Virus record (IMG/VR): IMGVR_UViG_2684622582_000007
Reading direction: 5' to 3' (one strand)
Length of the DNA: 26,595 nucleotides
DNA from: a virus
Taxonomy: Duplodnaviria > Heunggongvirae > Uroviricota > Caudoviricetes
The notes beneath the pieces are model-generated. The model made no database searches. It was given only the letters and a program-made list of their open reading frames with translations, and was not told the origin of the DNA. The position numbers were made by a program, and so were the translations under genes. Within the stretch, counting starts at the first letter, position 1. Each line of letters starts with the position of its first letter. Shown here one piece after another: positions 1 to 26,595 of the stretch.

Positions 1-234
1 ATGAAATCAAAAGACACCCTAAAGTGGTTCCCTGCGCAACTTCCTGAAGTAAGAATTATCCTAGGGGATGCTGTAGTGGAAGTAGCAAAACAGGGAAGAC
101 CTATCAATACCAGAACATTGCTTGATTACATTGAAGGAAACATAAAGAAAAAGTCATGGCTGGATAACAAAGAATTATTACAAACAGCGATATCAGTTCT
201 TAAAGACAACAAAAATTTAAATGGTAAAATGTAA
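1..234 (+). CDS. Hypothetical small protein (77 aa), function unknown
   Basis: ORF begins with ATG at window position 1 and ends with TAA at 232-234. It is AT-rich (about 40% GC), unlike the lambda-like late region. No motif recognised. It may be complete or the in-frame tail of a longer gene starting upstream of the window. Confidence 0.4.
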   Translation: MKSKDTLKWFPAQLPEVRIILGDAVVEVAKQGRPINTRTLLDYIEGNIKKKSWLDNKELLQTAISVLKDNKNLNGKM

Positions 235-463
235 TATAATAAACTTACTTTTTTATCATTTTTCCACTTTAACAACATTTTGCTCCACTTTTCCACGACC
301 AAACAACTTGAAATCTGGTTAAAATAACACGCAACACTATTCTTCTTCCTTGAGTCCGCCCGGAACTCGAAAAACAAACCGAGTTAAGGCCATTTTTCAC
401 AAAATCGATTTTGGGTCTCACCAAAATTACGGGATTGCATACGCATTCGTTTATTTTCGAACG

Positions 464-483
464 TGTACATACAAATATGTACA
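464..483. promoter_or_regulatory. Perfect 8-bp inverted repeat TGTACATA-CAAA-TATGTACA in the AT-rich region upstream of the recombinase gene; candidate operator or recombinase-binding site
   Basis: Palindrome read directly from sequence, about 70 bp upstream of the recombinase start at 553, inside a 320 bp AT-rich non-coding stretch. Confidence 0.3.
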
Positions 484-552
484 AAAATAATCAAAATTAT
501 TTTCTGAGATGCATTATGATATGTACACCAATTTCGTATAGAAGTTCTCACT

Positions 553-1143
553 ATGTCTCGAATTTATGCTTACTGTCGGGTATCAACTCTGGAACAGACA
601 ACCAAAAATCAACGTCGGGAAATCGAAAGTGCAGGTTTTAACATCAAATCTCAGCAAATAATTGAAGAACAAATTAGCGGCTCAGCAGCAACCAGTGAGC
701 GTCCTGGTTTTAACCAGTTGCTTGATCGACTGAAAAGAGGTGATGAATTGATTGTCACAAAACTGGATCGCCTCGGTTGTAATCCAATGGATATCAGTAA
801 AACGGTGGAACAACTGACCAAAGCAGGTATCAAAGTGCATTGCTTAGCATTGGGGGGCGTTGACCTGACCAGTCCACCTGGAAAAATGATGATGCAAGTA
901 ATTTCAGCAGTCGCTGAATTTGAGCGAGATCTTTTACTTGAGCGTACTCATTCAGGGATATTAAAAGCACGGGGCGCAGGAAAGCGATTTGGTCGCCCAC
1001 CTGTGTTAAATGATGAACAAATACAGAGGGTACTAGAGCAAATTAAGTCAGGTATAAATATAAGTGACATTGCCCAAGAATTCAAAACCTCGCGGCAAAC
1101 CATTTTAAGAGCTAAAGCAAAAAATCAGACACCTGATATATAA
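553..1143 (+). CDS. Serine site-specific recombinase, resolvase/invertase family (Pin/Gin/Hin-like)
   Basis: 196 aa. N-terminal YCRVSTLEQ with the catalytic serine in the conserved Y-x-R-V-S-T-x-x-Q context, KLDRLGCN motif, and a C-terminal helix-turn-helix ([17 protein letters not shown]). Position next to tail-fibre genes is typical for Pin-type invertases, but the sequence diverges from Gin/Pin. Confidence 0.85.
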
Positions 1144-1240
1144 AAATAATCTCGGTGTGAGATTCCTTACGTTTTCCAAGCCCCCCTTCCTAGCCTTAAA
1201 TGGAAAGATACCTCTAATTATAGAATTTATATATCTTACC

Positions 1241-1501
1241 CTACGGAAGGGCTGGCCATTCAATATCCGGTGCAGTTGATGTATCAACACGGTTCAGCAA
1301 CACCCGATATTTATTCCATGCCTCCAGCAACGATCTTTCTTCCTCCGTTGCGATTTCCAGATCTACAGCATCCTGCAGTGGCGCAATATACTCACTGAAT
1401 TCCTGGATGTAGAACTGTGTGGTGACGGTCTTCCAGCCATTCGGCTCCTGCTGTATCGAAGCATACCAGGCTATTTCAATATCGCTATGCTGCGGCAGCA
1501 T
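1241..1501 (-). pseudogene. Tail fibre assembly protein (tfa) 3' remnant
   Basis: The C-terminal 50 aa ([48 protein letters not shown]) are near-identical to the C-terminus of the full Tfa at 2281-2865. The N-terminal 36 aa are unrelated to Tfa and the ORF is only 86 aa. Confidence 0.55.
1250..1397. repeat. Direct repeat copy 1 (about 148 bp, about 90% identical to 2300-2447), derived from the 3' end of a tfa gene
   Basis: Aligned by eye: caatatccggtgcagttgatgtatcaacacggttcagcaacacccgata... at 1261 versus caatatcaggtgcagttgatgtatcaacacggttcagcaacacccgata... at 2311. Similarity stops near 1397 and 2447. Confidence 0.8.
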
Positions 1502-1557
1502 TTAACCCCTTGTAATTCATCGCCATAATTGATTTAATTCACAAATAAAACTATAAC

Positions 1558-2226
1558 ATGGTGAAATTAATGAAAAAAAACACAGATGATGGGGCTAAAA
1601 TTTACACACCACTTACCCTAAAGCTTTATGACTGGTGGGTTTTGGGAGTATCAAATCGGCTTGCATGGGGATGTCCTACAAAGGAACACCTTCTTCCACA
1701 CTTTCTGGAACATTTAGGTAACAACCATCTGGATATTGGTGTTGGAACTGGGTTTTACCTTACTCACGTACCTGAGAGTAGTCTGATATCTTTAATGGAT
1801 TTGAACGAAGCTAGCCTGAACGCGGCATCTACAAGGGCTGGGGAATCAAAAATTAAACATAAAATTAACCATGATGTTTTTGAACCTTATCCCGCGGCGT
1901 TACATGGTCAATTTGATTCCATTTCCATGTTTTACCTTCTTCACTGTCTGCCTGGAAATATATCTACAAAAAGCTGTGTAATACGCAATGCGGCGCAGGC
2001 CTTAACTGACGATGGAACTCTATACGGAGCCACAATTCTTGGCGATGGAGTTGTGCACAATAGCTTCGGCCAAAAACTGATGCGCATTTACAATCAGAAA
2101 GGCATCTTTTCAAACACAAAAGATTCCGAAGAAGGCTTAACACATATACTCTCAGAGCATTTCGAGAATGTTAAAACCAAGGTTCAAGGTACTGTAGTAA
2201 TGTTTTCTGCTTCAGGGAAAAAATAG
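1558..2226 (+). CDS. Class I SAM-dependent methyltransferase (orphan; substrate unknown; not a recognisable DNA methyltransferase)
   Basis: 222 aa with Rossmann motif I LDIGVGTGFY. No DPPY/NPPY or PC-ENV DNA-methyltransferase motifs seen. AT-rich, on the opposite strand to the flanking tail-fibre genes. The start may be the ATG at 1570 (MKKNTDD), which follows a GGTGA Shine-Dalgarno-like sequence. Confidence 0.8.
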   Translation: MVKLMKKNTDDGAKIYTPLTLKLYDWWVLGVSNRLAWGCPTKEHLLPHFLEHLGNNHLDIGVGTGFYLTHVPESSLISLMDLNEASLNAASTRAGESKIKHKINHDVFEPYPAALHGQFDSISMFYLLHCLPGNISTKSCVIRNAAQALTDDGTLYGATILGDGVVHNSFGQKLMRIYNQKGIFSNTKDSEEGLTHILSEHFENVKTKVQGTVVMFSASGKK

Positions 2227-2233
2227 CATCCAA

Positions 2234-2266
2234 CCGCAGCACGTTCTTGCTTAAGACGTGCTGCGG
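2234..2266. terminator. Stem-loop (11-bp perfect stem CCGCAGCACGT / ACGTGCTGCGG, 11-nt loop) between the convergent methyltransferase and tfa genes; possible bidirectional terminator or RNA-stabilising hairpin
   Basis: Inverted repeat read from sequence between the methyltransferase stop (2226) and tfa stop (2281). No U-tract on either strand, so intrinsic-terminator status is uncertain. Confidence 0.35.
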
Positions 2267-2280
2267 CATAATCCCAATGA

Positions 2281-2865
2281 TTACTCCCTGACAGGATTTG
2301 CAGGCCACTCAATATCAGGTGCAGTTGATGTATCAACACGGTTCAGCAACACCCGATACTTTTTCCAGGCTTCCAGCAATGAGGTTTCTTCCTCCGTTGC
2401 GATTTCCAGATCTACAGCATCCTGAAGTGGCGCAATATGCTCACTGGCTACCTGCATCAGGCTGTTTTTTGTTTCTTCCGCCTCCCGGATCCGGAACAGT
2501 TTTTCTGCTTCTGCATCTTTCACCCAGGCTGTGCCGTTCCACTTCTGAAACTCCCCTTCCGGCGATAACCAGGTAACATTTTCCGGTAACGGACCGAGTT
2601 CAGAAATAAATAACTCGTCCCCTGACGCTACGTCATAAACCGTTTTACCCCGATGGTCTTCAACGAGATGCCACGATGCCTCATCACTGTTGAAAACAGC
2701 CACAAAGCCAGCAGGAATATCTGGTGGTGCAATATCGGTACTGTTTGCTGGCAGACCTGTATGAGGCGGAATATATGCGTCACCTTCACCAATAAATTCA
2801 TTAGTTCCGGCCAGCAGATTATAAATTTTTATGGTCCGTGCTTGTTCACTCATTCTGAATGCCAT
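2281..2865 (-). CDS. tfa: Tail fibre assembly protein Tfa
   Basis: 194 aa, [39 protein letters not shown]..., recognised as lambda-type Tfa. Lies directly downstream of stf. Confidence 0.93.
2300..2447. repeat. Direct repeat copy 2 (inside the 3' end of the intact tfa gene)
   Basis: See copy 1 at 1250-1397. Confidence 0.8.
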
Positions 2866-5693
2866 TATGCAAGCCTCACAATATAGTTAAATGCGATGTT
2901 TTTGACGGTGTTTTCCGCGTTACCAGCAGCGTTAACGGTGATGGTGTGTCCATGTGAGCCAATCGCAACGGAGTGCGTATGAGCACCAATACCGACAGTA
3001 TGTGCGTGTGCACCTGCGCTTGCAGCAGTGCCGGACAGTGAGTGGGTATGCGCGCCAGCAGAGTTCGTATTCGCCATCGTGCCAATGCCCAGACCAACCG
3101 TCCCTTGTACCTGGTATGAGTTACTTCCGACAGCTGTAGAACCATACTGATAGGTGTCTTTAAAAGTGCTTGTATTAAACCTGCGACCATCAACGTGCGA
3201 GTGTGCTCCGGCCGAGCTTGTAGAGCCGCTCAGACTGTGCGTATGCGCCCCGGTGTTATTCGTGGATTTAGTGCCGTAATCAAACGACGATGTGGTTTTC
3301 GTACCCAAATCCGTACTGGATGCGCTGGCGCTGTGGGTGTGCGATTTAATGCCGTCCTGTTCCTGAGACAATACGGCACGACCACTGGCGGGCTTGCCCT
3401 TAATCGTCCAGCCACGCATATCAGGGATCACGCCTGACGGATAAGCGACTGCAAGTTTCGGGTAGGCAGATTTGTCAAAAGTCTGCCCCTGCATCAGGGC
3501 ATAACCAGACGGAACGGTATCCGATGGCCACGGGATTGGTGCGCCAGGCGGATAAAACTGCTCTGATGGCGTATAGAGTGAATAAACTGTACCGTCCGTT
3601 AACCCTTCCGGCTTATTAGCAGAATATGCTGGTGACGTATGAATCGTTACGCTGGCATTACTGGTATAATCCCATTGAATATTTACACCAGTCGCATAAT
3701 TTCCGATTGCAACGTAAATATCGTAAGTATCACCAGATGTATTGACCCAGGCAAAATTTGTAAACCCTGCCGATGTGCGCTGCCATAAAGCACCAGTAAT
3801 CCCCTTCGGATTACCATTACCTGCACGCAAAACAAGTTCAGATATACCTGCCTGTTGAGGTGATCCGACGTTATATCCAGCCCCACCAATCAACGTAATT
3901 GAAACAACAGAACTCGCCTGCGGCATGGTTACCGTTGCTAATTTGAACCAACCAGCACCACCGCTGAATGACATAGTTGTTGAGTTAAGCGTACCAATAT
4001 CTTTCGGTGTCAGTGTTATATCCGCTGAAAGCGCCTTACCATTCACCTTACGGGCAGAAGGTACCCGACCATTCGCATTGTCATTAGCTGCTTTCACTGC
4101 TTTCGATGTCGCAGCAAGCGTTTCAGATGCGCTGTTGGTTGCACTACTGAGCTGGACAATTCCTTTTTGTGCTGTCGTAGCGTCCTGAGCGGTATATTTC
4201 CCGTTAGCCAGGTCATACGCGGCCTTAACGGCTTTTGGCGTTGCCGCCTGTGACTCGGAAGTGCTGTTAGTCGCGCTGCTTAGCTGGACTATCCCCTTTT
4301 TCGTCGTGCTCGCATCCTCAAGCGCCACAGCGGATGCAATATCCTCTGCCCGTTTTGCTGCTGTCTCGGCGCGCGTTGCTGCGGATTCTGCCGTACTCTT
4401 GCTCTGTGCTGCCGCCGTCGCACTGCCAGCAGCCTCTGTTGCCTTCGTGGATGCCGTCGTGGCGCTGCCCTTCGCTGCTGACGCTTGTCTGGTCGCCTCA
4501 TCTTTTGAAGCAGACGCCGATGAGGCCGATGACGCCGCCGAACTGGCGGACGATGCGGCAGCCGTTTTTGAGGATTCTGCGCTGGTTTCCGACGCTTTCG
4601 CGTTCGTTTCGGATGTCTTCGCTGCGGAAGCTGACCTCGCTGCTGCGCTGGCCTGTTCAGTGGCTTCGCCAGCCTTCGTTGTGGCTGTTGAAGCGGATGA
4701 TGCGGCGCTTTCTGCCGATTTTCCGGCGGCGATGGCACTGGCTGAGGCCTGCCCGGCACTTGTTGACGCGGCACTGGCAGACGACGCAGCCGCTGTTTTT
4801 GAGCCTGCCGCAGCTGAGGCGCTCTGTCCCGCTGCCGTCTCAGAAGACCTGGCGTTCGTCTCGGACGTTTTTGCCGCCTTCGCGGAATTTGCTGCCGCCG
4901 TTGCCGAGGAAGCTGCGCTACTGGCGCTCGAGGATGCGTTCGTTTCTGATGATTTTGCCGCCTCTTTTGAAGCCGACGCATCCCGGGCTGAGGTGGCAGC
5001 TTCTGACGCTTTCGTAGTCGCGGTGGATGCAGAAGTGGCTGCTGATTGTTGTGACGCTGCAGCATTCGTTTCTGACGTTTTCGCGGCACTGGCACTGGTA
5101 GCTGCCGCGCTTTTTGAGGACTCTGCAGCGGCAGCACTTTTTTCCGCTTCAGTGGCCTTTGTTGATGCCGTTCCTGCGCTGGAAGACGCTGACTGAGCCG
5201 ACGAAGCGGCCTGTCCGGCTGACGTGCTGGCTGCGCGTGCTGAGCCTGCAGCATCAGTCGCATGGGTTGCCGCCTCACGGGCAGATGTACCGGCATCGCC
5301 GGCTGACTTCTTCGCGGCTGCCGTGTTCTGTGCCACCGCGGACGCGTTACGCGCCACCTCTTCCACCATCAGTTCAAAACGGCGCAGAGCCTCCGGACGG
5401 GCATCATCCTCCGTCATGGCACCGAGAAAATCATTCAGCGTACCGGGTCGGGAATCTTCATACACGGTGATGGTCCCGGCATGTGACGGCGGGAATCCTT
5501 CCACCAACAGAATAACGCTGTACTGACCGTACTCAACGTCCATGCTGTAACGCCCGGCTTCATCCGGATTTTCTGAGGCCAGCGTGTTCACCACCACCGC
5601 GGTGCTGTTACGTTTTGCTTTCAGCTGGATTGTGCAGTTCTGTACCGGTTTTCCTGTGCCGTCTTTCAGTACACCTGAAATCTTTACTGCCAT
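2865..5693 (-). CDS. stf: Side tail fibre protein Stf
   Basis: N-terminus [31 protein letters not shown]... matches lambda Stf. Long Ala/Ser/Thr-rich low-complexity region, then a C-terminal distal domain with His-rich GAHxHS repeats. The ATG at 5693 is preferred over the upstream GTG at 5699 and keeps the 64-nt lom-stf spacing seen in lambda. Confidence 0.9.
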
Positions 5694-5703
5694 ATTCACC
5701 CCA

Positions 5704-5731
5704 CAAAAAAGCCCGCCTGAACAGGCGGGCT
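5704..5731 (-). terminator. Intrinsic terminator downstream of lom (minus strand)
   Basis: Inverted repeat AGCCCGCCTG..CAGGCGGGCT with an A6 run on the plus strand, giving a GC-rich hairpin followed by U6 on the minus strand, just after the lom stop. Confidence 0.6.
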
Positions 5732-5757
5732 GTCATAACACTGTGTTACCTGGCTAA

Positions 5758-6357
5758 TCAGAACTTATAACCGACACCCACGATGAAACCGTCAGTGCGC
5801 CAGTCGCCACTGCCGGAGCCTTCATAAGCAATATCAATGGCCACGGATTCGGTCGGGTTAAACTGCACGCCAGCTCCCCACGCCAGAGACGTGTTGCTGT
5901 GGCGACCGTCATCACTTCCGGTCAGCACGTCGTGCGTTTTCCCCTTGTTGTCAGTTACGCGGAGATAATCCCCGGAGAAAGTCGACACACGGCTGTAAGC
6001 CATACCCGCCATCGCATACGCGCTGAACCATTCATTCACGCGCACAGACGGCCCCACCATCACGCTGAACCAGCGGTTACGCACGGAATCTTCATGCCAG
6101 CGGGTATCGCTGTAACGGGTAAGCTGGCGATTCTTGTCTCCTGCATAGCTGAATGACGTCACCAGCCCCAGTGTGTCCGTAAACTCATAACGGTATTTCA
6201 CGTTAATCCCGTTAAGATCATCGCTGCCGGGAACGTTCGTCGAGGCATGAAGATACCCCGCGCTCAGCGTGGACTGATGTTCAGATGCCCATGCAGGCGC
6301 ACCGGATACGGCCAGACAAATGGCTGCGGACAAAATGGCGGCATAAAGTTTACGCAT
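5758..6357 (-). CDS. lom: Outer membrane protein Lom (Ail/Lom family)
   Basis: 199 aa with signal peptide. C-terminal half (...SAYAMAG...[26 protein letters not shown]) matches lambda Lom; the N-terminal half differs. GAGAGG Shine-Dalgarno upstream of the ATG at 6357. Confidence 0.88.
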
Positions 6358-6426
6358 AATTACCTCTCGCTTTTCTGCAATAAAAAAGGCACCATTTCTG
6401 GTGCCCTTATATGGGTTATAACAATT

Positions 6427-9400
6427 TCAACGAATACTGATGCCGGAAGCGGCTTTTTTGGTCACAATCACCGTACAGTCGGTGATATTACCTGCCCACT
6501 GATTGCCTTTATGGAAAACCTTAAACTCCAGAGTGACGCTTCCCCTGCCACTCGGCATATCAATAACCGCACTGTAGCTACCGGGAATGGCCCCTTTAGT
6601 TTCTCTGGATGCGATTAATACACCGTTTTTGCGAACTTCAAAACCATAACCCGTGTATCTTGTACCTCCCGGGTTATTACCACTTCCCGGATCGCTATAC
6701 GCTATTCCGTTAAAGATAATGGGCGGAATAATGATTTGACGGTCAAAGTTATGATCATCGCTGATGGTGACTGTAACCGTCCCGTTTGGTGTTTCCGTGT
6801 TACCCCACGTACCAGCCTGTTTCGGAAATGATTTGGATACAGCTTTAACGAAGTCACCTCTGACCTGAGTCGCCTCCAGCATGCCCTTAATCGTACAGTT
6901 TTCATTTACCGTGACATTGTTGAGCGTCCCGGCGTTCGCATTCACACTGCCACTGATATCCGCATTTTTAGCGGTCAGCTTTCCGTCTGATGTCAGGGAA
7001 AATACCGGAGGATTGCCGCCGCTGGTAATGGTGGGAGCCGTCAGATACTTCAGGAACACTTCGTTCATGAATATCTGGTTGCCCTGTGCCACAAACATCG
7101 GCGTTTCATTCCCGTTTGCCGGGTCAATAAACGCGATACGGTTAGCGGCAACCAGGAACTGGCTCAGTTTGCCTTCCTCCGTATCCTCCATGCTGAGGCC
7201 AAGCCCCGCGACATAATGCCTGCCGTCCTCGGTCTGCTCAATTTTGACGCCCCACATGGCATTCCATTTATCGTTGGCGTCTTTCCACTCTTTCGAAAAC
7301 TCCTCCAGTCTGCTGGCGTTATCCTCCGTCAGCTCGACTTTTTCCAGCAGCTCCTGGCCGAGATGGGATTCGGTTATCTGGCCTTTGAAAAAATCCAGGT
7401 AACCTTCCGCATCATCGCTCGCCCGACCGACAGCCTCCACGAATGCCGATTTGCCAACAGTGTTCACACTGCGAACGTAAAAATAATAATCATGGCCCGG
7501 CTTAATATTGATACTGGCAGCTATCCAGTACAGCGCCGTGCCAAGATAGCGGGCTGCGGTTTCAACCTGCCTGATATCCGCAATCCGCTTTTCCGAGAAC
7601 CAGAACTCAAACTGTACCGTCGGGTCATAAACCGCAAGATGCGGCGTGGCGGTTATCTGAAAATAGCCCGGTGTCAGCTCAATCCGAGACGGCGCTGCCG
7701 GTGCGGCAATCCGGAACGATACCGACGCCGGATCGCCCTGCTGTCCCCAGGCATTTGCCGCCCGGACTGTCAGTCTGTAGTTTCCCAGCGCCAGTTGCGT
7801 GAAGCGGTATGTGGTTTCCGTCGTCCGGGCCGTGCTGACCAGCCGCTCACTGCCGTCATCCGCTGCCACGGTCAGGCGAAGCATAAAGCTCACCCCCTTC
7901 ACCACCTTCGGCGTATCCCAGCGCGCCAGCACCTGGTATTCCCCGCTGTCTGCGGTGACTTCGGCAGTCAGGTGCTGCACTGCTGGCGGCGTGACACCAT
8001 TCACCGTGCCGCTCTGGTCACCGTCAAAGTGCGCCCCGTTATCCACGATGGCTTCTTTCTCCGGTACATGCTGCACGGCAGTGATGGCATACGTACCGTC
8101 ATCGTTCTCACGGATACTCACACAGCGGAACAGGCGCTGGCGCAGCGTCGGCAGCTTCAGCCCCCACACGCTGTACTCGGCAACGCCGTCAGGAACCCGG
8201 CTCACTTTCACCTTCACGCCGTCGGTGACGGACTGGACCTCCACGCTCACCGGATTACCCTGCCCGTCAACCAGGCTTATCAGCGTGGTGCCGGAGGATG
8301 GCAGCGTGATTTCACGGTCGAGCGTCAGCGTCCGGGTCTGGCTGTTTACCGCAAGCACGCGCCCGCCGATGCTGATACCCGCATAGTCATCATCGCAGAT
8401 TTCAATGACATCGCCCGGTACATGGCGAAGCCCTTCTGCGCCCACGCTGAAGTCCACAGTCTGCGTTTCCAGCAGTTCCGTTTTAATCAGCCACAGCCCG
8501 GCGCGGTGTGCCTGCCCCCGGCTGGTACAGCCAAAGGCATCCATCTTCATAACATTACGACCGTAACGGGCAATGGCCTGCGTATCTTCAACAAGCTCTG
8601 TCGCCGTCTCCCAGCCGTTGTTCGGGTCAATCCAGTTCACCTCAACGGCATTATGGCGGTCCTTCAGGGCGCTGAAGCTGTAGCGGAACGGCGCGCCATC
8701 ATCCGGCATCACCACATTACTGCGGTTATAGGTCCACACCTTATCTGATGGTCGGTCCTGCACGAACGTCAGCGTCTGCCCGTTCCATACCGGCATACAG
8801 CGCATCGCCGAGCAGAAATCACTGAGCACATCCCACGCCTTGCGCTGTGTGGTCAGGTACGCATTACAGGTGATGCGCGGCTCCGTGCCGCCAAAGCCGT
8901 CCGGCACTGACTGGTCGCAGTACTGGCCGATGACATACAGCGCCCATTTATCCACATCCACCGCACCAAGACGTTTCCCCATGCCGTAGCGCGGATGGGT
9001 CAGCATATCCCACAGACACCAGGCCATGTTGTTGCTGTATGCCGGTTTAAACGTTCCGTCCCAGATACCGCTGTATTGCCGCGTCTGCGGGTTATAGTTC
9101 GACGGCACCTGCAGAATGCGCCCGCGAAGATGATAATTACGGCTCACCTGCTGGCTGCCGAACTGCTCCGAGTCCACCTGCACGCCGACCAGTGCCGTGT
9201 TCGGGTAGCACTGTTTCACATCGATGATTTCGGTGTATGACGACCAGAGCGTTTTGTTCTGCAGCTGGTCTGTGGTGCTGTCCGGCGTCATCCTGCGCAT
9301 CCGGATGTTGAACGGGCGCGGCGGCAGGTTACCCACCACCACCGAGGCCAGATACTGCGAGGTGGTTTTGCCCTTAATGGTGATGTCTTTTTCCGTCACC

Positions 9401-9840
9401 CAGCCACCGTTACGCTGTATCTGAACCAGCAGGCGGACTTCCGACGGATTCCGGTCCCCCTTTGAGGTGGTTTCCACCAGTGCCTGCACACCGAAGGTAA
9501 AGCGCAGACGGTCGATGTTTGCAGACGTGATGGTCCGGGTAATCGGCGTGTCGTACTTCACTTCCGTACCCAGCACCGTCTCGGAGCCGGAGGATTCAAA
9601 TCCCTCCGGCGGAGTCTGCTCCTGCTCACCGGCCCGGAACACCACCGTGACACCGGCGATGTTGGTATTCCCCTCACTGTCCAGCACCGGCGTACTGTTC
9701 AGCAGCACGCTTTTTAATCCATCCACCGGACCTTCAACCGGCCCTTCACTGATGGCATCAATCACACTCAGCAACTGCGTGGATTTCAGGTTGTCCTTCG
9801 CTTCGCGCGGGGTATGCCCCTTACTGCTGCCTTTACCCAT
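6427..9840 (-). CDS. J: Tail tip / host specificity protein J (central tail fibre)
   Basis: 1137 aa, [41 protein letters not shown]..., recognised as lambda gpJ and at the lambda position after I. The C-terminal region appears to differ from lambda J as I remember it. Confidence 0.95.
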
Positions 9841-9862
9841 TCCTCACGCTCCATAAACGACA

Positions 9863-9882
9863 AAACCGCCCGGAGGCGGTTT
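9863..9882 (-). promoter_or_regulatory. Hairpin between I and J (AAACCGCC-CGGA-GGCGGTTT), followed by U4 on the minus strand; possible attenuator or RNA-processing structure
   Basis: Inverted repeat read from sequence in the 60-nt I-J intergenic gap. Confidence 0.35.
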
Positions 9883-9900
9883 CACATAAAACATTTTGCA

Positions 9901-10572
9901 TCAGCGACCAATCACCACAACCTGACCACCATCCCCTTCGTCTGCCGTGCTGATCTCCTGAGAAACCACGCGTGACCCCACGCGCATTTCACCGTACAGA
10001 ACAGGCAGAACATTGCCCTGGGCAACCATGTTATCCAGTGAAGAGAAATACGTGTTCTGCTTACCGTTATCCGTGCTGGTCGCTGTGGGCGTCCGGGCTT
10101 TCGGTGCCAGCATCTGCGCCACACCACCGAGCACCATACTGGCACCGAGAGAAAACAGGATACCGGTCATACCACCGGCCCCAATGGCTGCCCCCCATGC
10201 TGCAAGGGTGGCTCCGGCGGTAAAGAATGATCCGGCAATGGCGGCTGCTCCCAGGACAATCTGGAATACACCCCCTGACTTGGCCCCGGCGACTCTGGGA
10301 ACAATATGAATCACAGCGCCATCAGGCAGAGTCTCATGTAACTGCGCCGTTAATCCGGACGTGCTGACATCCTGCCCGGCAATCCGTACCTGATACCAGC
10401 CGTCGCTCAGTTTCTGACGAAACGCCGGGAGCTGTGTGGCCAGCGCCCGAATGGCTTCAGCCCCCGTTTTCACACGAAGGTCGATGCGGCGGCCAAATCG
10501 TTGTAAATCCCCGTAAAGGCAGATGCGTGCCATTCCCGGTGACGCCAGAGGGAGTGTGTGCGTCGCTGCCAT
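9901..10572 (-). CDS. I: Tail tip assembly protein I
   Basis: 223 aa, matches lambda gpI. Overlaps the K 3' end by 103 nt, as in lambda. Confidence 0.93.
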   Translation of the reverse strand: MAATHTLPLASPGMARICLYGDLQRFGRRIDLRVKTGAEAIRALATQLPAFRQKLSDGWYQVRIAGQDVSTSGLTAQLHETLPDGAVIHIVPRVAGAKSGGVFQIVLGAAAIAGSFFTAGATLAAWGAAIGAGGMTGILFSLGASMVLGGVAQMLAPKARTPTATSTDNGKQNTYFSSLDNMVAQGNVLPVLYGEMRVGSRVVSQEISTADEGDGGQVVVIGR

Positions 10573-11213
10573 TTGTCGGTATACCTCTCTCGTTTACTCA
10601 GTTGTTCAGGAATATGGTGCAGCAGCTCACCGTCGCCGCAGTAAATGGCGGCATGATTCGGCACCGATGAACCAAAACAGCACAGCAGCACATCGCCCGG
10701 TTGTGCTGATGACAACGCCACCTGATACAGCCCTGTGGCCTCCAGATTATCCAGATAGAGATTCTGACCTGATTTCCACCAGTCATCATGTCGGTAAAAA
10801 TCCGGCAAATCGATACCTGCAAGATGATAGGCATCGCGGAACAGCGTATAACAGTCTGTCACCCCGTGCTCAAAGCGCCGCCCGGTGAGATGCGGCACAC
10901 AGCGGAACTTGTGAATCGCCCCCCGGCAGACCAGCCACCACGGCAAATCACTCTGCACCTGCAGCCGCCTGTCGGCCTCACTCAGCCAGGGCAGACCACC
11001 GGGGTGGCTGTGGACCAGCGCCACAATCTCACCCTGCATTTCTGCCTGCAGCCAGTCCTCCGGCGACATACGGAAATACGCCTCCGGCTCACCGGAAATA
11101 TTCACGCCGGGAAAATATCTCTCCCCCTCCGGCGTTCTCACCACGAAGCCGCACGACTCCGCTGGCGCACATCGCCGGGCGTGCGCCAGAATCGCTGATT
11201 CTGTCTCTGTCAT
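10470..11213 (-). CDS. K: Tail tip assembly protein K (MPN/JAMM and NlpC/P60 domains)
   Basis: JAMM motif HSHPGGLPWLSEAD (H-x-H-x7-S-x2-D) and Cys/His NlpC/P60-like residues (VTDCYTLF, PNHAAIY). The ATG at 11213 (MTETES...), 4 nt after the L stop, is preferred because it includes the upstream Glu residues an MPN domain needs. The classical lambda start corresponds to the internal ATG at 11069. Confidence 0.85.
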   Translation of the reverse strand: MTETESAILAHARRCAPAESCGFVVRTPEGERYFPGVNISGEPEAYFRMSPEDWLQAEMQGEIVALVHSHPGGLPWLSEADRRLQVQSDLPWWLVCRGAIHKFRCVPHLTGRRFEHGVTDCYTLFRDAYHLAGIDLPDFYRHDDWWKSGQNLYLDNLEATGLYQVALSSAQPGDVLLCCFGSSVPNHAAIYCGDGELLHHIPEQLSKRERYTDKWQRRTHSLWRHREWHASAFTGIYNDLAAASTFV

Positions 11214-11217
11214 GGGT

Positions 11218-11916
11218 TTACTGCGAAAGTTTGTTAATGGAAAGGAAGCCGCCAAAGTTGCCGACGTTATTGCGAAACTTACAGCCACTCAGGCATTTGC
11301 TGCATTTATCCTTCGTGATATCGGACGTCGGCTGATCATATTCATCCGCGACTGCCGGACCGTGATAACCGCACTCATCACCGCGATAGGTCCAGGTGCA
11401 GGTGTTGGCCAGCATGATACGTCCCGGAAAAACAGCGCCATCCGTTTCCGTCGGCGTGGACAGTACAAAGGAGGCACTGACCGCGCTCAGTTCGCTGCAC
11501 TGCTCGATGCGCCAGCGGCTGATCACCTCCTGCTCCGGATCGGCGTCACTGTTTCCGTTGACGAAGTTCACCGCATCCAGAAAACGGGCGTAAACCTTAC
11601 GCCGGACCACCGTTCCGCCGACCAGACTCTGCAGGTCTTCCGCCATCCCCGTGACCATGCCGTGCAGGTTAGAAACCGTCAGTGTCGGACGGGCAGCACT
11701 GCCCTTGCCGTTCAGTTCAAATCCCGTCCCCTGAATGGGGTATGCCTGATACTGCCGCCCCTGCCAGGTAACCGGCTCACCTTTTTCGTTCTGCTCATTA
11801 CAGAAAAAATAACGTTCACCACCGACCTCTGTCAGATCGATTTCCCAGAGCACCACGCTGGCCGACTGCTCCGCACGGGTGCATTCATTCAGTGTTTCCT
11901 GCCGGATATCCTGCAT
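11218..11916 (-). CDS. L: Tail tip assembly protein L
   Basis: 232 aa, MQDIRQETLNECTRAEQSASVVLWEIDLTEVGGERYFFCNEQ..., matches lambda gpL. Confidence 0.95.
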   Translation of the reverse strand: MQDIRQETLNECTRAEQSASVVLWEIDLTEVGGERYFFCNEQNEKGEPVTWQGRQYQAYPIQGTGFELNGKGSAARPTLTVSNLHGMVTGMAEDLQSLVGGTVVRRKVYARFLDAVNFVNGNSDADPEQEVISRWRIEQCSELSAVSASFVLSTPTETDGAVFPGRIMLANTCTWTYRGDECGYHGPAVADEYDQPTSDITKDKCSKCLSGCKFRNNVGNFGGFLSINKLSQ

Positions 11917-12245
11917 CAGTTCACCACCTGTTCAAACTCTGCGCTGAACTCAACACGCAGCATACTGACCCGCGACGACCATTTTGCGCAGGTCACCTTT
12001 ATCTGCCGCCACTCATAAGGCGGCGTCCACAGAAAGGCTTTCCAGCCCCCGTGCTCTTCCAGAAACGACTCCAGTACCGTGGCCTCCTCACGGGGGACAG
12101 AAAGCGTCACGCTGTACGTTTTCAGGTTGGCATTCAGCCCGGCAGGCGCTCGCTGGGAATAGCCATCACCAAAGCGCACCTTTCTTACAGAAGGGGCCGA
12201 AGCCACATCCATACCGGGTTTCACTTTCCAGCGGAAGGTTTTCAT
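11916..12245 (-). CDS. M: Tail tip assembly protein M
   Basis: 109 aa, matches lambda gpM. 4-nt overlap with H. Confidence 0.95.
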   Translation of the reverse strand: MKTFRWKVKPGMDVASAPSVRKVRFGDGYSQRAPAGLNANLKTYSVTLSVPREEATVLESFLEEHGGWKAFLWTPPYEWRQIKVTCAKWSSRVSMLRVEFSAEFEQVVN

Positions 12246-14803
12246 CGTCCACCTCCGGAGAACAGGCCACCATCACGCATCTGTGTCTGAATTTCATCAC
12301 GGGCACCCTTGCGGGCCATGTCATACACCGCCTTCAGAGCAGCCGGACCTATCTGCCCGTTCGTGCCGTCGTTGTTAATCACCACATGGTTATTCTGCTC
12401 AAACTTCCCGGACGCCTGCGAGAGGCTGTCCGCCATGCTGCCCGGTGTACCGACATAACCGCCGGTGGCATAGCCGCGCATCAGCCGGTAAAGATTTCCC
12501 ACGCCAATCCGGCTGGTTGCCTCCTTCGTGAAGACAAACTCACCACGGTGAACAATCCCCGCTGGCTCATATTTGCCGCCGGTTCCCGTAAATCCCCCGG
12601 TCGCAAAATGGAATTTCGCCGCAGCGGCCTGAATGGATGTACCGCCTGACGCTGATGCGCCGCCACCAACAGCCCCGCCAATGGCGCTGCCGATACTCCC
12701 GACAATCCCCACCATTGCCTGCTTAAGCAGAATTTCTGTCATCATGGACAGCACGGAACGGGTGAAGCTGCGCCAGTTCTGCTCACTGCCGGTCAGCATC
12801 GCCGCCATATTCTGTGCAATACCATCAAAGGTCTGCGTGGCTGCACTTTTTACCTGCGACATACTGTCCGTGGCGCTCTCTTCCCACTCACTCCAGCCGG
12901 ACTTCAGGCCTGCCATCCAGCTCCCGCGAAGCTGGTCTTCAGCCGCCCAGGTCTTTTTCTGCTCTGACATGACGTTATTCAGCGCCAGCGGATTATCGCC
13001 ATACTGTTCCTTCAGACGCTGTTCTGTGGCTTCCCGCGCTGCCTGCCGGTCAGTCAGCCCCCGGTTTTTCGCATCAATGGCGGCCCGTTTTGCCCGTTGC
13101 TGCTGTGCGAATTTATCCGCCTGCTGCGCCAGCGCGTTCAGGCGCTCCTGATACGTAACCTTGTCGCCAAGTGCAGCCAGCTGGCGTTTGTACTCCAGCG
13201 TCTCATCTTTATGCGCCAGCAGGGATTTCTCCTGTGCGGACAGCTGGCGACGTTGTGCCGCCTCCTCCAGTACCGCGAACTGACTTTCTGCCTTCCACAA
13301 ATCCCGGCGCTGCTGGCTGATTTTCTCATTCGCTCCGGCATGCTTCTCCAGCGTCCGGAGTTCTGCCTGAAGCGTCAGCAGGGCAGCATGAGCACTGTCT
13401 TCCTGACGATCGCCCGCAGACACCTTCACGCCGGACTGTTTCGGCTTTTTCAGCGTCGCTTCATAATCCTTTTTCGCCGCCGCCATCAGCGTGTTGTAAT
13501 CCGCCTGCAGGATTTTCCCGTCTTTCAGTGCCTTGTTCAGTTCTTCCTGACGGGCGGTATATTTCTCCAGCGGCGTCTGCAGCCGTTCGTAAGCCTTCTG
13601 CGCCTCTTCGGTATATTTCAGCCGTGACGCTTCGGTATCGCTCTGCTGCTGCACATTTTTGTCCTGTTGAGTCTGCTGCTCAGCCTTCTTTCGGGCGGCT
13701 TCAAGCGCAAGACGGGCCTTTTCACGATCATCCCAGTAACGCGCCCGCGCTTCATCGTTAACAAAATAATCATCCTTGCGCAGATTCCAGATGTCGTCTG
13801 CTTTCTTAAACGCAGCCTCTGCCTTAATCAGCATCTCCTGCGCGGTATCAGGACGACCAATATCCAGCACCGCATCCCACATGGATTTGAATGCCCGCGC
13901 TGTCCTGTCTGCCCAGGTCTCCAGCGTGCCCATGTTCTCTTTCAGGCGGCGGGTCTGGTCATCAAACCCTTTCGTTGCGGCCTCGTTCGCCTCCTGCAAT
14001 GCCCCGGCCTCATCGCCGGAACGCTGCAACTGAGCAACATACGCAATCTGCTCCGCCGTCACGTTATGGAACTGACGCGCCATCGCTGTCAGCCCTGACG
14101 TCGGGTCTGTGGTCAGCTTCCCGAAGGCTTCAGCGACCTTGTCCACCTCCACGCCGGATGCAGAGGAGAAACGCGCCACACTCTGGCTGATGGACGCAAT
14201 CTGAGCCTCACCGCTTACCCCCGCCTTAACCAGTGCGCTGAGTGACTCGCTGGTCTGGTTAAACGTCAGCCCTGCCGCCTGCCCGGCTCTGGACAGGACC
14301 AGCATACGATCTGCCGTCAGCCCCGACTGATTGCCGGAAAGGACCAGCGTTTTGTTGAAATCGGACAGGGTTGAGTTGCCCTGATACCAGGCATACGCCA
14401 GCGCACCGGTCGCCACCGCCAGCGAGGTGGCCCCCACCATCGGCAGGGTGATCGCACCGGCAAGCCCCCTGAACATGGGGATCATCCCGCCGAAGGAGTC
14501 CTTAACCTGACCACCCTGTTGCAGCAGGATCAGCCACGGACTTTGCCCGCCTGCAAGCTGCGTGGCCACGTCGGTGAACTGTGCAGGCAGCATACGCATG
14601 GCGGCTTTATACTGCCCGACGGAAATCCCCGCTTTCTGTGCAGCCAGCGCCTGTCGGCTCAGCGACTGTTCAACGACTGCCGCTGTTTTTTTCGCATCAC
14701 TTTCCGTACCGGAAAAATGACGCCTGACTCTGGCCATCTGCTCGTCAAATCTGGCCGCATCCAGACTCAAATCAACGACCAGATCGCCTACCGGTTCAGC
14801 CAT
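12242..14803 (-). CDS. H: Tail tape measure protein H
   Basis: 853 aa, MAEPVGDLVVDLSLDAARFDEQMARVRRHF..., same length and position as lambda gpH. Confidence 0.95.
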   Translation of the reverse strand: MAEPVGDLVVDLSLDAARFDEQMARVRRHFSGTESDAKKTAAVVEQSLSRQALAAQKAGISVGQYKAAMRMLPAQFTDVATQLAGGQSPWLILLQQGGQVKDSFGGMIPMFRGLAGAITLPMVGATSLAVATGALAYAWYQGNSTLSDFNKTLVLSGNQSGLTADRMLVLSRAGQAAGLTFNQTSESLSALVKAGVSGEAQIASISQSVARFSSASGVEVDKVAEAFGKLTTDPTSGLTAMARQFHNVTAEQIAYVAQLQRSGDEAGALQEANEAATKGFDDQTRRLKENMGTLETWADRTARAFKSMWDAVLDIGRPDTAQEMLIKAEAAFKKADDIWNLRKDDYFVNDEARARYWDDREKARLALEAARKKAEQQTQQDKNVQQQSDTEASRLKYTEEAQKAYERLQTPLEKYTARQEELNKALKDGKILQADYNTLMAAAKKDYEATLKKPKQSGVKVSAGDRQEDSAHAALLTLQAELRTLEKHAGANEKISQQRRDLWKAESQFAVLEEAAQRRQLSAQEKSLLAHKDETLEYKRQLAALGDKVTYQERLNALAQQADKFAQQQRAKRAAIDAKNRGLTDRQAAREATEQRLKEQYGDNPLALNNVMSEQKKTWAAEDQLRGSWMAGLKSGWSEWEESATDSMSQVKSAATQTFDGIAQNMAAMLTGSEQNWRSFTRSVLSMMTEILLKQAMVGIVGSIGSAIGGAVGGGASASGGTSIQAAAAKFHFATGGFTGTGGKYEPAGIVHRGEFVFTKEATSRIGVGNLYRLMRGYATGGYVGTPGSMADSLSQASGKFEQNNHVVINNDGTNGQIGPAALKAVYDMARKGARDEIQTQMRDGGLFSGGGR

Positions 14804-15230
14804 ACCGGACTCCTCCTGCGATCCCTTCTGATACTGTCATCAGCATTACGTCATCCTCCGTCATGTCCGCCACATCCGGGGAAGTAGGGATAACTTCATT
14901 CCCGTCCGGGCCAAAGCGGACACCTCCGGCAAGCCCTGCCGCTTTCTGCATCAGCACATCATCTTCAGGCTCTTCGTCAGCCTCGCGCCGGTTCAGCAGA
15001 CTGAAATCCAGCGGATGCATATCCGGATCGCTGAAAAACAGGCTGAGCACGGTGTACGTCAGCCCGGAAAAGTGCATATCCAGCAGAACATCATGAAAAT
15101 AATGGGTACTGTAAAAGCGGTGCCAGTCGGCATACTCCGTGGATGACATCCCGGCAAGCATGGCACGCCAGTCGGGTCGCCCCATCTCACGCGCCAGTTT
15201 CAGGGCAAAACTCAGCTCACCGTCGAACAC
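14796..15230 (-). CDS. T: Tail assembly chaperone T segment, expressed as the G-T fusion by -1 programmed frameshift
   Basis: ORF in the -1 frame relative to G, beginning at the slippery site, matches lambda gpT. No independent initiation is expected. Confidence 0.9.
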   Translation of the reverse strand: MFDGELSFALKLAREMGRPDWRAMLAGMSSTEYADWHRFYSTHYFHDVLLDMHFSGLTYTVLSLFFSDPDMHPLDFSLLNRREADEEPEDDVLMQKAAGLAGGVRFGPDGNEVIPTSPDVADMTEDDVMLMTVSEGIAGGVRYG

Positions 15231-15634
15231 TTTCCCGCAGAAACAGGCTCTGCGGGCCCGGCGACCTCTGTCTGTTCAGGGGCATTATTCACAACAAACT
15301 CATACATACCAGACAGCCGGTACACCACGTTTTCAGCATGAGAAATTGCCTCCGTGGGCCAGGTGGTAAGCACTTCCTGCTCAATCTGTTTAACGGCTTC
15401 ATTCATGGACGGCATCTGCGTCTTCTTCGGATGGTTATGCCACAGGGACATCGCCACCAGAAACGCGCCGGTTCTGATGGCGTCTTCCACAGTAAACTTC
15501 CGGTTGCTGTCTGACTCCGCCTGTTCTGCCTGCCGTTTCATCAGGGCGAGATGCTCAATACGCTGCAGGGCTGACAGTTCAGAAAGCGTGACGGTCACGC
15601 CGTTATGTTCAAATGATTCGGTTTTCAGGAACAT
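15212..15634 (-). CDS. G: Tail assembly chaperone G
   Basis: 140 aa, matches lambda gpG. Confidence 0.95.
   Translation of the reverse strand: MFLKTESFEHNGVTVTLSELSALQRIEHLALMKRQAEQAESDSNRKFTVEDAIRTGAFLVAMSLWHNHPKKTQMPSMNEAVKQIEQEVLTTWPTEAISHAENVVYRLSGMYEFVVNNAPEQTEVAGPAEPVSAGKCSTVS
15230..15236 (-). other. Programmed -1 ribosomal frameshift slippery heptamer G GGA AAG (G-T fusion)
   Basis: Minus-strand GGGAAAG lies in the G zero frame as GCG GGA AAG (encoding ...SAGK), 18 nt before the G stop. The -1 frame continues as VFDGELSF..., the T ORF. The mechanism is established for lambda G-T. Confidence 0.85.
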
Positions 15635-15649
15635 CGCTGACTCTCCGGA

Positions 15650-16390
15650 TTAACTGTCGGTGACAGTGATTTCTGCAACCGCAGCAAGTTCACCATTACC
15701 GGATACAACCGGAATGTTGACCTTACCTGCAGCAACGCCTTTCACGGTGATGGTCATACCACTGACCGACACGGTGGCTTTTGTTTTATCCGCTGACACC
15801 GCACGGAAGCTCTTGTCAGTTGCGCCCTCCGGCTGGAATGCCACGGTCAGCGTGGTGCTCTGCCCTTTCACCACCGAGGAGCTGGCAGGCGTCACAGTCA
15901 TACCGGTTGCCGCCGTCACCGTACTGCGATCTTCTGCCATTGACGGACGGCCCACATTGGTGACCTTCACCGTACGGGTGATCACTTCCTTCGCCGTCAC
16001 CGCCTTACCGATACTGCTGACCCAGCCACGGAACACATCGACCGTGCCGTTCGGGAAGCGGATTTTATAGGCACGGGTATCACCTTCATTAAACCACGCC
16101 AGCAGCGCCTGCTGCCCCTGCTCTCCGGGCATCCACGCCAGCGTGAAGCTGGTATCTCCGGCGGATTTCTGCCCCTGCCCGGTCGCGGTCCAGTCCGCAT
16201 CTTCATCATCGAGATAACTGTCGTCATAGGACTCAGCGGTCAGTTCGCCGGGCGTCAGGTCTTTAACTTTAGCCAGACGCGACCAGTCAACGTCTGAAAG
16301 CGGGTTCGCATAAGGGTCGCCGCTCCCGTTATAAACCCACAGGGTGGTTCCGGCACCTTTCACCGGTATTGCTGGATTTGGTACAGGCAT
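15650..16390 (-). CDS. V: Major tail tube protein V
   Basis: 246 aa from the ATG at 16390 ([20 protein letters not shown]...), matches lambda gpV including the C-terminal Ig-like domain. Confidence 0.95.
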
Positions 16391-16397
16391 ATCGTCC

Positions 16398-16793
16398 TCA
16401 CATTTCATAGGTAATGACATAAGTCAGATCGGCAGAACTCCACAGGCCCGCATCATCGTCGCGCCGGTAGTCATAGCCACTGGCCACCATACTGGTGATC
16501 AAATCTGACAGTGCCGGGATATCGCTCATCACCGGATAAATCCGGGACTCCATCCACGCATCCAGCTCTGAATCCGGCACCTGAGCAGGCAGGAAAACTT
16601 CGATATGCAGTTCCGCCTGCCAGGTATCGCTGTCCAGCTCTTCGCCCGTGTATTCAGCGCCGGTGAGATAAACGGCAACTGCCGGAAAATCCGCCTCATC
16701 AAAAACAGCGGGGCGACCATCAAAAAACGTCGCCCCGGTGTCATGCTTCTCCAGTGCATCCAGTACGGCTGCACGGAGTTCAGTATGTTTCAT
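16398..16793 (-). CDS. U: Tail terminator protein U
   Basis: 131 aa, matches lambda gpU. Confidence 0.95.
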
Positions 16794-17368
16794 CGCTTTA
16801 TTACCATCCTCAGTTGATGCTGCAGCGCATAGCCCAGCTCTTTCGGAAGACGCTCACGCCGTATCCGCTCAATATTCTGTTTAAACGCCGTGGTCAGCGG
16901 CACCGCCATCGGGATTTTCACCACATCAATGGGGTAACGGTTTTTCCCGGCCACACGCTGCATGACATGCCAGCGGCCATTTTTCAGTTGCTGAATAAAC
17001 GCGCCGGGAATACGACGGTTTCCCACCACAAGCACGCTGCCGCCACCTTTCAGGGCTGAACGCTGCCCCTTTTTACGACGCCTGCGTCGGGACAGGACAA
17101 TCCGCGCGTTACCCAGCTTTATTACGGGCAAATCCCCGCGGTTAACCTTGATTCTGGCCTGCGGATTTTTGACCGTGGCCCTTTTCAGCCTGGCCCTTTC
17201 CTTTACCAGTTTCCGGCGTACCTTTGTCTCACGGGCAACCTGTGACGCCGACTGCGATATCGCGGATGAAGCAACGCGGTTAATGGCCATTGCGGCGGCA
17301 CCGGGCACCGCCGTTCTGCTGATACGGCTGAGGTTTTCAACGGCCTGCTCAAGACCTTTTATGGCCAT
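16790..17368 (-). CDS. Z: Tail completion protein Z
   Basis: 192 aa, matches lambda gpZ. Confidence 0.95.
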   Translation of the reverse strand: MAIKGLEQAVENLSRISRTAVPGAAAMAINRVASSAISQSASQVARETKVRRKLVKERARLKRATVKNPQARIKVNRGDLPVIKLGNARIVLSRRRRRKKGQRSALKGGGSVLVVGNRRIPGAFIQQLKNGRWHVMQRVAGKNRYPIDVVKIPMAVPLTTAFKQNIERIRRERLPKELGYALQHQLRMVIKR

Positions 17369-17379
17369 ACATCCCCCTT

Positions 17380-17733
17380 TCAGCGGCGACGGTTAACGGC
17401 AGGCGGTACGCCCCGCCCAAGCCAGAGATGACAGCTTCCGCCATCATCCGGCGAAATCCGGTCTATCCAGAAGTTTTCCTCACCGATGGTCAGCGTGTCG
17501 CCGCGCCGCAGCTGTCGCACATCATCAGTCCGGACAAACAGGGACGGGCTGGAGCCTTCAACGCGTACGCCCTGTCCGGCATAGCTGATATTTTCAGGGT
17601 CATCAAAAACACCACGTATTACTGCGCCGGACTGCTCACCGGATGTCATGGTGGCTGACGTTCCCATGTACCCGCGTATCGTTTCATCGGCGCGGGCAAT
17701 GGCAGCATCGAACAGGTTATCGAAATCAGCCAC
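17380..17733 (-). CDS. FII: Head-tail joining protein FII
   Basis: 117 aa, matches lambda gpFII. Confidence 0.95.
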   Translation of the reverse strand: MADFDNLFDAAIARADETIRGYMGTSATMTSGEQSGAVIRGVFDDPENISYAGQGVRVEGSSPSLFVRTDDVRQLRRGDTLTIGEENFWIDRISPDDGGSCHLWLGRGVPPAVNRRR

Positions 17734-17744
17734 AGCGCCTCCCG

Positions 17745-18140
17745 TTATTGCATTCTGGCCAGGCCACGTTCTGTCATTTCGGCTGCCACACCGGCAGAGA
17801 CACGAAACGCCGTTCCCGGCAGCACAAATGCCACAGGTTCATCCCGCGTGGCGTGAAGTGCATCGGTATGCAGCGTCACCAGTGCCACAACCGTGACCAG
17901 AGCAGCCGTATCAGTCACGGTATCCGTCTGTGCTGATACCACCTCATTTTCATGTCCGGTCAGCGCATTTTCCGGTCTGAGAGGGGTATCCTGACCGGCA
18001 GCGTCATCCGTGTCATCAAGCTCCTCTTCCAGCTCTGCCACACGGAGCGCCAGTTCTTCTTTCGTCCCCGTCAGGCTGACATCACGGTTCAGTTGCTCAC
18101 CCAGCGACCGGAGACGGACAATCAGTTCATCTTTCGTCAT
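17745..18140 (-). CDS. FI: DNA packaging / head assembly accessory protein FI
   Basis: 131 aa from the ATG at 18140 (MTKDELIVRLRSLGEQLNRDV...), matches lambda gpFI with minor differences. Confidence 0.9.
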   Translation of the reverse strand: MTKDELIVRLRSLGEQLNRDVSLTGTKEELALRVAELEEELDDTDDAAGQDTPLRPENALTGHENEVVSAQTDTVTDTAALVTVVALVTLHTDALHATRDEPVAFVLPGTAFRVSAGVAAEMTERGLARMQ

Positions 18141-18161
18141 GGACTCCTCCACAGAGAGAAA

Positions 18162-18179
18162 ATGGCCCCTAAGGGCCAT
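18162..18179 (-). promoter_or_regulatory. Hairpin just after the E stop (ATGGCCC-CTAA-GGGCCAT); possible attenuator or mRNA-stabilising structure between the capsid gene and FI
   Basis: Perfect 7-bp inverted repeat read from sequence between the E stop (18182) and FI start (18140). Confidence 0.4.
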
Positions 18180-18181
18180 GA

Positions 18182-19207
18182 TTACGCCAGTTGTACGGAC
18201 ACGAACTCATCAGGGTCAGCCAGCAGCATCAGCGGTGCTGACTGAATCATGGTGAACTCACGCGCCGGATCGCCGGTGGTCACCCAGTTTTTCGGGTAAC
18301 GGGCAGAGGCGTTAATGCCTTCGCGCTGTGCGTCCGCATCCTGAATGCAGCCATAGGTGCGCAGACCGCGTGCCTGAGTGTTCCCCAGTACCATCGTGTT
18401 GTCCGGCAGGAAGTTCTTTTTGACGCCGTTTTCCACGTACTGTCCGGAATACACGACGATGGCCACATCGCCATACATCCCCTTATAGGACACCGCTTTA
18501 CCCAGGTCTTTCACCGCTGTCTCCAGCTCGGAATGAGAGCCGCGACGGGTATCCAGCTTCTCCTTGACGGCTTTGAAGGAACGGAACAGCGCCCAGCCTT
18601 TCGGATCAAACACGATGATATTCACCACGCCGCTGGCGTTCAGCGCGTAGGCTTCGATATCGTCGGTCGGGTCATACATGGACTTGTCACGCTTGCTCCA
18701 CTCCGTGCCGCCGGACTGCGTGATGTTGTTCGCCGCACTGCGGCCCATATCCACCTCAACCGGATCGAAGGCTTCACCGGTCATGGTGTATTTGCCCTTG
18801 AGCACGGCAGAAACTGCCTGCATCTCTTCGACCTGAGCAATGGCCAGCTCTTCGTCACGCATGTTCTGCAGGATGATGCGACGGCGGCGGTAAGCCGGGT
18901 CCGCCAGATTCTGCGGATCTTCATCCGGCAGGCGACGCAGGGTCATCTGCGGATTCACTTCATGCTTGGGTTTGACATATCCCGGCGTAAATTCAGAGGT
19001 GGAGCCGCCACGGGAACGGATAACCTCACCGGAAACAATCGGCGAAACGTACAGCGCCATGTTTACCAATCCCGGAATTTGTGAGAGATAGACTTTCTCC
19101 GTAGTGAAGGGATAGCTCTCACGGAAAAAGAGACGCAGAAACAGCGGATCAAACTTAAATTTCTGCTCATTTGCCGCCAGCAGCTGGGCGGTTGTGTACA
19201 TCGACAT
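18182..19207 (-). CDS. E: Major capsid protein E
   Basis: 341 aa from the ATG at 19207 (MSMYTTAQLLAANEQKFKFDPLFLRLFFRESYPF...), matches lambda gpE. Confidence 0.97.
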   Translation of the reverse strand: MSMYTTAQLLAANEQKFKFDPLFLRLFFRESYPFTTEKVYLSQIPGLVNMALYVSPIVSGEVIRSRGGSTSEFTPGYVKPKHEVNPQMTLRRLPDEDPQNLADPAYRRRRIILQNMRDEELAIAQVEEMQAVSAVLKGKYTMTGEAFDPVEVDMGRSAANNITQSGGTEWSKRDKSMYDPTDDIEAYALNASGVVNIIVFDPKGWALFRSFKAVKEKLDTRRGSHSELETAVKDLGKAVSYKGMYGDVAIVVYSGQYVENGVKKNFLPDNTMVLGNTQARGLRTYGCIQDADAQREGINASARYPKNWVTTGDPAREFTMIQSAPLMLLADPDEFVSVQLA

Positions 19208-19220
19208 AAAAAAATCCCGT

Positions 19221-19241
19221 AAAAAAAGCCGCACAGGCGGC
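19221..19241 (-). promoter_or_regulatory. Hairpin between D and E (GCCGC-ACAG-GCGGC), followed by U7 on the minus strand; terminator-like attenuator
   Basis: Inverted repeat plus an A7 run on the plus strand, read from sequence in the D-E gap. Confidence 0.4.
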
Positions 19242-19262
19242 CTTTAGTGATGAAGGGTAAAG

Positions 19263-19595
19263 TTAAACGATGCTGATTGCCGTTCCGGCAAACGCGGTCC
19301 GTTTTTTCGTCTCGTCGCTGGCAGCCTCCGGCCAGAGCACATCCTCATAACGGAACGTGCCGGACTTGTAGAACGTCAGCGTGGTGCTGGTCTGGTCAGC
19401 ATCAACCGCCAGAATGCCAACGGCAGCACCGTCGGTGGTGCCATCCCACGCAACCAGCTTACGGGTGGAGGTATCCAGCATCAGCGGGGTCATTGCAGGC
19501 GCTTTCGCACTCAATCCGCCGGGCGCGGTTGCCGTATGTGCCGGGTCACTGTTGCCCAGCGGCTGGTAATGGGTAAAGGTTTCTTTGCTCGTCAT
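19263..19595 (-). CDS. D: Capsid decoration protein D
   Basis: 110 aa from the ATG at 19595 ([43 protein letters not shown]...), matches lambda gpD. Confidence 0.95.
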
Positions 19596-19604
19596 AAACA
19601 TCCC

Positions 19605-20210
19605 TTACACTGGTGTGTTCAGCAAATCGTTAACGGCATCAGATGCCGGGTTACCTGCAGCCAGCGGTGCCGGTGCCCCCTGCATCAGACGATCCAGCGC
19701 AGTGTCACTGCGCGCCTGTGCACTCTGTGGTGCAGCTGCCAGAATGCGGCGGGCCGTTTCCACGGTCATACCGGGAGTTTCGGCCAGCACGCGTGCCTGT
19801 TCTTCGCGTCCGTGAGCCTCCTCACAGTTGAGGATCCCCATAATGCGACTGTTTTCTGCCGCAACCGCTGCGGTGATCTGCGCGTTCACGTCCGGCTGCG
19901 CAGCGCTGGCGTTCTCGCCCTCCGTCGCTTGCACCACGCCAGTAACGTCAGCCTGCGAAGCAGTGGCTGAAACAGTTGTTGATTGAGTCTCTTTGGTCAT
20001 TCGCCCTCCTGAGAGACGGGATTTACGTGCATCCAGTGCATCACGCATGACGGTGATCGCATCGGTACTGTTAACAAGTTCATCAGCCAGTCCGGCATCA
20101 ATGGCCTCCTGACCGCTGTACACTGCAGCCTCGGTATCCAGCACAGCCTGCACGGACAGGCCGGTATATGCCGACACCTTCTGTGCAAACATCCGGCGGG
20201 TTGCATCCAT
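19605..20210 (-). CDS. Nu3: Scaffolding protein Nu3 (nested in-frame in the 3' part of C)
   Basis: Internal ATG at 20210 (MDATRRMFAQKV...) in the C frame, sharing the C stop. The nested arrangement is established for lambda. Confidence 0.8.
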   Translation of the reverse strand: MDATRRMFAQKVSAYTGLSVQAVLDTEAAVYSGQEAIDAGLADELVNSTDAITVMRDALDARKSRLSGGRMTKETQSTTVSATASQADVTGVVQATEGENASAAQPDVNAQITAAVAAENSRIMGILNCEEAHGREEQARVLAETPGMTVETARRILAAAPQSAQARSDTALDRLMQGAPAPLAAGNPASDAVNDLLNTPV

Positions 20211-20904
20211 CCGGGACTGCAGTGTTTCCCGGACATCATCCGGTAGATGGCTGTAGGGGTTGCCATCCACCTTATGGCTGCCGCTGTAAATCAGCGTGAT
20301 TTCCACGCCCTGTTTCTCCAGCGCAGCACCGTAATTACTGTGAGCCATCATGACGCCGATGGAGCCTGTCCGGGCGGTCTGCGTGACCAGACGTCGGGAG
20401 GCGGCGCTGGCAAGCAACTGACCTGCACTGCAGTTCATGTCGTTGGCCAGCGCCCATACCGGCTTTATGTCACGCACACGGGCGATGATGTCAGCGCAGT
20501 CAAATGCCCCTGCCACCATCCCGCCTGGCGTATCCATATCGAGCAGAATGCCGTCCACCATCGGGTCGCTGGCAGCCTGTTGCAGACGGGCGATAATGCC
20601 GTTGTAACCGGTCATCCCCGAATACGGCTGCAGCGCTCGCGTCCGACTGACCAGCGTGCCGGACACCGGCAGCACGGCGATGCCGTTCATGACCTGATAA
20701 CTGCGGGCCTGTCGTGGTCCGTCATCATCAACGGATAACGCCAGCGCCGCGGGTGCCTCTCCGGCAGTCAGGCTGTCGCCGGATACCGCATCCGTCAGGC
20801 GGCTGATCCCAAGCTGGCCTGCAAGCGCACAAAAGAAAACCCGCGCATAGGCGGGTTCAAGCATCAGCGGCTCATTAAAGGCCATACTGGCAATATGCGG
20901 GAGA

Positions 20905-20924
<20 letters not shown>
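19605..20924 (-). CDS. C: Head maturation protease / scaffold protein C
   Basis: 439 aa from the GTG at 20924 (TAELRNLPHIASMAFNEPLMLEPAYARVFF...), matches lambda gpC. Its start overlaps the B 3' end by 20 nt, as in lambda. Confidence 0.92.
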
Positions 20925-24605
<3,681 letters not shown>

Positions 24606-24631
<26 letters not shown>

Positions 24632-25151
24632 TCAGCAACCCCGGTATCAGTTCATCCAGCGCGGCTGCTTTGTTCATGGCTTTGATGATATCCCGTTTCA
24701 GGAAATCAACATGTCGGTTTTCCAGTTCCGGAAAACGCCGCTGCACCGACAGGGGGATCCCGTCGAGAATACTGGCAATTTCACCTGCGATCCGCGACAG
24801 CACGAAAGTACAGAATGCGGTTTCCACCACTTCAGCGGAGTCTCTGGCATTTTTCAGCTCCTGTGCGTCGGCCTGCGCACGCGTAAGTCGATGGCGTTCG
24901 TACTCAATAGTCCCTGGCTGGAGATCTGTCTCGCTGGCCTGCCGCAGTTCTTCAACTTCCCGGCGCAGCTTTTCGTTCTCAATTTCAGCATCCCTTTCGG
25001 CATACCATTTTATAACGGCGGCAGAGTCATAAAGCACCTCATTACCCTTGCCACCGCCTCGCAGAACGGGCATTCCCTGCTCCTGCCAGTTCTGAATGGT
25101 ACGGATACTCGCGCCGAAAATGTCAGCCAGCTGCTTTTTGTTGACTTCCAT
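24606..25151 (-). CDS. Nu1: Terminase small subunit Nu1
   Basis: 181 aa, MEVNKKQLADIFGASIRTIQNWQEQGMPVLRGGGKGNEVLYDSAAVIKWYAERDAEIENEKLRREVEELRQ..., essentially lambda gpNu1. Lies directly downstream of cos. Confidence 0.97.
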
Positions 25152-25328
25152 TGTTCATTCCACGGACAAAAACAGAGAAAGGAAACGACAGAGGCCAAAA
25201 AGCTCGCTTTCAGCACCTGTCGTTTCCTTTCTTTTCAGGGGGTATTTTAAATAAAAACATTAAGTTACGACGAAGAAGAACGGAAACGCCTTAAACCGGA
25301 AAATTTTCATAAATAGCGAAAACCCGCG
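25152..25328 (-). other. cosB region (terminase small-subunit and IHF binding region between cosN and Nu1)
   Basis: Positional: the interval between cosN and the Nu1 start. Its reverse complement reads like the lambda left-end leader (CGCGGGTTTTCGCTATTTATGAAAATTTTCCGGTTTAAGGCG...). Individual R and I elements were not mapped. Confidence 0.7.
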
Positions 25329-25340
25329 AGGTCGCCGCCC
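25329..25340 (-). other. cosN, the 12-nt cohesive-end sequence (GGGCGGCGACCT on the minus strand)
   Basis: Exact match on the plus strand as AGGTCGCCGCCC, flanked by CGCGGGTTTT on the Nu1 side and CGTAACCTGTCGGATC on the other side (minus-strand reading), as at the lambda cos junction. Confidence 0.9.
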
Positions 25341-25589
25341 CGTAACCTGTCGGATCGCTGGAAAGGACCCAACAAATGAGAATGATTATCACTTGCGTTA
25401 ATATCCTGTTTCTTCCACCCTCGCACAGGACTGGCGAGCATGAGGGACAAACCCGCGAATCATTAGCGCGGTAAAAACCCGGTGTGCATCGTTTTTGATT
25501 ATTCCCGCACACTCGCGCAGAAGGAGTTCCCCGTCGGGCTGTGGTCTCTGTTAATGCAGGAATACGGCGACGATACAGCGCATGATGTG

Positions 25590-26207
25590 TCAGGCTTGAA
25601 TACCTTTATCGAATCCCGGTAATAAAAACTGTCCTTGTCTCTCCAGACGTTCCAGCTTTGCAAGCAATTGAGGTTTTTTCGTTCTCCCCCAGCGATTGAG
25701 CAGACGGCCTGACATGCTGGCGACATCCTTCTCTTTCATGTACTCCAGCATTACGGCGTTACGTTCTGCTTCATAACTTTCACTGTACTTACGGAGTTCT
25801 GCTGACATCCAGTTAAAGGCATTGATATAGGCTTCTTTAATAGCATCGGCTTTTGCCCCGTTAAATCCCATCACCAGCATAACGAAGCCGCTAAAATCCA
25901 TGCAGTAGTAAATCTGCTTCTTGTCAAAAATCCCTAAGTCATTGATTTTCTCGACGGCCCAAAAATGGGTTGTCAAGAACTCCTCAGAACATCTCAAACA
26001 TTTAATAGCCCTAATCACATGCTGATGGCGTTTACCAAATGCCTTGGCAATCTGGAAGGTGTCAGTTACCGGTTGACCTTCTGCTGCGGTAACTAACTGG
26101 CGAAAGTCGAAGTCATGATTCGTAATTAATTCATTCATGGCGTTGCCTGCTTCTTTGAAATGAACCTTTGCCGCACAGGAAACCAGCCCACCGAGGCTCG
26201 CCAGCAC
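25590..26207 (-). CDS. Rha-family phage regulatory protein (putative antirepressor-type regulator), located between the lysis genes and cos
   Basis: N-terminal segment VTDTFQIAKAFGKRHQHVIRAIKCL resembles the Rha N-terminal domain signature. The more likely start is the ATG at 26138 (MNELITNHDF...); the ORF track extends it to 26207. Confidence 0.55.
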   Translation of the reverse strand: MLASLGGLVSCAAKVHFKEAGNAMNELITNHDFDFRQLVTAAEGQPVTDTFQIAKAFGKRHQHVIRAIKCLRCSEEFLTTHFWAVEKINDLGIFDKKQIYYCMDFSGFVMLVMGFNGAKADAIKEAYINAFNWMSAELRKYSESYEAERNAVMLEYMKEKDVASMSGRLLNRWGRTKKPQLLAKLERLERQGQFLLPGFDKGIQA

Positions 26208-26291
26208 TAACTGGTATCCTCAAAGGCCCATTCCAAAAGGGCAGGTTCGGTGTTTATTGTGCGCTGCGGTGCGCGGTGAAATACCGGTACA

Positions 26292-26318
26292 AAAATGCCC
26301 CGCATCTGCGAGGCATTT
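26292..26318 (-). terminator. Intrinsic terminator-like hairpin downstream of Rz/Rz1
   Basis: Minus strand reads AAAATGCCTCGCAGATGCGGGGCATTTTT: a GC-rich imperfect stem followed by U5, about 40 nt after the Rz stop. Confidence 0.5.
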
Positions 26319-26356
26319 TCCTGAAAGTCACTTGTTAAATTTCAGTGAAATTAAAA

Positions 26357-26595
26357 TTATTTTAAGCATTGCGTCCTGATGTACTCCTGCAGGTAGTTAA
26401 CCTGCGCGGTTATCTTGTCGATTCCACTTCGGAGACGGTAATAATTGAGTTCAGCATCTGCTGTAAGTCTTGGGCTTTCTCCATCGCCCATGCTGCTGGC
26501 TCCGGTCGTTGACTTTGCACAGGTGGCGGCGACTTGCAGGCGCTTACGACCAGCAGAAACATCAGCACGGAGACTTTCGATAGTCGCGTTAGCAT
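26357..26595 (-). CDS. Rz: Spanin inner-membrane subunit Rz (i-spanin), 3' part only; the 5' end lies beyond the window
   Basis: My translation of the minus strand gives ANATIESLRADVSAGRKRLQVAATCAKSTT...SPRLTADAELNYYRLRSGIDKITAQVNYLQEYIRTQCLK, homologous to the lambda Rz C-terminus but not identical. Stop TAA at 26357-26359. Confidence 0.85.
   Translation of the reverse strand, partial: ANATIESLRADVSAGRKRLQVAATCAKSTTGASSMGDGESPRLTADAELNYYRLRSGIDKITAQVNYLQEYIRTQCLK
26410..26595 (-). CDS. Rz1: Spanin outer-membrane lipoprotein subunit Rz1 (o-spanin), embedded in the +1 frame of Rz
   Basis: 61 aa, MLTRLSKVSVLMFLLVVSACKSPPP...PEPAAWAME...: lipoprotein signal with lipobox Cys followed by a Pro-rich segment, fully nested in Rz as in lambda. 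The start codon is the last three bases of the window. Confidence 0.8.
   Translation of the reverse strand: MLTRLSKVSVLMFLLVVSACKSPPPVQSQRPEPAAWAMEKAQDLQQMLNSIITVSEVESTR

Follow-up and report, generated by a model that had tools for sequence, protein, structure and literature searches.

Judged by identity and synteny, the methyltransferase gene in the 26,595-nucleotide stretch of DNA analysed here (the window; Caudoviricetes, IMG/VR record IMGVR_UViG_2684622582_000007) is the orthologue of ybcY (b0562) of DLP12, a cryptic prophage of E. coli K-12. The reading that we favour, at a probability of roughly 60%, is that ybcY and the adjacent tfaX constitute a lambdoid moron module that originated in a single join, spread through the 3' end of tail-fibre assembly (tfa) genes and encodes a small-molecule methyltransferase. 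On this reading, the module is a lysogenic-conversion cargo gene placed where the tail-fibre operon ends.

The ybcY locus and its distribution

1..234, plus strand: ydfK/ynaE-family cold-shock gene (ORF), the left flank
553..1143, plus strand: Pin-type serine invertase (Pfam Resolvase and HTH_7)
1241..1501, minus strand: TfaX, an 86-codon chimeric ORF (Caudo_TAP, phrog_2341 and phrog_3893 matches)
1251..1408: direct repeat copy A, derived from a tfa 3' end (repeat search)
~1409..2238: imported cassette, comprising the 5' stub of a 79-aa gene, a divergent promoter region and ybcY (comparison with Citrobacter freundii)
1529..1557, plus strand: ybcY sigma-70 promoter, TTGATT-17-TATAAC (exact hexamers and spacing)
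1558..2226, plus strand: ybcY, class I SAM-dependent methyltransferase, 222-aa ORF (ORF, Pfam, K-12 synteny)
2234..2266: strong hairpin between the convergent ybcY and tfa genes, a probable bidirectional terminator (folding energies)
2281..2865, minus strand: intact tail-fibre assembly gene tfa, 194 aa (Caudo_TAP, E 3e-45)
2300..2457: direct repeat copy B, the 3' end of the intact tfa (repeat search)
2865..5699, minus strand: side tail-fibre gene stf (ORF; annotation of homologous loci)

Open reading frames and Pfam matches agree with the sequence-only reading that a methyltransferase gene lies on the opposite strand between an intact tfa gene and an ORF carrying tfa 3' sequence. The intact Tfa has the length of lambda orf-194 (194 aa), and the match to lambda tfa is 92.6-92.9%; as that reading had remarked, lambda has tfa alone at this position, without a methyltransferase. 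Among the neighbouring genes, DNA 99.4% identical to the left-flank gene is named 'cold shock protein YdfK' in RefSeq, the PhiR42_1 counterpart of the invertase is annotated as a PinQ/PinR-type serine recombinase, and the stf counterparts in homologous loci are annotated as side tail fibre or prophage tail fibre N-terminal domain protein.

The stretch from 1255 to 2719 (1465 bp) shares 97.3% nucleotide identity with tfaX-ybcY-tfaD of DLP12. Of 5426 complete E. coli genomes, 3838 (71%) contain the ybcY region and 1493 the full tfa-ybcY-tfaX layout; ybcY also occurs in the isolated lambdoid phages PhiR26_1, PhiR30_1, PhiR29_1/2, 2G7b and ev243. The earlier description of the gene as an orphan must thus be given up, and the gene is not novel either, since it is annotated in DLP12 and widespread in the species. 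That description had been staked on whether the same context would turn up in canonical lambdoid phages together with a known housekeeping role: the context does recur, in DLP12 and in isolated phages, and no known role accompanies it there. The layout is real but ordinary, being textbook lambdoid mosaicism already annotated in K-12, and as such it adds nothing new.

A chimeric tfaX and recombination at the tfa 3' end

The two tfa-derived segments that flank ybcY (1251-1408 and 2300-2457) form a direct repeat of 158 nt at 90% identity. By blastn they align over 147 nt at 91.8% (E 8.7e-58), far beyond chance, which bears out the repeats of about 148 bp and 90% identity reported earlier and answers the possibility, raised at the time, that they might not be significantly similar. 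The Rfam family IS009 has a full-length match at copy B (2324-2522) and a sub-threshold match at copy A; an sRNA on the repeat copies was rejected as the meaning of these matches, which we judge to be simply the coding 3' end of tfa.

The ORF at 1241-1501 had been described as a 3' tfa remnant, which is correct for only part of its length. Caudo_TAP covers residues 31-86 alone (E 1.6e-24, Pfam), residues 3-37 match phrog_3893, and the whole of TfaX matches phrog_2341. Codons 1-36 belong to an unrelated 79-aa phage gene of the phrog_3893 family, the remainder being the tfa 3' end, and in tblastn the N-terminal part of TfaX matches 79-aa genes of Klebsiella and Citrobacter. The reading frame is truncated or frameshifted in K-12, PhiR68_2 and 2G7b. 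From its composition, the tfaX 'gene' can be read as a fusion scar that joins a 79-aa stub to a tfa 3' end.

A locus in Citrobacter freundii (L025-L027) is 91.3% identical to positions 1415-2238 of the window. That locus has an intact 79-aa gene divergent from ybcY and lacks tfa sequence. In the window, the left junction of the cassette, between the 79-aa stub and the tfa 3' end, falls at TGAGCA, a 6-bp microhomology, and on the right the homology to the Citrobacter cassette stops at about 2238. Comparison of the two loci shows that a two-gene cassette, with the 79-aa gene divergent from ybcY, once lay downstream of a tfa gene. At the 6-bp microhomology, a single illegitimate join then put the last ~50 codons of a second tfa copy behind codon 36 of the 79-aa gene; this join produced the TfaX chimera together with the direct repeats of ~150 bp, which are its by-product. 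On these sequence grounds, the repeats are better explained by one illegitimate join than by the capture 'within duplicated tfa ends' that had been proposed.

The subsequent history of the module has been shaped by homologous recombination. All tfaX alleles have the proximal part in common, and they vary in the last ~60 bp and in the flank beyond. At least five different downstream flanks are found among them, including appY, an alpha/beta hydrolase gene with ompT, a hypothetical gene on the intS side, a DUF4376 remnant and pin. The tfa 3' repeat has demonstrably and recurrently served as a crossover point, and homologous recombination in this conserved end has joined the module to many different downstream cargo regions. 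In the window, the distal end of copy A (~1251-1265) carries SNPs of pin-linked tfa genes, the rest being of tfaX type, which indicates that the ydfK-pin left flank was gained by such a crossover. The scar serves as portable homology through which cargo at the tail-fibre end is swapped.

ybcY would be lost by recombination between copy A and copy B. Relatives with and without the methyltransferase exist: PhiR42_1 has the order ydfK/ynaE-pin-tfa-stf and no methyltransferase. Such methyltransferase-free relatives could equally represent the ancestral layout. In phage Ayreon, ybcY was lost through a different deletion and both flanks are retained.

The Pin-type invertase, only 100 bp from the tfa remnant, invites the idea that the segment is, or once was, an invertible tail-fibre switch of the kind known from Mu (G), P1 (C) and e14 (P), with the remnant serving as an alternative tfa. 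We regard this as barely credible. The tfa copies are direct rather than inverted repeats, an orientation that effectively refutes an invertible segment, and an alternative stf C-terminus is absent. No invertible segment is found near the invertase, whose region holds no gix-like site; the sole gix/hix-like match in the window, at 24267, is far off and at chance level. A search for inverted repeats near the invertase gave none that was convincing, the best arms being 70-78% complementary. Moreover, the pin-tfaX junction occurs in 0 of 5426 complete E. coli genomes, as befits a rare recombinant.

A cargo gene for a predicted small-molecule methyltransferase

In K-12, the spacer between ybcY and tfaX contains a sigma-70 promoter that overlaps an H-NS site and binds RNA polymerase in vitro, as mapped by genomic SELEX (PMC3946193). 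The promoter hexamers in the window are identical to those of the mapped K-12 promoter. At the other end of ybcY, the hairpin at 2234-2266 has folding energies of -23.9 kcal/mol on the plus strand and -28.5 kcal/mol on the minus strand (z -5.9 and -5.0). It was found by folding alone: a scan for consensus terminators makes no call at this hairpin, since it lacks a canonical T-run. ybcY would thus form a transcription unit of its own, whose transcript converges on a strong hairpin, a putative terminator shared with tfa. The gene also varies in its presence among homologous phages, being absent from PhiR42_1 and lambda, and its GC content is atypical (40.5%, and 41.1% for the cassette at 1409-2238, against 54.5% for the window). 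Own promoter, predicted terminator, variable presence and atypical GC together mark ybcY, by its sequence features, as a moron, in keeping with the earlier view of an independent cargo gene flanked by duplicated tfa 3' sequence.

The start of ybcY probably lies 12 nt into the ORF, at the ATG at 1570 (giving 218 aa), because all homologues start there and the published -10 hexamer abuts the ATG at 1558. The 222-aa protein matches Methyltransf_12 in Pfam with 39.2 bits (cut-off 30), and Methyltransf_23, Methyltransf_25 and Methyltransf_11 likewise score above cut-off. An alignment of 32 homologues has 59 invariant columns, among them LDIGVGTG (residues 58-65), which is motif I, and D81, the acidic end of strand 2. 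The predicted fold is that of a seven-stranded alpha/beta methyltransferase, and the AlphaFold model (pLDDT 90.6) is a bare catalytic domain of 218 aa with an N-terminal helical lid only. The best profile matches in the PDB are juvenile-hormone acid methyltransferase and UbiG. Placement by profile and structure, which the sequence-only reading had called for, succeeds at the level of a class I SAM methyltransferase whose predicted fold matches small-molecule methyltransferases, and stops short of a characterised relative: no such relative emerged from searches of the PDB, Pfam, NCBIfam, PHROGs and the literature consulted, none of which reports a substrate or phenotype for any family member. 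Publications on ybcY, b0562 and tfaX report no function, mentioning the genes only for expression, SELEX or context, and describe one mutant, which had no effect on Hha toxicity.

At 56-65% identity, homologues stand alone on the chromosomes of Salmonella, Enterobacter, Yersinia and Erwinia. No phage genes surround them, and they often lie beside genes for hydrolases, oxidoreductases, MerR or DJ-1 proteins, with no conserved partner gene in the neighbourhoods compared. The family extends to Pseudomonas, Acidobacteria and ascomycete fungi; among distant homologues, one fusion to a cytochrome P450 and one to RCC1 are too few to name a substrate. Taken together, fold, conservation and context lead us to infer that YbcY is enzymatically active as a SAM-dependent methyltransferase, is maintained by selection, and in the lysogen most likely acts on a small molecule, either a metabolite or a xenobiotic, and less likely on DNA, RNA or a phage protein.

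A role as a DNA methyltransferase (N6-A, N4-C or C5) was rejected, since motif IV and a target-recognition domain are lacking. The earlier finding that DNA-methyltransferase motifs are absent holds: neither (D/N/S)PP(Y/F/W/H) nor PC(Q/H) occurs in YbcY, there is no DNA-methyltransferase match in Pfam or NCBIfam, and a single 218-aa domain leaves no room for target recognition. It is conceivable that YbcY methylates a macromolecule instead, be it a host or phage protein such as a tail-fibre component, a tRNA or an rRNA, and thereby alters host physiology or assembly. We consider this unlikely. The model has no RNA- or protein-binding extension, the orthologues found elsewhere stand alone on chromosomes and have nothing to do with phage tails, and recombination history accounts for the linkage to tfa. 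Furthermore, ybcY has a sigma-70 promoter of its own and is transcribed against the direction of the late operon, so that it is not co-expressed with the tail genes.

Defence genes are often found at prophage cargo positions, and defence or counter-defence had indeed been suggested for YbcY; superinfection exclusion, or the modification of either DNA or a signalling nucleotide, would be examples. This idea finds little to sustain it, and we regard it as very improbable. The sole match in PADLOC-DB v2 is to mad2 (E 6.8e-4), which covers just the generic methyltransferase core at the very low score of 16.6 bits, and none of the ybcY neighbours has a match. The absence of DNA-methyltransferase features weighs against such a role as well, as do the metabolic or detoxification-type neighbourhoods of the chromosomal orthologues. 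No partner nuclease or effector gene is present, and the neighbours vary with context.

It might also be argued that ybcY is a decaying passenger without current function, kept by the recombination-prone surroundings of tfa in widespread prophage remnants. The K-12 copy is a pseudogene, its ATG at codon 5 destroyed by a 2-nt deletion, and it is probably H-NS-silenced, so the gene is dispensable, at least in the laboratory. Shortened variants (P0029, 161 aa, 445 members; P0100, 130 aa), the loss in Ayreon and the H-NS site at the promoter point the same way. Against decay, comparison with homologues from Citrobacter, Salmonella and Enterobacter gives a dN/dS of 0.10-0.19 (the value for the Citrobacter cassette is 0.19, from 54 substitutions), the dominant cluster, of 6589 sequences, consists of the intact 222-aa form, and ybcY is intact in all inspected phage and genome alleles except that of K-12. 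A passenger in decay thus seems improbable to us. A further proposal is that YbcY might confer a real lysogenic-conversion phenotype once H-NS silencing is relieved, for example by methylating and detoxifying a small molecule or antibiotic in the gut or the environment. We put this forward as speculation with low odds, and the variant in which YbcY modifies a macromolecule that affects phage infection is less likely.

Lambdoid phages have carried ybcY to ~70% of E. coli genomes, and it belongs to a large, wholly uncharacterised family. It is among the most widespread prophage cargo genes of E. coli without assigned function, apparently under purifying selection, so that screening for its substrate would close a real, though modest, gap in annotation.

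Comparison with known systems

The closest parallel is tfaD-ybcY-tfaX of DLP12 (b0561-b0563), which has the same genes, order, orientations, promoter hexamers and flanking tfa repeats. It differs in that ybcY is intact in the window, whereas the K-12 copy has the 2-nt deletion at codon 5; in the window, tfa is full-length, and after it comes an apparently complete late region with stf, lom and J; and pin-ydfK lies downstream of tfaX where K-12 has appY-ompT. In PhiR26_1, PhiR30_1, 2G7b, ev243 and the E. coli O104:H4 and O103:H2 prophages, ybcY is 98-99% identical, lies at the tail-fibre end and likewise has tfa-derived sequence on its flanks. Their flanks differ, some carrying ompT and an alpha/beta hydrolase gene beyond tfaX; 2G7b has another tfa N-terminus, and in O103:H2 and PhiR68_2 ynaM-ydfK-pin separates ybcY from tfa.

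As a protein, YbcY resembles the small-molecule class I SAM methyltransferases (Methyltransf_12/11/25), with MM_2633, PsmD, BelI, DhpI, Coq5, UbiG and JHAMT as structural neighbours. Unlike these, it has only 12-18% identity to any solved structure, and its family-specific invariant motifs (YDWWVL..N...W.C, YLLHCLPG and YNxKGIFSN) have no characterised counterpart.

As a gene, ybcY shares with other lambdoid morons (lom and bor of lambda; sodC and ompT elsewhere) its own promoter and hairpin, an atypical GC content, a position between the late genes and the attachment end, and variability among similar phages. It departs from them in encoding a predicted cytoplasmic enzyme rather than an envelope or virulence protein, and in that its flanking homology stems from a fused gene remnant.

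Gene layout and flanking repeats

The methyltransferase gene, named YbcY in phage records, lies between a tfa gene and a tfa-like remnant, an arrangement proposed by the sequence-only reading with which the ORF map and Pfam agree.

Genes in the first part of the window, from the ORF map
1-234, plus strand: ydfK/ynaE-like gene
553-1143, plus strand: Pin-type serine invertase
1241-1501, minus strand: 86-codon ORF (TfaX), Pfam Caudo_TAP for residues 31-86 only
1558-2226, plus strand: 222-codon ORF (ybcY), Pfam Methyltransf_12, 39.2 bits (cut-off 30)
2281-2865, minus strand: 194-codon ORF (tfa), Pfam Caudo_TAP, E 3e-45
2865-5699, minus strand: 944-codon tail-fibre gene (stf)
5758-6357, minus strand: 199-codon ORF, lom; homologous loci carry an Ail/Lom annotation at the same position

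The remainder of the window holds large minus-strand ORFs that in size and order look like lambda's late genes from J to Nu1, and J is annotated in homologous loci. Within stf, positions 4200-5200 (minus strand) encode a long Ala/Ser-rich stretch of degenerate repeats with periods in multiples of 21 nt. The long ORFs seen there in other frames and on the other strand are probably artefacts of the composition of this stretch.

The direct repeats reported to flank the methyltransferase are real: copy A (1251-1408) and copy B (2300-2457) share 90% identity over 158 nt, and blastn aligns 147 nt at 91.8% (E 8.7e-58). Both copies also hit Rfam RF02111 ('IS009', an E. coli sRNA predicted by computation), on the minus strand at 2324-2522 on the copy B side (229.5 bits; gathering score 117) and at 1275-1478 on the copy A side (115.4 bits, below the gathering score). 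This family seems to be nothing more than tfa coding sequence from the conserved 3' end of the gene.

The convergent ybcY and tfa genes meet at a hairpin (2234-2266) that folds with -23.9 kcal/mol on one strand and -28.5 kcal/mol on the other (z-scores -5.9 and -5.0) and that a consensus terminator scan did not call, because it has no canonical T-run. A 45-codon minus-strand ORF (2171-2308) takes in the 3' end of ybcY, the stop codon of tfa and the hairpin between them. It is probably a spurious gene call; in many genomes RefSeq has it as a 'hypothetical protein', or even as a 'nucleocapsid protein'.

A scan of the window revealed neither recognisable crossover sites for the invertase nor an invertible tail-fibre segment nearby, which makes it an orphan invertase of the PinQ and PinR kind. 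Its ydfK-pin block occurs in 2682 complete E. coli genomes. The ybcY segment itself is not Pin-invertible, its repeats being direct and the region having no gix-like site.

Origin of TfaX and reshuffling of its flank

TfaX does not resemble tfa over its first 36 residues, which instead match the N-terminal part of a 79-aa protein (phrog_3893, no Pfam match). This protein is intact in Klebsiella phage Kp4882-3 (L018, 3504-3743), where its gene is followed by a 130-aa ORF that, by eye only, resembles UmuD. Three Citrobacter freundii contigs (L025-L027) carry the 79-aa gene intact, upstream of and divergent from a ybcY homologue (90% protein identity), with the same intergenic promoter region as in the window, and no tfa sequence is found at these loci. 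Since the homologous C. freundii stretch corresponds to window 1415-2238 (91.3% DNA identity) and is free of tfa, the putative imported block spans about 1409-2238. At its left junction, tfa codons continue the reading frame of the 79-aa gene, and the fusion lies at a 6-bp microhomology that reads TGAGCA in each parent and TGAGTA in the present sequence; at the right, homology to the Citrobacter cassette stops at about 2238, within the left arm of the hairpin.

The simplest history would be one illegitimate join between two parents, a phage carrying stf-tfa-hairpin-ybcY-79aa and a donor of the second tfa copy. Such a join would account at once for the TfaX chimera and for the direct repeats on either side. 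It would therefore make insertion into a pre-existing duplication unnecessary, and the earlier proposal of capture within duplicated tfa ends gives way to a single event at microhomology, which would suffice.

An alignment of six tfaX alleles and four tfa 3' ends indicates that the proximal tfaX-specific part is common to all tfaX alleles, which diverge over the last ~60 bp and in the flank that follows.

Sequences flanking tfaX
K-12, PhiR68_2: appY
2G7b, PhiR26_1, O103:H2: alpha/beta hydrolase-ompT
Rb-50: intS-side hypothetical gene
O104:H4: copy of the tfa downstream flank and a DUF4376 remnant
Window: pin-ydfK

Over its first ~15 bp, copy A of the window has the SNPs seen in the tfa that is linked to pin in PhiR42_1 and PhiR68_2; from ~1266 on the sequence is of tfaX type and shares 98.8% identity with strain Rb-50. 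The ydfK-pin flank matches that of O103:H2 12009 and others at 99.4% identity, and there the order is tfaX-ybcY-ynaM-ydfK-pin-tfa-stf. The window's pin-tfaX-ybcY junction occurs in none of 5426 complete E. coli genomes and is a rare recombinant whose parts are themselves common. Recombination between copies A and B would give precisely the structure of PhiR42_1 (ydfK/ynaE-pin-tfa-stf, no methyltransferase), which could equally be a parental form. In phage Ayreon (L017, 3286-3599) an internal deletion that was not repeat-mediated removed ybcY itself and left both flanks, with the hairpin and stubs of the tfa 3' end, the ybcY 3' end and the tfaX 5' end still in place.

Expression, conservation and possible activity of YbcY

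The window has TTGATT-17-TATAAC at 1529-1557, exactly the constitutive RpoD promoter that genomic SELEX assigns to ybcY in K-12, where it also places an H-NS site between ybcY and tfaX and gives tfaX a divergent promoter (PMC3946193). Because ATG 1558 directly follows the -10 hexamer and each of the 31 aligned homologues starts at the residue matching M5, the true start is probably ATG 1570, with a very short leader. The low GC content of ybcY (40.5% versus 54.5% for the window) fits H-NS binding and a foreign origin.

Judged from its sequence, ybcY looks like a functional gene. Comparison with the Citrobacter cassette (54 substitutions) gives a dN/dS of 0.19, and homologues from Salmonella, Citrobacter braakii and Enterobacter give 0.10-0.17. 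The alignment of homologues has 59 invariant columns, and the dominant protein cluster (6589 member sequences) is the intact 222-aa form. The exception is K-12, in which a 2-nt deletion (MG1655 locus L016, 8820-8800; window 1570-1575) destroys the codon 5 ATG by removing its G and one A heading an A8 run that is intact in all other alleles inspected.

In Salmonella, Enterobacter, Yersinia and Erwinia, the genes for homologues of 56-65% identity stand alone on the chromosome; their neighbourhoods contain no phage genes and no conserved partner, and frequently include hydrolases, oxidoreductases, MerR, DJ-1/PfpI or DoxX genes. Closer homologues (68-90%, Citrobacter and Salmonella) reside in prophage or island cargo regions beside DinI, sodC, SopA and PerC. 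In C. braakii (L030/L031), a 68% homologue lies beside sodC, a transthyretin-like gene, DinI and a SopA-family effector, with torS adjoining; this locus looks like a Gifsy-like cargo island and suggests that relatives of ybcY have become prophage cargo repeatedly. Further members of the family occur in Pseudomonas, Janthinobacterium, Lysobacter, Acidobacteria and many ascomycetes; one member is fused to a cytochrome P450, and none is named beyond 'methyltransferase' or 'UbiE-like'.

On these grounds we infer that YbcY is a small-molecule methyltransferase expressed in the lysogen. A DNA methyltransferase is ruled out, as a motif search of YbcY finds no motif IV, in line with the sequence-only reading. 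That reading's suggestion of a defence or counter-defence role found no support, YbcY belonging to no recognised defence system. The literature searched on ybcY holds no functional data, only mentions of expression, SELEX and context, and one report of a ybcY mutant without change in Hha toxicity.

Relation to DLP12 and other prophages

The gene is no orphan, as had been supposed, but a very common, already annotated and uncharacterised prophage cargo gene. Its region (1502-2280) is present in 3838 of the 5426 complete E. coli genomes, at 4947 places in total (median 1 and maximum 4 per genome), nearly all chromosomal. The full tfa-ybcY-tfaX layout, counted where at least 80% of window 1100-2900 is covered, is found in 1493 of them, including the O104:H4 outbreak lineage. 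The module is also carried by the isolated temperate phages PhiR26_1, PhiR30_1, PhiR29_1/2, 2G7b and ev243, and PHROGs lists the methyltransferase and TfaX as families of unknown function (phrog_2132 and phrog_2341).

The structural picture drawn from sequence alone thus largely stands and its novelty does not, since the layout is known from DLP12, the cryptic K-12 prophage; the TfaX chimeric origin, the Citrobacter-type source cassette and the rare pin-tfaX joint are small new points. The MG1655 record lists tfaD (b0561), ybcY (b0562, pseudogene), tfaX (b0563), appY and ompT in this prophage, and window 1255-2719 is 97.3% identical to its tfaD-ybcY-tfaX stretch. By identity and synteny the window segment belongs with this closest known entity, and it behaves like a classic lambdoid moron, an independently transcribed phage cargo gene.

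Follow-up and report, generated by a model that had tools for sequence, protein, structure and literature searches.

The rha gene is known from P22, in which it is ORF201, lies directly after gene 15/Rz1 and has been termed a late operon gene (PMC4936722). The phi80 record gives the order Rz/Rz1, annotated terminator, rha, cosQ and cos. The one recorded phenotype found for rha is that it inhibits phage growth and DNA synthesis in hosts deficient in IHF (PMC4936722; phi80 record note), and the influence on superinfection or lysogeny that a sequence-only reading had proposed for the Rha-like gene described here found no support. Phage IdasGreatGrand has the same layout, and so do 278 of 5426 complete E. 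coli genomes; in the Stx2a phage P14437 the Rha homologue likewise lies between Rz and terS. Since this is the archetypal rha position, the expression of such a gene from the late transcript is not unusual, contrary to that reading. RNA-gated systems of the c4, CI and IsrK type have been described (PMC10111431 and PMC13397905), and an 89-nt RNA from P22-infected cells, 'P22F', was sequenced, checked by RT-PCR and reported in 2026 (PMC13397905).

Layout of the locus and the joint at cos

The window, the whole stretch of DNA that was analysed (26,595 nucleotides), has its late operon on the minus strand. Along this strand the order is Rz/Rz1, terminator hairpin, Rha-family gene, about 250 bp of non-coding DNA, cosN and Nu1/A. 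The interval 25341-26356 spans exactly the region from cosN to the Rz stop codon. The features on either side of the leader RNA are as follows.

26357..26595, minus strand: 3' part of Rz (P22 gene 15 type), truncated by the window end; stop codon at 26359-26357
26595-26410, minus strand: Rz1 lipoprotein gene, embedded in Rz (Pfam Rz1, 2.2e-20)
26320-26291, minus strand: intrinsic-terminator-type hairpin, first part of the conserved module, from folding energy and conservation
26275..26290, minus strand: conserved spacer GUACCGGUAUUUCACC from terminator to leader, family consensus approximately RTRYCYGCAWTTCACC, from the upstream-region alignment
25590..26138, minus strand: rha, 182 aa from ATG 26138, from profile matches and the conserved start
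25341..25589, minus strand: non-coding stretch from rha to cosN, from blastn against lambda
25340-25329, minus strand: cosN cohesive-end sequence GGGCGGCGACCT, read in the sequence; start of high lambda identity
25151-24606, minus strand: Nu1, lambda-type terminase gene (Pfam Phage_Nu1, 3.9e-101; 98.9% amino acid identity to lambda)
24631-22706, minus strand: A, lambda-type terminase gene (99.5% amino acid identity to lambda)

The 78 C-terminal residues of Rz are 92.3% identical to P22 gp15, 91.0% to phi80 Rz and 39.7% to lambda Rz. Rz1 is 95% identical to P22 Rz1 and 39.7% identical to lambda Rz1, and the Rz/Rz1 DNA has zero blastn matches to lambda. The two proteins are thus homologous to those of lambda yet distinct from them (about 40% identity, against 92-95% to P22), as had been stated from the sequence. 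The DNA from gene 15/Rz1 to rha is 91.3% identical to P22, and its intergenic part is 95.7% identical. From 25340 to 22342 the window is 97.9% identical to lambda 1-3000 (blastn), and the near-identity to lambda noted earlier from Nu1 onward is borne out by both terminase proteins. Little lambda identity is found on the other side of cosN, which agrees with the mosaic joint that had been placed near cos.

The interval itself is not lambda-like, and here too alignment bears out the earlier view. A cosQ-containing segment of 51 bp (25391-25341) is 86.3% identical to the lambda right end (blastn). Past this segment, the sole lambda match in the interval is a 108-bp non-coding patch at 25582-25475, which is 82.6% identical to lambda 46868-46974 (blastn). 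Lambda-type content (bor, lambdap78, lambdap79) was looked for by comparing the DNA with lambda 46428-48451; the 108-bp patch alone matches, and bor has no match in the Rz-cos interval. Other E. coli prophages have 52 or 335 extra bp between the counterparts of 25405 and 25370/25391, and the 335-bp segment carries a ylcI/ynfO gene. The locus is an example of ordinary lambdoid mosaicism, with a known gene at a known site. It is likely that a P22/phi80-type accessory module was joined to a lambda-type packaging/head arm by recombination at cos.

The Rha protein and its start codon

The ORF at 26207/26138-25590 matches Pfam Phage_pRha (2.7e-20), Pfam ORF11CD3 (4.6e-23), TIGR02681 (6e-20) and PHROG 518 (3e-86), and it is co-oriented with the late operon, so the earlier assignment to the Rha family stands. 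The Phage_pRha match (PF09669) scores 73.2 bits against a cut-off of 29.9 and the TIGR02681 match 71.3 bits against 45.95. The ORF11CD3 match (PF10549) scores 81.6 bits against a cut-off of 25, with profile positions 1-54 of 54 aligned to residues 144-197 of the 205-aa ORF. The architecture is an N-terminal Phage_pRha domain followed by a C-terminal ORF11CD3 domain. The Phage_pRha domain has been described in the literature as a winged helix. Of the two profiles against which the gene was to be checked, Phage_pRha was matched and Bro-N (PF02498) was absent from the Pfam matches of the ORF at E<=0.1. A search of PDB sequences with a Rha-protein profile gave no match (best E 0.92). The protein is 83% identical to P22 Rha and 36% identical to phi80 Rha, and Rha probably belongs to the 'Bro network', a domain-swapping group of DNA-binding regulators in phages.

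The annotated start of the gene is GTG 26207, which gives a protein of 205 aa, is used by PGAP and in the P22 record (ORF201), and falls within the leader RNA described below. The annotated start of phi80 rha is likewise 36 nt inside the leader. If the GTG were the true start, the region 5' of ATG 26138 would be coding, with no RNA element present. In the window and in P22-like sequences no stop interrupts the frame over the 69 nt before the ATG, and a GAGGA is located 9 nt ahead of GTG 26207. However, nine distinct homologs have in-frame stops 9-15 nt before the ATG (loci L052, L053, L068, L070, L074, L077, L079, L084 and L086), including L052 and L053 with an otherwise P22-like leader. The changes in the region also lack a codon pattern: substitutions occur in compensating pairs, and the indel lengths are not multiples of three. 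The ATG, with an SD 7-10 nt upstream, is kept in all homologs. The PHROG 518 profile alignment starts at residue 23 of the 205-aa ORF, and most homologous proteins begin at the ATG. Use of the GTG is therefore extremely unlikely, and by sequence comparison the true start of rha is ATG 26138, with a product of 182 aa. This would correct a widely propagated annotation, i.e. P22 ORF201, phi80 rha and the 205-aa 'Rha family transcriptional regulator' of PGAP.

The terminator, the spacer and the leader RNA

The hairpin upstream of rha consists of a 13-bp stem (arms 26320-26308 and 26303-26291) with an AGAU loop, followed by UUUUUGU. The sequence-only reading had put a terminator-like hairpin at 26292-26318, which is essentially right. 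A G+C-rich stem-loop followed by U5 and then GU is the sequence of an intrinsic (Rho-independent) terminator. The folding energy is -20.1 kcal/mol on the minus strand versus -14.6 kcal/mol on the plus strand, and in a context of 76 nt none of 200 shuffles is equally stable (z-score -3.95). Rfam partial matches at the hairpin are confined to the terminator portions of other families. The homologous site bears a terminator annotation in phi80, ES18 and Emek. Of 50 distinct homologous loci, 43 have a hairpin with a T-run no more than 70 nt before the leader, and the stem sequences vary; in the loci with a hairpin, the median distance from the terminator to the first leader hairpin (P0) is 18 nt.

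A promoter scan of 25100-26595 found no sigma-70-like promoter on either strand, and none of the hexamers in the spacer, inspected by hand, has the key -10 positions. This bears on the possibility that rha is a lysogen-expressed moron like lambda bor, with its own prophage promoter and an effect on immunity or superinfection, in which case the hairpin would merely end the lysis cassette. In lambda this site is occupied by a moron, bor, and the PHROG neighbours are labelled 'anti-repressor'. The module also lies, like a moron insertion, behind differing late genes among phages (Rz, tail fibre, virion morphogenesis protein or Tad2-like). However, besides having no promoter in the scanned region, the locus has its terminator upstream and not downstream of rha, which does not fit a moron unit, and the RNA element begins just 16 nt after the terminator. 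In every locus examined rha is co-oriented with the late operon, the literature treats it as a late operon gene with a known effect on lytic growth in IHF-deficient hosts, and its RBS is buried in the predicted fold. It is therefore quite improbable that rha is a moron of this kind. Since no promoter was found for the gene, the late transcript is its most likely route of expression.

Between the terminator and rha there is an RNA leader of about 135 nt (26274-26139, minus strand). The sequence-only reading had missed this conserved element. Its parts are as follows.

26261..26274, minus strand: P0 leader hairpin (GCGC-ACCGCA-GCGC), from the comparison of homologs
26139..26260, minus strand: rest of the rha leader, including an A-rich linker, from the covariance model and covariation
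26245-26241 and 26150-26146, minus strand: anti-SD CCUGC and SD region GCAGG, predicted to pair
26238-26229 with 26162-26153, minus strand: leader helix P1a
26228-26221 with 26170-26163, minus strand: leader helix P1
26215-26211 with 26186-26182, minus strand: leader helix P2
26205-26196, minus strand: leader helix P3, a hairpin

The covariance model matches the window at 26279-26127 with 147 bits. Compensatory changes are seen in 33 of the 38 leader base pairs, and 90.5% are paired versus 72.6% in shuffles. The covariation is 0.513, versus 0.195 in shuffles (reached in 0 of 500) and at most 0.108 in slid controls. The P0 loop (26269-26265, CCGCA) forms a pseudoknot with 26175-26171 (UGCGG). 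The pseudoknot is outside the covariance model, yet all five of its pairs vary on both sides and 89.7% of the cells are paired. The frequent G-U pairs in the leader fit transcription of the rha sense strand. The single-sequence MFE fold gives the same long stem with a modest z-score of -1.81, and the structural support comes from the comparison between sequences. Conserved unpaired positions are GAG in J1/2, the GGCG loop, GGGC and CUG.

In the homologs the SD falls within the duplex of linker and tail, in which compensatory anti-SD/SD pairs are found (CCUAU/AUAGG, UCUCU/AGAGG and UCUUA/UAAGG). The energy of the SD duplex is -11.1 kcal/mol for cognate and -8.2 kcal/mol for non-cognate pairs. 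A covarying structure, a fixed distance to the start codon and an SD within a helix are the sequence features of an SD-sequestering mRNA leader, and the predicted fold does occlude the SD. A 3-codon leader peptide (AUG-GGC-CUU-UGA) was rejected, as it is confined to the P22-like group and is not conserved. Pairing of the spacer CAUUUCA with the linker UGGAAUG as an anti-anti-SD was also rejected, since it does not covary in other homologs. Comparison between sequences establishes the module as such, with its conserved terminator-like hairpin, its covarying RNA structure and its start codon.

The element is widespread. Covariance-model matches lie directly 5' of a start codon in 57 loci, including those of Rha proteins that are only 34-37% identical to the one in the window. 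P22, phi80, Stx phages and many prophages of Enterobacterales carry the conserved leader ahead of Rha, KilA-N and P22_AR_N genes, and about 950 of the 5426 complete E. coli genomes have it. The phi80 leader scores 126.9 bits, and P14437 has two copies. Two copies in one genome differ in sequence (UCUCAC/UCGCAC in phi80, UCACAC/CGCAC in P14437 and UGCCC/CCGC in locus L096). In Rfam 15 no family matches the leader, and none matches 26139-26279 at E<=10; seven loci with nine leader copies likewise gave no leader match at E<=0.1. Hammerhead, HDV-like and pistol ribozymes and the ZTP riboswitch were ruled out, since their helix order differs and their models gave no match. A literature search found no RNA motif described upstream of rha or antirepressor genes. 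The rha gene and its site are already known; the element between terminator and rha has, as far as this search showed, not been described before.

The RNA model accounts neither for the conserved 16-nt spacer nor for the near-invariant GCGC...GCGC of P0, which could be a DNA-level site. The published link of rha to IHF is not accounted for either. By eye, the leaders have no consistent IHF site. Over the whole window the IHF pattern WATCARNNNNTTR matches once, at 25947-25935 within the coding sequence of rha. This match is at chance level, as at least one match occurs in 76 of 100 shuffles.

The P22F RNA matches the window at approximately 26232-26144. Its 5' end is inside P1a, and therefore the leader may not persist as a single intact unit. 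P22F is abundant and discrete in small-RNA sequencing, which could mean that the leader chiefly gives rise to a separate small RNA that acts in trans on host targets, phage targets or sister leaders. Such an RNA would be comparable to the P1/P7 c4 RNA or the P4 CI RNA; the P0 loop (L) and its partner (L') would be an antisense specificity pair and no pseudoknot would form in cis. The L/L' sequences are highly diverse, also between copies within one genome, and processed leader RNAs control other Bro-network genes, namely P1 ant and P4 eta (PMC10111431). However, P22F contains neither P0 nor L, the would-be antisense loop, and the element invariably includes the SD and keeps a constant spacing to a start codon. 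It has no detectable similarity to the Rfam C4 and isrK models. P1, P2 and P3 are as variable as the pseudoknot, so drift suffices to explain the diversity. A mainly trans-acting role is therefore unlikely.

The pseudoknot and the several conserved unpaired positions may also suggest a riboswitch or protein sensor, in which a ligand or Rha itself binds the pseudoknotted P2/P3 core and sets the accessibility of the SD. The element occurs strictly with genes of a single functional class (Rha, KilA-N, P22_AR_N), which would suit autoregulation. However, the SD helix, P1a and P1 are long and stable alone (-17 kcal/mol for the outer part in the window), a ligand-free open state is not evident, inspection found no alternative conserved pairing, and no known riboswitch class matches. 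A sensor of this kind is considered very unlikely.

Proposed gating of rha and comparison with known systems

The most probable explanation is a module of terminator, structured leader and rha in which expression from the late transcript is doubly gated. As the first gate, the upstream intrinsic terminator would stop ordinary RNA polymerase, and read-through would be limited to polymerase carrying the modification by the phage late antiterminator (Q/gp23). As the second gate, a stem of about 23 bp (SD helix, P1a and P1) would bury the SD. This stem would be capped by P2/P3 and locked by the pseudoknot between the P0 loop and the internal loop between P2 and P1 on the 3' side. With the SD buried in this way, rha translation would be off by default. 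Release of the RBS would need a further event, candidates being cleavage by an endonuclease that removes the anti-SD strand, or an RNA or protein acting in trans.

It is possible, although somewhat doubtful, that the terminator, spacer and pseudoknotted leader are an unrecognised class of regulatory RNA that gates late-operon Bro-network genes in enterobacterial temperate phages. The gated genes would then be Rha, KilA-N and P22_AR_N genes with ORF11CD3, including those of P22, phi80 and Shiga-toxin phages, and the variable pair of loop and target would confer specificity on each copy. The cue for opening could be processing by an RNase, a factor from phage or host, or possibly a host state linked to IHF, and the 40-year-old Rha phenotype would be explained at the RNA level. 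The element offers a mutable handle on the silencing of rha-type genes, on the harm in IHF-deficient hosts and on the nature of P22F.

The closest systems are P22 and phi80 rha, the founding members of Phage_pRha, which share with this locus the family, the late-operon position after Rz/Rz1, the terminator and the RNA leader. In phi80 the order is shared through cosQ and cos. P22 differs in the last approximately 26 residues of Rha and in everything downstream, since homology stops at 25669. The module in the window abuts the lambda cos/Nu1/A arm, whereas in P22 it is followed by the pac/gene 3 region and in phi80 by the phi80 cos.

Lambda bor (46459-46752) occupies the same slot between Rz and cos and is likewise non-essential accessory DNA. 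The 108-bp patch at 25582-25475 derives from the lambda bor/lambdap78 intergenic region. However, bor is transcribed against the late operon, whereas rha is co-oriented with it and has no detected promoter of its own.

The P1/P7 c4 RNA-icd-ant, P4 CI RNA-eta/kil and Gifsy-1 IsrK-orf45-anrP systems likewise have a structured RNA in the 5' leader of an antirepressor-like gene, with a hairpin loop complementary to a downstream site beside the ribosome-binding region. The rha leader has one complementary pair versus the a/b double sites of these systems. It has a long SD-burying stem with a pseudoknot and lies in the late operon, whereas the others are in the immunity region. The leader RNAs that control P1 ant and P4 eta are processed; a repressor RNA cut from the rha leader would be hypothetical.

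In the type I toxin mRNAs hok, tisB, zorO and dinQ, the SD is buried by long-range pairing and 5' processing activates the mRNA. The rha leader is similar in that the SD would be buried in the primary transcript and the product is harmful. The type I toxins are membrane peptides with an antitoxin RNA, whereas Rha is a DNA-binding regulator with no known antitoxin RNA. Processing at the 5' end of P22F would remove the anti-SD strand, as 5' processing does in the type I toxin mRNAs, and by this analogy the rha leader may be activated by processing.

The interval between Rz and cos

The lambda-like late operon of the window is on the minus strand. Judging by the coordinates of its elements in minus-strand order, the interval flagged by the sequence-only reading (25341-26356) spans exactly cosN to the Rz stop.

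Elements around the interval, in minus-strand order
Stop at 26359-26357, minus: Rz, truncated by the window end
26595-26410, minus: Rz1, embedded in Rz
26320-26291, minus: hairpin
16 nt, minus: spacer between hairpin and leader
26274-26139, minus: structured leader
End at 25590, minus: rha ORF
249 bp, minus: non-coding DNA from rha to cosN
25340-25329, minus: cosN, GGGCGGCGACCT
25151-24606, minus: Nu1
24631-22706, minus: A

All elements described in that reading were found in the window. The ORF encodes a Rha-family protein, with matches to Pfam Phage_pRha (2.7e-20), TIGR02681 (6e-20) and PHROG 518 (3e-86) and a full-length ORF11CD3 domain (4.6e-23); the profile searches gave no match to Bro-N. 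The hairpin before rha has a 13-bp stem, a U5 tract and an energy of -20.1 kcal/mol on the late-operon strand (z = -3.95 in context). Immediately before it, at 26321-26345, there is another stem-loop (CUGAAAUUUAACAAGUGACUUUCAG), which is weaker and is kept in P22-like sequences only. The Rha family is named after the rha genes of P22 (ORF201) and phi80. Earlier genetic work (Mozola and Friedman 1985; Henthorn and Friedman 1995), as summarized in PMC4936722, places rha in the late operon and describes it as harmful to lytic growth when IHF is absent.

Among phages, P22 and its relatives match the interval best, and window positions 26595 to 25669 are 91.3% identical to gene 15/Rz1/rha of P22. 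The phi80 record has the same late-region architecture as the window (holin, lysozyme, Rz/Rz1, annotated terminator, rha, a few ORFs, cosQ and cos), and its note on rha reads 'DNA synthesis inhibition in IHF- hosts'. The order Rz, rha, cos, Nu1 is identical in phage IdasGreatGrand, and 278 of the 5426 complete E. coli genomes share it. The Stx2a phage P14437 has a Rha homologue (55% identity) between Rz and terS, and tblastn detected homologues in 112 Stx2a-phage records. A Rha-like gene in the late operon had been considered unusual, which does not hold for a gene found at the same site in all of these genomes; both rha and its position are already known. Since P22, phi80, other phages and E. 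coli genomes carry the gene at this place, the interval is a case of known mosaicism, in which a P22/phi80-type lysis-rha segment meets a lambda-type structural arm at cos.

The analysis confirms the proposed mosaic joint at cos. The sequence that starts at cosN matches lambda 1-3000 with 97.9% identity, and the Nu1 and A proteins are 98.9% and 99.5% identical to those of lambda. For Rz and Rz1, identity to lambda is 40%, compared with 92% and 95%, respectively, to P22. Crossing cosN from the Nu1 side, 51 bp are 86% identical to the lambda right end, past which the resemblance is limited to one 108-bp patch. The bor gene, which lambda holds here, is not present in the interval. Several E. coli phages have the rest of the window, a lambda-like head and tail arm, at 96-97% identity, and the sequence they share with it begins only at cosQ.

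The 108-bp patch (25475-25582) is the sole lambda-like DNA between rha and the cosQ region. It is 82.6% identical to lambda 46868-46974, which is non-coding and lies between bor and lambdap78, and was probably left behind by lambda-type DNA that once filled the slot. At 25370-25405, other E. coli prophages with the Rz-rha-cos layout have 335 or 52 extra bp (L004:4013-4362 and L003:5015-5102), with an oppositely oriented ylcI/ynfO-family gene in the longer insert. Of these forms the window's is the shortest, which indicates an indel hot spot just inside cosQ. An inverted repeat upstream of Nu1 (25170-25237, cosB region) gave weak microRNA-like Rfam matches on both strands (E 0.13-0.96) and only a 58-bp self-inverted match. 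The surrounding DNA has 97.9% identity to lambda, so the repeat probably belongs to lambda cosB and is not an RNA gene.

The leader and the start of rha

A covariance model built on 30 leaders and rebuilt on 56 places the leader directly before the start codon in 57 loci. Matches in the genome collection include Scandinavium, Mixta, Erwinia, Trabulsiella, Rouxiella, Enterobacter, Rosenbergiella, Gilliamella, Raoultella, Providencia, Yersinia and Halomonas, and some of the linked Rha proteins are only 34-37% identical to that of the window. The consensus begins with hairpin P0 (GCGC-N6-7-GCGC, the GCGC repeats being near-invariant) and an A-rich linker. The sequence immediately preceding the ATG, which contains the Shine-Dalgarno (SD) motif, pairs with the 3' portion of the linker in a long stem (SD helix, P1a and P1) that has P2 and P3 at its apex. 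A pseudoknot joins the P0 loop to the 3' strand of the P2/P1 internal loop. The minimum-energy fold of the window leader has the long stem, with GCAGG paired to CCUGC. G-U pairs are frequent, which shows that folding takes place in the rha sense strand.

In the 57-sequence alignment, 33 of 38 pairs have changes on both sides, and 90.5% of cells are paired versus 72.6% in shuffles. The covariation score is 0.513 versus 0.195 in shuffles (reached by 0 of 500) and at most 0.108 with slid partners. All five pairs of the pseudoknot covary although it was left out of the model; the two strands read, for example, CCGCA/UGCGG, UUCUC/GAGAA, CUCAC/GUGAG, UGCCC/GGGCA or UUCCG/CGGAA in different leaders. 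Every homologue has the pairing of linker and SD region, and its compensatory variants include CCUAU/AUAGG and UCUCU/AGAGG; the duplex is stabler with cognate strands (-11.1 kcal/mol) than with non-cognate ones (-8.2 kcal/mol).

PGAP (205 aa, WP_000881326.1) and the P22 ORF201 annotation use a 23-codon GTG extension of rha, and the annotated phi80 start (PHI80_62) is 36 nt inside the leader. These starts run into the leader at 26139-26207 in the window, L001:2214-2282 in P22 and L132:3740-3775 in phi80. Upstream regions were aligned from 80 IMG/VR homologues with proteins 75-97% identical, and the approximately 135 nt before ATG 26138 have structure-like rather than coding-like conservation. 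Nine distinct homologues have an in-frame stop 9-15 nt upstream of the ATG, two of them with an otherwise P22-like leader, while the ATG with an AGG/AAGG/GGAG motif 7-10 nt upstream is universal. Therefore, the GTG extension is not conserved as coding sequence, and the comparative data support the downstream ATG 26138 as the rha start and a correction of the database start codons. In E. coli O157:H7 (e.g. NZ_CP017446.1 1972032-1972151) and phage PhiR49_1 (PV340568.1 15305-15478), the 5' ends of genes annotated as 'KilA-N domain-containing protein' likewise overlap leader-like sequence, which matches the core of the leader in the window at 84-95% identity, and the same start-codon problem probably exists there.

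A mobile terminator-leader module

Of 50 distinct loci, 43 have a G+C-rich hairpin with a T-run, the end of which is a median of 18 nt upstream of P0. The terminator stems vary in sequence between loci and are followed by a conserved spacer; the terminator is part of the module. The module lies behind Rz in many phages, and also behind tail-fibre, virion-morphogenesis, DUF6246 and Tad2-like genes, which means that it travels as one unit. Among 5426 complete E. coli genomes, 947 carry the P22-type leader. With one exception, the gene after the leader is a member of the domain-swapping Bro network (PMC10111431): Rha with or without ORF11CD3, Rha with ANT, the KilA-N genes of O157:H7, or the P22_AR_N-ORF11CD3 'ant' gene inside the P14437 lysis cassette. 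The exception is the second phi80 leader (L132:5237-5364), which is without P3 and precedes an ORF without a clear domain.

Several phages have two leader copies in one late region, namely P14437 (L130:2000-2151 and L130:3364-3512, the first preceding 'ant' and the second the Rha homologue after Rz), phi80 and the L096 locus (1000-1144 and 1863-2010). The pseudoknot sequence differs between the copies within each, which would suit copy-specific control, three such cases being no proof. At about 2270-2310, the L065 locus has an incomplete and degenerate further copy of the spacer and P0 region (ttttatatctgcatttcaccgcgtgcaaataaac) upstream of the functional leader, which suggests a past tandem duplication or recombination between modules.

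Relation to known RNAs and possible mode of action

Rfam 15 has no matching family for the leader and gave nothing in seven loci with nine leader copies; Rfam matches on the hairpin are terminator-type and partial only. P22F, an 89-nt small RNA from P22-infected cells, was reported in 2026 as partly overlapping ORF201 and having no known function (PMC13397905). It corresponds to about 26232-26144 of the window, from inside P1a to just before the ATG, which shows that this region is transcribed and gives rise to a stable fragment. That report gives a predicted hairpin-rich fold likened to sar RNA, without a comparative or covariation model or a link to the rha ribosome-binding site.

The module combines a terminator-type hairpin with a conserved pseudoknotted fold in which the SD of the ATG start is buried. 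Ordinary transcription from the lysis genes would halt at the hairpin, and only antiterminated late transcription would reach rha. On that transcript the ribosome-binding site would still be closed by default, and its opening would need a further event. This could be cleavage at the P22F 5' end, which would take off the anti-SD strand in the manner of type I toxin mRNA processing, or the action of a trans-acting RNA or protein.

The RNA leader is strongly supported and apparently undescribed, and its general kind is known. Its closest known counterparts in kind are the leader RNAs that gate other Bro-network genes, namely P1/P7 c4-ant, P4 CI-eta and Gifsy-1 IsrK (PMC10111431), from which it differs in sequence, architecture and genomic position.
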